A stretch of 64,000 nt of DNA, taken from assembly GCA_963664705.1 (NCBI GenBank), contig OY761556.1:3456001-3520000 (forward strand). The letters are read 5' to 3'. Both the position numbers and the translations under genes were made by a program. The notes under the pieces were generated by a model. That model saw only the letters and a list, made by a program, of their open reading frames with translations. It did not search any database and was not told the origin of the DNA. Position 1 is the first letter of the stretch. The number at the start of each line of letters is the position of its first letter. Source of the DNA: Acidobacteriota bacterium (GTDB lineage: Bacteria; Acidobacteriota; UBA6911). Shown one piece after another: positions 1 through 64,000 of the stretch.

Positions 1-1
1 G

Positions 2-172
2 GTTGTAACGCCAAAGCCGGAGCTGCGGAAAGGCCTCAAGTCGGGAGATTCCTTGGAAGGCTGGGTAGCTTTTGCCGTTTCGAAAGAGGATAAAGAGCCT
101 CTGATGCTTTATTCAGCCGACAGCGGCGGCGCCGTCGAACACGGCGGCGGAAAGTGGTTTTTGCTGAAATAA
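2..172 (+). CDS. 3' end of a truncated gene, DUF4352-like exported protein C-terminus
   Basis: Frame 2 reads VVTPKPELRKGLKSGDSLEGWVAFAVSKEDKEPLMLYS...KWFLLK* (TAA 170-172). The G..EGWVAF.V pattern resembles DUF4352. Confidence 0.55.
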   Translation, partial: VVTPKPELRKGLKSGDSLEGWVAFAVSKEDKEPLMLYSADSGGAVEHGGGKWFLLK

Positions 173-182
173 CCTCGGCTTG

Positions 183-1202
183 TTAAAAGCCGCGTGTATC
201 TGCGCTCCTGGTAAGTGCATCCATCTTCTGCGTCAGGTCTCGCCAGAATCGCGCCGTGTCAATCTCGGTAAGCCATTTGATTCGGCGACCGGTCTGCGGA
301 TGTTGAAAAGTCAGATCCGGCCGCAACTTCGGCCGAGGAACATCCTTGCCGCGCGCCATACCCAGGGCGTAGGCAACGACGGCTTCATCCCACACGACCC
401 AGGTTTCGGGCGCTACATATTTGGCAACAGTTTCCGGCTGGGTAGTCATGAAGTCATCCAGGATGGAATAAAGGTACTTGCCGATTGGGCCATGGGGCCC
501 TATCAATGCAAAAGCATCCTTTCGTGTGAGCCGGAGGCAGCGCGATGTCAACGCGCTGCTGCCCACAGCAATCGGCACGTCGGAATCAAGGATGATCTGC
601 CATGCCAGTGGATCATTCTTGACGTTAAAAACATCCCCTCCGCCAGGCCAGTCGTCAAAACCCATTGCGATCACGGTTACCCTCTGAACGATTGAGGGAT
701 CTTTGAGAATTGCAGCCGCAACATCGGTCCCAGCCCCGGTCAGAAAAACCGTAAGGGGGTTTGCTTTCGTAAATCCCGATGAAAGACGTATCAGACCTTC
801 AGCGGCCGCATTGCCTTGGACCATTGCAGGCTTCTTCAAAGGAATCGGCGAACCGGCAATGACCGGAATTCGCTTCGCTGATCGAGCCGGAAATACATGC
901 GCGATAACTTCAGCGGCTTTCCTTGCGCTGGTTGCCGGAGAAAATCCTACGGAGGACGCATGACTTGCCAAGACAGCCTTCAGTTCAATCTCCGGGCTCA
1001 GCAGCATGTGCGTCAGCGCCCATTGATCATCGATTTCCACGCCACAATCCGTCGACAAAACCGCCGGGATCGCCTTCGCCTGAATCCGTTTTGAAATTTC
1101 CGCTGCGGAACATTCCGCGGCGAGCAGGGGCAACAAGATCACTAAGAGGAACACCTGGTAGACAAAAGTAATACCGGACTGGCTTTTTCCCGCCATTTGC
1201 AC
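183..1202 (-). CDS. Nucleoside hydrolase (IU-NH family) with N-terminal signal peptide
   Basis: STDCGVEIDDQWAL Ca-binding-like motif, GAGTDVA, FNVKNDPLA and WD near the C-terminus; hydrophobic leader ending AECSAA. Confidence 0.8.
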   Translation of the reverse strand: MQMAGKSQSGITFVYQVFLLVILLPLLAAECSAAEISKRIQAKAIPAVLSTDCGVEIDDQWALTHMLLSPEIELKAVLASHASSVGFSPATSARKAAEVIAHVFPARSAKRIPVIAGSPIPLKKPAMVQGNAAAEGLIRLSSGFTKANPLTVFLTGAGTDVAAAILKDPSIVQRVTVIAMGFDDWPGGGDVFNVKNDPLAWQIILDSDVPIAVGSSALTSRCLRLTRKDAFALIGPHGPIGKYLYSILDDFMTTQPETVAKYVAPETWVVWDEAVVAYALGMARGKDVPRPKLRPDLTFQHPQTGRRIKWLTEIDTARFWRDLTQKMDALTRSADTRGF

Positions 1203-1205
1203 CCC

Positions 1206-3341
1206 TTATGACTGTCCAGCGCATTGTAGTTTTGCGGCTTCTCTTTCCAATACGTCCGTTCCCTTTTCCGCAAGTTCGAGTCTGCGATTCTTCGCAGGAC
1301 ATAGCCGCAGATAGCCCTTCGCCCACATCGCCAGAACATCTCCAAGTATGGCGTCATACTCCCGGTTGCGCTCGGCACCATACTGTTTCAGGGTTCTGAA
1401 ACCATGCGTACTCTTATTCAACCTGCCGCGAAGAATGTTCACGGCATTGGAGGGAGCAATCGGAGCCTCCGCCTGTGCATATAGCTGGAGAATGGCAATT
1501 CCCGTCTTTCGCGCTACCTCCCGATTGGAAAGCTCGCCCATCGTAAAAAATCTGTTTTCGGTCTGCCATAAAATGATCTCCGGCGCCGAGCCCGCACTTG
1601 CTTTTATGTTGGCCGCAGGAGAATCCATCGCCGAAACTCTGGTCACCTTCAATTGCCCAGGAACAGCATCCGGATTACTCCCAAGGACCTTGAAAGCCAG
1701 GGATTCCAGCTTGGAAACAGGCATACCTCGGAAAGCGCCATAGCCGGGAAAGTCGGCCCATACCGAACCAATTCGTTTGTCGCGACCGGCGAGGAAGGAG
1801 GCAAATTGTCTCGGCGATATCTTCCGATCTTTTCGATCGAACAGTTTTCGATTTAAAGCATAGATCCGGGCAATTTCATCATCGATAGCCGCCAAGCTCT
1901 CCTCCGAGGGCTGGCCGGCACAGGCTGAACAATTGCCACAACGATATTCCCGATGAGGGTTTTCTCCGAAATAGCGCAGGATGTGACTGCGATGACAGGC
2001 CGCGTCTTCACAATATCCAATCACTTCGTCCAGGCGTCTGTAATCCGCCCTTTTGCGGTTGTAGAGCGAAGCAAAGGAAACCGGGCTCATCCGCGCATCC
2101 GTACTGCGCCGCAATAATCCCTCTTCATCGCGCCAGACTCGCTTCTGCTCTGCAAGAAGCCAGAGCGCGACATTCAACTGTTCATCACTCAGATCCGCCA
2201 CGGACCGGACGCCGTCTGGAGTCGTTCCTTCCGGGGAAATCAGCGCGAGCACCTGCATCACCTGTTCCGGCGACGGATAACGGTTTTTGATAAAAAAATG
2301 CGATAGCGAAACATCCCGATCGCTGTAAAGCATAATGCAGCGCGCAGGATTTCCATCCCTCCCGGCACGACCGGCTTCCTGGTAATACGATTCCAGCGAT
2401 GACGGGTGCTGGAAGTGGATAACGGTTCGCACATTCGGCTTGTCAATTCCCATCCCGAATGCCACGGTGGCAACCGCCACAGGGTTTTCGCCGGAAAGCC
2501 ACCGGTCCTGAGCCCGATGCCGCGCATCCGCCCTCATTCCGGCATGATAAGCGACAGCTTTAAACCCATCGCCATTCAGATCCTCCGTGATGGCTTCCGC
2601 ATCCTTCCGGCGGCCCACATAGACAATATGGGAGGCGCTTCTGTCGGCCATTTTCAAGATGCGCCGAAGACGCCTCATTTTTTCCTTTGATTCGCAGCGG
2701 TGAACTTCAAAACGGAGATTCGGCCTGTCAAACGGAGCCACAAAAAGCAACGGATCCTGAAGCATTAGCCTGGATATAATTTCCTTACGCGTCGCAGGCG
2801 TCGCCGTAGCAGTCAGCGCCAATACCGGAGCGGGCCGAAGCGCTTCTACCATACTGGCCAGGGACAGATAGGAAGGTCGGAAATCATATCCCCACTGGTT
2901 TACACAATGGGCCTCATCCACAACAAAAAGTCCCGGCTTCAGCGCGAGAATCCTCTCTCGAAAACCGGAGTATTCAAACCGTTCGGGAGCCACGTAGATC
3001 AAACAGGCTTTCCCGCTGGAAGCCTGGGCGAGAGACTCGCGGACCTGATGACCGGACAGATTGGAGTGAATGGCCACAGCCAGCCCGCGGTTTTTGCGAT
3101 TAAACGCATCCACCTGATCCTTTATCAGTGCAATCAGGGGCGAAACCACGAGCGTGATTCCGGGTAAAATCGTGGCCGGCAGCTGGTAGGTCAGGGATTT
3201 CCCGCCCCCGGTGGGCATCACCCCCAAGGCATCCCGCCTCGACAAGGCTGCCTGCATCAGTTCCTGCTGCCCGGGAAGAAATGCTTCAAACCCGAACCTT
3301 TCTCGCAAAACTGGTCCCAATTGCGGTAAGGTCGTATCCAT
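1206..3341 (-). CDS. recQ: RecQ-family ATP-dependent DNA helicase
   Basis: [42 protein letters not shown] and Zn motif CGNCSAC. Start trimmed to ATG 3341 (MDTTLPQ), where the RecQ-like sequence begins. Confidence 0.92.
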
Positions 3342-3350
3342 GGCTGCTGA

Positions 3351-3359
3351 ATTGTAGCA
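3351..3359 (-). promoter_or_regulatory. Extended -10 element (TGcTACAAT) for recQ
   Basis: Reverse complement of attgtagca; 9 nt upstream of ATG 3341. Confidence 0.45.
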
Positions 3360-3498
3360 AGCCTTCTCGCATAATACTTTATAATTTAGAGTTTGGATCA
3401 GACCGCAATGCGGTGACGCGAGGCCGCATCCATGAGCCGCAGGCGCCCGCCAGCGGCGGACCGGATGCACATCGGACAGGAGAATCACAATAGCGCGC

Positions 3499-5670
3499 AT
3501 GCTGACACAACTTCAAAAGGACAAGGCACTGCAGTTTGTACGCTCCCTCAAAGCCAGCAGCTTTACTTTCCGGGATTTGGTTCGCGTACTGGATCTCGAA
3601 AGTGACGAGCGCCGAAGTCTGCAGCGGTACCTGGACGATCTGGATGCCGATGGAATCATTCACCGCATCAAACGCGGCCGCTATTCGCTTCCGGCCAGGG
3701 AAAACCTGGTTGCCGGCACATTGAGCTGTCATCGCGATGGATACGGTTTTTTGATCCCCGATGACCGGAGCGTCCATAAGGAGGACATCTTCATCCCGGC
3801 GAGGAACATGGAGGATGCGCTGCATGAAGATCGCGTCCTGGTAAAGGTGGCCACCAAAAAGAAACCAATCCGGAGAAACTCCCGCGGACGCCGTATCGAT
3901 CGGAGTGAAGAAAAAGAGAGATTGGAGGGCACTGTCGTCAGAGTGCTGGAACGGAAGCACCCGACGATCGTCGGGCGCTATTATGCGCACCCGCGCTTCC
4001 CCTTTGTCGTTCCAATCGATTCGCGGCTGTTTCACGAGATCCGAATTCCAATGCAAAGCATAAAAGGAGCCGAGGATGGTCAGATTGTCGTGGTGGAAAT
4101 CACCCTGACAACCGGCAGGAATCAGACCGGCCGCATCATTGAGGTATTGGGGTACCCGGATGATCCGGAGATCGAATACAAAATCGTTGTGCATAAGTTC
4201 GGGCTGCCGGTCGACTTCACGCCCGAAGCCATCCGCGCATCAGAGGAAATGCCGAATCGCGTTACGGATGCGGAATATGTGGAACGGGAAGACTTCCGCA
4301 ACGAAATTGTAGTAACCATCGATGGCGAAACGGCCCGGGACTTTGATGATGCGGTGGGCCTCAAGAAGCTCGAATCAGGAAATTATCTTCTCTCTGTGCA
4401 TATCGCCGACGTATCCCATTATGTTCAAGAAGGGACCGCAATTGATTCTGATGCTTACGCGCGGGGAACCTCTGTGTATTTCCCGGACCGATCCATTCCA
4501 ATGCTGCCACCGCTGCTGTCCAGCGGGATCTGCAGCCTGAAGCCGGGCGTGGACCGGCTGGTTTTTTCCGCTCTGTTGGAGGTTGACCCCAAGGGCCGGG
4601 TGATCAGGCAGCGCTTTGTGAATGGCGTGATTCGCAGCCGGGAAAGGATGACCTACACCTCCGTTGCCAAAATCCTCATAGACCGTGATCCTGGCGAGAT
4701 GGCCCGCTATTCGGAATTGATCCCTTTATTTGAAATGATGGAGGAATTGTGCCGGATTCTATCGAAAAAAAGATATCGGAGAGGCTCCATTGACTTTGAT
4801 TTGCCGGAAGCGGATATCGAATTCGGTGACAACGGAAAAGTCCTGCGGATTGTCCCTGCCGACCACAATGTTGCACACCGGATCATTGAGGAATTCATGC
4901 TTCTGGCAAACGAATGCGTGGCGGGCAAACTGGCCGCCTCCGGCGGTCCCGCTTTATATCGCATCCATGAGAAACCCGATTCGGGAAAGGTCGATGAATT
5001 CGCGGAGTTCGCGCTGGCACTCGGATACAGGCTTGAGAAACAGGATGGAGAGTACAAGCCCAGAAATTTCCAGAAATTTATCGCACAGCTCGAAGGCAAG
5101 CAGGAACAACGGTTTCTTGCTTACCTGATGCTGCGTTCATTTATGCAGGCGCGCTACTCCGAAACGAACGTGGGGCATTTTGGTCTGGCAACGGCAGAGT
5201 ATACGCATTTCACCTCTCCGATCCGACGCTATCCGGACTTAATGGTCCATCGCTTCCTGAAGGCGGCCTTGGGAGAACACCGTCCTTCCGGCTGGAGCGA
5301 ACATATGAAGACGCAACTCCCCGAAATCGCCATCCATACGTCTACCCGTGAACGTGTTGCCAACGAAGCGGAACGCGAAATCGAGAAAATCAAGAAAGTG
5401 CAATTTATGGCCGACAAAATCGGCGAGGCATTTGAGGCTACGGTTCTTTCGGCAAACCGGCAGGGCTTTTTTGTGGAATTGCTGGATCATTATGTAGAAG
5501 GTTTTGTACCTGCAGGTACCCTGATAGACGACTATTACGAATACAAAGAAAAGACCCACTCGTTTGTAGGGGAACGAAGGAAGCGGCGTTTTCAATTGGG
5601 ATCCAAGGTTCGTGTGCGCCTGGATAATGCGGACAGAGAGACTGCGCGGCTTACCTTCTCCGTTGTTTAG
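3499..5670 (+). CDS. rnr: Ribonuclease R
   Basis: N-terminal HTH, cold-shock domains (HRDGYGF), RNB catalytic [26 protein letters not shown] and C-terminal S1. Confidence 0.96.
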
Positions 5671-5752
5671 CGCCTGCCCACGAATAACGTATAAATTTAG
5701 CTGCTGGCGCGCGGGCCCGTTGACAAGGACGAAGGTCAACCTCCGGCAAACT

Positions 5753-7159
5753 CTAAGTCTGAAACGCTCGACAGAGGCCTTCCATCAGGGTTCGTTCCTG
5801 CGATGGGAAAATCGTGCGCAGATCTATGAGGAGCTTGTCTTCCTCCACTCGCAGGACGATTGGAGGATCCTGCGCCCGCAGTCTTGATTCCGCAAGGTTG
5901 GGTCTCGTGCGCTCGGATTCAACAGCCACCAGCGTGGTTGGAAGATGGCATTCCGGACAGGAACCCCCTCCGACCACCGAATCGCCGGGAATCAAGGTGA
6001 CGCGTACATCCCGCGGCAGCTGGCTTCTCAGCCTTCGGGAAAAGGCCACCGCCCGCCGGCGCAATTCCTCCTGCGTCATGGCAATCATCCGCACGACCGG
6101 AATCTCCTCCCATGCTCGGCCAAAGCGGTAGCTCTGCAGGGTAGCTTCCAGTGCCCCGTAAATCAGCTTCTCGACCCGATAAGTGCGCATCAGGGGATTC
6201 CGCCGTATTGGATCCACCAGCTTTTTTAAGCCCGCGATAATACCGGCCTGCGGGCCGCCAAGCAACTTGTCGCCACTGAAACAGACAAGATCGACTCCGG
6301 CGGCAATGCTCTCATGTACAAGCGGCTCATCGACAATCCCGTAAGGACGAAGATCGACCAGGCAACCGCTCCCGATATCCTCCACAAGCGGAATCCCCGA
6401 TTTGCGGGACAGTTCCACCATCGCGGGCAGGTCGGGCCTTTCGGTAAAGCCAACCATACGATAGTTGCTTGGATGGACGCGCAGCAGCAATGCCGTGTTG
6501 GGTCCTATTGCCTCGGCGTAATCCTGAATTCGGGACTTGTTTGTGGTCCCCACTTCACGCAGAACGGCCCCGCTGCGCAGCATAATATCGGGAATGCGGA
6601 ACGAGCCGCCGATCTCTACCAGTTCTCCCCGGGACACAATAACCTCTTTCCCCGACGCCAGTGCGTTCAGTATGAGGTAAACCGCAGCCGCATTATTGTT
6701 TACGACTGTGGCGGCTTCGCACTTGAGAACTTCCTGCAGCAGGGATTCAATCAATTTGTCCCGGTGGGATCTCTCTCCGGTCAGAATTTCGTATTCTAGG
6801 TTTGTATAATTTACGGAAAATGCCGATAAACTCTGTTGAGCGGCAGAAGAGAGAGGGGCACGTCCGAGATTGGTATGGAGAACAACGCCAGTTGCATTGA
6901 TAACCGTCCTCAAATTTGGCACAAGACGTTTTTTGAGAGCATCGATAAGGACGGATTCGACTTTTTCCGGGGAGATATCCTCGGCGGAGATATTGTCGTT
7001 GCGGATCAGGCTGCGCACGCCCTCAAGCGCTTTCTGAATTTCCGAGACAACAAATTCGCGGCTGGTGTGCTCGACCCAGGAAGCGATCGCGGGACGCAAA
7101 AGAAGCAGATCCACTGCCGGTATCTGTCTGAAAAGACTCTGCTGGTCGGGTTTTGTCAT
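5753..7159 (-). CDS. selA: L-seryl-tRNA(Sec) selenium transferase
   Basis: INATGVVLHTNLGRAPL, VNNNAAA, SRGELVEIGGSFRIPD, EVGTTN and PLP motif FSGDKLLGGPQAG. Confidence 0.97.
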   Translation of the reverse strand: MTKPDQQSLFRQIPAVDLLLLRPAIASWVEHTSREFVVSEIQKALEGVRSLIRNDNISAEDISPEKVESVLIDALKKRLVPNLRTVINATGVVLHTNLGRAPLSSAAQQSLSAFSVNYTNLEYEILTGERSHRDKLIESLLQEVLKCEAATVVNNNAAAVYLILNALASGKEVIVSRGELVEIGGSFRIPDIMLRSGAVLREVGTTNKSRIQDYAEAIGPNTALLLRVHPSNYRMVGFTERPDLPAMVELSRKSGIPLVEDIGSGCLVDLRPYGIVDEPLVHESIAAGVDLVCFSGDKLLGGPQAGIIAGLKKLVDPIRRNPLMRTYRVEKLIYGALEATLQSYRFGRAWEEIPVVRMIAMTQEELRRRAVAFSRRLRSQLPRDVRVTLIPGDSVVGGGSCPECHLPTTLVAVESERTRPNLAESRLRAQDPPIVLRVEEDKLLIDLRTIFPSQERTLMEGLCRAFQT

Positions 7160-7165
7160 GCGGGC

Positions 7166-7194
7166 ATTTCAACACAGCGGCATTGGCCTGTCAA
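7166..7194 (-). promoter_or_regulatory. Sigma70-like promoter for selA (TTGACA-17 nt-TGAAAT), possibly leaderless
   Basis: Perfect TTGACA, 17-nt spacer, imperfect -10 preceded by TG; only 6 nt separate the -10 from the ATG. Confidence 0.4.
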
Positions 7195-7253
7195 TCCCGG
7201 CGACAGGGACGATCTGAGATACCCTTGCCGGCGGTGCGGGGATTAGTGAGACT

Positions 7254-7820
7254 ATGCACGACGAAGACCTGTCAAATCTGGATAATTGGCTTCGGCAACT
7301 GAAGATCGAATACCACGTCTTCTTTTCCGGAAACCGCAAAAAGCCGCCGGATGATCTTAAATTCCGGGTCGAAAAACTGGTAAAAAAACTTTCGGAAAGC
7401 AGCGACCTGACCTTTTCCGAACGGTTTCGCTTCAACACCCTGATCACACGCTATTACGTATACAGGGATCTATGGCGACGAACTCAGCAAGCCAAGGAAA
7501 TGGGAGCAGAGCCCAAGCAGGAATCCAAAGCAGCAACACAATCCGACGCCAAGGCGCGCACTGCGCCGGTCGAAGCGGTCCGCATTTCGATTTCGGATCC
7601 TAAGAGCGAAGAGGAGAAAGTGAAGCTTCTCTATGCCGCACTGCTGCGGATCAAGCGGTCGGAGTCAGGAGAGACACCTATATCCTATGCTCAATTTGCC
7701 AAATATATTTCCACGCAAGCTCGTGGCATCCAGGAGAAATACGGATGCGCGACTGTCGCCTTTACAATCGCAGTCGATGAAGATGCGATTCGATTTACCG
7801 CGACCGCGGATAATCGCTAG
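7254..7820 (+). CDS. Hypothetical protein resembling the MXAN_5187 C-terminal-domain family
   Basis: [17 protein letters not shown] and RFRFNTL N-terminal pattern, linker, then a C-terminal VKLLY...F...GC..V.F.I domain. Confidence 0.6.
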
Positions 7821-8050
7821 CCGGCAGCTTCGTGCTTTTGAGGTTCCATCCGTACCACATGCTCTGCCTGTGGACCGCGGGGCCCCAGTTTCACATCAAA
7901 TTCTACCTGTTCCCCTTCACGCAGAGTGCGATATCCCTTTTCCTGGATCGAACTGTAATGAACGAAAACATCCGCTCCTGTCGGTTGAGAGATAAAACCG
8001 TATCCCTTTGTGTTGTTAAACCACTTCACTGTGCCCGTAATCTTGCCCAT
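7817..8050 (-). CDS. Cold-shock protein (CspA family)
   Basis: [15 protein letters not shown] and DVFVHYS RNP1/RNP2 motifs; ATG 8050 with AGGGG upstream; 4-nt convergent overlap with the previous gene. Confidence 0.95.
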
Positions 8051-8173
8051 AAATACATTCCCCTGTAAAAACCTGACGACACCTTTACGCCATCCGTGGC
8101 AGGCGTACACATCAAGCACCGCCCCGAAAGGCAAATCCGGCTATCTAAGACAAAATACTAGAGATTTGGGAGA

Positions 8174-8202
8174 AGCCTATTTTGGATATTTCGATTTGTC
8201 AA
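8174..8202 (-). promoter_or_regulatory. Sigma70 promoter of the csp gene (TTGACA-17 nt-TAGGCT)
   Basis: Consensus -35, 17-nt spacer, TANNNT -10; implies a 5' UTR of about 115 nt, typical for csp genes. Confidence 0.65.
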
Positions 8203-8329
8203 GCAGAAAAAGAGGCGCCGTCCGACACGAGACAAACGCTCAAATCAAAACAAACCTGAAGCGACTGCTGATTTCCGGAATCGCAATGCGTATACTGTGG
8301 ATTCAACCCACTTACCCGGGAGGTAATGC

Positions 8330-9895
8330 GTGGTCCACATTCACAGAGCTTTGGTCAGCGTTTCAGACAAATCGGGACTTGCCGAGTTGTCAAAAGTGCT
8401 TTACGAAATGGGCGTCGAGATCATTTCGACCGGAGGTACGGCTAACTTTTTGCGCGATCAGAAGATCCCCGTAGTGGACATTTCGGAGCATACAGGCTTC
8501 CCCGAGATTCTGGATGGACGGGTCAAAACACTGCACCCGCGAGTTCATGGTGGATTGCTCGCCATCAGAGGGAAAGCTTCGCATCAGGCCCAGATGAAGG
8601 AACAAAATATCCAACCTATCGATATGGTAATCGTAAACCTCTATCCGTTCCGGGAGACGGCAGCCCGAGAAGGGGTGCATTACGAGGAGGTTGTCGAACA
8701 GATCGATATCGGGGGCCCCAGCATGATCCGGTCCGCCGCGAAGAACCACGCGGGTGTCGCGGTGGTCACCGACCCGCGGGACTATGGATGGATCATGGAA
8801 GAGCTTCGCAAGAACAACGGAGCCCTGAGCGATACGACCCGGTTCATCCTCGCGCAGAAGGCATTTGCCTCAACAGCATCCTACGACAGTGCCATTGCTG
8901 CATGGTTTGCCGAAAGGGTCTGGTCCCCCGAAGGCGCCCAAAAAGAAACCGGCGGGCTGCCGGCATCGGAGGTGGTCGCCCTGGAAAAAATCACCGACCT
9001 CCGCTACGGAGAGAACCCCCATCAGCGAGCGGCACTCTATCGCCGGAGCAATGATCCGATGTTCGGCGTAGCGGGAGCAGAGGTCCTTCATGGAAAAGAG
9101 CTTAGCTATAACAACCTCCTCGACTCTGACGCCGCCTGGAATCTGGTAGTCGAGTTTGATAAAGCCGCGGCTTCTGTCATAAAGCACACGAACCCGTGCG
9201 GGATGGCTCAGGCGGACAGGCTCGTTGACGCTTACACGCTTGCCCGAGACAGCGATCCCGTGTCGGCTTACGGCTCGGTTGTCGCGTTCAACCGGGCGAT
9301 TGATCGGGATACGGCGGAGGAGCTGAACAAAACCTTCGTGGAAGTCGTGCTCGCACCCGATTTTGCAGAGGACGCGCTTGCCCTATTGAAGCAGAAAAAG
9401 AATCTCCGCCTCCTCAAAGTAAACAGAAAGACCCCCATAACCCTGCAACACCGTCAAATCGGCGGGGGCTTCCTCGTTCAGGATGCCGATATGTATTCGC
9501 TGAGGCCGGAGGAAATGAAGGTGGTAACCAAACGCGCACCGACCAAAGAGGAAATGGAAGCGCTCCTCTTCGGATGGCGCGTAGTGAAGCATGTAAAATC
9601 GAACGCTATTGTCTTCACGGATGCTATGAGAATGCTTGGAATTGGGGCCGGCCAGACCAGCCGCGTGGATGCCGTTAAATGGGGAGCCATGAAAGCAACT
9701 CTTCCACTGGAAGGGAGTTCCATGGCATCGGACGCATTTTTTCCATTCGCGGATGGCCTGGTAACCGCTGTAGGCTATGGTATCCGTTCGGTCATTCAAC
9801 CTGGAGGATCTGTCCGTGATGCTGAAGTCATTGAGGCAGCGGATGCTCATGGGGTTGCCATGATCTTCACCGGTATTCGCCACTTCAAACACTAG
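8330..9895 (+). CDS. purH: Bifunctional AICAR transformylase / IMP cyclohydrolase
   Basis: RALVSVSDK, GRVKTLHP, IDIGGPSMIR, LRYGENPHQ, KHTNPCG, SDAFFPF, GIRHFKH; GGAGG RBS before GTG. Confidence 0.98.
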   Translation: MVHIHRALVSVSDKSGLAELSKVLYEMGVEIISTGGTANFLRDQKIPVVDISEHTGFPEILDGRVKTLHPRVHGGLLAIRGKASHQAQMKEQNIQPIDMVIVNLYPFRETAAREGVHYEEVVEQIDIGGPSMIRSAAKNHAGVAVVTDPRDYGWIMEELRKNNGALSDTTRFILAQKAFASTASYDSAIAAWFAERVWSPEGAQKETGGLPASEVVALEKITDLRYGENPHQRAALYRRSNDPMFGVAGAEVLHGKELSYNNLLDSDAAWNLVVEFDKAAASVIKHTNPCGMAQADRLVDAYTLARDSDPVSAYGSVVAFNRAIDRDTAEELNKTFVEVVLAPDFAEDALALLKQKKNLRLLKVNRKTPITLQHRQIGGGFLVQDADMYSLRPEEMKVVTKRAPTKEEMEALLFGWRVVKHVKSNAIVFTDAMRMLGIGAGQTSRVDAVKWGAMKATLPLEGSSMASDAFFPFADGLVTAVGYGIRSVIQPGGSVRDAEVIEAADAHGVAMIFTGIRHFKH

Positions 9896-9901
9896 GAAAT
9901 G

Positions 9902-9942
9902 GCGCGGACAGGTGCGCACCGATAATCCGCACCTGTCCGCGT
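9902..9942 (+). terminator. Strong hairpin after purH (terminator or stabiliser)
   Basis: 15-bp stem gcgcggacaggtgcg / cgcacctgtccgcgt; no clear U-tract. Confidence 0.55.
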
Positions 9943-9970
9943 ATAGCAGTGACGGGTTGTAAAGCTTTGT

Positions 9971-10756
9971 ATGTCGAATCGTTTCGAATCTTTTCCGAAC
10001 CGCCAGGGATCCCAGCCAGAAAATTCCGGTTTCGAACGGAGAAAGAATGGCGTTCCCAACGGGAATAGCCACCCGGATTTTGCTGCCATGACGCTGCAGC
10101 AGACCAGAACCGAGTTGCTCCATGCCGCGGGAAAGTCCTGGGATGCTCTGCTTGAAACGCTGCGGGCCCTGGCCTGTGCCAGCGACAGCATGGATCTTCA
10201 CACCCAAGGACATTCTGAGCGCGTGACCCGCTTTTCCGTTGAAATCGGAAAGATTCTGGGTCTTCCGGAAGATGAAATCGAACAAATCCGCGTAGGGGCG
10301 CTGGTTCATGACATTGGAAAAATTGCCATCGACCGCCGGATTCTGGCCAAACCGACTCTTCTCACTGATGCGGAATATGCGGTAATGAAAACACACACGC
10401 TCCGTGGATGCGAGTTGCTGGAAGGCATTCCGCAACTGGAGTCCGCACTGGAAGCGGTGCGGCACCATCATGAACGGCTGGATGGGAAGGGATATCCCTG
10501 CGGGTTGAAGGGGCAAACCATCCCGCGGGTTGTCCGGGTGATTGCCGTTGCAGATTGCTTTGATGCAATGACAACAACACGGATTTATCAGGATCCCGCA
10601 CCAGTGGATCAGGTTCTTGGAATGATACGAGCCTCCGCCGGCATCAAGTATGATGCGCGCGTGGTTGAAGCGCTCGCACAAGGTGTGCAATCCGGCCGCA
10701 TTGTTGCCCGTTCAGAGGATAGTTCGCAGAATAAACCCGAATCTTTACATCCATGA
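9971..10756 (+). CDS. Stand-alone HD-GYP domain protein (putative cyclic dinucleotide phosphodiesterase)
   Basis: TQGHSERV, VHDIGK, HHHERLDGKGYP, VADCFDAMT. Confidence 0.9.
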   Translation: MSNRFESFPNRQGSQPENSGFERRKNGVPNGNSHPDFAAMTLQQTRTELLHAAGKSWDALLETLRALACASDSMDLHTQGHSERVTRFSVEIGKILGLPEDEIEQIRVGALVHDIGKIAIDRRILAKPTLLTDAEYAVMKTHTLRGCELLEGIPQLESALEAVRHHHERLDGKGYPCGLKGQTIPRVVRVIAVADCFDAMTTTRIYQDPAPVDQVLGMIRASAGIKYDARVVEALAQGVQSGRIVARSEDSSQNKPESLHP

Positions 10757-10814
10757 TTTGGCAGAGCATGTGACCCAGGACGTTGCATGTTTCGCTGTTT
10801 TCACATAATTCAGT

Positions 10815-11957
10815 ATGGCTATCACCATGCATCCAGGCTCCACCGCACCCGTTGAAAAGAAACGATCGCTGAGATCGCAGCTCAAAGCGTTTTATGAGAA
10901 ACATGAAAAGCACACCGGTCTAGTCATATTCGGCGTGGGTTTCATCTGGGATTCCTTTACGATGACGCGGGTCGACAGCGTCATCGACAACATCATCCTG
11001 CTTTTTTACCTTACCATCATAGCGGCCATGATTATCCTCACCCTGCGCCGGCAGTGTGGGCAGGAACCGGCCCGATGGATCCGAAAAATTGAACCTCGAC
11101 TCCTGTGGGCGATGCAGTTCTGTTTTGGCGGCCTTTTTTCCAGCTATGTCATTTTTTATTTTAAAAGCGCTTCCTTCTCGCGAACTCAGTTTTTCTTTCT
11201 CCTGCTTGTTCTCCTTTGGGTAGGAAATGAGTTTCTGGAAGAGCGGCTGAAAAATCAGGTTCTTCTTGCCGTTCTTTACTGCTTCTGCCTGTTCTCATTC
11301 TTTGCATTCTTCCTGCCGGTCCTCCTGGCAAAAGTGAGCATGTGGATTTTCGTGCTGGCAGGTTTTCTGAGCCTGATCATCAGCCTGGGAGTTTTTGCCG
11401 TCGGGCTGCTTCCCGAGCCGCTGCAATGGCGCAGGAGAATGCTCCAGCTCGGGGCGTGGATCTTTGCCGTTTTCCTGGTGGTCAATATCCTCTACTTTGC
11501 CAATCTGATCCCGCCCGTTCCGCTTGCGCTCAAATCCGCGGGCATCTACCACCAGGTTACACGCACCAGCGAGGGCTTTGCGGTAAAATATGTCGAGCCC
11601 CCCATCTACCGATTCTGGAGAAAATGGGACAATCCTTTTTGCTATTCCAAAGGAGAACGCGTCTACTGCTATACGGCGATTTTTGCTCCGAATAAGATTC
11701 GGGGGGTTCCGATATATCACGTGTGGAGCAAAAAGACGCCCGATGGATGGTCCAAACCTGATCCGATCCGATTCGAAATCCGAGTGGGCGGACGTGAAGG
11801 CGGTTTCCGGGGATATACCTACAAGGCAGGAATCACTCCGGGAGAATGGCGGGTCGAAGTGGAAACAGAAAATGGACAGACTTTGGGCAGTATCGATTTC
11901 ATTGTGGTCCCGAGCCCGGAACCTCATCCTCCGCTCGTAACCGAAGTGCTGCAATGA
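10815..11957 (+). CDS. DUF2914-domain membrane protein
   Basis: About 7 hydrophobic segments, IPPVPL, YCYTAIFAP, GGREGGFRGYTYK and PGEWRVEVET C-terminal domain. Confidence 0.75.
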   Translation: MAITMHPGSTAPVEKKRSLRSQLKAFYEKHEKHTGLVIFGVGFIWDSFTMTRVDSVIDNIILLFYLTIIAAMIILTLRRQCGQEPARWIRKIEPRLLWAMQFCFGGLFSSYVIFYFKSASFSRTQFFFLLLVLLWVGNEFLEERLKNQVLLAVLYCFCLFSFFAFFLPVLLAKVSMWIFVLAGFLSLIISLGVFAVGLLPEPLQWRRRMLQLGAWIFAVFLVVNILYFANLIPPVPLALKSAGIYHQVTRTSEGFAVKYVEPPIYRFWRKWDNPFCYSKGERVYCYTAIFAPNKIRGVPIYHVWSKKTPDGWSKPDPIRFEIRVGGREGGFRGYTYKAGITPGEWRVEVETENGQTLGSIDFIVVPSPEPHPPLVTEVLQ

Positions 11958-12031
11958 AAAAGGCCGGTACCGATTGGGCGACTTCTGACTCCTGAAATTG
12001 CTTCATTTGTGGCAAAATCCATTCACCGGAT

Positions 12032-12745
12032 ATGAACTATTACAACTACTTTACCGAAATCGAAGAGCATTTTGTCCGAAGGCGCGGAAAGCATCTCCTG
12101 ATATCTCCAATGGATTGGGGACTGATCGCCACGTGGAAAGATGCTGGAATCCCTTTGCAGGTGGCACTCCGCGGCATCGATATCGCAATGGACGGGTTCA
12201 CATCCCGTCAGCGCGGCAGCTCAAAAGTGAGTACGCTGGCATATTGCCACGACAGTGTGATGACGGAATATGCCGGTCATCTGGAATCCCATGTGGGCGA
12301 AGCACTGGAAGACCGCGCTGAAACCGAAGACAGCAGCAAGGCGGATGAACCGGGAGTCAAAACTGCGATCGATTTCATCGCCGAAAGAATCAGTGAGATA
12401 AAAAGCCTCGAGACGAAACAATTACAGGAAAGCAGCGCGGAAGGAATTCATCGGGTTGGAACAAGGCTCGAAGAGGTATCCGAGAATCTCAAAAACAGCG
12501 GGCGGATGGATTCGGAGAGCCTTGAGCGGGACCTTGCGATTATCGACGATCTCCTGGTTAACGAACTCCGCGCTTCAATTTCCGCTGAGCAGATGCTCGA
12601 ATGGGAAACCGAAGCCAAAAGAGAGCTAAAGGTATATAAAAAAAATCTGCCGAAGGAAACGTTTGAGAAAATACGGGCCAACTTTTTTCGCAATAAAATT
12701 CACAACAGTTTTGGCATCGGCGAATTGAGCATCTTTCGTTTATAG
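12032..12745 (+). CDS. Conserved hypothetical protein with a DnaD-like N-terminal pattern
   Basis: Long ORF filling the gap; YFTEIEEHF.RRRG...ISPMDW..I..W...GIP..V.LRGID, then a helical C-terminus. Confidence 0.7.
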   Translation: MNYYNYFTEIEEHFVRRRGKHLLISPMDWGLIATWKDAGIPLQVALRGIDIAMDGFTSRQRGSSKVSTLAYCHDSVMTEYAGHLESHVGEALEDRAETEDSSKADEPGVKTAIDFIAERISEIKSLETKQLQESSAEGIHRVGTRLEEVSENLKNSGRMDSESLERDLAIIDDLLVNELRASISAEQMLEWETEAKRELKVYKKNLPKETFEKIRANFFRNKIHNSFGIGELSIFRL

Positions 12746-12786
12746 GAAATCGCACCGAAGTTGAAATCCGTCACACAGGTCTCCAC

Positions 12787-14043
12787 ATGAAGAAACAGGG
12801 CAAGAGCTCCGGCAGCTTCGAAATCACGATCGAAAAACTGGTTTACGGCGGGGCCGGATTTGCCAGGCACGAGGGGAAAGTGGTTTTTGTGCAGTTCTCC
12901 GTTCCCGGAGATCGCCTCCTGGTGCGCGCGGTGGAGGAAAAGAAGACTTTTATACGCGCAGAGATTGTCGAGATTTTAAAGCCCGGCAAGGGACGCATCG
13001 TTCCGATGTGCCCGCACTTTGAAAAATGCGGAGGCTGTCACTGGCAGCAACTGGAATACAGACGCCAGGCGGAAGCCAAACGTCTTATCCTCGAAGAGGC
13101 TTTTCATCATCGATTCCCTCAAACTCTTGATCTTCCAATCGACATGCTCGCCTGTCCACAGCCGTTCGGCTACCGATCCAGGGCCCGGATACAGCTGAGA
13201 GGAGCCGGGCAGAGAGCCTCCGTGGGCTTTTTCCGGCCAGGATCGCACAACGTGGAAGACGTAGAAAACTGTCCTCTATTCCGGGATTCCCTCAACGAGG
13301 CATTGAGCGCTGTCAGGCAATTCAAGCTCAAAGTCGATACCGAGACTCGGCCGCAGGAAATGGATCTCGCCTGCTCGGAGGAAGAGAATACCTGGGCTAC
13401 CGCCTACAGCGATATGCCCTCTGCTCAGGAGGGAATCACGCCTCTTTTCGGAACAAGAGGCGGAAACGATGTCATTCTGAGGAGAAAGGTCGGCGAATAC
13501 GTTTACGCCATCACGGCATCCGCCTTTTTTCAGGCCAATGACTTTATGATTTCCGAACTTGTTTCACGTGTCTGCGATGCGGCTGCAACTGCGGGCTCGG
13601 GAGCAGTTCTCGACCTTTTTTCCGGAGCGGGTCTCTTCTCGCTGCCTTTGGCAAGACATTTCTCCGCAGTGACTGCAGTCGAAAACTCTCCCGGATCCAC
13701 CAGGCTCTGTCTGCGAAATGTATCCGGCGCAAAGCTTCAAAATATTCAGGTAGTATGCGCCGATGTCTCGGAATGGCTCCAGTCCCAACTGGATTCGCAT
13801 CCCCATTCCTATGACCTCATCGTGCTGGATCCGCCTCGCGCCGGTGCCGGACCGGAGGTCATGCGCCAGATCGTAAAGCTGGCACCACCCAAGATAGTTT
13901 ATGTCTCCTGCGACCCGCAGACCCTCGTCCGAGATCTGGCAGCCATCTCTCCTGCCGAGTATGCAATCACGCAAGTGGAGGGGTTAGACCTCTTCCCCCA
14001 AACCTATCACTTTGAAACGATCGTGCAGTTGGTCAGGAACTGA
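12787..14043 (+). CDS. rlmD: 23S rRNA (uracil-C5)-methyltransferase, TRAM plus [4Fe-4S]
   Basis: TRAM domain, CPHFEKCGGC, FFQAN, DLFSGAG, LDPPRAG, YVSCDP, DLFPQTYHFE. Confidence 0.88.
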   Translation: MKKQGKSSGSFEITIEKLVYGGAGFARHEGKVVFVQFSVPGDRLLVRAVEEKKTFIRAEIVEILKPGKGRIVPMCPHFEKCGGCHWQQLEYRRQAEAKRLILEEAFHHRFPQTLDLPIDMLACPQPFGYRSRARIQLRGAGQRASVGFFRPGSHNVEDVENCPLFRDSLNEALSAVRQFKLKVDTETRPQEMDLACSEEENTWATAYSDMPSAQEGITPLFGTRGGNDVILRRKVGEYVYAITASAFFQANDFMISELVSRVCDAAATAGSGAVLDLFSGAGLFSLPLARHFSAVTAVENSPGSTRLCLRNVSGAKLQNIQVVCADVSEWLQSQLDSHPHSYDLIVLDPPRAGAGPEVMRQIVKLAPPKIVYVSCDPQTLVRDLAAISPAEYAITQVEGLDLFPQTYHFETIVQLVRN

Positions 14044-14093
14044 CGATTCCTTGATCCCGGTTTACAAATCCGGCAGCGGGTTGGTGCGTTCTT

Positions 14094-16817
14094 ATGGGTA
14101 CGTTGACCGACAAAGCGCGCGATCGTCATGCATCCTTCCTGAATCGTCACTCCGACCGGCCGCTCACCATGATCGCGTGCTCATTCGCCCTGGGCATCGC
14201 ATTGTCGCTTCTTAGTCGGAATTATTGCTTTCCCGGGATCGTAGCTTCAGATGTGTGTCTGATCGGAGCGGCGGCTCTGTCTCTCCGCAGGAATCGACTT
14301 CCTCTATGTTTCGGCCTCGGCCTTGCGGCTATCTCAGTGGGCGGATTTCTTCTGGCCATTGTCTGTCGTGATGCATTCCCCGAGACGGACATACGCAGCC
14401 GGTTGTCCAAACATATGTTGCAACTGGAAGAACCGGTTTCTTCAGACGGATGTGTTGTCAAGGAAAGCGAGATACGCGGCGAAGAGAATGTCATCACCAT
14501 CGATTTGCACGCTTTCCTTCACAAAGATCGATGGGTTGTCTGTTCAGGTAAGGCAATCGTGCGGATTGCAGAGACGGACAAACCAAAGGAACAGCGGATC
14601 AAGCTGATGCGTGGAGATCGGGTGCGCGGCTGGGCAACCTGGAATATGCCGCGCAATTTTAATAATCCAGGATCTGCGGACAGTGCCGGAGTCTTGGCGC
14701 GTCGCGGAGTCTTTCTGGTTGGAAAGATCAAATCCACTCGGCTGTTTGAAAGCATTCCGGGGGGCTGCATCGATCCATGGACGCAGATTGCCAATAGCAT
14801 CGGAACGCGCGTACACAAAAGCCTGGAGCCGCTGGTCTCAATCGAAAAGGGGCAGCGGGCAGCAATCCTCGCAAGCCTGATTATCGGTGATTATTCAAAC
14901 CTTTCGAACAATACCCGGGAGGTATTTCAGAACTCCGGAACTTTTCATGTACTGGTGATTTCAGGGCTTCATGTCGCATGGCTGGCAGGCGTACTTCTTC
15001 AAGCTCTGAAATGGGGACGTATCCCTGAGCGAATCTGCTATCTACTCGTGTTTTTCGTTATCCTGCTATACACCTGCGTGGTCGGCTTTCAGGCAAGCAT
15101 CAGCCGATGCCTCTGGATGTTTTTGCTGTATCTGATCGGCAGGGCGATATTCCGGGAAACCGATGCGACCAACATACTGCTGAGTTCGGCAATAATCCTG
15201 TTGACGATGCAGCCGACATGGCTCTTTGAGACCGGATTCCAGCTTTCATTCCTGTCTGTCCTGGCGATCGCAATGACCGCCGTTTCGGCAATCAGCAATT
15301 ATGTTCACCCGGTCTTTCATCCCCTGCTTTCCGTCTGCGACCCTGATCGCATGTTTCTTCAGCCGGGCCGATGGCACAGAATCGGACGATACCTGAAGAT
15401 ACAATGCGAAATACTCATAGAGGCGGCGGCAGATTCCCTGCCCGCAATCTTTTCCCTGATGCTTCGCATGGCAATCCGCGCCCTGGCAAGGACCTGGCTC
15501 GCAATTACGAGCGTCCTTATTACGTCACTGGCGGTACAGATGTGGCTTCAGCCCTTGCTAGCCTTCTATTTTAATCGTATGAGCTGGATCTCGCCGCTTG
15601 CCAATATTGTGATCGTCCCCCTGTCCTCCTTTGTGCTGGGAGCCGGTGTTGCAGCCTCGTGCACCATGTCATTACCTTGGATTGGACCATTATGGCTGCG
15701 CCTGGCTGGCTTTCTCGCAGCACTGCTGCTCAACACCACCTCGTGGATCGCAAACATTCCGGGAGCCTGGCAACGCTGTCCGACGCCATCGGCGCATTGG
15801 GTTCTCGGAGGGATTTTGCTTTTGTTGAGCTGGTCCTTCTTTGAATGGAGAAGATTCTGGATTGCATGCGTCGGGATTGCGACATTTCTCACATTTCTTG
15901 CATTAGGATCAATCCCGGAAAGCGATCGCCTGCCCAAGGCATCCGCCCTTGGCTCCGGTACCAGAGTGGCACCATGGGGGAAGTCCGCCCGCGTCCTAAG
16001 CCTCACTTTCCTGGATGTTGGCGAAGGAGACTCCATTGTGATCCGGTTTCCAGACAGGAGAGCCTGGTTGCTGGATGCCGGAGGCATACGACATCCGCCA
16101 TCCCAGGAAGAGGATGCTTACGTATTCGACATCGGGGAAGCGGTTGTAAGCCGGTATCTCTGGCAGTATTGGATCCATCCAATCGACAGGGTGCTGATTT
16201 CGCACCCGGACATGGACCATGCCGGGGGTATCGCAGCAGTTATGCGTAATTTCCATGTCGGCAGCTTCGGCTATTCGCGCGCGGGTCCGGACAAAATGCT
16301 TTCGGAATTGCAGACTCTTGCGGTCCAGCGGCAGGTGCCGATGAAACAGCTTCATGCCGCAATTGACGATCAGGTCGGCGGAGTTGACATTCGGGTCCTG
16401 AACCCGCCTGCGGCTACCCTATTCCGCACGACAAACGAAAACTCTCTGGTGCTGAAGCTATCGCTTTGCCATTTTTCGATCCTTCTGACCGGGGATCTCG
16501 AGAAGGCCGGAGAGGCGGCAGTCCTTGCACAGCCGGACTCGTTGAATTGCCAGTTTCTAAAGGTCGCTCATCATGGGAGCCGCGCCGGAACCTCCGATCT
16601 CTTCCTGGACCGTACGAAGCCGCGTTGGGCGATTCTCTCGGTAGGGCGAAACAACCCTTTTGGCCATCCTGCCAAAGAGACCTTAAACCGTCTGCTTCAA
16701 CGGGGAATAAGGCCGATTTCAACTATTGACGAGGGAGCCATTACCATCGAAACAGATGGAATCCGGTATCTTCTTCGAAGCTATATAAACGGAGTTTTGG
16801 AGAGCGGCGAATTGTAG
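14094..16817 (+). CDS. comEC: DNA uptake channel ComEC/Rec2
   Basis: HVLVISGLHV, GFQLSF, FLDVGEGD, SHPDMDHAGG metallo-beta-lactamase motif, KVAHHGS, NPFGHP. Confidence 0.93.
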   Translation: MGTLTDKARDRHASFLNRHSDRPLTMIACSFALGIALSLLSRNYCFPGIVASDVCLIGAAALSLRRNRLPLCFGLGLAAISVGGFLLAIVCRDAFPETDIRSRLSKHMLQLEEPVSSDGCVVKESEIRGEENVITIDLHAFLHKDRWVVCSGKAIVRIAETDKPKEQRIKLMRGDRVRGWATWNMPRNFNNPGSADSAGVLARRGVFLVGKIKSTRLFESIPGGCIDPWTQIANSIGTRVHKSLEPLVSIEKGQRAAILASLIIGDYSNLSNNTREVFQNSGTFHVLVISGLHVAWLAGVLLQALKWGRIPERICYLLVFFVILLYTCVVGFQASISRCLWMFLLYLIGRAIFRETDATNILLSSAIILLTMQPTWLFETGFQLSFLSVLAIAMTAVSAISNYVHPVFHPLLSVCDPDRMFLQPGRWHRIGRYLKIQCEILIEAAADSLPAIFSLMLRMAIRALARTWLAITSVLITSLAVQMWLQPLLAFYFNRMSWISPLANIVIVPLSSFVLGAGVAASCTMSLPWIGPLWLRLAGFLAALLLNTTSWIANIPGAWQRCPTPSAHWVLGGILLLLSWSFFEWRRFWIACVGIATFLTFLALGSIPESDRLPKASALGSGTRVAPWGKSARVLSLTFLDVGEGDSIVIRFPDRRAWLLDAGGIRHPPSQEEDAYVFDIGEAVVSRYLWQYWIHPIDRVLISHPDMDHAGGIAAVMRNFHVGSFGYSRAGPDKMLSELQTLAVQRQVPMKQLHAAIDDQVGGVDIRVLNPPAATLFRTTNENSLVLKLSLCHFSILLTGDLEKAGEAAVLAQPDSLNCQFLKVAHHGSRAGTSDLFLDRTKPRWAILSVGRNNPFGHPAKETLNRLLQRGIRPISTIDEGAITIETDGIRYLLRSYINGVLESGEL

Positions 16818-16845
16818 AAGGAAAGAAAGCCTGCTATGGAGATTC

Positions 16846-16884
16846 GGGCAATTCGCATCGAGCACCGCGGGCTGCGAATTGCCC
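16846..16884. terminator. Hairpin between convergent comEC and the DHOD-like gene
   Basis: 12-bp perfect stem gggcaattcgca / tgcgaattgccc. Confidence 0.6.
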
Positions 16885-16903
16885 TGAACCTTCCTGGATC
16901 CCC

Positions 16904-17899
16904 TTAGGCAGGACGATAGGACATAATGGCACGCATATATTGCGCCCGTTCAAATGCGGCCGGGTCTGAACAGTATTTCTGGCTCATGCTTCCCTGCAAC
17001 TGCCGCAGCGATTGATAGTCATGCTCCGAAAGCCAGTTTGCCATTTCCGCTTCAATTTCGCGAATGATGCCAAGACCGCGGCTGAACAAAACCGAGCATA
17101 ACATTGTGACATCAGCGCCGACCATCAGCATTTTGAGCACATCCTGAGCCGAGTGAATTCCCGAAGTAGCAGCCAAGTCCGCCTTGATGCGTCCATACAG
17201 GATGGCAATCCACCGCAACGGCAAACGCATATCCTGCGAAGAGCTCAGGTGGATATTCGGCTGAATCTCCAGCTCATCCAGGTTGATGTCCGGTTGATAG
17301 AAGCGGTTGAACAATACAAGGCCGTTGACGCCGGTTTCGTCAAGGCGCTTGGCAAAGTTGGCCATGTTGCTGAAAAACGGGCTGAGTTTTACGGCAATGG
17401 GAATGTTTACTGCCGACTTGACCGATTTGACAATTTCGACGTAGGACTGTTCCACCTCCGCAGCAGTCTTATCCATCTCGGTTGGAATCCAATAGACGTT
17501 CAGCTCGAGCGCATCCGCTCCGGCCTGCTGAATCCGTTTCGCATAGTCGACCCAACCTCCGATTGCGGCGCAATTAAGACTCGCAATAATCGGAATGCGC
17601 ACCGCCTCTTTGGCGCCTCTGACCTTCGCGAGGTATTCGTCCGGACCGGTCACGAATTCGGCCGGAGTCGGAAAGAATGATGAGGCTTCGGGAAAGCTGT
17701 CCGTTCCGAATGCCAGGTGCTGCTGCACCGCCTCTACTTCACCCTTCACCTGCTCCTCGAAAACCGAGTGCAGAACGATCGCCGAAGCGCCGCAATCCTC
17801 CATTCGCTTGATGCTGTCCAGGTCGTCCGAAAGGGGGGACGCGGATGGCACAAGGGGTGTCCGTAGATTCAGTCCGAGGTATCTGGTTGTCAAATCCAT
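16904..17899 (-). CDS. Dihydroorotate dehydrogenase-like flavoprotein
   Basis: MDLTTRYLGLNL, SASPLS, ADALELN, AVKLSPFF, LFNRFYQPD, FERAQY: the DHOD-like subfamily rather than canonical PyrD. Confidence 0.88.
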   Translation of the reverse strand: MDLTTRYLGLNLRTPLVPSASPLSDDLDSIKRMEDCGASAIVLHSVFEEQVKGEVEAVQQHLAFGTDSFPEASSFFPTPAEFVTGPDEYLAKVRGAKEAVRIPIIASLNCAAIGGWVDYAKRIQQAGADALELNVYWIPTEMDKTAAEVEQSYVEIVKSVKSAVNIPIAVKLSPFFSNMANFAKRLDETGVNGLVLFNRFYQPDINLDELEIQPNIHLSSSQDMRLPLRWIAILYGRIKADLAATSGIHSAQDVLKMLMVGADVTMLCSVLFSRGLGIIREIEAEMANWLSEHDYQSLRQLQGSMSQKYCSDPAAFERAQYMRAIMSYRPA

Positions 17900-17972
17900 A
17901 TCAAATCTCCGATGCGATCAATAATTGCCGGGAAACAGGTTGCTCTCTGTCTCATAGCTCCGGCTGTAAATT

Positions 17973-20738
17973 TTACAATTCAATCTCGGCGCGAACAACA
18001 CCATCTTCGGCAACGTAGTGGCGACGGAACCCCAGCTTGTCGCAGATTCTCAACATATCCCGGTTTTCAGGCAGGATATCCCCGAATATGCGTGTCACCT
18101 TCTCTTCACGCCCGATGTCGACCAGCCGCTTCAGCAATTCAATGCCAAGCCCTCGATGATGCCAGTTGTCGCTGACGAGAACTGCGAACTCACCTTCTTT
18201 CGTGCCATGCACCTTGATGAGCCGGCCTACGGCAAGAACTTCCTGATCGCCTGTAATCTCATCTCTCCGCAGAACGACCAGCGCGATCTCGCGCTCATAA
18301 TCGATGAAACATATTCGCGTGAGGCGTTCGTGGGCAATTCGCTGGGTCAGCCGCATGGCGTGGAAATAGCGAAAATACACACTTCGCTCCGACAGCGTTT
18401 CATGGAATCGAACCATGAGCGGTTCATCTTCAGGCCGGATAGGCCGAATCGTGACAGGCGTGCCATCCTGCATCGTCCAGGAATCCACATACTGTGTCGG
18501 ATACGGGCGAATCGCCAGTTGCGGTATCGATTCCGGATCCACATCAGCCCCGTGCACGATGATGCGCGCATCCAAAGCCAGAATCCGCTCCGTCGATACC
18601 AATAGCGGGTTCACATCGATTTCCTTTATCCACCGCTGGTCCACGACCAGCAGGCTGAACTGCACCAGCAGCTGCTCCAAGGCGGTAAAATTGATATCGG
18701 ACCGGCTGCTTTTCAGCGCCGCGTAAATTCGGGTCTGCTCCATCATTCGGCGGGCAAGCGTCACGTTAAGCGGTGGCAGCGCGAGAGCGCGGTCTCTGTA
18801 AATATCCAGGAGGCGTCCGCCGGCTCCGAACAGCAACACCGGGCCGAATTGAGGATCTATCGTACTGCCCACTATAATCTCAAAGCCATCCGATTGGATC
18901 ATCGGCTGGATGGTAACGCCCTGGAAATGCTCCGATCCAAAGCTGTCCGCCACTCTGTCCCGGATCTTCCGGTACGCCTTCTGCACCGCCGATGCATCCG
19001 CCAAATTCAGCCGAACACCGCCCGCTTGCGCCTTGTGGGCAATCGTATGCGAAGCCAGCTTGACTACCACGGGATATCCAATCGCAGCCGCTTCCCTGAT
19101 CGCCTCTTCCTCGCTGAATGCGATCCGTGTCTCAACCACCGGAATTCCATAGGCACTCAGGATCTTCTTGGAATCAAATTCATTCAGGAGCGTTCGTCCA
19201 GCGCCGCGCGCACGGAGTATGAGTTCTCCGGCTGATATGCGGCCTCGCCCAAAATCCGCGGCTTCCGATAAGATGGGGGTTTCGTACAACCCGCGCAGGT
19301 TATAGGTGTAGCGCCACATGTAATTAAACGCGCGCACCGCGGTATCGGGATAAGGGAATGTCGGAATATTGCTCCGGTTTAAAATCGTTTCACCCGTCGC
19401 CACATCCGCTCCCCCCATCCAACTCGCCAGGATCGGCTTCCCGTCGAGTTTGGCCAACGGCCTTAGCTGTTCAGCGGTCCGCGTCGAGTCGGTATTGGCC
19501 TGCGGAGTAAGGACAACCAGGACTCCATCCGTATTCGGATCCTTGGCCGCCACCTCTACCGTGCTGACGTATCGCTCGGGCGAAGCATCTCCGAGAATGT
19601 CGATGGGATTGTTGTGACTCCAGTGGGGCGGAAGGAATTCATTCAGCCTATCCATGGATTCCGGAGCCAGGCTCGCCAGTTCACCCCCACTGCCGATAAG
19701 CGCGTCCGTCGCCAGCACGCCGAGTCCGCCGGCATTGGTTATGATGGCGAGTCTCGGCCCCTTTGGCCGCGGCTGTTTGGCCAGCACTTCAGCCATATCG
19801 AAGAGATCGGAAATATTGTTGACGCGCAGTACGCCGCCGCGCCGGAATGCCGCTTCCCACACATCATCCGAGCCGGTCAACGAACCCGTATGCGACGATG
19901 CCGCTTTCCCGGCTGCCTCTGTGCGTCCAGCCTTTATCACAATAATCGGCTTCGTAAGCGCCACTTCACGGGCCGCGGATAAAAAGGAGCGGGCATCACT
20001 GACCGATTCCATATACATTACGATGCTTCGAGTTCGCTGATCGTCTCCGAGGTAATCAATAAGATCGCCCCAGCCCACATCCACCATGGACCCAATCGAA
20101 ATGAAGCAACTGAACCCGACCATTTCCCGAAGACTCCAGTCCAGCACGGCCGTACATAGGGCACCGCTTTGACTGATAAAGGCAACGTTTCCCGGTCGCG
20201 CCATTCCTACGGCAAAGGTCGCATTCAATCCGGTCATAGGACTCATGACGCCGAGGCAGTTCGGCCCGATAATGCGCAAAGGCCCACGGCTGGCATTGGC
20301 CCGGATCTGCTCCTCCAATTTCAGCCCTTTCTCGCCGATTTCCTTGAATCCGGCAGACAGTATGATCGCGCCCCGAACTCCGGCATCCACGCATTCCGAA
20401 ATCAGTCCCGGAACCGTATCGGGAGGTGTCGCCAGCACAGCCAAATCCACCTTCTCCGGAACTGCAGCAACGCTCGGATAAGCCTTGATGCCGAGAACAC
20501 TCGAGCGCTTTGGATTCACCGGGAATACAGTTCCACCAAAGGGATTGGTGAACAGGTTCCACAACACGGTGCGGCCGAGGCTTCCAGCTGTCTCCGTCGC
20601 ACCAATAACCGCAACGGTTTTGGGTGAGAAAAACACGCTGAGCGGCTGATTGGAACGGCGCAGAATATTGTCCGCCGTACCGAGACGAACCGGTTCGGAT
20701 TGCGAGCTGCCAGATTTGGTATCCTGATTTGAAATCAT
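17973..20738 (-). CDS. Acyl-CoA synthetase (NDP-forming)-like / GNAT fusion; protein lysine acetyltransferase Pat/YfiQ type
   Basis: CoA-binding domain ([20 protein letters not shown]), ATP-grasp region, C-terminal GNAT ([18 protein letters not shown]). Confidence 0.9.
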
Positions 20739-21053
20739 TCCAATCCCATTAGGTCCGATTTTATCTCAAAACCCAATCAGCTGCGTGATGCTAAATCGGA
20801 ACGACGCCAGAATTGTTAAGGGGTATGAAAGCAACTGTGAAACGACATTTTATTACCAAACGGTCCTTTAGGCAAATGCTGGAAATCCGCCGGATGCCAA
20901 TCTGCTGAATCCGGCCGCCGGCTTTGAAAGAATTTTTGAAGCTTCCCCCTTTAGAGTTACAATATCAAAAAATCTTGAGACTGGAACGGGATCCATCCAT
21001 CTAAGGATTTAGAAAAACCTGCATACGGACCAGGTAAACGCAAAGGAATATTT

Positions 21054-21863
21054 ATGATCGCCAAGAGACTCGTCCTTGCTTTGCTTTCGGTTGTTCTGCT
21101 GACATCAGTCTCCCACCCGCAGTCCGGGTCACCGCAATCTCCGGAACCGTCAATCAAGGAAACCGATTTCGAGATGGTTGTTCCTGAGGGAACCGTGATT
21201 CCCATCATTCTGACCGCTTATCTGAATACAAAGAGCAGCCAGGTTGGAGATACCCTTTATGCCGATACAACCTATCCTATCTGGATCCAGCAGCGCCTGG
21301 TAATTCCAAGGGGCTCGATCATCCGCGGCACCGTCACCGATGTCATCAGGCCCGGAAAAATCAAAGGGAAAGGGCGACTTGCCATCCGCATCGACGACGT
21401 TCTGCTGCCGAATGGCGTTCGACGTGAGCTGGTGGCCAGTTTCAAAGGACTTCATGGCCCGGGGGATGAAAGCCTGGACCGCAAGTCTGAAACCGTTGCG
21501 GCCGGGGCTTCCAAAGGAGAAGATGCGGGGACGGTGGTTGGCACCTCCAGTACCGGTGCGATCATCGGCGCGGCAGCCGCACGAGGCACAGGGGCGGCCA
21601 TAGGTGCCGGAGCCGGTGCAGCGGCGGGACTGGCGACCATCCTTTTCACCCGGGGACGCGACCTGGTGCTGGAACCCGGAACCCAATTTGATCTTGAGCT
21701 GAAAAAGCCGCTCAAATTTGCCTTTAATGAGCTTGATTTCACATCATCCCAGCTTAACAATGCACAGAGGGAACCGCGGACAAGATCGGTAACCCCCAAT
21801 TACCGAGGCACCACGCGACGAACCCTGCCATTCCCTGGAATTGGGTGGCCATTGACCTTTTAG
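21054..21863 (+). CDS. Exported TrbI/VirB10-like domain protein with glycine zipper
   Basis: Signal peptide; VPEGTVIPI.L...LNTKSSQVGD; IPRGS.I.G.V; GAIIGA..GAAIGAGAGAAAG; LEPGT. Confidence 0.7.
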   Translation: MIAKRLVLALLSVVLLTSVSHPQSGSPQSPEPSIKETDFEMVVPEGTVIPIILTAYLNTKSSQVGDTLYADTTYPIWIQQRLVIPRGSIIRGTVTDVIRPGKIKGKGRLAIRIDDVLLPNGVRRELVASFKGLHGPGDESLDRKSETVAAGASKGEDAGTVVGTSSTGAIIGAAAARGTGAAIGAGAGAAAGLATILFTRGRDLVLEPGTQFDLELKKPLKFAFNELDFTSSQLNNAQREPRTRSVTPNYRGTTRRTLPFPGIGWPLTF

Positions 21864-21999
21864 CCCACGATATTGACGGGTACAGAATGAATTCAACCTC
21901 TCAAAATGGGTGATTATTCCTGTAATTCGTGGCATGCTGTATAGCTTAAGGTCGAATTACAGGTTGAATCTATAGTTTACCTCGGTAAGAATAACGCCC

Positions 22000-24831
22000 A
22001 TGGATGCTGCTATCATCGGTCTAATCGCTCAAGAAACTTCCATACCGGAAAGTTCTGTCGCCGTCACAATATCTCTTTTTGAAAAAGGGGCCACCGGTCC
22101 TTTCGTCGTCCACTATCGGAAAGAAGCAACCGGTGGGCTGGACGAGGCAAAGGTCCGATCAATCCAGGAACGCATGGCCTATTACCGCGAAGTGTACGAC
22201 CAGCGCGCTGCACTTCTCAAATCCTTGTCGGAACAAGGCAAACTAACCGACGAGCTGCGGGCCAAGATTGAAGGCTGCTTTACCAAAGCCGAACTGGACG
22301 ATCTGCACCACCAGTTCCGGCCGCGCAAAAAAACGCGCGCCGCCGAGGCTCTGGAAAAAGGCCTGGAACCGCTCGCTGAATACTTCTGGAATCAAGAGGC
22401 TGACGCCTGGGGCGTTGATGAACATATCAACGTTTTCGTGGACCCGGCCAAGGGAGTTGCCACGCGCGAACAGGCACTTCAGGGTGTCGTCGACATCATT
22501 GCGGAGTGGGTCTGGGCAAATTCGGGCTACCGCAAGGCTCTACGCGAAATGCTGTGGAATGAGGGCCAGGTAGTTTCCAATGTCGTGCCGGCGAAAGTGG
22601 GCCAGAAGACAAAATACAACATGTATTACGAACGGAAGGAATCCGTCACATCGATTCCCTCCCACCGTGTACTGGCGATACGCCGCGGCTGCAAAGAAGG
22701 GATTCTTATCTCTTCTATTGAAGGGGACACGACCAAACCCATCGAATTCCTGCTGAATACCGTCCTTAAGGACAAGGAATCGGTTTTTGCGCCAATTCTG
22801 GAAGCCGCGGTACGGGAAAGCTATAACCGTATCCTGCGGTCCTTGATCGAAACGGAAGTGCGGACGCAACTCAAGGAGCGCGCGGATAGAGAAGCGATCC
22901 GGGTGTTCCAGGAAAACCTCGCAAACCTGCTTCTCTCGCCGCCTGCCGGGCCTATCATCGTGATGGGAGTCGATTGGGGAAAAGGCGATGAATGCAGCAT
23001 CGCGGTTGTCAATGAAGCGGGAGCCTACCTCGAAGGCGCTAAAGTGCGTTTTACCCCCGCCGCCAAACCTGCGGCCAGGCCGGAGAAGAAGTCGGCTGAA
23101 CCGGCGGTAGTGGAATCACCCGCGCCAGCCCCGTCCGAAGATGTCCCGGAAAGCCAGGCCAGCGTTGAAGCCCCTGCGGCCGAATCGGCGGTGGAGGTTC
23201 CTGGAACAGAAACGGCACCACCGGAAACCGCTGTCGAAAATACCCCGGCATCGGAGCCTGCGGAAAGTGCCGCTGTAATGGAAACAGCGCCAGTCGAGCC
23301 TTTGATTGTGGAAATATCCGCGCCCGCAAGTGAAGCGCCCGTTGAAGCTACACCCGAGCCGGAAGCCGTGCCCGAGCCTGCCGCCACTACCGCAGAGGAA
23401 AACACCCCTGCTTCGGTTATGGCCGAGGCAAGCCGAATTATTCGAGACCTGATCAGGAAATACAACGTACAGGCCATATCCATTGGTACCGGTACCGGCG
23501 CGAGGGAACTCGAAACGGCAATGCACCAGATTGTCTCGGAAGAAAATCTGGGTGATATTTTGATAGCCGCGGTAAACGACGCTGGCATCGCTATCTACTC
23601 TTCTTCCAGAATTGCCCGAGAGGAATTCCCTGACTGGAGCGCCTCCGCGCGTTGTGCCGTAAGCCTGGCTCGGCGTCTGCAAGACCCGCTTGCGGAATTG
23701 GTAAAGATCGATCCCAAGCTGATCGGCGTTGGACAGTACCAGCATGATGTCGATCAGAAAGAGCTTCACCGCGGCCTGCTGCAAACCGTTCAATACTGCG
23801 TGAACAAGGTGGGAGCCAACGTCAATACAGCTGGCGAATCGCTGTTGCGCTACATCTCCGGTCTCAATGAAAAACTCGCCCGACGGATAGTCGCATACAG
23901 AACGGCTCAGGGACCATTCCGGTCGCGCGCCGCAATCATGTCCGCCGTCGGAATGGATGAAGCAACCTACACCCAAGCCGCGGGCTTCCTCCGTATTACC
24001 GACGGAGAGAATGCGCTGGATCGCACAGCCGTGCATCCGGAGGCATACCCGATCGTTGAGAAGATGGCCGCAACAGTAAGCGTGGCTGTCTCGGAGCTGG
24101 TCGGAAATAGAGAGCTGATTTCCTCTCTGAAGCTGGACGAATACGCGACCGAAACCGTCGGAATGCCGACTCTCCACGATATAAAGGAAGAGCTGCTGCG
24201 TCCCGGACGCGATCCCAGAAAGAGCTTCAAAATCCCCAAATTCAGGGCGGATGTCAAGGAGATGTCCGATCTGCAGCCGGGAATGGCGCTGGAAGGAACG
24301 GTTACCAACGTCACCAATTTCGGCGCTTTCGTCGATATCGGCGTTCGCCAGGACGGTCTCGTGCACCTCAGCCAGATGTCCAACCGTTTCATCAGGGATC
24401 CACGCGAAGCGGTTAAGGTTGGCGATGTCGTCCAAGTCAAAGTCATCTCTGTTGAGCCGGAAACCAAGCGCATCGGGTTATCGATGAAGGCATTGCTCCC
24501 CGCCATCCAGAGGAGACGCAAGAAGCAGCAGCGGCGGCCGCAAAGGCCCGCCGCACCCGTTCGAACCAAAGAAGCGGCTCCGGCGTCAACCGCTGGCGCG
24601 GAAGCAGTCCCCGCTCCACCTGCTGCAGAAAGAAGACCATCTCCTGCCCCTCGTCAAAAACCACCCAGGAGACGTCCTGAAGGGCAGCCTCGTCAGCGTG
24701 ACAAGGAAACTCGAAAGCCGGAAAAAATCCAGGAACAGGAGAAACCGGAGGAAACCGGACCGAAGGCCCCAGAGCCTTCTCTCCAGGAAAAGATCGCGAT
24801 TCTACAGTCGAAGTTTCGCGGTATCAATTAG
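22000..24831 (+). CDS. tex: Tex-family RNA-binding transcription accessory protein with a low-complexity insertion
   Basis: YRKEATGGLDE, PSHRVLAIRRG, ARRLQDPLAELVKIDPK.IGVGQYQHD, S1 domain (FGAFVDIGV.QDGLVH). Confidence 0.92.
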   Translation: MDAAIIGLIAQETSIPESSVAVTISLFEKGATGPFVVHYRKEATGGLDEAKVRSIQERMAYYREVYDQRAALLKSLSEQGKLTDELRAKIEGCFTKAELDDLHHQFRPRKKTRAAEALEKGLEPLAEYFWNQEADAWGVDEHINVFVDPAKGVATREQALQGVVDIIAEWVWANSGYRKALREMLWNEGQVVSNVVPAKVGQKTKYNMYYERKESVTSIPSHRVLAIRRGCKEGILISSIEGDTTKPIEFLLNTVLKDKESVFAPILEAAVRESYNRILRSLIETEVRTQLKERADREAIRVFQENLANLLLSPPAGPIIVMGVDWGKGDECSIAVVNEAGAYLEGAKVRFTPAAKPAARPEKKSAEPAVVESPAPAPSEDVPESQASVEAPAAESAVEVPGTETAPPETAVENTPASEPAESAAVMETAPVEPLIVEISAPASEAPVEATPEPEAVPEPAATTAEENTPASVMAEASRIIRDLIRKYNVQAISIGTGTGARELETAMHQIVSEENLGDILIAAVNDAGIAIYSSSRIAREEFPDWSASARCAVSLARRLQDPLAELVKIDPKLIGVGQYQHDVDQKELHRGLLQTVQYCVNKVGANVNTAGESLLRYISGLNEKLARRIVAYRTAQGPFRSRAAIMSAVGMDEATYTQAAGFLRITDGENALDRTAVHPEAYPIVEKMAATVSVAVSELVGNRELISSLKLDEYATETVGMPTLHDIKEELLRPGRDPRKSFKIPKFRADVKEMSDLQPGMALEGTVTNVTNFGAFVDIGVRQDGLVHLSQMSNRFIRDPREAVKVGDVVQVKVISVEPETKRIGLSMKALLPAIQRRRKKQQRRPQRPAAPVRTKEAAPASTAGAEAVPAPPAAERRPSPAPRQKPPRRRPEGQPRQRDKETRKPEKIQEQEKPEETGPKAPEPSLQEKIAILQSKFRGIN

Positions 24832-24947
24832 CGCTTGGGGTGTTTGGGGGTAGAGCGCGGCCTGTTATATACTAGTCGTTTAGTTTTGTAGCAATTATTC
24901 GGTTGTCGTTTTATTAGCGATCCGTTGCATTTGGGGAGCAGGCACGC

Positions 24948-25640
24948 ATGCGCGAGAGTGAATACTTTGACGTTCTCTGTAACACTGCGGACGGCGTTTA
25001 CATTGTTGATGCCAATAAGCATATCGTCCGGTGGAATAAAGCAGCCGAGAAACTGCTTGGATATTCGGAAAGCGATGTCTTGGATCGCGAGTGCTATCAG
25101 GTCATTGAGGGCAAGACCTCACCGGAAAAGACCCTTTGCAGCCAACACTGCAAGATCCATGCAGGCGGATTGAAAGGCTCTCCCCAGAAGAATTTTGACG
25201 TCTGTACCCGCACAAGCGAAGGCGAACCAATCTGGCTGAACATAAGCATCATATCTCCTCCTGATGCCTCAACCCCATTTCTTGCCCATATCGTCCGGGA
25301 TATCACCAAAGAGAAGAGGACGGGGATGGCTTTGGATCGATTCATGGCCGACTTGGGAAGCCACTCGCTAAGTCCGAGCATCAGTGCTGAATCGATTGCA
25401 GGCAGGGGGATGGGCGATAACGGATACACGGCATCGAATCGGCCCTCCGTCACCTTATCGAGCAGAGAAATCGAGGTACTGACCCTGCTTGCTGAGGGGC
25501 TTTCAACCAAGGGATTGGCGGAAAAGCTGGAAATCAGCCATTTCACTGCCAGAAACCACATTCAAAACATCCTTGTGAAGCTCAATTTGCACAGTAAGGC
25601 ACAGGCAGTATCGTACGCCTTCAAAAAAGGGATTCTGTAA
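24948..25640 (+). CDS. PAS domain plus LuxR-type HTH transcriptional regulator
   Basis: PAS (DGVYIVD...WNKAAEKLLGY); LSSREIEVL.LLAEG...ISHFTARNHIQNIL.KL. Confidence 0.92.
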   Translation: MRESEYFDVLCNTADGVYIVDANKHIVRWNKAAEKLLGYSESDVLDRECYQVIEGKTSPEKTLCSQHCKIHAGGLKGSPQKNFDVCTRTSEGEPIWLNISIISPPDASTPFLAHIVRDITKEKRTGMALDRFMADLGSHSLSPSISAESIAGRGMGDNGYTASNRPSVTLSSREIEVLTLLAEGLSTKGLAEKLEISHFTARNHIQNILVKLNLHSKAQAVSYAFKKGIL

Positions 25641-25657
25641 TCCTAGAGCAGGTTGTC

Positions 25658-27928
25658 ATGCAGGTTACGCCCTCGATAGGATTATTGTCCGAACTGCATA
25701 GGACTGCATCCTGGCAGCCCGATGCCTCCCGCACCCCGATTGAACATCTCGTCGAGTTTCTGCTGACCGGAACAATTGCCTCCAATGCATCCGCGGACAT
25801 ACAGGGCTATGCCGAAGAAGCCATGCATCTCGATCTTCGAGGTATCCGTGTGGCGATACTCGGAGGCGGAACGGGTCTATCCACGATTGTGGGCGGCAAT
25901 TCCCAGATGGCAGACTGGCCGGATCAGCCCTGTGTCGGGATCAAGCAGGAATTTGCGAACCTGCATATCGTTGTTTGTACGACAGACGATGGCGGCTCCA
26001 CGGGCCGGCTGCTGAAATCCCTCCCGCTGATAGGCATCGGAGATCTGCGAAAGCTCCTGCTTTCCTCAATCCAACCAGCGAATCTTCAACGGCGGTACGA
26101 TCTGCATGAGCCGGAAGCAGCAGACCTGATCCGCCTGATTCACAACCTGTTTAATTATAGATTTCCGGATGGCCACCTTGGCTCAGGATGGCTGGAAGAC
26201 CCGCTGGCTGTGGCGGCGCCGGTTCTCAGGAATGCCTGTCCTAAATCGATGACCGCCGCATTGCGGGAACTGGGCAAACACATTTCCCCTGGAGGCAAGG
26301 GCCCGACGATTGTCCCGGCGGGACACTCAATGGGAAATCTCCTCCTCGCGTCAGCGATATTCCTGAAGGCCCGCGGCCAAACAAAGCGGGCACCCGGTCT
26401 GGGCCAGATACAAGCGGGGATCGATCATGTGGCCGCCATTATTGGGACTCCGCCGGGAAGGATACATGCCGCAACAGCTGCACCCGGGCAACTGAAATTC
26501 CTTTATGCCAACGGCGTCGAAGTGTACGGTCAAAGCAAATCGGCGCGAATTCGGCGTAATTCGCCCGTGGATCGCGTGACCGCCGAATTTATCAGTGCGC
26601 CGGTTGTCAGTTCAACCGTGCAGAATGCAATCCGGCAGGCCGATCTGATTATCTACGCACCAGGCAGTCTGTATACCAGCATTATCCCGATTCTGCAGCT
26701 CGAACCGATTACTTCTGCCATCCGCGCCAACACCGGAGCACTGAAGGTGCTCGCCGCCAATTCCTGGATTCAGGAGGGAGAGACAGATATCTCACTCAAA
26801 AACCAGGGCCGCGGTTTCCTTGTCTCGGAATTAATCGAAGCTTACGACCGTAATGTACCGGATGGAATTGAAGGCCTGTTTGACGTGGTATTGAGCGCCA
26901 ACCTGGAACGCATCCCCGGGAACATTCTGCGCAATTACGCCTTGGAAGGGAAAAGCCCGATTCACATGGATCGGGCGCGTGTGGAATCGATGGGCTACCG
27001 TCCGGTGGAGGCCACTCTCTTTTCTTCGGAACATGAGAAGAAAACGCAGGTAATTCACCACGACGCGAGACGATTTATGCTCGCCGTCCGCACACTTTTA
27101 TATGCAGACCGCTGCCTTCAGAATCGCAAAGGATACTCGCTGAGGCATATCCCCAGGCGAAGGAAATCGTCCCGTGCAGGCTTGCGTGATCAATGCTCAA
27201 AGAAGCCCGCTAACCATCGAGGGATCGTCCTTTGTGATTACCTCCGATCGATTGAGAACAGCCTGGAGCGCAAGGAATTCCAGCCACCCGGCCTGCGGGA
27301 GTTTCTGATTGAACTGGCATGGGAAAATAGGGACATCCGGCCGTCCCATCTCGAATATTTCAGGGGCGCTGTCATTATTTCTGCCCATGATTGGAACCGC
27401 AACACTGAATGGGATAACGTACTTGGGTATTATGACCCGGGCGATCAATACCTGAAACTACACGCGGATCTGCTGGGCTTGCCATCGAAAATCCGGGAAG
27501 ACGTCCTGGTGGCCCTGGGAGAATCCCTGCTGGGTCGCTATCAGCATCTTGATCAACGGCGCTGGATTGACCAGCACGGGGCACGATCCTATGAAATCGT
27601 TCTCCAAAAGGCATCCGAGCGGAATTGTTTCCTGAACGACCTGCAGCTCCACACTTTTTTAAAGCTGGCCCGGATGACGCAGGATCGCGCAGATCCGTTG
27701 AAATACCGGATTACCATCAACAATAACGAGGGATTCCTCCCTCCCGGCTTATTGTTCGGCCTTCTGTATGCGTGGTACCTCTGTGGCGGCGGCCTGACCA
27801 TGGATTATGAAATGTCGCTTCTGAAATGGCCGTTGAGAAGCCTCATTCCGCTTCACGCCAAGGACCGGATACGGAAAGAAGCATTGGTCACGTTTTTTCG
27901 AACGGAGATTTTTGGACACACAAAGTAG
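25658..27928 (+). CDS. YvcK/CofD (UPF0052) family protein with a long C-terminal extension
   Basis: LGGGTGLS, TDDGGSTGRL, GDLR, GHSMGNL, APGSLYTSIIP, HHD; about 275 extra C-terminal residues. Confidence 0.85.
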   Translation: MQVTPSIGLLSELHRTASWQPDASRTPIEHLVEFLLTGTIASNASADIQGYAEEAMHLDLRGIRVAILGGGTGLSTIVGGNSQMADWPDQPCVGIKQEFANLHIVVCTTDDGGSTGRLLKSLPLIGIGDLRKLLLSSIQPANLQRRYDLHEPEAADLIRLIHNLFNYRFPDGHLGSGWLEDPLAVAAPVLRNACPKSMTAALRELGKHISPGGKGPTIVPAGHSMGNLLLASAIFLKARGQTKRAPGLGQIQAGIDHVAAIIGTPPGRIHAATAAPGQLKFLYANGVEVYGQSKSARIRRNSPVDRVTAEFISAPVVSSTVQNAIRQADLIIYAPGSLYTSIIPILQLEPITSAIRANTGALKVLAANSWIQEGETDISLKNQGRGFLVSELIEAYDRNVPDGIEGLFDVVLSANLERIPGNILRNYALEGKSPIHMDRARVESMGYRPVEATLFSSEHEKKTQVIHHDARRFMLAVRTLLYADRCLQNRKGYSLRHIPRRRKSSRAGLRDQCSKKPANHRGIVLCDYLRSIENSLERKEFQPPGLREFLIELAWENRDIRPSHLEYFRGAVIISAHDWNRNTEWDNVLGYYDPGDQYLKLHADLLGLPSKIREDVLVALGESLLGRYQHLDQRRWIDQHGARSYEIVLQKASERNCFLNDLQLHTFLKLARMTQDRADPLKYRITINNNEGFLPPGLLFGLLYAWYLCGGGLTMDYEMSLLKWPLRSLIPLHAKDRIRKEALVTFFRTEIFGHTK

Positions 27929-28022
27929 CATGCAGATGAACTTGAGGCCTGTGGCGGCGCCATTGCACCGGTTCGTATGCCGACCCGCGCCAATCCCCGC
28001 AAGCCAGTAAGAAAGGTGAAAA

Positions 28023-28850
28023 ATGGAAATTCGAATCGCACATAGCCCTGATTCCGACGATGCTTTTATGTTTTATGCGTTGGCAAAGGAAAAGATTCCA
28101 AGCGGCAAGTTCCAGTTCAGCCATACACTCCAGGATATCGAGACTCTCAACCGGAAGGCCCTGAACGGCGTATACGAAATCACGGCGATCTCATTCCACG
28201 CCTACGCGTACATCGCGGACAAATATGTTCTGCTCCCCTCGGGAGCCAGCATGGGGGATCGGTACGGCCCGATGATTGTAGCCAGGGAACCGTGGGGTCA
28301 GGATCAATTGAAGGGGAAGAAGATCGCCATCCCCGGCACAATGACAACGGCCTATCTTGCGCTGAAGCTGTTTCAGCCCGATTTTGAGAGCATCGTTATC
28401 CCCTTTGACCAGATCATGGCCGCCGTTGAAGAGAAGAAGGTTGACGCAGGCTTACTGATCCACGAAGGACAGCTGACCTATGCCGAGCACCATTTGCATA
28501 AAATTGTGGATTTGGGAGAATGGTGGTACGACAAGACGCGACTGCCTCTGCCTTTGGGCGGCAACGTCATCCGAAGAGATATCGGGAAAGAAGATATCCG
28601 GGAGATATCCAGGCTGTTAAGGGAGAGCATCCAATACGCATTGGATCACAGACAGGAAGCTTTGGCCTACGCGATGCAGTTTGCCCGGGATCTGGACACA
28701 AAAACAGCCGACCGCTTTGTCGGAATGTATGTAAACGAAAGAACCCTGACCTATGGCGATGAGGGACGGCTTGCCGTTCAAACCCTTTTCGACCATGCCT
28801 TCCAGGCAAACCTGTTCCCTTCCCGCATTGTTGCTGAATTTACGGATTAG
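28023..28850 (+). CDS. mqnD: 1,4-dihydroxy-6-naphthoate synthase (futalosine menaquinone pathway)
   Basis: [41 protein letters not shown]. Confidence 0.9.
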
Positions 28851-28870
28851 GAAAATCCGCCATTTTTGCA

Positions 28871-28907
28871 AAATCGGTGACCGGAGTCCATTGGCCGGCC
28901 ACCGATT
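28871..28907 (+). terminator. Hairpin after mqnD
   Basis: Stem aaatcggtg(a)ccgg / ccgg(c)caccgattt followed by a T-rich tail. Confidence 0.5.
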
Positions 28908-28953
28908 TCTTATCTGGCATCCCGGATCGGCCCTTTTTGCCCAAGTCCGGCAT

Positions 28954-28982
28954 TTGACGTCTCCCAAACCGGGTATTATATT
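28954..28982 (+). promoter_or_regulatory. Sigma70 promoter (TTGACG-17 nt-TATATT) for the FmdB-family gene
   Basis: Near-consensus hexamers with a 17-nt spacer; GGAGG RBS at 29002. Confidence 0.65.
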
Positions 28983-29014
28983 ATCTTTTCAATTTTGTGA
29001 CGGAGGTGTGGCCA

Positions 29015-29302
29015 GTGCCGATTTACGAGTATCAATGCACAACATGCGGCGAGGTCTTCGAGGCATTTCAGAAGATCACGGATGAGCCGTTGACTGCGTG
29101 CAAGTTTTGCCAGGCCAGGGTAGAGAAACTGATCAGTCATTCAAGCTTCCAGCTGAAAGGAAGCGGATGGTATCTCACGGATTATGCCCGGAGATCCTCA
29201 AGCCCGGCAGCAGACAAACCCAAGAGCAGTGAAAGCGCAACCGAAACCAAGAGCGCGCCCGAGACTAAGAGCGCCGAAAAGAGCACCGAAAGCAAAACAT
29301 GA
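29015..29302 (+). CDS. FmdB-family zinc-ribbon protein
   Basis: [27 protein letters not shown]; Ser/Lys/Glu-rich tail; GTG start after GGAGG. Confidence 0.92.
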
Positions 29303-29796
29303 TTCCGGAGCACGGAACTATGCAGTTTTCCACCCCTCAGAGAAGCCTGATTTTTCAGGCTATGGATGAAGCGGAGGAACGCACCAGCGGGTACTACTGC
29401 ATTCCACCGTTTCGATGGGAGCAACTGCATTTCGATCTCCTGACCCAGGCCGATCACGGCTGGGAGCCATTACCGGAACCTACACTAGCCCGAGTCCGTT
29501 GCCTGCAGCGAGTCAACCGGAACCGGGCTTTTGATTTTTATAGAATCGAGCTGAACGACCGCAGCATTCTGGAGGCGGCTCATCGGGAAGAACTGACCAC
29601 CAACCTCTACCCGTTTTTTGTTTACATCCTTACCCATGAAATGGTCCACATGGTTCGTCTCAGCAGCATCCTGGATGAACCGGAGACGCGGGCATTCTGC
29701 AACGAAACCGAGGAAAAGCGGGTTCAGCGTATTTCACGAGGTATTCTGGAGGGCTCACTGCATTTCAAGCCGGTCCTGGACAAATTCTGCAGCTAG
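29299..29796 (+). CDS. Hypothetical protein with HExxH (zincin-like) motif
   Basis: [12 protein letters not shown] plus downstream EE; ATGA overlap with the FmdB gene. Confidence 0.75.
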
Positions 29797-29828
29797 ATTT
29801 GCCGAAGCATTACCCCCGGCAATCCTTT

Positions 29829-30959
29829 TTATTCGTCGTCAGATTCGGGATGCATCACAATCGAAGCAATCTCAAGTGTGCGGGAAAGGTCTTCTTCACC
29901 TTCGCAGGTTGAAAACCCCAGATTGACTCCAATTTTGTTCCGCTCCTCGATCCGATCCGCCTGCCATTGATGGAAGGCTTCGCGCAAAACGCGCACGCGA
30001 GCCGGCAGGATCTCGGAAGAGACGCCTGGCATAAACACCAGCAACTCCCTTTCTCCGTTGAACAGCACCGATTCCTTCCCCTCCAATACGCTCTGAAGCC
30101 GCAGGCGGATCTCCCGAACTGCTTCGCGTGGAAGGAGCTGCTTCCGTCCGTAAACATCTTCTGTGCTGAATTCAAGAAGCGCGACGGAGTAAACCTCCGG
30201 AGGATGCTGGGCATCGGCAGGCATCACGGAAGGCGCTGCTGCAGGAATCAGCAGGCTCCCTCCTTTGTGAAGGAATCTCAAGTGGGCAACCAGGCTTCCG
30301 AGTATTTTGAGAACGCGGATGTGGTTTTCATGGAAATAGCTCGGGAGCGAATGGCTGAGCACAAGAAAGCCAACCGGCGTATTGCTCAGGAGAATAGGCA
30401 GGCACAAAACGGACCGGACGACCGCGGGAAAATCCACGGACATGAATCGCTCTTCTTTGTATATGTCCGGTATATTCAGGCATTCCGACCCGGCTTCGGC
30501 AGCCATGAGAGACAGTTCCTGCTCGAACTTCTTGCTTCCCAGCAGGCTTGTTGAGGAATGGATGCGGATAAACTTGCGATCCTCGCGGATCCCCTCAAGG
30601 CAGAGCGTGCCATCGCTGTCTGGAAACAGGAGACTGCAGTAATCGCCATTGAAGTCCTGCAGAGTGCAGTCAACAATCTGTGAGCATATTTCCTGAAAAT
30701 CGGCCTTCTCTTTAATGCTCTCGACAATGCGGTAGAATCCCGAGAGGGAACCTATGTTCTGTTCGAGAAGTTTATTGACTTCGCTGACCGCGTTCCGGTA
30801 GCTGTTGATGATTCGATGATACAGATTCCTCTCATCGGCAAGCGCATCCGCTTCCAAAGGCTCGTCGGCGGAAGCCATTTTCTTGATCTCCGAGAAGTTC
30901 TTCGCATCGTTGATCAGGATGGCCTCTATCTGACTGCGGATTCTTTCCTCTATCTCCAT
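29829..30959 (-). CDS. GAF domain protein with a degenerate GGDEF-like C-terminus
   Basis: Coiled coil, GAF (RSVLCLPI...VGFLVL, F.E.HIR.L) and C-terminal FNGERELLV...NLGFS; start taken at MEIEERI. Confidence 0.7.
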   Translation of the reverse strand: MEIEERIRSQIEAILINDAKNFSEIKKMASADEPLEADALADERNLYHRIINSYRNAVSEVNKLLEQNIGSLSGFYRIVESIKEKADFQEICSQIVDCTLQDFNGDYCSLLFPDSDGTLCLEGIREDRKFIRIHSSTSLLGSKKFEQELSLMAAEAGSECLNIPDIYKEERFMSVDFPAVVRSVLCLPILLSNTPVGFLVLSHSLPSYFHENHIRVLKILGSLVAHLRFLHKGGSLLIPAAAPSVMPADAQHPPEVYSVALLEFSTEDVYGRKQLLPREAVREIRLRLQSVLEGKESVLFNGERELLVFMPGVSSEILPARVRVLREAFHQWQADRIEERNKIGVNLGFSTCEGEEDLSRTLEIASIVMHPESDDE

Positions 30960-30978
30960 GAAAAGCCTCGTCTCGATG

Positions 30979-31857
30979 CTATGAGGAAATCTTAAAAAAG
31001 CGCTCGATGTTTTCGCGTTCCTGAACGGCAAACTCCGTCAGGTGTTTGTATTCCGATTCCGTCACATCGAGTTTCGATTGAATCTGGGATAGGCCTTCAC
31101 TGAGGCCGTCATCGCCATCATAGCCGATCTTTAATCCCTTTGCCAACAGGTCAGCCAGCGCAACCGCACTGATCATGGGCGTTTCCAGTGCCAACGGATC
31201 ATGGTGTCTGCGGATCACAGTTGCCAATTCGGGAGGAAATCCCCATTGCTTTGCAAGCATCTCGCCAATCATTGCGTGATCGGCTCCATAATTTTCCTGT
31301 TCGTAGATTGAAATTGACGGGTCATTTTCCGATTTCGCAATGGCAAATATTGAGCTGTAATGGCCCGGATAGGTTTTAAAAAGTACAACCTTCCCCAAGT
31401 CATGGAGCAGGCCGCATAAAAATGCAAACTCCCCTTCTTTTGCCCTGCCGCTGCGACGAGTCCATATCTCTTTAACCAGGACAGCGACCGCACAGGAATG
31501 CGTCCACAGACCGCTGATAAAGGCCGCTTCCGATTTGGCACCTTTTGTGAAGGAATCAAAGATATTAATGCCGATGGCCAGGCTCGTCACCAGGTTCATT
31601 CCAAGGAGCGTTATTGCATGGGATATTGTCTTTACCTCAGCCCGGAATGAATAAAACGCGGAATTGGAGAGCCGCAGAATCCGCGCGGAAAGCGCCGGAT
31701 CATGCAGGATCAGCTCTTCGAGTTCCCGGGCAGTCCTGCTGTCATCGTCCAATGCGCGGATGATCCGGATCAGGACAAGCGGAATACTTGGGATCTCAAA
31801 GCTTTTGTTCGCTGAGAACGGTGTGGGTTTAGGAGATGTGCACACAGAAGTATTCAT
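30979..31857 (-). CDS. HDOD domain protein
   Basis: IPSIP, DPALSARILRLSNSAFY, LWTHS, LLHDLGK, DHAMIG..LA.QWGFP, HH. Confidence 0.93.
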   Translation of the reverse strand: MNTSVCTSPKPTPFSANKSFEIPSIPLVLIRIIRALDDDSRTARELEELILHDPALSARILRLSNSAFYSFRAEVKTISHAITLLGMNLVTSLAIGINIFDSFTKGAKSEAAFISGLWTHSCAVAVLVKEIWTRRSGRAKEGEFAFLCGLLHDLGKVVLFKTYPGHYSSIFAIAKSENDPSISIYEQENYGADHAMIGEMLAKQWGFPPELATVIRRHHDPLALETPMISAVALADLLAKGLKIGYDGDDGLSEGLSQIQSKLDVTESEYKHLTEFAVQERENIERFFKISS

Positions 31858-32057
31858 TCGAAATCCTGTCTAGGTACTTTTCGTTCAAATCCGACAGAAT
31901 CTTTAAATATGTTGATCGCAGCATCCCGAAAACCGCTTCAAGGCTGTATCTTCGGCATGCACAGAGACTTAGATGAAACAGAGTCAGGCTTCGGATGCCG
32001 CACGGCGCTCCTGGCTGCCACAACTGGGCAAATTGGCATCGGAAGGGAGGTTTAAAG

Positions 32058-32489
32058 CTATTCGCTCTTGGCGATAAAGCGTAGGAAATCGACGGTCGTG
32101 ATTATCCCGATAACATGTCGATCCCCATCCAATACCGGCAAACAACCGACTCCATGGGACAGCATCAATTGTGCCGCTTCCGACAGGCTGATATCGCCGG
32201 TGGCCGAAATAACTTGCCTCGTCATGATTTGGTGGACATGCCGGCTTAAGGTCGCCCGGTCCGCATTGTTTTCAGACAGCGTTCCTATCCTGGGACTGAT
32301 AAAGTACCGAAGGTCCCGATCAGTTACCATTCCTGCCAGGCACTTATTCTCATCAACAACGGGAAGATGCCGAATTCGTCGGGAGGCGCACAATTCCATC
32401 GCGCTGCCCAAAGTGAGATCCATATCGATGCTAACCACATCGCGCGCCATCACAGAATCGAGTCGTTGTTCCCGCACTATATCCTTCAT
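32058..32489 (-). CDS. CBS-pair domain protein
   Basis: IRHLPVVD...GMVTDRD and VGCLPV...GIITTVD. Confidence 0.93.
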   Translation of the reverse strand: MKDIVREQRLDSVMARDVVSIDMDLTLGSAMELCASRRIRHLPVVDENKCLAGMVTDRDLRYFISPRIGTLSENNADRATLSRHVHQIMTRQVISATGDISLSEAAQLMLSHGVGCLPVLDGDRHVIGIITTVDFLRFIAKSE

Positions 32490-32596
32490 ATTTTGCTTAT
32501 CGTCCGACCGGGGCTTCGGCAGAATTCATTTTTGTATGACATAAAAGGAATTCTCTGAAGGTGCGTCGTCAAGTACAATAAACAAGCCCGGAGGGC

Positions 32597-33127
32597 ATGG
32601 ATATGGCTGAAAGGAAACTGGCGGATTCGGTCGCAGAACACAGAAAAAAATCGGAACAAAATGTTGGAGTGGCAGTCATCACCCTTTCCACATCCCGCTC
32701 GCTGGATACGGACAAATCAGGGGACGTGATTCAGCAGCTTCTGGAACAGAATGGACACACGGTTCACGTGCGAAAGGTTATTCCCGACAGTCGCAATGTG
32801 CTGCGCGCTACCTTGCGGGAATTGACGAGGGAAAAAAAGGTGCAGGCCATCATTACAAACGGCGGCACCGGCCTGTCGCCAATGGATGTAACGATAGAAG
32901 CCGTGCAGGGAATGCTCGACAAGGAGCTGCCGGGATTCAATTCCCTCTTTATGCTGCTTAGCTACCCGCAGGTAAAAAGCGCAGCCATGCTGTCTCGCGC
33001 CCTGGCTGGTACCATCAAGGGCAAAATCATTTTCTGTCTCCCCGGAAGTCCCAGGGCCTGCAAACTCGCCACGGAATCCCTGATCCTGCCGGAACTGGGA
33101 CACATTCTGATGCTGTTGGGCAGCTAA
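32597..33127 (+). CDS. moaB: Molybdenum cofactor biosynthesis protein MoaB/Mog
   Basis: VITLS, DKSG, TNGGTGLSPMDVT.EA, LPGF, AMLSRA, LPGSP. Confidence 0.9.
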   Translation: MDMAERKLADSVAEHRKKSEQNVGVAVITLSTSRSLDTDKSGDVIQQLLEQNGHTVHVRKVIPDSRNVLRATLRELTREKKVQAIITNGGTGLSPMDVTIEAVQGMLDKELPGFNSLFMLLSYPQVKSAAMLSRALAGTIKGKIIFCLPGSPRACKLATESLILPELGHILMLLGS

Positions 33128-33808
33128 ATGACGGTTCCTGCAATGCATCCATGCCGTCTTTTCATATTCGACCTCGACGGGACCCTGATAAACTCACGCG
33201 CCGACATTGCCCTTTCTCTGAATATTGCGCTTCAGCGTGTGTCGCTCCCGGTTTTATCGGAATCGTGCATAGCCGATTTTGTAGGGGAAGGCGTGCCCAG
33301 GCTTGTGCAACGAGCCATCAGTGCATCGGCAAAGCGTGAACCGGAAGCGGATCTGGTTCAAAAGGTCATGGCTCTGTTCCGCGAAGAATATGGACGACAC
33401 CTCCTGGATCAGACCTGCCTTTTCCCCGGCACCGAGGATGCCTTAAACCGCCTCTCATGGGCACAATTCGCAGTCGTATCCAATAAGCCCGAGCAGTTTT
33501 CGCGGCGCATTCTGGACAGCCTGGGCATTGGACATCGATTCCGCGTCATCTTCGGAGGCGACAGTGTTGAAAAACGCAAACCCGACCCCGAAGCTCTTTT
33601 AAAAGCAATGAAGATCTGCCGGACCTCGCCGTCCGAAACGGCCATGGTTGGAGACAGCGGGGTCGATATTCAAGCCGGCAAGGCCGCGGGGGCCCTCACT
33701 TGCGGAGTACTCGGGGGATTCCGCCCCAGGGAAGAACTCGAAGCGGCAGGCTGCGATTTGATTATTGAAAATCTGATGAATCTCGCCGATCACTTTTGCC
33801 CCGCATAA
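33128..33808 (+). CDS. HAD-IA hydrolase, phosphoglycolate phosphatase-like
   Basis: FDLDGTLINS, SNK, KPDPE, MVGDS..DIQAG. Confidence 0.88.
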   Translation: MTVPAMHPCRLFIFDLDGTLINSRADIALSLNIALQRVSLPVLSESCIADFVGEGVPRLVQRAISASAKREPEADLVQKVMALFREEYGRHLLDQTCLFPGTEDALNRLSWAQFAVVSNKPEQFSRRILDSLGIGHRFRVIFGGDSVEKRKPDPEALLKAMKICRTSPSETAMVGDSGVDIQAGKAAGALTCGVLGGFRPREELEAAGCDLIIENLMNLADHFCPA

Positions 33809-33830
33809 TATCGGGAACGCGGGACGGCCC

Positions 33831-33865
33831 GGAATCCGGATTCCAGATTTCGGATTCCAGATTCC
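33831..33865. repeat. Tandem heptamer repeat (RGATTCC-like, 5 copies)
   Basis: GGAATCC GGATTCC AGATTTC GGATTCC AGATTCC between convergent genes. Confidence 0.7.
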
Positions 33866-33873
33866 AGACAATT

Positions 33874-33892
33874 ACTGCCGCGACGCGGCAGC
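33874..33892 (-). promoter_or_regulatory. Putative bacterial SECIS hairpin
   Basis: Minus strand GCTGCCGC-GTC-GCGGCAGT; the stem starts after a 10-nt spacer from the in-frame UGA and the loop begins with GU. Confidence 0.7.
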
Positions 33893-33896
33893 CACT

Positions 33897-34073
33897 TTAG
33901 CATCAGCGGTGCGGACGGGAGTACTTTTCGTTCAGTCGGCTGACATAGAACTCGCCGGCGGTCTGTATCCGCACTCCAGGATGCTTCAGCCTTGCATGCT
34001 CGCAGTAGCGCGCATACTCGCCCTCTCCCATTATCTGCGCCAGCAGGTTCCACCATTTTCGTATCAGCTGCAT
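33897..34073 (-). CDS. CstA-associated YbdD/YjiX (DUF466) family selenoprotein, 58 aa, ending R-U-C
   Basis: MQLIRKWW...GEGEYARYCEH....HPG......EFY..R..EKY..P.R followed by TGA TGC TAA; family members end RCC; lies 7 nt downstream of cstA. Confidence 0.85.
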
Positions 34074-34080
34074 AGGCCCC

Positions 34081-36159
34081 CTATTCGTACGCCGTAACCC
34101 GGTACTCCGCTTCGCACAGAACCGGCACCTTGCGTCGGCTGAGGATAGCAAGCCACTCGCGGGCGCAATCAAGGAGAATCACCAGCACCATGATTGCAAA
34201 AAGTCCTGTCACCGCGGCATCCAGACGATTATTGAATATTTGCCTGTGAACCATGGCTACCTGATTTACAGGAACCTTCCCGGCCTCGACCAGATGGGTC
34301 AACCGATTGGCTTCAGCGATAAATCCTATCCGCGGATCCGGATGAAAGATCTTCTGAATTCCAGCGGTCTGAGTCGCCAGCACAAGCCATAGCATCGGGA
34401 TGATGGTAATCCAGGCATGCCGGGCCTTGTTCATTTTGATCAGGATGCTGGTAGCCACGCACAGCGCCACGACCGCCAGCAATTGGTTGGCGATCCCGAA
34501 CAAGGGCCAAAGGCTGTTTATGCCTCCCAGGGGATCCATCACCCCCTGGTAGAGGAAATAGCCCCAGCCGGACACAATGAGCAGGCTGGAAAGGAGAACG
34601 CTGGGGTACCAGCTTGTGCGTCCCATCGGTTTCCAGACGTGCCCGAGAAGATCCTGCAGCAGAAACCGGCCCACACGGCTTCCGGCATCCAGCACTGTAA
34701 GAATGAACAGCGCCTCAAACATGATGGCAAAGTGGTACCAGTAGGCAGTCAGAGCATTGCCTCCAAGCGTTTTGGCAAAGATATGGGCCATTCCCACCGC
34801 GAGCGAAGGGGCGCCGCCCGTGCGCGCAAACATGGTCTGTTCTCCGACGAGACTGGTCAGATGCTGCATATCCGCAGGCGTGACCGTATATCCCCACGAG
34901 GAAATCATGGCTGTAGCCGCCACCGGATCGGTACCGACAATTCCTGCCGGGCTGTTAATGGCAAAATAGATGCCCGGCTGCAGCACACAAGCCGCAATCA
35001 TGGCCATAATCCCGACGAATGATTCCATCAGCATTGAACCATATCCAATCAGGCGCGCCTGACTCTCTTTCATGATCAATTTGGGCGTTGTCCCGGAAGA
35101 GATAAGAGCATGGAAGCCGGAGACGGCGCCGCAGGCAATCGTGATAAAGGCAAACGGAAATATCTTTCCGGAAAAAACCGGGCCCGTGCCATCCACAAAC
35201 CGCGATAAAGCAGGCATGGCAAGAGTCGGGTGAACCACCAGTATCCCCAAGGCCAGCAGCAGTATTGTCCCGAGCTTGATGAAGGTGCTCAAATAATCCC
35301 GCGGCGCAAGGAGGAGCCAGACCGGCAGAACAGACGCGGCAAATCCGTAGGCGATAATCATCAATGCAAGATGTCTGGCATCAAACGTAAACATGGACGC
35401 CAGGGCTGGAACTCGGGCAACGTATTGCCCGCCGACGACGGCCGCAAGCACCAGGATAAATCCCAGCAATGATGTTTCCAGAACTTTGCCCGGACGCAGG
35501 TACCGCAGATACACTCCCATCAACAGGGCAATGGGAATGGTCATTGCAAGTGTAAAAGTTCCCCAGGGGCTTGATTTGAGCGCGTTGGTGATAACAAGCG
35601 CGATAACAGCAAGAAGGATGACAAGAATGGAGATGATAGCGCACAGGGCCGTTAGGCCGGCAATGGGCCCGACTTCCTCTTTGGCAATCTGTCCCAGCGA
35701 TTTTCCGTTTCGTCGCATGGAAGCAAACAGAATAACAAAATCCTGTACACATCCACCCAGAACGGCTCCGATGATCAGCCACAGCGTGCCCGGCAGATAG
35801 CCCAACTGTGCGGCTAACGTGGGGCCCACAAGCGGGCCAGGACCCGCGATAGCGGCAAAATGATGACCCAGGAGTATCCACTTATTCGTCGGAACGAAAT
35901 CGCGCCCGTCCTCCAGCCTTTCCGCGGGAGTGGCTCGCGTGTCATCCAGCTGCATGACCTTGAACGCAATGAAACGGCTGTAAAAGCGATAACCGACCAG
36001 ATAAACACACACCGAGGCAACGATGATCCACATTGCGTTGATCGGCTCGCGTCGGTTCAAGGCTACCGCACCGAGTGCGCTCGCGCCGAGCACGCTGATC
36101 ACAATCCATACGAGGATGCGAACACCCCTGCGCCAACTGTTCTTTGCGAAAGAACTCAT
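34081..36159 (-). CDS. cstA: Carbon starvation protein A family transporter
   Basis: [57 protein letters not shown]; ATG 36159 with AAGGAG RBS. Confidence 0.95.
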
Positions 36160-36415
36160 ACTTGCTCCTTCAGAAGATTTTGCCGTAAAAGCCAAGAGCC
36201 TAGTGCGTTCTTGTCCATATTTCAACCATTTGCAGTCAGAAGACGCCATTGCCCAGGCGATTTGTGGAATTTTTCGCCCGGGGGCATGGGAGCCGGCTAC
36301 AGATTTCCAAATGAATCTCTTGATCGCAAGATCGAATTGCCTATAAATAATAAAGGAGGGTTCCCTCCCAGAATTCTCCGTGATATTGTTTTTGCATCCC
36401 TCCTGGAAAAAGACT

Positions 36416-37075
36416 ATGGCCAAGACAGTCGCTCTTTACAGATTATCGATCGGACAAAAGTTGGTTTCAGCAATCACGGGGTTGTTTCTATGCGCGTTCC
36501 TCGTGGTGCACATTTCAGGGAATCTACTGCTATTCAAAAACGACGACGGCCTGGCATTCAATGCCTACGCCACCGCCAATGCTTCCAGCCTGCTGATCCG
36601 GACAATTGAGATAGGGCTTTTTGCGGGATTCTGTATCCATATTTTTTGGGGCATCCAGTTCTGGTTCTTCAACCACCGCGCGCGCCCGAAGAACTATGAA
36701 GTCCGTCATGCTTCGGAAAACAGTGATCTGTTCTCCCGGATCATGCTTTTGTCAGGCAGCCTCGTTCTGCTTTTCCTGGTAGTGCACCTGAAAAGCTTTT
36801 GGGTTCCCATGCGCTTTACAGGCGGCAAAGAGGTTTCGGATTACCTGATCGTGCAGACTGCATTCCAGAACCCTCTGTACGATGTTTTCTATATCGCCTG
36901 CCTGGCGCTGCTTGCATTCCATCTGCGCCAGGGATTCCAGTCGGCTTTTCAAACGCTTGGAATTCGCTCCATCTGGCGAATGGCCATTGAGACCGTCGCG
37001 GTCATCTTCTGGCTGTTTATACCGATTGGATTTGCAACCATGCCGCTGTATTTCCTTCTGAAGGGAGCTCGATGA
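36416..37075 (+). CDS. sdhC: Succinate dehydrogenase / fumarate reductase cytochrome b subunit (single-anchor type)
   Basis: [21 protein letters not shown], heme-ligand His residues, [14 protein letters not shown]; first gene of the operon. Confidence 0.9.
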
Positions 37076-38991
37076 CAATGGACCTGAATGCAAGAGTTCC
37101 GGAAGGCCCTATCGAGAAAAAATGGGATTCATACCGGTTCAACATGAAGCTGGTAAATCCCGCGAATAAACGAAAATATCACATCATCGTCGTAGGCACC
37201 GGGCTGGCAGGATCCTCGGCGGCAGCATCCCTGGCAGAGTTGGGATACCGGGTAACGGCGCTGTGCTATCACGAATCCCCGCGTCGCGCACACAGTATCG
37301 CCGCCCAGGGCGGAATCAATGCACCCAAAAACTATGCCAACGATGGAGACAGCGTTTTTCGCCTTTTCTATGACACGGTCAAAGGCGGCGACTATCGCTC
37401 CCGCGAGGCAAATGTCTACCGGCTGGCCCAGGTCAGCGGCAGCATCATTGATCAGTGCGTCGCCCAGGGCGTCCCCTTTGCCCGCGAGTATGGAGGCCTC
37501 CTCGAAACGCGTTCATTTGGAGGCACGCAGGTTTCCCGCACGTTCTATGCTCGCGGCCAGACCGGCCAGCAGCTGCTTTTGGGTGCATACCAGTCCCTCA
37601 GCCGACAGATTGCCCTGGGAAATGTGCAGCTATTGGGCCGGAGAGAAATGCTGGACCTCGTCGTCATCGATGGACAGGCGCGAGGCATTGTTATACGAAA
37701 TCTTCTGAACGGAAAAATCGAGTCGCTGGTCGGAGATGCTGTGGTTCTGGCTACAGGCGGCTATTCCAACGTATTTTATCTCTCGACCAACGCAAGAATG
37801 TCTAATGCGACCGCGATCTGGCGCGCCTATAAGCGAGGCGCCTATTTTGCGAATCCCTGCTTTACCCAGATTCACCCGACCTGCATTCCCCTTTCCAGTG
37901 AACACCAATCCAAACTCACATTGATGAGCGAGAGCCTTCGCAATGATGGTCGCATCTGGGTTCCCAAAGCCAAAGGCGACAAACGGAATCCCAGCCAGAT
38001 TCCGGAAGCCGACAGAGACTACTACCTGGAGCGGCTCTATCCATCCTTCGGCAACCTGGTACCACGCGATGTTGCCTCGCGCAGAGCGAAAGAGATGTGT
38101 GACAAAGGCCTGGGAGTCGGACCAACCGGAGTGGCGGTGTACCTGGATTTCCGCGATACGATTGCCCGCCATGGGAAATCCTGGATCGTGGAAAAATATG
38201 AAAACCTCTTCGACATGTATCAACAGATCACGGGAGAAAATGCCTTTGAATCACCCATGCGGATCTACCCGGCCCTTCACTACACGATGGGAGGCCTATG
38301 GGTGGACTACGGCCTCATGAGCTCGATCCCTGGATTGTTCGTGATCGGAGAAGCCAACTTCTCGGATCACGGTGCCAACAGACTGGGAGCGAGCGCCCTG
38401 ATGCAGGGGCTTGCCGACGGGTATTTCATCCTGCCGTATACGATAGGCGACTACCTGGCAACCGGCAGATTCCCGGCAGTCGATAGCGCACATGCCGCCT
38501 TTAGAGATGCGGAACAGGAGGTTGCCACTGCCATTCATAAACTGATGAATCTGCCCGGGAAGCGGGCGGTCGATGACTTCCATAAAGAACTCGGAAAAAT
38601 TTTATGGGAATACTGCGGCATGGCCCGGAATGCATCCGGCTTAAAAAAGGCACTCGACCTGATCCCGAAATTGCGAGAGGAATTCTGGCGCGATGTTCGG
38701 ATCCCGGGAAGTTCGGAAGATTTTAATCAGGAAGTTGAAAAAGCTCAACGCCTGGCCGACTTTCTGGAACTGGGACAACTTGTGGTCGAGGACGCGCTTC
38801 ATCGCGAGGAATCCTGCGGCGGGCATTTTCGCGAGGAACACCAAACCGATGAAAACGAAGCCAAACGGGATGATGAGCATTACGGCTATGTTGCGGCGTG
38901 GGAATTCCAGGGGACCGGGAACCCTCCCAGGCTGAACAAGGAACCGCTCGAGTTCGAATATGCAAAGCCTTCCCAAAGGAGCTATAAGTAA
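37072..38991 (+). CDS. sdhA: Succinate dehydrogenase / fumarate reductase flavoprotein
   Basis: [54 protein letters not shown]. Confidence 0.96.
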
Positions 38992-39735
38992 ATGATGCGT
39001 ATCACTCTCAGAATCTGGCGCCAGAAAGATGGGAAAAGCGAGGGGAAGCTGGTCAATTATGAACTCTCGAATGTCACACCCGACATGTCTTTCCTGGAAA
39101 TGATGGATCTTCTCAACCTCGAACTCGCACGCAAAGGAGAGGATACGATCGCTTTCGACAGCGACTGCCGTGAAGGCATCTGTGGAACCTGCTGCCTTCA
39201 GATCAACGGGAGGCCGCATGGACCGCTGCGCGGCGTCGCATCCTGTCAATTGCACATGCGCAGTTTTAAGGACGGCGATACCATTGTCGTGGAACCCTTC
39301 CGGGCAAAGGCGTTTCCGTTGATTAAAGACCTGGTCATCGATCGCACCGCCTTCGAACGCATCATTCAGTCCGGAGGTTACATCGCCGTTAAAACCGGCG
39401 GCACACCTGATGCCAACGCAATCCCAATTCCCAAGCTTGTCGGGGAGGCTGCCTTTGAATCCGCCGCCTGTATTGGCTGCGGCGCCTGCGTAGCTGCCTG
39501 CAAAAATGCCTCTGCCATGCTTTTTGTATCTTCCAAGGTCGCCCACCTCGGGATGCTCCCCCAGGGAAACGCGGAACGCAAGCAGCGCGTGGCGAATATG
39601 GTCGCCCAAATGGACGCGGAGGGATTTGGAGGCTGCTCCAATACCTATGCGTGCGAGGTGGAATGCCCTAAGCTCATTTCCGTGGATAACATTTCATATT
39701 TGAATCGCGAGCTTATCCGCGCGAAACTTTTCTGA
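38992..39735 (+). CDS. sdhB: Succinate dehydrogenase / fumarate reductase Fe-S subunit
   Basis: [33 protein letters not shown]. Confidence 0.96.
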
Positions 39736-39798
39736 GAATCAAAGAGTGGAATTCCAAATCCGAGATCTGGATTCCGTCCCCTCTGGTACACTAAAAAC

Positions 39799-40275
39799 AT
39801 GCGCATCAGTGCCGGATTGCTCATGTATCGCTTCCATAATGGAGAGACCCAGGTCTTTCTTGCTCATCCCGGCGGTCCGCTCTTCCGGAAAAAAGATGAT
39901 GGTCACTGGACAATTCCAAAAGGCGAACTGCCGGAAGGGGAATCTCTGCTGGCTGCCGCACTTCGGGAGTTCGAAGAGGAAACGGGGATCAAACCACACG
40001 GCACTTTTCTCGAACTGGGATCTATCCGGCAGAAGAGCGGCAAGGTCGTCCATGCATGGGCCTTCGAGGGCAATCCGGATGAATCGCAGCCGATTCGGAG
40101 CAATACTTTTGAAATGGAATGGCCACCCGGATCAGGAATCCGGCAGCACTTCCCGGAAGTCGATCGTGCCTGCTTTTTTTCGCTGCCCGAAGCCAAGGGA
40201 AAATTGAAAGATACCCAGTGGCCGCTTGTCGAGCGCCTGGTTTCGATCCTGGAAGGCGCGGCCCAAAAGGAGTGA
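39799..40275 (+). CDS. NUDIX hydrolase
   Basis: SAGLLMYR, HPGGP, Nudix box KGE..EGE....AALREFEEETG, EWPP.SG, FPEVDR. Confidence 0.92.
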   Translation: MRISAGLLMYRFHNGETQVFLAHPGGPLFRKKDDGHWTIPKGELPEGESLLAAALREFEEETGIKPHGTFLELGSIRQKSGKVVHAWAFEGNPDESQPIRSNTFEMEWPPGSGIRQHFPEVDRACFFSLPEAKGKLKDTQWPLVERLVSILEGAAQKE

Positions 40276-40277
40276 CA

Positions 40278-41552
40278 ATGCGAGTGCTGATGATATCCGG
40301 CAACCGTGAAGATGTTGATATCCGAGTCCCCGCACTGGGGCTGGCTTGTGTGGCCGCCGCAGCCGAGAATGCCGGCCATGAAACGCGCCTCCTGGACCTG
40401 ATGACCACAGAGTCTCCACGAGAGGCTGTTGCAGAATGCATTCGTCAGTTTCAGCCGCAAACCATCGGCCTCTCAGTGCGAAATATCGACGATCAGCGAA
40501 TGCGGAATACCAGATTTCTTCTCGATCAGGCTGGCGATGCAGTCACCTGGTGCCGTGAATCCACGGATGCTCCGATCGTACTCGGCGGCGCTGGATTCAG
40601 TATTCTTCCGCAACCCATCCTGGATTATCTCGGAGCCGAAATGGGCATCCAGGGGGAAGGAGAAGCCGTTTTCCCTGAGCTTCTCAAACGCATTGACAAG
40701 GGTGAAGATGCCACCGATATTCCAGGGGTTTTTCAGAAAGGCAAGCCGGCTCCGATCAAACGATTGTTTACCAAGGGACTGGATGCATTCCCTCTCCCCG
40801 ATCCTTCCCTGCTGGCTCGCTCCCTGACCGGCGCCAAAGACGCTCCAGTCCCGGTACAAACCCGACGTGGTTGTCCGCTTTCCTGCAGTTATTGCTCCAC
40901 GCCGACTATCGAGGGCAAGTTGGTTCGCTGGCGCTCTCCGGAGACCATCGTGGCGTGGATGAGCCGCTGGGTCGAGGAGGGGTTTCGCTATTTCTATTTT
41001 GTCGATAATACCTTTAATCTGCCGCCTGCCTATGCGAGACAATTGTGCACCAGGATCCTGGAGGCGGGATTGGAAATCACGTGGAGATGCATCCTCTTCC
41101 CTGGCGGTCTTGACGAACGGGTTATCGAAATGATGGCCCGGGCAGGATGCAAAGAAGTCAGCCTCGGATTCGAAAGCGGGTCCGAGAACATCCTTCAGGG
41201 AATGAGGAAGCCTTTCGCTCAACGAGAAATTATTGCTGCATCCCAGTCACTGCGGCGCTTTGGCATCCGAACGATGGGATTCCTTCTGCTCGGCGGACCG
41301 GGCGAAACAAAGGAATCCGTGCGGCAGAGCCTGATGTTCGCCGAATCTCTCAATCTGGACAGCATGAAATTGAGCGTAGGTATCCGCATTTATCCGCACA
41401 CCGAAGTGGCTCGACTCGCCTTGCAGGAAAACCTGATCACTTCGGAGCAGGATCTTCTTTCGCCCAGATTTTATGTGGCCAATGGTCTGCAGGACTGGAT
41501 CTACGAGACTGTATCGGACTGTATCGCCGACAAACCGAACTGGATTTTTTAA
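40278..41552 (+). CDS. Cobalamin-binding radical SAM protein
   Basis: B12-binding N-terminus (PALGLA, SVRNIDD, LGGAGFS, GEGE) and RGCPLSCSYC; ATG 40278 with AGGAG RBS. Confidence 0.9.
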   Translation: MRVLMISGNREDVDIRVPALGLACVAAAAENAGHETRLLDLMTTESPREAVAECIRQFQPQTIGLSVRNIDDQRMRNTRFLLDQAGDAVTWCRESTDAPIVLGGAGFSILPQPILDYLGAEMGIQGEGEAVFPELLKRIDKGEDATDIPGVFQKGKPAPIKRLFTKGLDAFPLPDPSLLARSLTGAKDAPVPVQTRRGCPLSCSYCSTPTIEGKLVRWRSPETIVAWMSRWVEEGFRYFYFVDNTFNLPPAYARQLCTRILEAGLEITWRCILFPGGLDERVIEMMARAGCKEVSLGFESGSENILQGMRKPFAQREIIAASQSLRRFGIRTMGFLLLGGPGETKESVRQSLMFAESLNLDSMKLSVGIRIYPHTEVARLALQENLITSEQDLLSPRFYVANGLQDWIYETVSDCIADKPNWIF

Positions 41553-41763
41553 AAGTGACGCGATAGATTTGAAGTCAGGAGGCCTGGAATCTGGGATCGG
41601 GAAAGCCTTGTCATTTCCGGCTTTCCGGCATCCGGCTTCTTAAGTATGCAATGACTTCGGCTTTGCTTATTGGTACAATTCAGTTCCCCCCTATTTTGGC
41701 TCATTTCATCGAGGTCCGATTTCTATTCGAATCTTCATTCATTCCTTGATTTGAAGGATTCAT

Positions 41764-43386
41764 ATGTCAAAAAGAATATCAACACAGGTGCAGCGATCCG
41801 TCCTGGCATGCGTTGCAGACAATGATGATTTACGCGTTCTCCAAAGCGCGCTGGCGTCACAATCGGCGGAGGCCATTGTATGCCGGGACATGCCTGAGCT
41901 GTGCGCCATGATTTCCGACCAGGCTGAAGCTGTCTTCATCGGCAGCGAAATACTTGCGCCGGAATCAAACCCACTTCTTGCTCAGGCGCTGCAGGCTCAG
42001 CCGGACTGGTCGGACATTCCAGTCATCTTATCCGTTCCAACGGGTGTGGAGGCTCCTTTGGCTGCGCAGGCAGCCAAAGAACTGGGGAACCTGTTCATTC
42101 TGGACCATCCGGTTACGCACGCTGCAATAAAAAGCGCCTTGCTGCCCGCGTTCAGGAGTCGGGAACGACAACGCTGGATCCGCGATCTCATGAAGGAATG
42201 CGAACATGCCACGAGATCCCTGCAGGAGTCCCGCAGGCAAATGGAACTGGCGGTTCAGGAGCGCACAAACGAATTGACCGAGGAAGCATCTCAACTGCGC
42301 CGCCTGACGGGCGCCCTGATTGTCAGCGAACAAAATGAACGCCGCCGTCTGGCAAAGGCCCTGCATGATAACCTTCAGCAACTGCTGGCCAGCGCCAAGT
42401 ACCGCGCGGCTTCGCTAAACCGGGTGGACAATCCGCCGGTAAAAGCCGCAGCACTGGAAATTGAGACAATGCTTGCGGAAGCCATGGAGGCCTCACGTTC
42501 GCTTGCATCGGAATTGACGCCACCTATCATTCACGAAAGCGGGCTTCGGACCGGAATGGAATGGCTGGTCAGCTATATGTCGGCGCAACATGGTTTCTCC
42601 GTCCGATTACAGATGAGAGAAGACTTCAGCCAGATCGATGAAAACCTACGGGTACTCCTCTTCGACTCAACCCGGGAACTCCTTTTGAACGCGTTGAAAC
42701 ACGGCAAGGTCAAATCCGCGGAACTCCTGGTACAACGGAATTCGGAGAATATGGTCGAAATACAAGTCGTAGATGAGGGCCCCGGTTTCCCGCTCGTTCC
42801 TGAACAGAAAGGCCTTGGGCTATTCAGAATCCGCCACAGGCTGGAGTTGATCAGCGGAAGACTTAGCATCGAAAGTACTCCGGGGAAAGGATCTCGCGTG
42901 CTGATTCACATGCCGGTTGCAGCCGCGAGTTCTGCAACCACGGATTCACAGCTGCTGGCCGAAGAAATCTCCAGATCCGACAGGCTGCTTGCCGGCATGA
43001 TCCGACTGCTGATTGTCGATGACCACGCCGTTATGAGGCAGGGGCTGTCTACTTCTCTCGGGCAGGAACCGGATATGACAATTATCGGAGAAGCAACAGA
43101 CGGCAAGACAGCCATTGAGAAAGCCCGCGGCCTGAATCCGGATGTCATCCTGATGGATCTTGGCATGCCTAAAATGAGCGGCATTGAGGCAACGCGGGTC
43201 ATTCATTCTGAAATGCCGAAAGTGCGCGTCATCGGATTATCCATGTTTGATGAAAAAGAACAGGCAAACGCCATGTTCGAAGCCGGAGCGGTCGCGTATT
43301 TAAGCAAGGGCTGTTCGGTGGATGCATTGACATCCACCATTCGACGCTGTGTCGGAAAATCCGAACTGCCGGTGGGTTCGGTGTAG
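41764..43386 (+). CDS. Hybrid sensor histidine kinase (pseudo-receiver, HisKA_3, HATPase, receiver)
   Basis: ERRRLAKALHDNLQQLL H-box, ELLLNALKH, DEGPGF, GLGL; C-terminal REC (VDDH, LMDLGMP, YLSK). Confidence 0.9.
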   Translation: MSKRISTQVQRSVLACVADNDDLRVLQSALASQSAEAIVCRDMPELCAMISDQAEAVFIGSEILAPESNPLLAQALQAQPDWSDIPVILSVPTGVEAPLAAQAAKELGNLFILDHPVTHAAIKSALLPAFRSRERQRWIRDLMKECEHATRSLQESRRQMELAVQERTNELTEEASQLRRLTGALIVSEQNERRRLAKALHDNLQQLLASAKYRAASLNRVDNPPVKAAALEIETMLAEAMEASRSLASELTPPIIHESGLRTGMEWLVSYMSAQHGFSVRLQMREDFSQIDENLRVLLFDSTRELLLNALKHGKVKSAELLVQRNSENMVEIQVVDEGPGFPLVPEQKGLGLFRIRHRLELISGRLSIESTPGKGSRVLIHMPVAAASSATTDSQLLAEEISRSDRLLAGMIRLLIVDDHAVMRQGLSTSLGQEPDMTIIGEATDGKTAIEKARGLNPDVILMDLGMPKMSGIEATRVIHSEMPKVRVIGLSMFDEKEQANAMFEAGAVAYLSKGCSVDALTSTIRRCVGKSELPVGSV

Positions 43387-43413
43387 CCGTCCAGGCGGAG
43401 TGTTTGCAAATGT

Positions 43414-43836
43414 ATGACCAGAATATTGCTCGTTGATGATCACGGGATGTTGCGAGAGCTGATTCGCGGGCTGCTGGAGTCAGAGCCCGGCCTTACCATT
43501 GTCGGCGAGGCAGAAGATGGCAGGAAAGGCCTGCAGCTTGCGGAAGCGCAAAAACCGGATCTGGTGATCAGCGATTTCCGGATGCAGGAAATGAATGGGC
43601 TCGAGATGATCCGGGAGATCCATTCATTTTCTCCCGGCACGCGAATCATCATCCACAGTATGCTGGAAGATCCGGCCTGTGTGGCCATGGCAATGGAAGC
43701 CGGTGCCTCCGGGTATGTCCTGAAGGGTTCCAGTTTTGATGATTTGCTGATGGCAATTCACATGGCCATTTCAGGCCAGCATTACATCAGCCCATCTCTG
43801 GTTGACCATAAGCCTCAAGCGCGCAGCATATCCTGA
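43414..43836 (+). CDS. Single-domain NarL-type response regulator without HTH
   Basis: VDDH, ISDFRM, GYVLK, YISP, then stop. Confidence 0.88.
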   Translation: MTRILLVDDHGMLRELIRGLLESEPGLTIVGEAEDGRKGLQLAEAQKPDLVISDFRMQEMNGLEMIREIHSFSPGTRIIIHSMLEDPACVAMAMEAGASGYVLKGSSFDDLLMAIHMAISGQHYISPSLVDHKPQARSIS

Positions 43837-43851
43837 TCTTCTGGCGCGCTT

Positions 43852-46800
43852 CTAGGAATGCGGTAAAGGCCTGGGGTCCAGCAGGCGATCCAGCAGTGAA
43901 GCCTCTCGACTCTCCATCTGAACCAGTATATGCGTCTCTCCGCCCTCGATGGCCGCCACTGGAACGCCATCGCGATAGACCACGCGATTCGCCGGGAGGG
44001 ACGGAATGCGCGGCCCCGGAGTCAATATGCCTGCCAGGTTCAGAGGATCGCATCCTGAGACGCGCAGAAACTGGCCCTGAACATCCTTCCGACGTAGCGC
44101 ACGAAGTGATTCCACGGCCTCCGGAAGGGCAAATTGCTCGCCATTCATGCCCGCAATAAATCGGCCTCCGCGGATTTCTCCCCGTGCCTCTGAACGGCGC
44201 AATACCGACAACAAGTCGCGCCACGGTGGAGCCGCGGATTCTCTTTGCAGGAGTTCTCTGCAAAAAACGCCGTAGCGCCGTATGAGCTGCTGCGCCCACA
44301 GTTCCAACCGGTTCGATGGAATTTCTCCCCTCATCTCCAACAAAGACCAGCGCCCCTCACGAGTTCGTCGCGGCGGGCGCCTGCGTCTTGGATGCTCCGT
44401 TCTTTTGGCTTCACCACTGACAAGAGATCTCAGTGCGGCAAACGAGTCCGCCGTGACAAGTCCGGCGGCTACCAACTGCCAGAGTCCCTCCTCGATCTCG
44501 GATGGAAGATGCTTTGCGCCCGCCATGATCTCCGGGAAAAAAGATGCTCCACGATCCCGCAAAAATCCCAAAATGTCCCGGGAAACGGCAGAGAGGGCCG
44601 ATTCATCCGCAGGGACACCATCCAGAAGCCATGGCATGTCTTCGCGCAGTCCCAAACCGATCGGAGCGCTACGGGTCAGGCCCGGCCGGCGCGCAGGGTT
44701 TTCCGCCTGCGTGGCCCGTCGCCGCCATCTTCCCCAAGCCACATCGCCGCCAAGACACAGGCTGTCCAACCAGGAGGGGTCATATTCCTGCATTCTTGTG
44801 CGCAGAATATCGGATTCCCAGCCAGCGGCAGCCGTTTCAAATCCCTGCAGCTGTTCAATAATTTCCAGGACTCCGTGTACCCCTTCCAGCCGCGATTCCG
44901 GCATGCCATGCTGCCATTCGAAAAGAAACCGAAGGAAAGCGGCCGCCGGAACGGGTTCTATCTCTCTTCGAAGGTGGGCAATGGTTGCACGATGAATCCG
45001 CGCCAGGATACGTCGATCGCAGAACTCCGCTTCCAGCCGCTCCTGAAAATGGCCTTGCAGAACCAGGCCTTCGCCTTCAAGCGTGGCCAATGCAGTCCTG
45101 ATGTCGCCCGCCGTAAATCCGAGAAGGTGGCTTAAATCCGATACGGTGACGGGACCGCTGACTTCAATCCATCCCCTGACGATTGGAACCAGATGGTTTT
45201 CATGGTAGTCCCCACGCATCACCGCTTCGACGAGATCCCGCGATTCCATCGCAGCCCAGTAATACCTGTGGCCCGCCGAAAAGCGAATAGCACGCCCTTC
45301 GCGGACAAGCAGCGAAAGCCATGAAGAGGCCTCTGCAGGCAGCCGGTTCCGTTCATCCTCCGGAAAGATGATGAGCCCCAATAATGCGTCATGAAGCTCG
45401 TTGGCATCTCTAACCGCGGGCCAGGCATCCTCTGCCGCACTCCGGATAGCATCCGGATTCAGCTTCCCCAGATCATCCGCTCTTTCCGGCAGAGCCCTGC
45501 GCAGGATAACAGCGCGCGCTCGACGTTCCTCGAGCGGTGCATCATCCAGGAAAGCGTAGGGCATGGCATTCAGGATCTGGTGCGAAAACACGGAAGGCAT
45601 GGGAGTGTCCCGGCCAGAAAACTGAATCTCACCTTTTTCCATTTTCTCCAGGACGTCCCGCAACCCTTCAATATCCATCGCCTCGATCAGGCAGTCGCGC
45701 AGCGTTTCAAACACCAGGGGATGATCCGGCACTTCCACATCCGGAGCCGTCCGGTTGTCCTGGCACTCTGCCTGGGCTGGGAATATAGCGGCTAGCAAAT
45801 CTTCCGAGCGCATCCGCTGGATAGGGGCCGGTATTTTTTTGCCGCCCGAAAAGCGCAGCAGAGCAAGCGATCGCGTCAGAGTCCAACGCCAGCGCGTCAC
45901 AAATACGGGTGAAGCCAGCACCGCCTGAATCAGAGTTTCATCCAGTTTCTGCGCCCTGAGAAAAACAAAAAGATCATTGATGGGGAAAGAATGCTGCGGG
46001 CCAAGCGAAAGGTTGATGCCGTCATCCGTCGCAGATGCCTGCAGCTCGAAATTAAAGCTGCGGCAGAATCGCTTGCGTAAAGCCAGTCCCCACGCTTTGT
46101 TGATCCTTGATCCAAATGGCGCATGCAGGACGAGCTGCATGCCGCCAGCCTCGTCAAAGAAGCGTTCCGCAACAATGTGGGTCTGGGTCGGTACCATCCC
46201 CAACACACGCTTCCCTTCCGCGATGTATTCATATGCCTGTTCAGCCGCATATACCGACAATCCAACTTCCTTTACCAGCCAGTCCACACATTCTTCCCGA
46301 TCGGACAGGCGCTGCGCGATTCCTTCCCTTACACTGGACACCAATTGCGACAATTCACGGCTTCTTCCGGGAGCTTCACCGATCCAGAACGGAACATTGG
46401 GAGCCTGGCCCTGCGCATCTTCCACGCAAACCCGCCCCTTCTCCACGCGACGGATGCGCCAGGACGTATTGCCAAGTAGAAAAACATCGCCGCCTACACT
46501 CTCAACGGCAAAGTCCTCCATCACGCTTCCGACATAAGTTCCGTCCGGCTCGGCGATCACATCATAATCGGCATTGTCGGGAATGGCGCCGCCGCTGGTG
46601 ATGGCAGCAATCCGGGCACCGCGGCGTCCCGATACGGTGTCATGAATTCCATCGTAATGCAGATAAGCGGACCTTCTCCCCAGTCGCGTGGCGATTCCAG
46701 CGGATAACATCTTCACAATCCTGTCAAAATCGGCACGCTGCAAATCTTTGTAGGAATATGCACCGCGGATTGTCTGGTACAGCTCATCGATTTTCCAATC

Positions 46801-48081
46801 CTCCGCGGCACACATGGCAACAACCTGCTGGGAAAGCACATCCAGCGGCCAAGGCGGAATCGAGAGTCTGTCCAGTTCCCCCTTTCGAACAGCATAGACA
46901 AGCGCGGCGCACTCAATCAGTTCATCTCGAGTCAGAGGGAATATGCGCCCCTTAGGCAAGACATTCCGTGAATGACCGGACCTCCCGACGCGCTGCAGGA
47001 GCACTCCGATAGACCTTGGGGAGCCGAGCTGACATACCAGGTCGATGGCACCGATATCTATTCCCAATTCCAGTGAGGATGTTGCCACGCAGACGCGGAC
47101 TTCCCCGCGCTTCAACAGTTCTTCTGCTTTTAATCTGGTTTTGCGCGACAGGCTGCCATGGTGCGCCACCAGGTTCTCTTCGCCGATCTTTTGGGACAAC
47201 TGGTGGGACACGCGCTCCACCAGCCGTCGCGTATTGACAAAAACCAGCGTGGTCTGATGCCCGCGGATAAGATCCGCAACCCTTGTCAACGTTTCATTCC
47301 ACAACTCGTGAGTTGCAATCGGCCCGAGTTCGCCTTCCGGCATCTCGAGCTGCAGATCCATCGGTCGGAGATGCCCGGCATTCACAATGGTGCAGCGGGG
47401 ACGGCCCTCGGAATCCAGCTCCCCGGTCCCGACAAGAAAACGCGCGGCGTCTTCAATGGGCCGAAGCGTTGCACTCAATCCGATTCTTGTTACGGGCTCC
47501 CCAGCCAAACGGCATAAACGCTCCACGGATAGCGAAAGATGCGCCCCCCGTTTGCTGCCGGCAATGGAATGTATTTCATCCAGAATGATCGTACGCACTC
47601 CGGAAAGACCGCGCCTCCCGCTCTCGGACGTAAGGAGGATATAGAGGCTCTCAGGCGTTGTGATCCAGATGTGTGGAGGCTTCCGCGCCGTCATCTGACG
47701 CTCATAGGCAGGCGTATCTCCCGTTCGCAGGGCGATTCGTATTTCCGGCACTTTCAGCCCCTCGGCCTTTGCCCTCTCGGAAATTCCCTGCAGCGGGACG
47801 GAAAGGTTTTTATGCACATCGTTTGAAAGCGCCTTCAGGGGAGAGACATACACGACCTGCGCGGAATTGGTCAGTTCTCCACGAATCGCCGCCTGGAACA
47901 GGCGATCAATGCACAGCAGAAATGCGGCCAGCGTTTTCCCGGACCCGGTGGGTGCCGAGATGAGCGTATTCCGGTTCTCCGCTATCGCGGGCCAGCCCAG
48001 AGTCTGGGCCTCAGTCGGCGTCGCAAATCGATCTTCAAACCAGCTCCGGACAACCGGATGGAACGAGGATAAGGGATTCAT
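43852..48081 (-). CDS. lhr: Large helicase-related (Lhr) DEAD/H helicase
   Basis: APTGSGKT, SPLKALSND, TTPESL, DEIH, HHGSLS, SSLELGIDIG, QRVGRSGH; long C-terminal winged-helix region (RGGRF...GEQFALP). Confidence 0.92.
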   Translation of the reverse strand: MNPLSSFHPVVRSWFEDRFATPTEAQTLGWPAIAENRNTLISAPTGSGKTLAAFLLCIDRLFQAAIRGELTNSAQVVYVSPLKALSNDVHKNLSVPLQGISERAKAEGLKVPEIRIALRTGDTPAYERQMTARKPPHIWITTPESLYILLTSESGRRGLSGVRTIILDEIHSIAGSKRGAHLSLSVERLCRLAGEPVTRIGLSATLRPIEDAARFLVGTGELDSEGRPRCTIVNAGHLRPMDLQLEMPEGELGPIATHELWNETLTRVADLIRGHQTTLVFVNTRRLVERVSHQLSQKIGEENLVAHHGSLSRKTRLKAEELLKRGEVRVCVATSSLELGIDIGAIDLVCQLGSPRSIGVLLQRVGRSGHSRNVLPKGRIFPLTRDELIECAALVYAVRKGELDRLSIPPWPLDVLSQQVVAMCAAEDWKIDELYQTIRGAYSYKDLQRADFDRIVKMLSAGIATRLGRRSAYLHYDGIHDTVSGRRGARIAAITSGGAIPDNADYDVIAEPDGTYVGSVMEDFAVESVGGDVFLLGNTSWRIRRVEKGRVCVEDAQGQAPNVPFWIGEAPGRSRELSQLVSSVREGIAQRLSDREECVDWLVKEVGLSVYAAEQAYEYIAEGKRVLGMVPTQTHIVAERFFDEAGGMQLVLHAPFGSRINKAWGLALRKRFCRSFNFELQASATDDGINLSLGPQHSFPINDLFVFLRAQKLDETLIQAVLASPVFVTRWRWTLTRSLALLRFSGGKKIPAPIQRMRSEDLLAAIFPAQAECQDNRTAPDVEVPDHPLVFETLRDCLIEAMDIEGLRDVLEKMEKGEIQFSGRDTPMPSVFSHQILNAMPYAFLDDAPLEERRARAVILRRALPERADDLGKLNPDAIRSAAEDAWPAVRDANELHDALLGLIIFPEDERNRLPAEASSWLSLLVREGRAIRFSAGHRYYWAAMESRDLVEAVMRGDYHENHLVPIVRGWIEVSGPVTVSDLSHLLGFTAGDIRTALATLEGEGLVLQGHFQERLEAEFCDRRILARIHRATIAHLRREIEPVPAAAFLRFLFEWQHGMPESRLEGVHGVLEIIEQLQGFETAAAGWESDILRTRMQEYDPSWLDSLCLGGDVAWGRWRRRATQAENPARRPGLTRSAPIGLGLREDMPWLLDGVPADESALSAVSRDILGFLRDRGASFFPEIMAGAKHLPSEIEEGLWQLVAAGLVTADSFAALRSLVSGEAKRTEHPRRRRPPRRTREGRWSLLEMRGEIPSNRLELWAQQLIRRYGVFCRELLQRESAAPPWRDLLSVLRRSEARGEIRGGRFIAGMNGEQFALPEAVESLRALRRKDVQGQFLRVSGCDPLNLAGILTPGPRIPSLPANRVVYRDGVPVAAIEGGETHILVQMESREASLLDRLLDPRPLPHS

Positions 48082-48085
48082 GGTA

Positions 48086-48715
48086 TTAACGGTCGGGATA
48101 CAATGACCATTGTCCGTTTATGATTGCGTAAATGACGGATGGAATAAACACGGCGGCCTCCTGCTCGACCGCCTGTATCTCATAGTAATCGAGCCTCAGA
48201 TTATTCTGCATTTCCTCGGAAACACCCTGGCGGAAATTCTGTTCGCACCAGTCGCTGAAGAGGCCGTCATGCGAGTCCACCATTGGAATGCCTTCAAGGC
48301 GGCACGTAATTGGTCGAAATTCATAAATGAGGCATGCATTGCCGGTATCCAGAAATGGGCAGGGCACGCTGCCGACGAAATCCGCAATCGCATCGATTCT
48401 TTCCGGCGCCAGTCCGTCGAGGAAAAAGGGTGGCGGCAGATCCGGTTGCGATTTTGTCAGTATGGCCTGTATAGCTGATGCTCGTTCCGCAATAGTGTCC
48501 TTTGTCTCCGCGGAAAGAGCCGCAAATCCCTTGGCTATGCGTAATGCATCATAAATGGAAATATCAAAGAGTCCGTGACAGCACTGCGCACATCCCTGCC
48601 CGCAGCGCATGTGTGCGGCATAACGGGCGTGAATTGCGTGAGACCACGCATCAAGCCGTTCGACGAGTTCATCATGCCGCCGTATCATTTCTTCCGATAT
48701 CTTCACTTTAAGCAT
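48086..48715 (-). CDS. YkgJ family (CxxCxxCC) cysteine-cluster protein
   Basis: CGQGCAQCC, CPFLD...CLIYEFRPITCR; start taken at MLKVKI. Confidence 0.85.
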   Translation of the reverse strand: MLKVKISEEMIRRHDELVERLDAWSHAIHARYAAHMRCGQGCAQCCHGLFDISIYDALRIAKGFAALSAETKDTIAERASAIQAILTKSQPDLPPPFFLDGLAPERIDAIADFVGSVPCPFLDTGNACLIYEFRPITCRLEGIPMVDSHDGLFSDWCEQNFRQGVSEEMQNNLRLDYYEIQAVEQEAAVFIPSVIYAIINGQWSLYPDR

Positions 48716-48735
48716 CCGATCACCGGGACATGCGC

Positions 48736-49569
48736 CTAGTTCCCCATTATGGCCAACACATCCGCAGGTTTCCACTGGTTGCCCTGGTACAATTGCGCAA
48801 TCTTCCCCTCCGGCGTGATCAGCGCCGTCACCAGGGAGTGAACGATCTGTCCGGATTCAGGCCGATACTGAAGTCCAAAATAGCCGGTTATCTTCTTTAT
48901 CTCCTCCGGGGATCCAGTCGCAAATCCCCAGTCCTTGAAATTGGTGGGGTGCATATAGCGCGCCGCATATTCACGCAAGACCGCCGGAGTGTCATTCTCG
49001 GTGTCAAAACTGATGGTCAAAAGCACCGGTTTCTGATCCGATTGGGGTTTGGATCTCAGTGCCTGGTATATTTCGGAAAAATTTTTGCTTGTTCTCGGGC
49101 AATAGTCCGGGAGCGGGCATCGCGTATAGATGAATGTAAGGAGAAGAGGGCGACCACGGAATTGATGGAGTTGAATACGCCGATCGTCCTGGTTTAGGAG
49201 AGTGAAATCAGGGACCTCCTCTCCAGCCTTGGGTCCGGGGCCCGCCGATTCCGGACTACCCTGATCTGATTTGCTTATGTTGAGGATTTCCAGCCACGAT
49301 TCATCGCCGCGCACCACCAGCGTTCCATCAACCGCCTGGCCCGGAGCCAAAGCATTGATAGCCCAATCTTCATGAATATTGAATGGCATTGTCATGGCAT
49401 CCATGAAGCCTTGTATCTTTTCATGCGCGATCGTTGCCTGTCGATGCTCTCTGTCAACGCTGACCACCTTTCCCTTCAGGGGATAACGATGCTCCGGCGC
49501 GTTTCTGCAGCCGGTCAGGAAAACAGTAATCGTGAATAGGACAAGCGCCATGCGATGCCATCGCCACAT
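48736..49569 (-). CDS. SCO1/SenC lipoprotein with N-terminal CusF-like copper-binding domain
   Basis: Lipobox LTGC, HEKIQGFMDAMTMPF, FIYTRCPLPDYCP, DTENDTP, HS. Confidence 0.88.
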   Translation of the reverse strand: MWRWHRMALVLFTITVFLTGCRNAPEHRYPLKGKVVSVDREHRQATIAHEKIQGFMDAMTMPFNIHEDWAINALAPGQAVDGTLVVRGDESWLEILNISKSDQGSPESAGPGPKAGEEVPDFTLLNQDDRRIQLHQFRGRPLLLTFIYTRCPLPDYCPRTSKNFSEIYQALRSKPQSDQKPVLLTISFDTENDTPAVLREYAARYMHPTNFKDWGFATGSPEEIKKITGYFGLQYRPESGQIVHSLVTALITPEGKIAQLYQGNQWKPADVLAIMGN

Positions 49570-49722
49570 AAACACCTCCACAGATGGATTCATTGGGTAT
49601 TCGTCTTATACGAGCCTATTTTACCCGGAATATCGAGTGATGTCTCCAGGGTTGCAGGACTGCCTTCGCGGAATGTGGGGCGGGTAGGATACAGTTCTGA
49701 ATCAAAGTACTACGGAACAGCG

Positions 49723-49759
49723 GCGCAAAAGCCCCCATTGGGATAGGAGGCCTTTGCGC
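49723..49759 (-). terminator. Hairpin after the HlyD gene
   Basis: gcgcaaaagcc / ggcctttgcgc inverted repeat. Confidence 0.5.
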
Positions 49760-49770
49760 ATTCAGATCTT

Positions 49771-51084
49771 TTACTTTTTTGCCTTTGCCTGGTCTTCTTC
49801 TGTGTAAACGGTAGCGATCACGGAAAGCCCCGGCATTAAGGGGTGCGTCTCGTCCTCGCCTCTCTCGATCAGGATTTTAACCGGCACACGCTGCACCACT
49901 TTGACAAAGTTGCCCGTCGCATTCTCCGGAGGAAGCAGGCTAAACCTGGCACCCGTCGCGGCAGCAATGCTGTCGACATGCCCTTCATATTTGCGGCCAC
50001 CGTAGGCATCCACCGTGATGGAGGCTTTTTGTCCCTGGCGCATATATTTCAATTGATTCTCTTTGTAGTTGGCCGTTACCCAAACATTGTGGAGCGGCAC
50101 CAGTGCCAGCAATGATTGACCGACCTGGATGTACTGGCCCAATTCAACGCGTCTCTGGCTCACAATACCGTCAATGGGCGCCTTCACCTGCGTGTATTGA
50201 AGGTTCAATTCGGCCTGTTGCAGAGAGGCCTCAGCCAGTTTGACTCTGGCCTGGGCCGTCTGGACAGCGGACCGGCTGATCGCAATCTGTTGCGGTGCCG
50301 TTTGCGTAGCCTGGAGATTGGCTTTTGCCTCCTTTATCCTGGCCTCCGCCTGCGCCACACGAGCCTGCGCGGTGGCAATAGCTTTGACCGTTTCCTCCAC
50401 TCCAGCCTGTGCCGAATCACGCGATGCGCGAGTTGCATCCGCCTGGGCAACGGCTGCATCGTATTGCTGCCGGGATATCTCATCTTTGTCGATCAACTGC
50501 TTCATTCTCTGCAGATCCTGCGTTGCTTTGATATAGTTCGCTTCCATCTCACGAACTCGCGCCTGAACCGAATCGAGTCTGGCTTTCGCCGTATCGACAT
50601 CCTTCAACGCAACAGCCCTTGCCTGTTCCGCTTGTTCGACTCCCGCACCGGCCAGGTTTGTCTGACTAGAGGTTGTGGTGGATATCATGGGCACCTGGGT
50701 TTGTGCCGAGACCAGGACCGACTGGGCTGCGGCCAGTTCAGCCTTTGCTCGCTCGAGCGCGACCTGGTAGTCCGTGGGATCAATCTGAATCAGAACCGTC
50801 CCCGCTTTCACGAATTGATTATCTTCAACGCTGATAGCAGTAACATGGCCCATGGCTTTGGCCGCGATCGGGTTGATATGCCCGTCAATCTGCGCGTCAT
50901 CCGTCGTTTCGCGATTTGCAAAATAATTTTCGTAAATCCAGTAGCCGGCACCTAAAAGAATCAAGGGGATCAATATAAGAAGAAAACGTTTCGATGTTCT
51001 TGGTTGCTGCCCGGCTTTGGAATCACGCGAATTGCTTTTCTCTTCCGTTCCCGTGTTTTCCTTCTCCATCAGTTCTCGGTTCAT
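49771..51084 (-). CDS. HlyD/EmrA-family membrane fusion protein
   Basis: TM helix, TDDAQIDG, coiled coil, WVTANYKE, FSLLPPENATGNFVKVVQRVPV. Confidence 0.94.
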   Translation of the reverse strand: MNRELMEKENTGTEEKSNSRDSKAGQQPRTSKRFLLILIPLILLGAGYWIYENYFANRETTDDAQIDGHINPIAAKAMGHVTAISVEDNQFVKAGTVLIQIDPTDYQVALERAKAELAAAQSVLVSAQTQVPMISTTTSSQTNLAGAGVEQAEQARAVALKDVDTAKARLDSVQARVREMEANYIKATQDLQRMKQLIDKDEISRQQYDAAVAQADATRASRDSAQAGVEETVKAIATAQARVAQAEARIKEAKANLQATQTAPQQIAISRSAVQTAQARVKLAEASLQQAELNLQYTQVKAPIDGIVSQRRVELGQYIQVGQSLLALVPLHNVWVTANYKENQLKYMRQGQKASITVDAYGGRKYEGHVDSIAAATGARFSLLPPENATGNFVKVVQRVPVKILIERGEDETHPLMPGLSVIATVYTEEDQAKAKK

Positions 51085-51089
51085 TGATT

Positions 51090-52556
51090 TTACTTTCCTC
51101 TCAGGAACTGTTCGTATTCAGTATCGGAAATGCCAATAGCTCTTGCCAACGCCAGTTTGGCTGCACTATGAGCCTGGAGACTGGCGATATAATTTTCGCT
51201 GGCAGTCGCGAGCGCTTCCTGAGCCTGTACCACCTCGACGTTATTCGTTACTCCCGCACGAAATCGGTCCTGCGATTGCAGGACCTGTTCATCGGCCAGT
51301 TTGATTGCGCTTTGCGCAACCTGGACACGGTCCGCGGCCGCCTTTAGATCCAGAAAAGCCGTCTGGATGCTGTAGTAGATTCTGCCGCGCAGATCCTCCA
51401 ATTCGGCCTGGCGCTGCCGCAATTGGGCTTCCGCCTGCCACTCAACCGCCTGAATGTTTCCACCTTGGAAGATCGGAATTCGCAGCACGCTGGCTATTGA
51501 AAACGTTCCATGGGAATCCCAGGGCCTTTGCCCGATGATGCCATAGTCGGCACTGAAGCCTACCGTAGGATAGCGACGTGCCCTGGCGGACTTGCGATCC
51601 AGTTCCGCGGATTTCAATTTTGCCTGCGCGCCCTGATAATCCGGCCGTTCTTTATAGGCGCGTTGTACGGCTTCGTCCAGCGTCATTCCGGGAATTGGCA
51701 CATAGGACATACCATCGGTCAGAGTGAACTCCTGGCCGAGCGGCAGGCCGATGGCACGCGCCAGCGCCAGTTTGTCTTTCGCGGCTATGTCCTCCGCCAC
51801 AATGAGCCTCTGCTGCTGAGCCTGAAGCTCGACCTGGGCGCGCAGCACCTCAATTCCCGGCACCACACCGGCCGCCTTCTGATCCATGGCAAGCCGATGA
51901 AGGACGTCGGCCGTCTTAACCTGAGCACGCGTCGCTTCAATCCTGCTGCTGTCCGCAATGGCCTGCAGGTAAAGGTTGGCAACCACATAAACAATGAGAT
52001 CCCGTGTATCCATTTTGGAGAGTTGAGCGGCTCTGAGATTCTCATTTTCCGCGCGATAACGATTCAAGGCCGAAAAATCGAGAACCGTCTGGCTGACGGA
52101 GGCCCTGATATCAAAAACATTAAAGGGGCCCACAACCGTTTTGGATCCGGGAAACCCGGAGAATCCGTATGCTTCGAGATTGACCTGCTGCTGGGATTCG
52201 GTCAGACCGGCACTCACCTGGGGCAAGAGGCGGCTGAGCGCGATCCGGCGCGCCGCACCCGTGGCGCGAACTTTCTCATCGCTCAACACCGCGCCAAGAT
52301 TGTAGTTCAAACCTCTCTTCACCGCCTCCGACAAGGAAATCGGAATGACCCCTCCAGTGGGTTTCCCGGTTGGAATGCCTCCCAGCAAAGGATTTTGCAT
52401 GTCGCCGACATCGGCGGCAGACATGGCCGAAGCTGCGCCAGCCTGACTTGAAGCGGACGAATACTCTGACCCGGCCGCGGATTGTCCAGGCCTCTGCGCC
52501 AGGGCGGACACCCCAAACAACAGAATTGTGACCGGAATGCTGAGAAAACGTTTCAT
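51090..52556 (-). CDS. TolC-family outer membrane efflux protein
   Basis: Signal peptide (MKRFL...SALA), two OEP repeats, IPIFQGG, RFRAGV...EV.QAQ. Confidence 0.9.
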   Translation of the reverse strand: MKRFLSIPVTILLFGVSALAQRPGQSAAGSEYSSASSQAGAASAMSAADVGDMQNPLLGGIPTGKPTGGVIPISLSEAVKRGLNYNLGAVLSDEKVRATGAARRIALSRLLPQVSAGLTESQQQVNLEAYGFSGFPGSKTVVGPFNVFDIRASVSQTVLDFSALNRYRAENENLRAAQLSKMDTRDLIVYVVANLYLQAIADSSRIEATRAQVKTADVLHRLAMDQKAAGVVPGIEVLRAQVELQAQQQRLIVAEDIAAKDKLALARAIGLPLGQEFTLTDGMSYVPIPGMTLDEAVQRAYKERPDYQGAQAKLKSAELDRKSARARRYPTVGFSADYGIIGQRPWDSHGTFSIASVLRIPIFQGGNIQAVEWQAEAQLRQRQAELEDLRGRIYYSIQTAFLDLKAAADRVQVAQSAIKLADEQVLQSQDRFRAGVTNNVEVVQAQEALATASENYIASLQAHSAAKLALARAIGISDTEYEQFLRGK

Positions 52557-52835
52557 TGCATTTCCTTTCCAGGTAATGTCACATGGGAAGCCTGCGCAAC
52601 ATCGAAGAAGTGTAAAATTGGCAAGCAAAATCCGGAAGACGTCCTATAATCGCAGTATCAGCGAAACCTATTCAATACCCGTTCATTACGCAAACAACTC
52701 GTACTAAAGCTATTCTGCACAAACGTTTTATGCTGACATACCCGGCTCCGGCAGTCAACGGATTTGCAGAACCGGAGCATAGTCGGAACAGATGGTCAAC
52801 CCGAAGCGTCGAAATCTGAAATCCGAATCCGCGAT

Positions 52836-52859
52836 ATAGATACATACATATATACCTAT
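52836..52859 (+). repeat. ATACNTAT tandem array, site A
   Basis: ATAGATAC ATACATAT ATACCTAT in the tolC/xdhC divergent gap. Confidence 0.75.
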
Positions 52860-53040
52860 CCGGCATAAAAGGAAGCATTGTCGGGCTGCGGGCTATGGAA
52901 CACACATTCACCAAGTTTTTTCGCTGGCTCAATGAGTTCGGATCATGTATTGATTATGGTTCTCTTGCAGGGGAATACGCGGGCACAAGATCCTCCGCAG
53001 GGCTTTGTTTAGGGAAAACTGAGTCAAAGGAAGATTGGAA

Positions 53041-54129
53041 ATGTATCGTCAAGTAAAGCAGCTCTTGGAAGAAAATGAAACTCTGGCCGTTGCAACGATA
53101 GTTTCAACACTAGGCTCAACTCCCAGGGGAGTGGGAGCAAAAATGGTTGTCACCACCTCCGGAGAAATTCTGGGAACCGTCGGCGGAGGATGCGGAGAAG
53201 CGGAGGTAGTTCGCAAAGCGGTTGAGGTCATCCGTTCGCGTGAAACGGCGCTGGTTACCGTCGAACTCATGGATGATATCGAATCCAACAGCCCCGCGGT
53301 GTGCGGCGGAGTCATGAGTGTATTCGTGGATCCGTGGTGGCAGGAGCCGGGCAACCGGGTCTCGGTAAAATTAGCCGGCGAGATGGTGGAGGTGCAGGAG
53401 CAAGGCACGGAAGCGGTCATCGCCACGGTCATTGGGGTGGAAGGCCTGCAGGATGTGATGCTCGGACAGAAGTGCATGATTCGCGGTGGTGTTCCCTGCG
53501 GTGGCAGCATCTCCAACCAGGAACTGATCGAAGCCATTCTCAAAGAAGCAGAGATTCGACTGAAGAAAGAGGATTGCCGTCGCGTACCGCTGGATCTGAG
53601 CGGCGGCAAGGCAGAGGTATTTTTTGACGTCATCCCGGCAACTCAAAAAGCCGTGATCGTCGGAGCCGGACATCTCGCCATTCCCCTGGCAAAGTTTGCC
53701 AAAATCCTTGGATTCCACACCACGGTGATTGACGACCGGGTCATCTATGCCAACCGGGAGCGCTTCCCGGACGTTGAAGAAGTTCTGGCCGGGGATATGG
53801 CAGAAACCCTGCGAGGGATCGAAATCACGCCGCATACCTACATTGTACTGATCACGCGTGGTCATCAATACGATGAACCCTGTCTTCGGGAGGTCATACA
53901 CAGCCAGGCAAAATATATCGGCATGATCGGCAGCCGGCGACGCATCAAAGCCTGCTTCATCCGATTCAGGGATGAGGATAAAATCCCGGAAGAACTGCTG
54001 AAGCGGGTGCACGCCCCTATTGGACTCGATATCAAAGCGGAATCGCCGGAAGAGATCGCGTTGTCGATCATCGCGGAAATGGTCAAGGCGCGCAGAGGCG
54101 GAACGGGACAATCGCTCGCAGGATTCTAG
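53041..54129 (+). CDS. xdhC: XdhC/CoxI-family molybdenum hydroxylase accessory protein
   Basis: GSTPR..GAKM, GTVGGGCGE, CGG, GAGH, TRGHQYD, YIGMIGSRRR, HAPIGLDI.AESPEEIA. Confidence 0.9.
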   Translation: MYRQVKQLLEENETLAVATIVSTLGSTPRGVGAKMVVTTSGEILGTVGGGCGEAEVVRKAVEVIRSRETALVTVELMDDIESNSPAVCGGVMSVFVDPWWQEPGNRVSVKLAGEMVEVQEQGTEAVIATVIGVEGLQDVMLGQKCMIRGGVPCGGSISNQELIEAILKEAEIRLKKEDCRRVPLDLSGGKAEVFFDVIPATQKAVIVGAGHLAIPLAKFAKILGFHTTVIDDRVIYANRERFPDVEEVLAGDMAETLRGIEITPHTYIVLITRGHQYDEPCLREVIHSQAKYIGMIGSRRRIKACFIRFRDEDKIPEELLKRVHAPIGLDIKAESPEEIALSIIAEMVKARRGGTGQSLAGF

Positions 54130-54308
54130 AGTAGTAAGTCAGAAGTCCTTTGCCTTTTGGAATTCCTGTTTTAGCGCCGGAGGCCTGCGGCATTTAGCTT
54201 CCAATACCGGTCTTATATAAAGATCGGGTGGACGCGCCGCACTGGAGGCATATCCTGATCCCCGAACATGCTCCCAGGCGCAGGCCGTCGGAAGAGAGAA
54301 CGCTCACA

Positions 54309-54836
54309 ATGACAATAAACAAGCGGAACCTGATTCTATGCGGCTTTATGGCCACGGGCAAATCGTCGGTCGGGAAAAAACTGGCTTCGCTTGTCGGATA
54401 TGACTTCCTCGATATGGATGCATCGATTGAGGCGGAAGAGGGGATCTCCATTCCACGGATATTCGCGGAACGGGGCGAAGCGGCGTTCCGAGCGCTGGAA
54501 TGCGCCCTGGTGGAACGCCTCGCGAGTCGATGCGGCCTTGTGATCGCAACCGGCGGCGGGACCATCGTAAACCCGCTGAATCTGGAAAAGCTGAAAGGCT
54601 GCGGGATTCTTATTAATCTCACCGCCGACATTGACACCATCATTGCGCGCGCCGGATCCGGAGAAGACAGGCCAATGCTGCAGCAGGGCGATCGGCGGGA
54701 GAGGATTGAAAAGCTATTGGAACAGCGTGCATCGTCCTATGCTCAGGCCGATCTTGCCGTCGACACATCGTCGCTTTCTATTGAAGATGTCGCAAAGCTG
54801 ATCCTGGATTGTTTACGGGAAAGCGGCCGCCTGTAG
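54309..54836 (+). CDS. aroK: Shikimate kinase
   Basis: GFMATGKS, IF...GE..FR..E, ATGGG, RPML; start taken at MTINKR. Confidence 0.93.
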   Translation: MTINKRNLILCGFMATGKSSVGKKLASLVGYDFLDMDASIEAEEGISIPRIFAERGEAAFRALECALVERLASRCGLVIATGGGTIVNPLNLEKLKGCGILINLTADIDTIIARAGSGEDRPMLQQGDRRERIEKLLEQRASSYAQADLAVDTSSLSIEDVAKLILDCLRESGRL

Positions 54837-54849
54837 CCTTCCCTCAACC

Positions 54850-54873
54850 ATACATATATACATATACACCAAT
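54850..54873 (+). repeat. ATACNTAT tandem array, site B
   Basis: ATACATAT ATACATAT ACACCAAT between convergent aroK and aroQ. Confidence 0.75.
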
Positions 54874-54938
54874 TATCCACACCAAAACACGAAACCTCCC
54901 GGATTCCGGTAACCCTTCAGGCTTCAAAAGGTACCGTT

Positions 54939-55397
54939 CTATGCCTTCCGGTCGGCACTCCTGTCCTGCAGCATCCCTATCAAAGCAAGAATACCGCTGG
55001 TATAGCTGCGAATCCCAAGACCCGCGATGCACCCCGCAACCACCGGAGAAATGACGGAGTGATTTCGGAATCCCTCGCGCGAGTAAATGTTGGACAGATG
55101 CACTTCTATGGCGGGAAGGTGGACCGCCGACAAGGCATCGCGAATCGCATAGGAGTAGTGCGAGTAGGCTCCAGGGTTGATGACGATTCCATCTGCCCAT
55201 TTGTAGGCACCCTGAATCGCATCAATCAGCGCTCCTTCGCTGTTGGATTGAAAGGTGCGAACCTCCGCCCCATACTCCGCTGCCAGCTTTTTCATCCGCG
55301 CATCGATTTCGTCCAGAGTCAATGTTCCATACACCTCCGGTTCCCGCGTTCCCAGCATGTTCAGGTTGGGTCCATGGATGAGTAGAATTTTGAACAC
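54939..55397 (-). CDS. aroQ: Type II 3-dehydroquinate dehydratase
   Basis: [41 protein letters not shown]. Confidence 0.97.
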
Positions 55398-55421
55398 GGC
55401 CGTTCCTCCTTCGGAAAATTG

Positions 55422-56417
55422 CTATGCAATCTCAATGTGAATCTTGCCCGCTCCGCCAGTGCCGGCAAACTTCAAGGCTTCTCCCAGTTTTCCCAAAGGA
55501 AATGTGTGGGTGACAACGCTTGCCGGATGCAGCGCTCCCTTGGCTACCATGCCAATGACATATTCAAAGTCGGACGGATGATCATAAATCATCGAGGTGC
55601 GAATATTGATTCCTTCGCGTACCAGTTTCATCGGGTAGAAACTGGCGGCCGTCGATGAAAGCCCCAGGAGAATCACCTGGGCCCCGCGCGGCACTGCACT
55701 CAGAGCCAGTTCCACGGTGGGCGTTACGCCGGCACACTCAAAAACCGAACTGACGTTTTCCGCCAGCCACAAGCGACCGATATCCTCCGATTCAGAAGGA
55801 ATAATGGCACCGAGCTTTTCCGCCATCTTCTGCTTCTCGGGAAGCCGGTCGTGCGCGATCACGCGCACTCCCGCGGCCGCCGCGGCATGTACCAGCAGCA
55901 AACCTACAACGCCGCATCCAAGGACTGCAACCGTATCCCCGGCCTTGGCCCCGGATACCAACAGCCCGTGCATGGAAACCGTTAACGGCTCGATGGTAGC
56001 GGCATCGAAATCGGAAATCCCATCCGGAATCGACCAGACAAATTCAGCCGGCGCCAGCGTTCTCTGAGCAAAACAACCTGGATCATTGACACCCATGCTG
56101 ATCTTCTGCGCGCAAACGGCACCACGACCGGAACGACAGAGCGCGCATTTTCCGCACGGATAGTTGGGCTCCACAATAACGCGTTGCCCGAGACGGAATT
56201 TTGTGACCCCCTCGCCCAAGGCAACCACGCGGCCCATCAGCTCATGCCCGAGGATGAATGGATAAGGAACCGAGCGGTGGCCCGCAAAAATCGAAATGTC
56301 GGTTCCGCAGATTCCGGCAATGGCGGGCTGAATTAAAACCTCACCCGCCGCGGGTTGCAGTTCCGCCGCGGTTTCAATGACAATTTTCTCAGGAGCAAGC
56401 AGCAACGCAGCTTTCAT
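55422..56417 (-). CDS. Zn-dependent medium-chain alcohol/polyol dehydrogenase
   Basis: GICGTD, GHE..G, CGKCALC..G....C, GCGVVG; start taken at MKAALL after GGAGG. Confidence 0.9.
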   Translation of the reverse strand: MKAALLLAPEKIVIETAAELQPAAGEVLIQPAIAGICGTDISIFAGHRSVPYPFILGHELMGRVVALGEGVTKFRLGQRVIVEPNYPCGKCALCRSGRGAVCAQKISMGVNDPGCFAQRTLAPAEFVWSIPDGISDFDAATIEPLTVSMHGLLVSGAKAGDTVAVLGCGVVGLLLVHAAAAAGVRVIAHDRLPEKQKMAEKLGAIIPSESEDIGRLWLAENVSSVFECAGVTPTVELALSAVPRGAQVILLGLSSTAASFYPMKLVREGINIRTSMIYDHPSDFEYVIGMVAKGALHPASVVTHTFPLGKLGEALKFAGTGGAGKIHIEIA

Positions 56418-56609
56418 ATGAACCTCCGAATCCATCAGCGCTTCCTGAGTAGCCTAACACAGGAGTCTGCTTCCGTTGGTGAAATATCACAGCGCGGGCA
56501 CTAGTGCAAACGCATCATAAAATTATCAAGCGCAAATTGACGAACCGTGCTAGAATTCACACGGCAGCAGAAAATTCAGGACTAAATATTTGTTGGAGGA
56601 TTTCAAACA

Positions 56610-56912
56610 ATGTCCTTTAAGATCATCGAAGAATGCATCAATTGTGGTGCTTGCCAGCCCGAATGCCCTAATGCGGCGATTTACGCCGGCGGCGAAGATT
56701 ATGAACTCAACGGTAAGACACTGCCCGCTCTTTCGCAGGATTTTCATTATATAGTGCCCGAGAAATGCACCGAATGCATCGGATTCCACGACGATCCGAT
56801 GTGCGCGTCCGTGTGCCCGACAGACTCTTGCCAGAAGGATCCGGAAAAGGCCGAGACGAAGGAAGCTCTTTTGGCAAAGGCAAAGGCGCTGCATCCCGAT
56901 AAAAGTTTTTAG
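56610..56912 (+). CDS. 2x[4Fe-4S] ferredoxin, YfhL type
   Basis: CINCGACQPECP and CTECIG......CASVCP; GGAGG RBS. Confidence 0.94.
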   Translation: MSFKIIEECINCGACQPECPNAAIYAGGEDYELNGKTLPALSQDFHYIVPEKCTECIGFHDDPMCASVCPTDSCQKDPEKAETKEALLAKAKALHPDKSF

Positions 56913-56930
56913 TAAATCTATGAATCCGTC

Positions 56931-56974
56931 AGGAGCTCGCAGATAAAACGCACGCCTGCTGTCTGCGAGCTTCT
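56931..56974 (+). terminator. Intrinsic terminator after the ferredoxin gene
   Basis: 14-bp stem aggagctcgcagat / gtctgcgagcttct with a T-rich tail. Confidence 0.65.
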
Positions 56975-57149
56975 TCGATTCTTGCGGTCATCCCGGCTGA
57001 GGTGTATTGGTATGCCCGGCCGGACACTGCAGCCTGCCGCTATCGCATTTCCCCCAAAACATCATTCTCCCACGCACTTTTGCTCCATAGTATATCCACA
57101 CTAACTGCTTCCTCGCCTCCTGACTCACAATGACAGTGCCTAATACTCC

Positions 57150-57173
57150 ATACCTATATACGTATATACATAA
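57150..57173 (+). repeat. ATACNTAT tandem array, site C
   Basis: ATACCTAT ATACGTAT ATACATAA, overlapping a TAAAAT hexamer at 57171. Confidence 0.8.
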
Positions 57174-57337
57174 AATCTTGAGGAGCCGAACTGCCGCCGT
57201 CATTGTTTCCAAAAACAAGGGCAATGCGACGCGAGATGGCCTAAAATAGAAGTAACTGGAGGCAAAGTCTCCCCCTCTACTTCGAGTCCTTCTGAATTTC
57301 ATCTCGGCTTGCATATAGGTGCAAAACGGAGGGAATC

Positions 57338-58072
57338 ATGGATCACTCACAAACAGATGTTACGGCACGCATTTCGGAACGCCAGATGCGTTTGTGGAAT
57401 GCGCTTCATCGCGGGAAACGGGAATCCGAATCGGGAACTCCCGGAAAATCTTCGTACAGGTTCCTGACACTTTCACGAGATGAAGGAAGTCTGGGGAATG
57501 AAATAGCGACCAAACTCGCCGCGCGCCTGAAATGGCACGTGTTTGATCGGGAGATTTTAAATTATATCGCCCAGAACAATCATGTTCGGGAGGACATGGT
57601 CGGTCAACTGGATGAGAAATCGCAAGGGCTCATGCATGAGGCTATCCTGCGTCTTCTACGAATGCCCGAAAGCGCTCCCTTCGGTCTGGAGGAGTATCAC
57701 GAGTCACTGCTCAAAACACTGGCAATGATCGCATCCCGCGGTGAAGCCGTGATGATCGGGCGCGGCGCCAATTTCGCGCTGCGCGACACGAACCAGGGAC
57801 TGCACGTACGCATCACCGGATCGTTTGAGATTCGATTGCACCGGGAATGCGAACGACTCCAATGGCCGATGGATAAAGTTCGAGCGGATCTGGCGGCCCG
57901 GGATGCAGACCGTCGCCAGTTTATCCGCTACCATTTCAAAAAGGATTTCGATGACCCGAGGTATTACGACATCAGCTTTAACACAGATACATTATCCGTG
58001 GAACAGATCGTGGAAGCGATCGATTCCATGATGCATCAAACCAATCCACTAGAGGAAAAGCAGGCTTCGTAG
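57338..58072 (+). CDS. Cytidylate kinase-like family protein
   Basis: LTLSRDEGSLGNEIA, FDREIL, VMIGRGANF, D..R..FI..HF, YD..FNT. Confidence 0.85.
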   Translation: MDHSQTDVTARISERQMRLWNALHRGKRESESGTPGKSSYRFLTLSRDEGSLGNEIATKLAARLKWHVFDREILNYIAQNNHVREDMVGQLDEKSQGLMHEAILRLLRMPESAPFGLEEYHESLLKTLAMIASRGEAVMIGRGANFALRDTNQGLHVRITGSFEIRLHRECERLQWPMDKVRADLAARDADRRQFIRYHFKKDFDDPRYYDISFNTDTLSVEQIVEAIDSMMHQTNPLEEKQAS

Positions 58073-58231
58073 GGAGGCACATGGGGAGAATTTTCACTCG
58101 ATGAATTAAATACATTATTCCGGATCCCTGCCGATACGTAGAAATACGTAGCATCGATTGGCTACTGATACCTACACCAAGTTGAGCAGTTTGGCGAATT
58201 GATCCTGAAAGTGTTTGGCGCTTGAATGAAA

Positions 58232-58251
58232 TTGACGTCAGGGCACGTCAA
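58232..58251. promoter_or_regulatory. Palindromic operator-like site TTGACGT-N6-ACGTCAA
   Basis: Perfect 7-bp inverted repeat 90 nt upstream of the zf-HC2 gene. Confidence 0.45.
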
Positions 58252-58341
58252 GCATCTCGCCCTCGCGACAAGGCCATTCAGGAATTCAAACAGGTTGCAT
58301 TTGCCGGAAACTTGCAGCGAAAGACAGAACGGAGAGGGACC

Positions 58342-58533
58342 ATGAGTACATGCAGCTTCAAACGGCTAGTTCAATTGTTGGACAAACAGCTGAATCTCGA
58401 TGAAAAACTCGAAGTGTTGGAGCATCTCGATAAGTGCTCCATCTGCAGAGATGCCATTTACCAGATATCCCGGGACCGCGATGAAGCCTACTTCGTGCAC
58501 CGGCCCTACAAAGTGGAAAAGATCGTCGCCTAG
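58342..58533 (+). CDS. Small zf-HC2 (ZAS anti-sigma-like) zinc-finger protein, 63 aa
   Basis: C...(L.D.QL...E...V)LEHLDKCSIC HxxxCxxC motif; GGAGAGG RBS before ATG 58342. Confidence 0.8.
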   Translation: MSTCSFKRLVQLLDKQLNLDEKLEVLEHLDKCSICRDAIYQISRDRDEAYFVHRPYKVEKIVA

Positions 58534-58714
58534 ATCCGACGACCCGGTTTTGCCGTTACCGCTATTTTATCGACCACCGCATCCTCTTGCGCGAAGCGCG
58601 GAATAACATTTTTATCCGCGTCCCCTTGCGGCCCGCGGTCTTGACCCAACCACACCGCACGCCATATTACCTCCAAGACTTATTCGTGATAGCCGATTCT
58701 CCACACGGGACTGG

Positions 58715-58723
58715 TGCTATAAT
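58715..58723 (+). promoter_or_regulatory. Extended -10 element (TGcTATAAT) for the DUF2339 gene
   Basis: Perfect TGnTATAAT 38 nt upstream of the ATG; AGGAG RBS at 58751. Confidence 0.6.
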
Positions 58724-58761
58724 CCCCGCATACCAGACAGTATTTCAAACAGGAGCAGGCT

Positions 58762-61700
58762 ATGTTCGTACTCTTGATAGTACTGGCAGTCTTCCTGGCT
58801 GTCCTCTGGTCCAAAGTAAGCCAAAATTCCGCACAGATGCGATTCCTCGAAGAACAGCTCGCGCTTCTGCAAAACCGGATCGAGGGGTTGTCCCGCACTG
58901 TGAGGGAGCTTAGCTCCGGACCCAGGCCTGAATCAGCGCCGGAAAATATCGAAAAACGCCAAGAGCCGGCTCCACCGCCTGCAAAAACAGCTGCCCCGGA
59001 AGCAGCACCGAAAGTCGAACCGCAGATTCTGAAGCCGGCGGCCGCGAAGCCTCCGTCGCCTCCATCCCCCCCGCCCGTGCCCGTGGCACAACCCATCTCA
59101 GCGGCCGTGACTGGACCGCATGCCCCTGAGGTCCAGAAACAACCTCCGGGAGCAGCCATCCCGCTCCGACCTGCGCTCAGGAAACTGCCCAAATTCGATT
59201 GGGAAAGCCTGGTGGGGGTAAAGCTCTTTTCCTGGATTGCCGGCGTCGCTTTGCTGCTGGCGGTTGTATTTTTCCTGCGCTATTCGATCAATCAGGGCTG
59301 GTTGATGCCCAAGGTTCGCATGACCATCGGGATCATCATCGGCATCGGGCTTCTGGCGCTTTGTGAACTCAAAGCTGCACGCCGCTATCCGGTAACCGCC
59401 AACGCCATGGATGCATCCGCGATAGCAATTTTGTTTTCCACATTCTATGCGGCGCGCGCTCTCTGGGACCTGGTTGGCGCCATCCCCGCCTTTATCCTGA
59501 TGGTCCTCGTTACGGCCATCGCGGTATGGCTCTCCATACGGCGCGATTCCGCCTTCATCGCCCTGCTTGGTCTCCTCGGCGGGTTTGCTACCCCTGCCCT
59601 TCTTTCTACGGGAGAAAACAAGCCCATCTCGCTTTTTGCCTATCTCCTTTTATTAAACGCGGGACTGGCATGGGTGGCCACGAAAAAGAAGTGGCCTCTC
59701 TTGATGACTCTCAGCCTGATTTTTACCGTCTTCTATCAGTGGGGTTGGGTGATCCGATTTCTTACCGATGCCCAACTCCCGGTTGCCTTGGGTATTTTCC
59801 TGGTCTTTCCAATACTGGCCTTCGTCGTTGCCGCTTTCGGTCGTGGCCAGGGTAACAAGGGATGGATCTCGCTGTATGGCCAGACTGCCAATATCACGGC
59901 CTTGCTGCCGCTCTTGTTCAATCTGTATCTGGCAGCAGTCCCGGCCTATGGACACCGCTATATTCTTCTCTTCAGCTTTCTCCTTCTTCTCGATGCGGGC
60001 CTTTTCATCATTGCAGCGATACGCGGCCCCGAGATACTGCACCTCGTTGGAGGTTTGTCGACGCTGCTGATTCCGGCAATCTGGCTGTGGCGCTCCTATG
60101 AAAGCAGCGCATGGCCATCCCTGCTTGTTTTCCTGGTTCTTCTCACATTCCTTTATCTCTTCGCCCCGCTTGCGGCTCAGCGGCTCCGCCATGGATTCCA
60201 TGATGCAGGCCGCTGGGCCGTGTTTACGGCGCCTGTTATTCTTTTTGCATTTCCGGCACTCGTGATCATGGAGCCGGCATGCGCAAATCCCTCGATCCTT
60301 TTCGGGGTTCTGCTGATTCTTCTACTCGCCGTTTCCGGATATGCAATCCTCGCGGAAACAGGGCCCGCCTATTTCATTGCCGCGGTCTTTGCGCTATTGA
60401 CCGAAGCCTTGTGGGCCGGCATGTATCTGACTCCCGACCGCCTGATTCCAGGGCTTGCCATCTTTTCCATTTTCGGTTTGGTGTATATTGCCGTGCCCGC
60501 GCTCGCGCGTAGATGGGAGAAGAAGCTTCAGCCCGAAGTGGCCGGGCCGCTGCTTCTGTTGCTCAGCATAGCCCTTCTTTTTTTCCTGTCGATGGGAACA
60601 ATGGCCTCCGCCGCAATCTGGGGACTGGCAGTGCTCCTGCTCCTGTTGAACATTGGACTGCTATGGCATGGGGAGCCCCTCGTGGCTCTTGTCGGAATGA
60701 TCCTTTCCTGGTTTATCCTTGCTTCACTATGGCGCAGCCTGTCACTGGACAGCGATTTAATTCCGGCACTGATCGTGATGGGAAGCTTTGCCCTGTTCGT
60801 CCTGGCAGGAAACATATGGCTGCAGAAGAAATCGCCGGGGGGAACTCCGGAAAGCGGCGTTTTCCTCGGATTGACCGGGCACCTGTTCCTGGCGTTCCTG
60901 GCCACGCAGGCATCTCTGGCCATCCCGCCATGGCCGCTGTTCAGCGTCCTTCTGATTCTCGATCTGGCAATTGGTATGTCCGCCCTGTACCTCAGGCGCG
61001 ATGAGCTTCACAGGGCAGCCATGGTGGCGTCCGCATTTGTTTTGATGATCTGGGTCGTCACTGCAAAGGTCTATCCCTGGCCGGGTATTGCGATCCTGTG
61101 TGCGGCCGGGCTTTCTCTTTTCAGTTTTATCTGGATCTACCTGGCCAGGCGGACCAGCACCGATTCCGATCCATACTCGGTCACCACTGCCATTGCCTTG
61201 TTTATGGCGCAAGTTGCGACGATTGTCGCAGCCATGCAACCCGGAGTTCCCAGCGTCGGGTACCTGCTCCTGGCTCACATGGTGTTTCTGATTGCTCTGA
61301 TGGCTCTCGCGTGGCCACGCCGTCATCAATATGTGTTGATTGCGGTCTTCCCAACAGCCATCGCGGTTACATTCTGGATTCTCGGGCATGCCGGACCTGA
61401 GTTCTGGCTGCAACAACTGCTCTTTGCTGCACCGGTATACCTTCTGTTCATCGCCTACCCTCTCCTTTTGGGCCGTCGCGCCGAAAGATCGGTGCAACCC
61501 TATCTGGCCGCCGTTCTGGCTAGCATTCCATTCTTCTTCCAGGCCAGGCATGCCATGCTGCAGGCAGGCTGGGAAGGCTTCATCGGCATTCTACCGGTCC
61601 TGCAGGCACTCCTGATGGGCAGCCTTGTGCTCCGGTTGCTGCGCATGGAACCACGCGCTGGCCGTGCGCTCGGACGCCTTGCATTCGTATCAGGAGCAGC

Positions 61701-62433
61701 GCTTGCCTTTATTACAGTGGCGATACCTCTGCAGCTTGAAAAGGAGTGGATCACCATCGGATGGGCGTTGGAGGGCGCTGCACTGTCCTGGCTATACAGA
61801 AAAATACCGCACAAAGGACTGCTTTACACGGCGGCTGGACTATTTACGGCTGTATTTGTCCGCCTGGCTTTGAATCCTTTCGTTCTTACCTATGCGGAAC
61901 GAAGTGATATTCGAATCTGGAACTGGTACCTGTACACCTACCTCCTGTCGGCCGCAGCCATGATTGTCGGGAGTCGGCTCCTGGCAAAAACAAAGGATGG
62001 GCTTCTTTCCGACTCGATTTCCCTTTCAAAGCTGACCCCTGGTGGCGCGGTCATTTTGCTCTTTCTGCTGCTGAATATTGAAATCGCCGCTTACTATTCC
62101 ATCGGCCCTACAATCACATTTAACTTCTCCGCAACGCTCGCACAGGATCTCACCTATACCTTGGGATGGGCTTTGTTCGCCGTTGCCTTGCTGGCCGTGG
62201 GCATTATGTTCCGCAACCAGTCGGCCCGTATCGCTTCCCTGGGATTGCTCGTCGCTACCAGCGTGAAATGCTTCATCCACGACCTTGCCAGGCTTGGAGA
62301 GTTGTACCGCGTCATGTCATTTGTCGGCCTTGGCGTATGCCTTGCACTCGTTGCCCTGGCGCTGCAGAAGTTTGTTTTCGCCGCGCGGAAGAAGGAAGGA
62401 GAAGCCGCGGAGACGGGAAACCCGGAAAGATAA
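58762..62433 (+). CDS. DUF2339 polytopic membrane protein
   Basis: TM, coiled coil and Pro-rich linker; WESLVGVKLFSWIAG, LGGFATP.LLSTG, more than 25 TM segments, KCFIHDL..L..LYRV.SF.GLG. Confidence 0.88.
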   Translation: MFVLLIVLAVFLAVLWSKVSQNSAQMRFLEEQLALLQNRIEGLSRTVRELSSGPRPESAPENIEKRQEPAPPPAKTAAPEAAPKVEPQILKPAAAKPPSPPSPPPVPVAQPISAAVTGPHAPEVQKQPPGAAIPLRPALRKLPKFDWESLVGVKLFSWIAGVALLLAVVFFLRYSINQGWLMPKVRMTIGIIIGIGLLALCELKAARRYPVTANAMDASAIAILFSTFYAARALWDLVGAIPAFILMVLVTAIAVWLSIRRDSAFIALLGLLGGFATPALLSTGENKPISLFAYLLLLNAGLAWVATKKKWPLLMTLSLIFTVFYQWGWVIRFLTDAQLPVALGIFLVFPILAFVVAAFGRGQGNKGWISLYGQTANITALLPLLFNLYLAAVPAYGHRYILLFSFLLLLDAGLFIIAAIRGPEILHLVGGLSTLLIPAIWLWRSYESSAWPSLLVFLVLLTFLYLFAPLAAQRLRHGFHDAGRWAVFTAPVILFAFPALVIMEPACANPSILFGVLLILLLAVSGYAILAETGPAYFIAAVFALLTEALWAGMYLTPDRLIPGLAIFSIFGLVYIAVPALARRWEKKLQPEVAGPLLLLLSIALLFFLSMGTMASAAIWGLAVLLLLLNIGLLWHGEPLVALVGMILSWFILASLWRSLSLDSDLIPALIVMGSFALFVLAGNIWLQKKSPGGTPESGVFLGLTGHLFLAFLATQASLAIPPWPLFSVLLILDLAIGMSALYLRRDELHRAAMVASAFVLMIWVVTAKVYPWPGIAILCAAGLSLFSFIWIYLARRTSTDSDPYSVTTAIALFMAQVATIVAAMQPGVPSVGYLLLAHMVFLIALMALAWPRRHQYVLIAVFPTAIAVTFWILGHAGPEFWLQQLLFAAPVYLLFIAYPLLLGRRAERSVQPYLAAVLASIPFFFQARHAMLQAGWEGFIGILPVLQALLMGSLVLRLLRMEPRAGRALGRLAFVSGAALAFITVAIPLQLEKEWITIGWALEGAALSWLYRKIPHKGLLYTAAGLFTAVFVRLALNPFVLTYAERSDIRIWNWYLYTYLLSAAAMIVGSRLLAKTKDGLLSDSISLSKLTPGGAVILLFLLLNIEIAAYYSIGPTITFNFSATLAQDLTYTLGWALFAVALLAVGIMFRNQSARIASLGLLVATSVKCFIHDLARLGELYRVMSFVGLGVCLALVALALQKFVFAARKKEGEAAETGNPER

Positions 62434-62510
62434 CTCCACACGGGAAGGGAAATAATCCGACAGGATTCCAGCCGCTGTGCCGATTAGATGCGCAGCAGGG
62501 AGCGTATAGC

Positions 62511-63476
62511 GTGGGTACCTTTCGTTTTACAGTCGAGCATTTCTCCAGGGAACTTGCACCGGATCGTGCAAAGGCTCTGTTCAAGGCATCCGTTAATCAG
62601 ATTGAGATCGAGACGTTTACCTATTGCAACCGCACCTGCTGGTTTTGCCCGAATTCGAGAATCGATCGCCGATCCGAAAACAAATACATGGACGAAAGCC
62701 TGTATTTGCGCGTTCTTGATGAACTCGCGGCCATCGATTACGACAAAGTCATTACCTATAGCCGGTACAACGAGCCGCTGGCTGATCGAATTATTCTGAC
62801 TCGTCTTCGTCAGGCACGCCAGGCGCTGCCCAAAGCCTGTCTTTCCACCCACTCCAATGGCGATTACCTGAAGCGCGAGTACCTTGATGAACTCAGAGAT
62901 GCCGGGTTGAATCGGCTACGGGTCCAGGTCTATCTTGGCAACAAAGAAGAGCCTTTTGATGACCACAAGGTCCTGTTCCGAATGATTCAGAAACTGAAAA
63001 GCCTCGGACTGCCCTATAAGATGATCGCCGCATCCCAGGGAATCCGCTATCTGGCACAGGTCCATTATGAGGGAATGGAAGTCACGTTTGACGCCAGAAA
63101 TTTTGCGGAAATCGGCATTGACCGCGGACAAACCGTAACGCTGCCCAAAGTCTATGAGCGGAATTCACCGTGCCTGATCGTGTTTCAGCATTTGTACATC
63201 GATTATGACGGGACCGTCGTTCCCTGCTGCAATATTCGGTCGGATATACCCGAACATGCCCCCTACCTGATCGATCGCCTTGGTAAAGACCGGACAATTT
63301 ACCAGGCTTTTGCCAATAGTTCTCTGGTGGAATGGCGGCGATCGCTGGTCGGCTTCGGTCCTAAAAAGAAGCCGTGCAACACCTGCGGCTACGAATGCCT
63401 GGACGATACGCCTCAGATGCGCATGCAATTCGACGCCGTTGTTCGGCAGTTCGGCCTAAGCGAAACCCGAAACTAA
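62511..63476 (+). CDS. Radical SAM protein with SPASM/twitch C-terminal domain
   Basis: CNRTCWFC, YNEPLAD, SNGDYL; C......IDYDG.V.PCC...CNTC. GTG 62511 after GGGAG is the likely start; the longer ORF overlaps DUF2339. Confidence 0.85.
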   Translation: MGTFRFTVEHFSRELAPDRAKALFKASVNQIEIETFTYCNRTCWFCPNSRIDRRSENKYMDESLYLRVLDELAAIDYDKVITYSRYNEPLADRIILTRLRQARQALPKACLSTHSNGDYLKREYLDELRDAGLNRLRVQVYLGNKEEPFDDHKVLFRMIQKLKSLGLPYKMIAASQGIRYLAQVHYEGMEVTFDARNFAEIGIDRGQTVTLPKVYERNSPCLIVFQHLYIDYDGTVVPCCNIRSDIPEHAPYLIDRLGKDRTIYQAFANSSLVEWRRSLVGFGPKKKPCNTCGYECLDDTPQMRMQFDAVVRQFGLSETRN

Positions 63477-63521
63477 TCCATACATATCAACGAATGTCGC
63501 TGATTGAAATCCCGGCAGGAT

Positions 63522-63549
63522 GGATTCCAGATTCCCGATTCCGGATCTT
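63522..63549. repeat. Tandem heptamer repeat (NGATTCC-like, 4 copies)
   Basis: GGATTCC AGATTCC CGATTCC GGATCTT between convergent genes. Confidence 0.65.
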
Positions 63550-63550
63550 C

Positions 63551-63745
63551 TCACCGATCATGGCGGTGCGATTGAAAATCAGACACGGTTTCGTTCCTGG
63601 AGTGCTTCGACTTCTTCCCTTCCTCCGATAGAAAGTACTCGATCAGACGTCGAATCACTTCACCCATCTCGGTATTGTTGTCCACACACCAGTGTTTCAG
63701 CTGCTTATGAAGATCTTCCGGCAGATTCATACTGAATTTTTTCAT
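63551..63745 (-). CDS. ParG-like ribbon-helix-helix DNA-binding protein, 64 aa
   Basis: KKFSMNL alternating beta-strand, helix PEDLHKQLKHWC, helix MGEVIRRLIEYFL; the H..(F/L)K..C pattern matches plasmid ParG. Confidence 0.8.
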   Translation of the reverse strand: MKKFSMNLPEDLHKQLKHWCVDNNTEMGEVIRRLIEYFLSEEGKKSKHSRNETVSDFQSHRHDR

Positions 63746-63749
63746 GTGA

Positions 63750-63769
63750 ATACATATATACCTATATAC
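63750..63769 (+). repeat. ATACNTAT tandem array, site E (putative auto-operator of the RHH gene)
   Basis: ATACATAT ATACCTAT ATAC, 4 nt from the RHH start codon; the 16-mer is identical to site A. Confidence 0.8.
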
Positions 63770-63933
63770 GACGCGGGATCAATGGGTATTTTTTAAGCCG
63801 ACGGAATGCACGCCTTTGCAGCAGGTTAGACGTTATGCGGAATTACGCCCCATCAAGGAATTGAAAAAAGAACCTCCATCAGATAGGAATATGGGCACAA
63901 ACAAAACCGATTGGATGCATGGAGGAAAACACC

Positions 63934-64000
63934 GTGAAAGTACTGGCCATTAATGGAAGTCCAAGGAAAAAGTGGAACACCGCCACATTGCTGCAGAAAG
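63934..64000 (+). CDS. 5' end of a flavodoxin-fold / NADPH-dependent FMN reductase family gene (truncated)
   Basis: GGAGG RBS, then GTG: MKVLAINGSPRKKWNTATLLQK. Confidence 0.85.
   Translation, partial: MKVLAINGSPRKKWNTATLLQK

What the first reader, a model, noticed from the sequence alone, without database searches (positions are those of the whole stretch)
33874..34073. Hidden selenoprotein: cstA partner ends R-Sec-Cys with a SECIS lying past the true stop
Seen: the ORF track stops at TGA (33903-33905), but the next codons are TGC TAA. An 8-bp hairpin with a GUC loop follows, with the loop 18 nt after the UGA. Known: YbdD/YjiX (DUF466) proteins are encoded after cstA, end in RCC and include putative selenoproteins; bacterial SECIS loops typically start with G or GU a short distance downstream of the UGA. 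selA is at 5753-7159. Inference: the product is a 58-aa protein with a vicinal Sec-Cys C-terminus, possibly a redox or metal switch on the CstA transporter. Standard gene callers would truncate it.
Basis: partly seen in the sequence, partly recalled or inferred. Interest (0 to 1): 0.7.

Follow-up and report, generated by a model that had tools for sequence, protein, structure and literature searches.

The report
Swapped Sec-Cys tail on CstA partner
A tiny gene right behind a predicted pyruvate-transporter gene has a UGA 'stop' exactly where its relatives have a cysteine, followed by a small hairpin, so it likely makes a selenium-containing helper protein ending Sec-Cys, the mirror image of the Cys-Sec ending already predicted for this family.

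Summary
Observation confirmed. On the minus strand (34073-33897), 7 nt after cstA, a DUF466/YbdD-family gene (PF04328, 56.7 bits) ends Arg-TGA-Cys-TAA, with an 8-bp GUC-loop hairpin starting 18 nt after UGA. The TGA aligns with the first of two C-terminal Cys: 49 of 49 distinct relatives read at DNA level end Cys-Cys-stop, none with this hairpin at the main threshold. The hairpin matches the genome's own SECIS geometry (about 1% of ordinary TGA stops pass). The genome has two complete Sec machineries and at least 38 UGA-recoded genes. Five other database proteins stop at the same Arg and form one clade with this one; their DNA was not visible. Best reading (about 0.85): a 58-aa selenoprotein ending R-U-C, from a recent Cys-to-Sec change. 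DUF466 selenoproteins are published, but as K-C-U in Campylobacterales; I found no U-C form in print or in GTDB. Pyruvate-uptake accessory role is inferred from E. coli and Cupriavidus; the redox or metal switch is untested. The scan earlier noted a different Cys-Sec micro-gene behind cstA in another genome. New variant of a known kind.

The parts
33897..34073 (-). DUF466/YbdD-family small gene, 58 codons plus TAA if the TGA is read as Sec; ends R-U-C
   Evidence: (PF04328 56.7 bits, cut-off 25); dicodon score +5.9 in frame, negative in the other five frames
33903..33905 (-). in-frame TGA (codon 57) at the first of the two conserved C-terminal Cys; predicted Sec
33897..33902 (-). TGC (Cys58) and the TAA stop
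33874..33892 (-). SECIS-like hairpin, 8 pairs, GUC loop at 33884-33882, 18 nt after the UGA, in the 3' untranslated region; no U-run, so not terminator-like
34081..36159 (-). cstA-family transporter, 692 aa, long CstA/BtsT-like subtype; its TAG lies 7 nt before the small gene's ATG, with a G-run that could serve as ribosome-binding site
   Evidence: PF02554 836.8 bits; NF011590 907 bits, below its 1188 cut-off
5753..7159 (-). selA, selenocysteine synthase (one of two in the genome); supporting machinery, not part of the locus

Best explanation
The gene behind cstA is a DUF466/YbdD-family gene with a TGA at the first of its two terminal cysteine positions, and this TGA is likely read as selenocysteine, giving a predicted 58-residue protein ending Arg-Sec-Cys that likely serves as the accessory subunit of the CstA pyruvate importer. 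Mechanism: SelB with Sec-tRNA would bind the GUC-loop hairpin 18 nt downstream, Sec would be inserted, then Cys, then termination at TAA (inferred from sequence and known bacterial Sec decoding). Because the Sec is second to last, the SECIS lies in the 3' UTR, free of coding constraint, so a Cys codon could turn into UGA easily; this happened once, recently, in a small clade of a selenoprotein-rich genus (inferred from trees). The protein is predicted to be a two-helix hairpin with an amphipathic N-terminal helix, no membrane-spanning segment and a flexible tail; it would sit on the cytoplasmic face of CstA. The adjacent selenol-thiol pair would do what Cys-Cys does in YbdD, most likely as a reversible selenenylsulfide or two-atom metal clamp. 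Sec at either position of the pair (C-U in Campylobacterales, U-C here) suggests that the two side chains act together as a pair. The confidence given is for Sec insertion; accessory role about 0.75, pair chemistry about 0.4.
For: Cys/UGA pair: 25 of 25 true family-level GTDB relatives and 24 of 24 complete metagenome loci end C-C-stop; 127 of the best 150 distant cluster representatives end CC. The Cys codon and TAA after the TGA are intact; 0 of 1170 long genes ending in TGA are followed by Cys-stop. The hairpin meets the consensus given in PMC13188914. GU at offset 18 is the commonest position in the genome's own recoded genes (18 of 31 UGSC paralogues, 1 of 7 others), and one UGSC gene has the same GUC loop at 18. 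0 of 49 Cys-Cys relatives have such a hairpin at the main threshold (1 of 49 wide, 2 of 49 loose). Two each of selA, selB, selD and tRNA-Sec(UCA, G73). 38 UGA-recoded genes: 31 UGSC paralogues, formate dehydrogenase, selD, PDO, UshA-like, two OS_HP2-like, one MetE-like. Five further proteins (P0002, P0039, P0040, P0042, P0043) stop at the same Arg; the five full-length ones share 46-53 of 56 residues pairwise, and all six form one branch (100/98) among CC relatives, with the core motif intact. Function: all 21 family genomes with the long CstA subtype carry the gene, and 12 of 12 with only shorter or more distant CstA matches and no above-cut-off DUF466 hit lack it. Deleting ybdD cut E. coli pyruvate uptake to 20% (PMC5847655). 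DUF466 is cofit with cstA and needed for pyruvate use in C. basilensis (10.1101/072470).
Against: No expression, proteomic or labelling data. The DNA of the five truncated homologues was not seen, so their stop codon type, the following Cys and the hairpin are unverified. No second U-C gene was found at DNA level: none among 64 pattern matches over 185,579 GTDB genomes, none among 136 class or 400 phylum genomes. selA is present in 47 of 50 family relatives, yet all their genes keep Cys-Cys, so Sec is not needed for the function. Hairpins of this type follow about 1% of ordinary TGA stops, and 8 of 259 genome-wide TGA-Cys-stop strings pass, 7 of them with no sign of a gene in their printed flanks. 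Only about half of the positives pass my hairpin tests (11-20 of 38), and six of the seven non-UGSC positives and the UGSC seeds were first found by a hairpin screen, so that rate is partly circular. The AU test did not reject a shared origin with the K-C-stop group (p 0.274, 56 columns). PMC7730263 characterises CstA without mentioning ybdD.
Confidence: 0.85

Rival explanations
1. The TGA is a plain nonsense change (TGC to TGA) fixed in a small clade. The product is a 56-residue protein lacking the Cys-Cys tail, and the hairpin is an unrelated 3' stem between converging genes.
For: One base change suffices. No second U-C gene was seen at DNA level. Many relatives have some 3' hairpin. Databases list the clade as 56-aa proteins.
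Against: The CC tail is kept in 49 of 49 relatives read at DNA level. The Cys codon and TAA after the TGA are intact. A hairpin of this quality at this offset follows 0.6-0.9% of TGA stops and 0 of 49 Cys relatives. The clade's proteins keep the family core while differing by up to 18%.
Confidence: 0.1
2. The UGA is read through as Cys (selC*-type tRNA-Cys with UCA anticodon, possibly with the second SelB) or another residue, which restores a Cys-Cys-like tail without selenium.
For: The genome has a second selB and a second UCA tRNA; PMC5389517 describes second selB copies next to selC* tRNA-Cys.
Against: Both UCA tRNAs have a G73 discriminator, a long variable arm and an 8/5 fold, and score 70.6 bits on tRNA-Sec; selC* has U73. 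The second set comes with its own selA and selD.
Confidence: 0.04
3. The TGA is a sequencing or assembly error for TGC.
For: The genome is the only one with the TGA at DNA level among those read; all confirming runs come from one sample.
Against: Contigs of four runs (depth about 5-20) carry the TGA with no other letter. Five independent database proteins stop at the same residue.
Confidence: 0.01

Closest known systems
KCU-star / DUF466 selenoproteins of Campylobacter and Helicobacter (Cravedi et al. 2015, PMC4607533; NCBIfam NF033934)
   Same: Same Pfam family, Sec in the C-terminal dipeptide, SECIS downstream of the real stop, truncation by gene callers, prediction without experimental proof in the passages read.
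   Different: There Sec is the last residue (K-C-U-stop); here it is second to last (R-U-C-stop). The score is 33.7 against the NF033934 cut-off of 85, and identity to a Helicobacter member is 30%. The lineage is different (relatives are labelled Acidobacteriota).
E. coli YbdD and YjiX (DUF466, PF04328), partners of the pyruvate/H+ symporters CstA and BtsT
   Same: Family, position directly behind a long-subtype cstA, Y-x2-Y-x2-H-x4-H-P-x9-F core, C-terminal vicinal pair (R-C-C as stated in 10.1101/2022.07.06.499078).
   Different: First Cys replaced by UGA with a SECIS-like hairpin. Transport of pyruvate and dependence on the partner were not tested for this organism.
SaoC and other C-terminal Cys-Sec selenoproteins (10.1101/2022.07.06.499078); animal thioredoxin reductase tail as cited in PMC4607533
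   Same: Vicinal Cys/Sec pair at or near the C-terminus, SECIS beyond the coding region; SaoC also lies near a transporter.
   Different: No homology to DUF466 is reported for SaoC, and the order there is Cys-Sec.

Membership tests
DUF466 / YbdD-YjiX (PF04328 Sel_put) | Profile score above the curated cut-off | tested here: met
   56.7 bits vs 25, residues 2-58
DUF466 / YbdD-YjiX (PF04328 Sel_put) | Encoded directly downstream of a cstA-family transporter | tested here: met
   cstA TAG 7 nt before the ATG; same order in family relatives
DUF466 / YbdD-YjiX (PF04328 Sel_put) | C-terminal vicinal Cys pair (Cys or Sec) | tested here: met
   TGA-TGC-TAA aligns with C-C-stop of 49 of 49 relatives; met only if UGA is read as Sec
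DUF466 / YbdD-YjiX (PF04328 Sel_put) | Needed for pyruvate uptake by CstA, and binds CstA | not testable with these tools
   Needs genetics or biochemistry; the complex predictor was not available
KCU-star selenoproteins (NF033934) | Profile score above the cut-off of 85 | tested here: not met
   33.7 bits
KCU-star selenoproteins (NF033934) | Ending Lys-Cys-Sec-stop, Sec last | tested here: not met
   Ending is Arg-Sec-Cys-stop
Bacterial selenoprotein (UGA-decoded) | In-frame UGA aligned to a conserved Cys of homologues | tested here: met
Bacterial selenoprotein (UGA-decoded) | bSECIS consensus: 3-9 nt loop with G then G/U, stem 4-16 bp, 16-37 nt from UGA, MFE at most -7.5 | tested here: met
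   Own script of the criteria in PMC13188914; bSECISearch itself was not run
Bacterial selenoprotein (UGA-decoded) | selA, selB, selC, selD in the genome | tested here: met
   Two of each
Bacterial selenoprotein (UGA-decoded) | UGA and SECIS conserved in homologues from other organisms | tested here: inconclusive
   Five other proteins stop at the same residue but their DNA was not seen; no U-C gene found in GTDB
Bacterial selenoprotein (UGA-decoded) | Selenium shown in the protein | not testable with these tools
   Needs 75Se labelling or mass spectrometry
selC* tRNA-Cys(UCA) opal suppression | UCA tRNA with U73 discriminator and modified 8/4 fold | tested here: not met
   Both UCA tRNAs have G73 and an 8/5 fold

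The most novel reading that the evidence does not exclude
CstA partner peptides have gained selenocysteine more than once and at either position of their terminal Cys-Cys pair (C-U in Campylobacterales, U-C here), helped by SECIS elements that arise freely in the 3' UTR. The terminal pair is then a two-atom redox or metal sensor that gates pyruvate import, and the CC, CU and UC forms are a natural mutant series for finding out what DUF466 does to its transporter.
Probability: 0.35. Interest if true: 0.6.

Novelty: new variant of a known kind. Interest (0 to 1): 0.36.

Why it matters
It adds a mirror-image Sec-Cys form, and probably an independent recent Cys-to-Sec event, to a family where only Cys-Sec was described. 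That strengthens the case that both terminal residues of YbdD-type proteins are chemically active, and it gives a concrete experiment (CC vs CU vs UC vs truncated in a ybdD deletion) for a widespread accessory protein of unknown mechanism. It also corrects an annotation: the deposited protein lacks its last two residues. It does not define a new system.

Tried and rejected
Complex prediction of CstA with the small protein was not available, so binding is neither supported nor weakened. No RNA holder was listed for the locus; this says nothing on expression. Run X6 laid no reads, and X5 does not cover the TGA. No solved structure matched by sequence (best E 0.1) or by Foldseek (best E 4.2); VIA-align searches were not run on this two-helix model. 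A MAFFT alignment of ten UGA regions was uninformative and one row had wrong coordinates; it was not used. P0007 and P0018 (56 aa) looked like truncations but end in CC with shorter N-termini. Dropped before counting: L037 and L038 (below the PF04328 cut-off; L037 lies inside a long unrelated frame, L038 not parsed), L160 and L161 (below cut-off), L062 (contig ends before the tail), three duplicate 3' ends. L036 carries a frameshift but ends C-C-stop and was counted. Of 64 GTDB pattern matches, 22 were real DUF466 genes (21 C-C-stop, one Helicobacter K-C-TGA-TAA); the other 42 did not parse as DUF466 genes with a Cys ending. Terminator reading of the hairpin rejected: no U-run on either strand. 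A third Rfam tRNA-Sec hit over the cut-off is tRNA-Ser(TGA), and a third ARAGORN 'SeC' call is a 72-nt element with a mismatched acceptor stem. The small gene did not appear in my genome-wide screens, which needed long coding flanks. No alternative small partner was evident behind four shorter-subtype cstA genes of the genus. Supplements of the papers were not read; lists of DUF466 variants there or in RefSeq could already hold a U-C member.

Full report
Observation. The feature is on the minus strand. An ATG at 34073, 7 nt after the TAG of a 692-aa cstA-family gene (34081-36159), opens a frame that reaches TGA at 33905-33903, then TGC and TAA. Read with TGA as Sec it gives 58 residues ending R-H-R-U-C. 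The frame scores as coding under a dicodon model trained on the genome (+5.9; the other five frames score -0.4 to -15.5). The hairpin at 33892-33874 has 8 pairs and a GUC loop that starts 18 nt after the UGA, at -13.3 kcal/mol. Its seven inner pairs form with probability 0.90-1.00 in six of six contexts. It has no U-run and is not called as a terminator. Contigs from four runs of one sample carry the same letters at the TGA. The deposited protein from this contig is 56 aa and stops at the Arg.

Family and alignment. The protein scores 56.7 bits on PF04328 (cut-off 25) and 33.7 on NF033934 KCU-star (cut-off 85). In 137 genomes of the class, 28 had a PF04328 match, and only this genome had a stop inside it. 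After dropping two sub-threshold matches, 25 of 25 relatives end C-C-stop. So do 24 of 24 complete metagenome loci (25 found, one cut short) and 3 of 3 above-cut-off phylum-level loci outside the family. The TGA sits at the first Cys. Among the best 150 of 1371 distant cluster representatives, 127 end CC, 3 end in a single C (one a K-C type) and 20 have other, mostly extended, tails.

Is the TGA conserved? A protein search returned 38 relatives. With cluster members added, six proteins stop at the same Arg: the window's own and five others. The five full-length ones share 46-53 of 56 residues pairwise. With terminal Cys trimmed from all rows, the six form one branch (100/98) among Cys-Cys relatives, and they share three residues that are rare in the others (A27, L29, H55, scored on the five full-length ones). 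CstA proteins on contigs of the same lengths as those of P0043 and P0002 cluster with the window's CstA, one at 92% identity, so the clade probably spans more than one species (inference). I could not see the DNA of these five, so TGA is inferred as the one-step change from a Cys codon. A pattern scan of 185,579 GTDB genomes for the family core followed by TGA-TG gave 64 stretches and no U-C gene. The core pattern fits 46 of 46 near relatives, but the window's genome was not returned and divergent members would be missed. The form is therefore rare.

Sec machinery and the genome's own SECIS. The genome holds two selA, two selB, two selD (one with an in-frame TGA) and two tRNA-Sec with UCA anticodon, G73 and 8/5 fold. 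One set is scattered (selA in this window); the other is a selB-selA-selD-selC cluster at C1:3072596-3078309. I found 38 genes with an in-frame TGA in known (seleno)protein-type families or at a motif position: 31 UGSC-domain paralogues, formate dehydrogenase, selD, a protein disulfide oxidoreductase, a UshA-like protein, two OS_HP2/DUF1573-like proteins and a MetE-like protein (11 of them were checked against Pfam, and the MetE-like case rests on hairpin and coding flanks only). GU at offset 18 is their commonest loop position (18 of 31 UGSC, 1 of 7 others). With a test for a stem of at least 6 pairs, at most -7 kcal/mol and G at 17-19 nt, 11 of 38 positives, 7 of 1170 ordinary TGA stops, 79 of 18,746 Cys codons and 0 of 49 Cys-Cys relatives pass. 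With the published consensus restricted to 16-21 nt, 20 of 38 positives and 9 of 1170 stops pass. The positives were partly found by hairpin, so their pass rate is inflated. The hairpin alone is not proof; its coincidence with a UGA at a conserved Cys is what carries the case. selA is present in 47 of 50 family relatives, and their DUF466 genes stay Cys-Cys, which points to a recent local Cys-to-Sec change. Such conversions are described as common in PMC13188914 (passages).

How it likely works. Shown: sequence, alignment, hairpin, machinery, operon position. Also shown: all 21 family genomes with the long CstA subtype (E below 1e-240) carry the small gene, while 12 genomes whose CstA match is shorter or more distant lack it (kin are not independent; four further genomes with partial or distant CstA matches had a DUF466 match, one of them below the cut-off). 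From the literature: ybdD deletion lowers E. coli pyruvate uptake to 20% with no additive effect in the cstA ybdD double mutant, and direct binding was left untested (PMC5847655, passages). DUF466 is proposed as accessory to pyruvate transport from fitness data (10.1101/072470, one passage). CstA is a specific pyruvate/H+ symporter (PMC7730263, passages; ybdD is not mentioned). Predicted: two helices (2-30, 39-51) and a loose tail, pLDDT 73, modelled with Cys for Sec; an amphipathic N-terminal helix and no membrane-spanning segment. Inferred: SelB-dependent Sec insertion; docking on the cytoplasmic side of CstA; use of the adjacent selenol and thiol as a reversible selenenylsulfide or a metal clamp. 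That Sec can occupy either position argues for the pair acting together, but it does not separate redox from metal.

Comparison with what is known. PMC4607533 (passages and section 15) predicted DUF466 selenoproteins in Campylobacterales with Sec last, preceded by Cys and followed by TAA/TAG, with downstream SECIS elements. 10.1101/2022.07.06.499078 (passages) and PMC13188914 (passages) list the family only with a CU motif. Searches for a U-C form (listings, plus the passages named) found none; the library lacks most subscription papers and I read no supplements. This gene is a member of DUF466 and is not a member of KCU-star. An independent origin is the simplest reading, since the Sec position differs, identity is 64-83% to near Cys-Cys relatives against 30% to a Helicobacter member, and the clade nests among Cys-Cys forms. 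An AU test on 56 columns did not reject a shared branch (p 0.274). PMC5389517 (passages) was used to exclude a selC*-type tRNA. PMC1794560 (passages) gave background only. An earlier scan note (e1-7085988) describes a different Cys-Sec micro-gene behind cstA in another genome; I did not test it.

Verdict. Rivals: nonsense change 0.10, non-Sec read-through 0.04, error 0.01. It is a new variant of a known kind: a mirror-image Sec-Cys ending in a family already predicted to hold Cys-Sec selenoproteins. Interest 0.36.

Noticed in passing
G000:C1, 31 loci, e.g. TGA at 4763923(+), 6214814(-), 381682(-); three lie just beyond the window (3526227, 3543345, 3545351): Large expansion of about 550-640 aa UGSC-domain fusion genes with G-[HDG]-U-x-x-C motifs: 31 with in-frame TGA, 35 PF24696 matches in this genome. 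The expansion is genus-wide (29 of 29 other genomes, 8-52 matches each) and nearly absent from the other genera of the family (4 of 21, 1-2 matches). Earlier scan notes cover single copies.
   Followed up: partly
G000:C1:3072596-3078309 (L075): Second complete Sec set: selB-selA divergent from selD-tRNA-Sec. SelB is 34% and SelA 41% identical to the scattered copies. This SelD has a Cys-rich N-terminal and a long C-terminal extension. The cluster lies beside genes that look like corrinoid methyltransferase components (judged by eye from the translations). Several relatives also have two selA matches.
   Followed up: partly
G000:C1:4603871-4605022 (L069): Cobalamin-independent methionine-synthase-like gene (PF01717) with an in-frame TGA at codon 216 and a G-loop hairpin about 19 nt downstream; candidate selenoprotein, Cys homologues not checked.
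   Followed up: partly
window 33831-33871: Short repeat built on a 7-base unit forms a long imperfect hairpin between the converging HAD-phosphatase and DUF466 genes. An 11-base core occurs 129 times in the genome, and similar repeats occur in several genomes of the genus: a REP-like element.
   Followed up: partly
G000:C1:2597966-2598055 and 1625651-1625722: Two irregular tRNA-like elements: a 90-nt one with a long variable arm, a weak acceptor stem and an unassigned anticodon, and a 72-nt one with a mismatched acceptor stem that ARAGORN calls SeC.
   Followed up: no
L110:314-560: An uncultured Helicobacter DUF466 gene ending K-C-TGA-TAA with a weak G-loop hairpin 17 nt after the UGA: an example of the published K-C-U form.
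   Followed up: yes
L040 and L041, 3' of the DUF466 gene: Two Cys-Cys relatives end in TGA followed by a strong hairpin whose loop starts with G 16 nt later; probably an ordinary stop plus repeat hairpin, but a C-C-U extension is not excluded.
   Followed up: no
L151, L152, L153, L156: Shorter cstA subtypes in the same genus (31-47% identical to the window's CstA) lack the DUF466 gene, and no other small partner was evident downstream.
   Followed up: partly
window 36380-39735 (+): Three consecutive ORFs divergent from cstA that look like succinate dehydrogenase/fumarate reductase cytochrome b, flavoprotein and iron-sulfur subunits (judged from the translations; not searched).
   Followed up: no

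Follow-up and report, generated by a model that had tools for sequence, protein, structure and literature searches.

A ribbon-helix-helix gene of likely mobile-element origin and a cluster of candidate binding sites within 11 kb of an Acidobacteriota chromosome

Introduction

What does a small ParG-like ribbon-helix-helix (RHH) protein do on a bacterial chromosome when tandem arrays of an 8-bp unit, one of them at the start of its own gene, recur in the surrounding intergenic regions? The question was raised by a first-pass annotation of a 64,000-nucleotide stretch of an Acidobacteriota bacterium genome (assembly GCA_963664705.1, contig OY761556.1, positions 3,456,001–3,520,000; hereafter the window), which proposed that the RHH protein binds the arrays as part of a chromosomal regulon, or of a dispersed centromere-like or DNA-organising system. 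We followed up this proposal by sequence analysis centred on a single lineage.

Results

The tandem arrays occur only in the 11 kb that holds the RHH gene

Five sites, all intergenic and all on the + strand, lie where the first-pass annotation had placed them (Table 1), with two adjustments. Site 4, described as a single unit, has a perfect unit at 63480–63487 and extends through a degenerate second unit to 63495; array 5, whose start was placed correctly, reaches 63773 rather than 63769. Array 5 adjoins the RHH start codon as described, and ATACATATATACCTAT is indeed the same at 52844 and 63750. The repeat unit is a pseudo-palindrome with the symmetric form ATACGTAT, and there are 2–3 units per array. 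The cores of the distal arrays each have 14 of 14 specified bases intact and keep the 8-bp register; the third units vary from array to array and are not copies of that in array 5. Mis-assembled or planted sequence was considered and rejected: an assembly artefact is unlikely because a Logan contig, possibly this DNA's own source, covers 51500–64000 with 0 differences, while arrays 2 and 3 also have exact matches in short contigs of a second study.

Table 1. Coordinates of the array sites and of the RHH gene features in the window
Feature	Position	Strand	Description
Array 1	52836..52859	+	Three units; gap between divergent tolC-like and xdhC genes
Array 2	54850..54873	+	Three units; gap between convergent aroK and aroQ stop codons
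Array 3	57150..57173	+	Three units; gap between ferredoxin gene and cytidylate-kinase-like gene
Site 4	63480..63495	+	Perfect unit plus degenerate unit; gap between the stop codons of the convergent radical SAM and RHH genes
64-aa Arc/ParG-like RHH gene	63551..63745	-	RHH core approximately residues 1–45
C-terminal extension	63554..63613	-	Absent from 47–50-aa mobile forms in alignment; predicted disordered
Array 5	63750..63773	+	Three 8-bp units, 4 nt from RHH ATG; likely autorepression operator
Inferred leaderless RHH promoter	63753..63782	-	TTGATC, 18 nt, TATATG, 7 nt, ATG; array 5 overlaps

We scanned the whole genome (6,894,879 bp, one contig) for ATACNTATATACNTAT and found four matches, all within this 11 kb and on one strand, against an expectation of 0.005–0.011 per genome under Markov models of orders 3, 5 and 7. 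Allowing one mismatch added only one site outside the cluster (2,779,829). Matches to the unit numbered 12 in the window and 1.55 ± 1.24 in shuffled sequence, with none of 100 shuffles reaching 12. Among 165 comparable tandem-dimer patterns with at least four separate sites, this was the only one with every site inside 15 kb, and no other genome among 400 searched from the phylum had more than one site. Nor is the motif scattered; congeners that lack the RHH gene do not have it. The earlier statement that nothing of the kind occurs in the first 52 kb of the window holds for tandem sites; two lone 8-mers are present (9489 and 39641). The cluster sits mid-arm with respect to the skew minimum (near 5.25–5.30 Mb), the skew maximum (near 1.95–2.01 Mb) and dnaA (5.288 Mb); a dif-like site was not found in the genome with the one motif used. 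Elsewhere in this genome, families of heptamer and octamer repeats cluster locally at 1.31–1.47 Mb.

The RHH protein very probably has its operator in array 5

The 64-aa protein is an Arc/ParG-like RHH protein, as had been claimed; the lines of evidence agree, each being weak alone. It scored 20.6 bits against Pfam ParG, below the cut-off of 21.4, and matched an Arc-like repressor in PHROGs (E 6e-6) and the PDB profiles 9kkd (E 1.6e-5) and ParG 1p94 (E 0.005). A monomer model (mean pLDDT 68.6, falling below 50 over residues 45–56 and 62–64) has helices at 10–23 and 27–45, with the ribbon strand not formed, and the top matches in a fold search with this model were RHH proteins, none reaching E 0.001. 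Residue 2 aligns with ParG residue 35, and ParG's N-terminal tail is missing. The C-terminal extension ends in a F[QH]SHRH motif common to close relatives.

The gene's flanks are the radical SAM/SPASM gene and the FMN-reductase gene, in agreement with the first-pass annotation, and it sits by itself within a block of core genes whose order is common to 15 congeners. Between the window and L059, a metagenomic relative, codons 1–44 differ by 18 synonymous and two non-synonymous changes, from which we judge that the gene is under purifying selection. Array 5 occupies the position of a tandem operator, overlapping the gene's inferred own promoter. We placed this promoter by eye from the layout common to homologues; a scan for consensus promoters did not call it (too weak), and found no consensus promoter over arrays 1–4. 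The 22 bp of operator sequence are identical between array 5 and L059, and a lag of 8 gives the strongest, or jointly strongest, periodicity upstream of the start in 24 of 30 family loci, such that array 5 is very probably an operator, as had been proposed. Given the 8-bp repeat at the start of homologues, the purifying selection and the identical L059 operator, it is very likely that the RHH protein represses its own promoter through array 5. For a repressor acting only on itself, we see no obvious reason for purifying selection together with operator identity.

The gene likely derives from an integrase-control module

The first-pass annotation left out the gene's origin, and homologous loci point to the integrase modules of mobile elements. 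In integrated phage-like elements, homologues are the first genes of integrase operons; their start is usually leaderless and carries a repeat of 8-bp period. The module consists of the RHH gene followed by a conserved hairpin, a short ORF and a tyrosine integrase gene. Outside the fixed g24 clade, a tyrosine integrase lies at most 3.5 kb downstream in 14 of 20 loci, and three of the six loci without one are cut by contig ends. Hairpin, short ORF and integrase are absent from both the window and L059. In a tree, the window's clade (support 99/92) is placed among forms like the copy in G002, its nearest mobile relative (75% identical), whose operator is very similar to array 5; operators differ in most mobile relatives. 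The tree indicates two independent fixations of such repressors, both with purifying-type conservation. From these comparisons we conclude that the RHH gene probably began as part of an integrase-control module in an integrated phage-like element and was then domesticated. Two distant RHH matches and one motif match in viral contigs, in very AT-rich DNA, were set aside as chance.

The ribbon M-N pair and ATACATAT-like units recur in the g24 forms, which carry a single operator per genome (five of five genomes), indicating that distal arrays are not needed for retention of the repressor. Likewise, none of 26 homologue loci (3.9–20 kb) has its own operator repeated nearby or dispersed arrays around the gene, and genome-wide scans of the five g24 genomes and of G002 found no dispersed arrays.

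The distal arrays are restricted to one lineage and lie mostly away from promoters

Arrays 1–3 and site 4 are known from one lineage, and 29 congeners lack distal arrays. Array 2, which is 13 nt from the aroK stop codon, is absent from the orthologous position in 27 congeners; array 3 was not seen in the corresponding gap in 15; and site 4 is absent from L059, a relative without the radical SAM gene. Array 1 lies at the left edge of a ~72-nt segment that is missing in an alignment with G014, and is 57–77 nt outside both conserved promoter-like blocks. Only one of the five sites overlaps a recognisable promoter, and two lie between convergent stop codons. The neighbouring genes are functionally unrelated and keep the same order in congeners without the regulator. 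At 6.757–6.768 Mb the same genome has an ordinary local regulon, near an IclR-like gene, whose sites overlie promoters.

The right flank of array 1 is as similar to the L059 operator flank as that of array 5 is (score 29, p ~0.01, uncorrected for 42 comparisons), which fits copying, and the flank of array 2 resembles the G002 operator (p 0.04–0.07, also uncorrected for 42 comparisons); neither is significant once the 42 comparisons are counted. The third unit of array 2 is like that of G002. We saw no relics of RHH coding sequence by eye beside arrays 1–3. Other candidate identities were tried and rejected: the only repeat family of the genome represented in the array flanks was a common heptamer, which speaks against a MITE; Rfam gave no match of note for an RNA gene in 52–64 kb; and the perfect DnaA-box 9-mer that adjoins array 2 (54873–54881), which might suggest iterons of a plasmid origin, is one of 52 in the genome, with no replicase among the ORFs read.

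No ParA partner was found

We confirmed that no ParA/ParF, replicase or mobile gene adjoins the RHH gene: there was no ParA-like match, no replicase in the ORFs read and no integrase module. Three ParA queries from this genome gave no tblastn match in the window from 44 to 64 kb, in the next 18 kb, in L059 or in the 26 homologue loci. Among the ParM and TubZ families the search covered ALP_N, which was absent from the genome. We also searched for the unpartnered ParA that the first-pass annotation had suggested, and the ParA-like genes inspected have other partners or roles. The AAA_31/CbiA matches, which we labelled from their surroundings or leading sequence and not by database assignment, comprise by eye one ParA linked to ori, two ParAs that are carried on elements and have downstream genes of their own, a pair of short ATPases in conjugation-type operons, one ParA-like fusion, and proteins that resemble FlhG/MinD, Mrp, NifH, CpaE, FtsY, tyrosine kinases and proteins of cobalamin synthesis.

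Discussion

Comparison with known systems

The first-pass annotation likened the array geometry to that of ParG. The 8-bp period and AT-rich spacing support this; however, the met-box geometry of MetJ is closer. Escherichia coli MetJ binds tandem 8-bp palindromes, its RHH dimers occupying at least two contiguous units, and the symmetric unit described here has the central ACGT of the met box (PMC3413123, PMC4239095). By contrast with met sites, which lie genome-wide at methionine genes, the arrays span 11 kb around the RHH gene, mostly off promoters; none is at a methionine gene, and the RHH protein matches no MetJ family in Pfam or NCBIfam. TP228 ParG, with its sites OF and parH, belongs to the nearest Pfam family and shares the period, the AT-rich spacing and an operator over its own promoter, but is described as having a flexible N-terminal tail, a ParF partner and 8–12 units, whereas the protein in the window has a C-terminal tail instead, no ParF, and 2–3 units per array in a chromosomal core region (PMC3130281). 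Omega of pSM19035 resembles our case in that one RHH protein serves several separated tandem arrays (parS1–3) and in a minimal cooperative site of two contiguous units; it differs in having 7–10 heptads per array, all over promoters, and in working with the ParA protein delta through its N-terminus (PMC2441792, PMC9499535).

Phage and satellite Arc-like repressors (PHROGs 3180, 582 and 876) are similar in being small autoregulatory RHH proteins that head the tyrosine-integrase operon in homologous loci; in the window's copy the hairpin, ORF and integrase downstream are gone, and the tail and distal arrays have been added. MatP is also an RHH-containing protein, with matS sites that occur in a single part of the chromosome, the large terminus domain. 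The likeness is an RHH protein with region-restricted sites, with only a weak structural match in our fold search; the region here is 11 kb mid-arm, and the protein is 64 aa and lineage-restricted. A macrodomain organiser of the MatP kind has region-restricted sites that an oligomer bridges and that are kept throughout a clade; in our case region restriction holds at the 11-kb scale and array conservation across the genus does not. A literature search that covered few subscription papers returned nothing relevant on an orphan chromosomal ParG or such a module.

What the distal arrays may be

Our favoured reading, which we hold tentatively (probability about 0.4), is that the distal arrays are selected auxiliary sites that would form an 11-kb repressor-bound patch acting as a roadblock or by looping, and are not a centromere. 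One RHH dimer would bind each 8-bp pseudo-palindrome, with cooperativity between neighbours in the manner of MetJ and ParG. The repressor, captured from a phage-like element, would shut its own leaderless promoter via array 5, and three distal arrays would be bound as auxiliary sites under selection, the resulting patch impeding transcription or forming a loop. A scarce, self-limiting protein might gain sites only close to its own gene; LacI regulates targets near its own gene more strongly (PMC3472691). The least certain step is the downstream effect, for example that array 2 and site 4 might insulate convergent gene ends, or that arrays 1 and 3 might act remotely to tune the promoters of tolC/xdhC and of the kinase gene. 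The perfect cores, differing third units, region-unique arrays and off-promoter or convergent-stop positions may be counted in favour of selected auxiliary sites; the single-operator g24 forms, the 26 loci without repeats and the position of array 1 at an insert edge count against them.

The main rival, which we consider rather unlikely, is that array 5 alone functions and that each distal array is a local copy, recent or relic, of the promoter-operator, since templated insertion, gene conversion or duplication followed by loss would keep orientation and locality without selection. The ~72-nt insert opened by array 1, the uncorrected flank likenesses of arrays 1 and 2, the G002-like third unit, the shared strand that copying would yield, the local clustering of other short repeats and the g24 forms that do without extra sites are consistent with copying; however, the flank likeness is not significant after correction, no coding relics were seen beside arrays 1–3, array 2 lies only 13 nt from the aroK stop, the perfect cores stand against unrelated flanks, and the flanks contain no MITE-like family. 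It is less probable still that the RHH protein governs a classical local regulon, repressing or activating the tolC-hlyD efflux, xdhC-aroK, cytidylate-kinase-like or FMN-reductase promoters, or else acting on antisense promoters that lie within the arrays. Arrays 1, 3 and 5 are upstream of genes, the genome has an ordinary example near the IclR-like gene, and Omega controls three separated promoters via such arrays (PMC2441792). Against that reading stand two of five sites between convergent stops, array 1 lying outside the promoter-like blocks, arrays 1–4 without an overlapping consensus promoter, and unrelated neighbours that keep their order where the regulator is missing.

We doubt more strongly that a captured phage-satellite repressor has become a ParA-independent chromosome organiser, its new tail letting dimers bridge the array cluster, and so fold or anchor an 11-kb mid-replichore domain; if so, this would be a nucleoid-structuring system at its birth. 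Improbable too is a dispersed centromere-like or arm-positioning site, at which the RHH protein would coat the arrays and its C-terminal tail recruit a partner in trans, positioning or organising the mid-replichore. Clustered, co-oriented, mostly off-promoter sites in mid-arm, ParG as one of the closest matches in both sequence and fold, and conservation of the tail's last residues fit such a site, but canonical parAB and two parS sites are intact at 5.41 Mb, the genome has no ParM-like ALP_N match, and 29 congeners do without the arrays. Type Ib systems require an N-terminal tail that stimulates the ATPase (PMC3130281, PMC2441792), and a centromere needs at least eight contiguous units for ParG/parH (PMC3130281) or four for omega (PMC2441792, PMC9499535). 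A type Ib centromere is unlikely because no ParA lies near the RHH gene or its 26 homologue loci, the ParG tail, and with it the arginine finger, is missing, and the arrays have only 2–3 units; the centromere-like reading of the first-pass annotation is thus not supported. Least probable is that the protein confers immunity by silencing the RHH-integrase promoter when related elements enter, with the distal arrays as decoys that buffer its level. The very similar G002 operator and the two independent, conserved fixations agree with immunity, which would also account for g24 retention with one site; however, operators differ in most mobile relatives, no element with an array-5-type operator was found in viral contigs, and immunity gives no reason for decoys to be selected.

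The locus offers a clear example, the only one in this genome, of a repressor that was probably captured recently and whose likely sites occur only within 11 kb of its gene, mostly away from promoters. Many "ParG" annotations in this Acidobacteriota group probably mark integrase-operon repressors rather than partition genes. If the distal arrays are neutral copies, they would indicate a local DNA-copying process. If they are selected, they would show a mobile-element repressor gaining a host function, and would offer a small, testable system for how scarce regulators evolve sites beside their own genes.

The array motif is confined to one part of the chromosome

The first-pass annotation had described five intergenic sites with an 8-bp ATAC period, and a check of the sequence bore out their positions, intergenic placement and common + strand. 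The genome is a single 6,894,879-bp contig (window, C1:3,456,001-3,520,000), and the genome-wide scan that had been proposed revealed no scatter of the motif: all four copies of ATACNTATATACNTAT lie within window positions 52844-63765, versus an expectation of 0.005-0.011 per genome under Markov models. As an unbiased control, we took all tandem 8-mer patterns in which 7 of 8 positions recur and which have at least 4 separate sites; 1 of 165 such patterns had all its sites inside 15 kb, and this was the array motif itself. One motif site each was found in 2 of 136 other genomes of the class, one of the two being an RHH operator, and in 4 of 400 other genomes of the phylum. Logan contigs showed 0 differences from the window sequence, although the spanning contig may come from the same DNA, such that this excludes gross artefact only. 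An ATAC starts at each of window positions 52840, 54850, 57150, 63480 and 63750, coordinates that all end in 0; we take this as coincidence because the public contigs have the same sequence. The array cluster is real and unique in this genome.

Using the exact pattern, we observed no distal array motif in any of 29 congeners, nor any distal array in those orthologous gaps that were inspected. A scan for consensus promoters called none on any array, array 5 included. The perfect DnaA-box 9-mer beside array 2 may be there by chance, given 52 perfect boxes genome-wide.

Positions of the arrays and associated features (G000, the window's genome; C1, its contig)
Feature	Position	Strand	Description
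Array 1	window 52836-52859	+	between conserved promoter-like blocks (about 52710-52760 and 52917-52958); begins a ~72-nt stretch missing in congener G014
Array 2	window 54850-54873	+	between convergent stop codons
Array 3	window 57150-57173	+	beyond terminator-like hairpin of ferredoxin gene, ~165 nt ahead of kinase-like gene
Site 4	window 63480-63495	+	between convergent stop codons
Array 5	window 63750-63773	+	at RHH gene start
RHH gene	window 63551-63745	-	64-aa ORF
Perfect DnaA-box 9-mer	window 54873-54881		adjoins array 2
One-mismatch DnaA boxes	window 57092, 58697, 59434, 63678	+	
zf-HC2 upstream motif	window 58130-58152		two ATACGTA-like units, 10-bp period
L147 repeats	G000 C1 ~1.31-1.47 Mb		dense AACGTT-type 7/8-mer tandem repeats, intergenic, regionally confined; flank TIGR02436 four-helix-bundle gene
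REP-like family	G000 C1 3,795,668-3,800,999		inverted repeats, locally clustered
REP-like element	L059 about 2870-2930		similar to that family; upstream of RHH
parAB	G000 5.41 Mb		canonical, intact, with two parS sites
L203; L202	G000 C1 5,655,700-5,663,000; 6,482,300-6,489,600		paralogous conjugation-type operons with short P-loop ATPases
ParA-bearing modules	G000 6.36 and 6.40 Mb		two, paralogous, integrated
L146	G000 C1 6,757,900-6,767,900		~20-bp operator-like motif, three copies over promoters around IclR-like gene
Stem-loop loci	L071, L073-L079, L006, L008, L082, L085, L087, L092, L093, L095, L096		conserved, ~80 nt past RHH stop, before next short ORF, in mobile RHH loci
g24 stand-alone RHH	G128:C78 (L104), G129:C82 (L107), G130:C53 (L112), G132:C5 (L100), G133:C16 (L106), G135:C13 (L109)		

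The RHH gene is maintained in a core chromosomal locus

The window protein scored 20.6 bits with Pfam ParG versus a cut-off of 21.4, as the sole ParG match in its genome, and matched Arc-like repressors in PHROGs (E 6e-6). A profile of a 14-sequence alignment matched PDB entries 9kkd (E 1.6e-5), 1p94 (ParG, E 0.005) and 2kel (E 0.005). The AlphaFold model has helices at 10-23 and 27-45 and a low-confidence tail (mean pLDDT 68.6), and the best rows of a fold search were RHH proteins, none at E 0.001. These matches, individually weak, agree with one another and with the original RHH call. Residue 2 pairs with ParG residue 35, indicating that the ParG-type N-terminal tail is absent; an excerpt of PMC3130281 places the ParG arginine finger in that tail. 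The protein has a C-terminal extension of ~17 aa, common to the related proteins P0001-P0004.

Of 15 congener loci, 14 preserve the gene order xdhC, aroK, aroQ, adh, ferredoxin, zinc finger, partial order being counted where contigs end; G013 retains only the aroQ-to-zinc-finger part. The aroK/aroQ pair is convergent in 23 of 27 congeners. This conserved order indicates that the locus is core chromosome rather than an integrated replicon. A partner gene follows DUF2339 in 4 of 7 congener loci (G017, G005, G024, G010), and RHH does so in none of the seven. In the window (62433-63551) and in L059, a metagenomic relative, the partner gene is missing and RHH takes its place, joined in the window by a radical SAM/SPASM gene. 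The L059 gene, immediately after DUF2339, is 88% identical to the window RHH, and the operators are identical over 22 bp. Codons 1-44 carry 18 synonymous and 2 non-synonymous changes, indicating that the gene has been maintained; codons 45-65 carry 5 and 6, respectively.

The motif ahead of the zinc-finger gene (zf-HC2), which could be made out by eye in 14 of 15 congeners and is unique in the window's genome, is probably where a further conserved regulator binds. Its unit is similar to the array unit, but the period is 10 bp rather than 8 bp.

Most RHH homologues are probably associated with mobile elements

By profile search, 23 of the 137 genomes of the class carry a homologue, with a patchy distribution. 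Most homologues are 47-50 aa and, by eye, leaderless and immediately 3' of promoter-like sequence; a conserved hairpin and then a short ORF lie on their 3' side. Of 20 mobile-type loci, 14 have a tyrosine integrase no more than 3.5 kb downstream (contig ends cut 3 of the 6 without one). One mobile-type locus also has a MerR-type HTH and a D5-type primase, genes that satellites carry too. As proposed in the first-pass annotation, homologues were checked for the upstream array and the local cluster: a lag of 8 was the best or tied-best repeat period within 40 nt upstream at 24 of 30 loci, and 0 of 26 loci had their own operator repeated nearby. The stem-loop beyond the RHH stop shows two-sided changes at 7 of 9 predicted pairs (17 sequences), had no Rfam match at E 0.5 (16 loci scanned), and may represent a cis-regulatory or antisense-type RNA, not described so far, that belongs to these elements.

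In genus g24, an RHH group is fixed between an ECF-sigma/anti-sigma module and a homocysteine S-methyltransferase gene. These forms have their own conserved LIVYP-like tail and ATACATAT-like units at the gene start; the operator is present once per genome in 5 of 5 genomes searched, and an integrase fragment lies 3.3 kb from RHH in one of six loci. In a tree of 42 rows and 50 columns, whose deep forks are weak and which leaves out P0007 and four class hits lacking a stored small locus, the window clade (99/92) and the g24 clade (100/99, one integrase-linked copy included) form separate groups.

Possible roles of the arrays

The array unit is a pseudo-palindrome in 8-bp register, with the geometry of ParG boxes and of MetJ met-boxes as excerpts of PMC3413123 and PMC4239095 give it. 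Autorepression is the best supported of the proposed actions: the window RHH very probably represses its own gene via array 5. For the distal arrays, we favour selected auxiliary sites of the same protein, with a probability of roughly 0.4, because their cores are perfect, their flanks unrelated and their third units different, and because the RHH gene is under purifying selection. Their confinement would fit a scarce protein whose action is felt close to its own gene, as reported for LacI (PMC3472691). Since the distal arrays avoid promoters, they would work by roadblocking or looping. There are points against selection, too. The g24 forms have been kept with no additional sites. Array 1 lies at the edge of an insert and has a flank similar to that of the L059 operator (p about 0.01, uncorrected, 42 comparisons). 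Other short repeats have spread locally in this genome, around the four-helix-bundle gene at 1.31-1.47 Mb. On these grounds neutral copying of the operator keeps some weight as a rather unlikely source of the distal arrays.

A classical regulon is less probable still; as a comparator, L146 is an ordinary local regulon. The boldest reading, a newborn ParA-independent domain organiser, is a long shot. The centromere-like role suggested in the first-pass annotation is also very unlikely: no ParA is encoded near the window RHH or near 26 homologues, the other ParA-like genes inspected have contexts of their own, the chromosome has an intact canonical parAB with two parS sites, and the N-terminal tail is absent. 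Each array has 2-3 units, fewer than the 4 contiguous units required by omega (PMC9499535) or the 8 with which parH works efficiently (PMC3130281). The cluster, whose position relative to origin and terminus had been flagged for checking, is mid-replichore, at neither. We therefore rejected membership of the type Ib centromeres; in its predicted working, the system is closer to an Arc/MetJ-type repressor that has additional sites. Immunity with decoys is the least probable role.

In the part of the literature that was searched, we found no account of this module, nor of a chromosomal ParG that is an orphan and has arrays nearby. As far as seen among congeners and homologue loci (the L059 contig spans only 3.9 kb), the cluster is peculiar to the window's lineage, because distal arrays are absent from congeners, homologue loci have no nearby operator repeats and the g24 operator is single. 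We infer that a mobile repressor was probably fixed twice, independently, in the window lineage and in g24.
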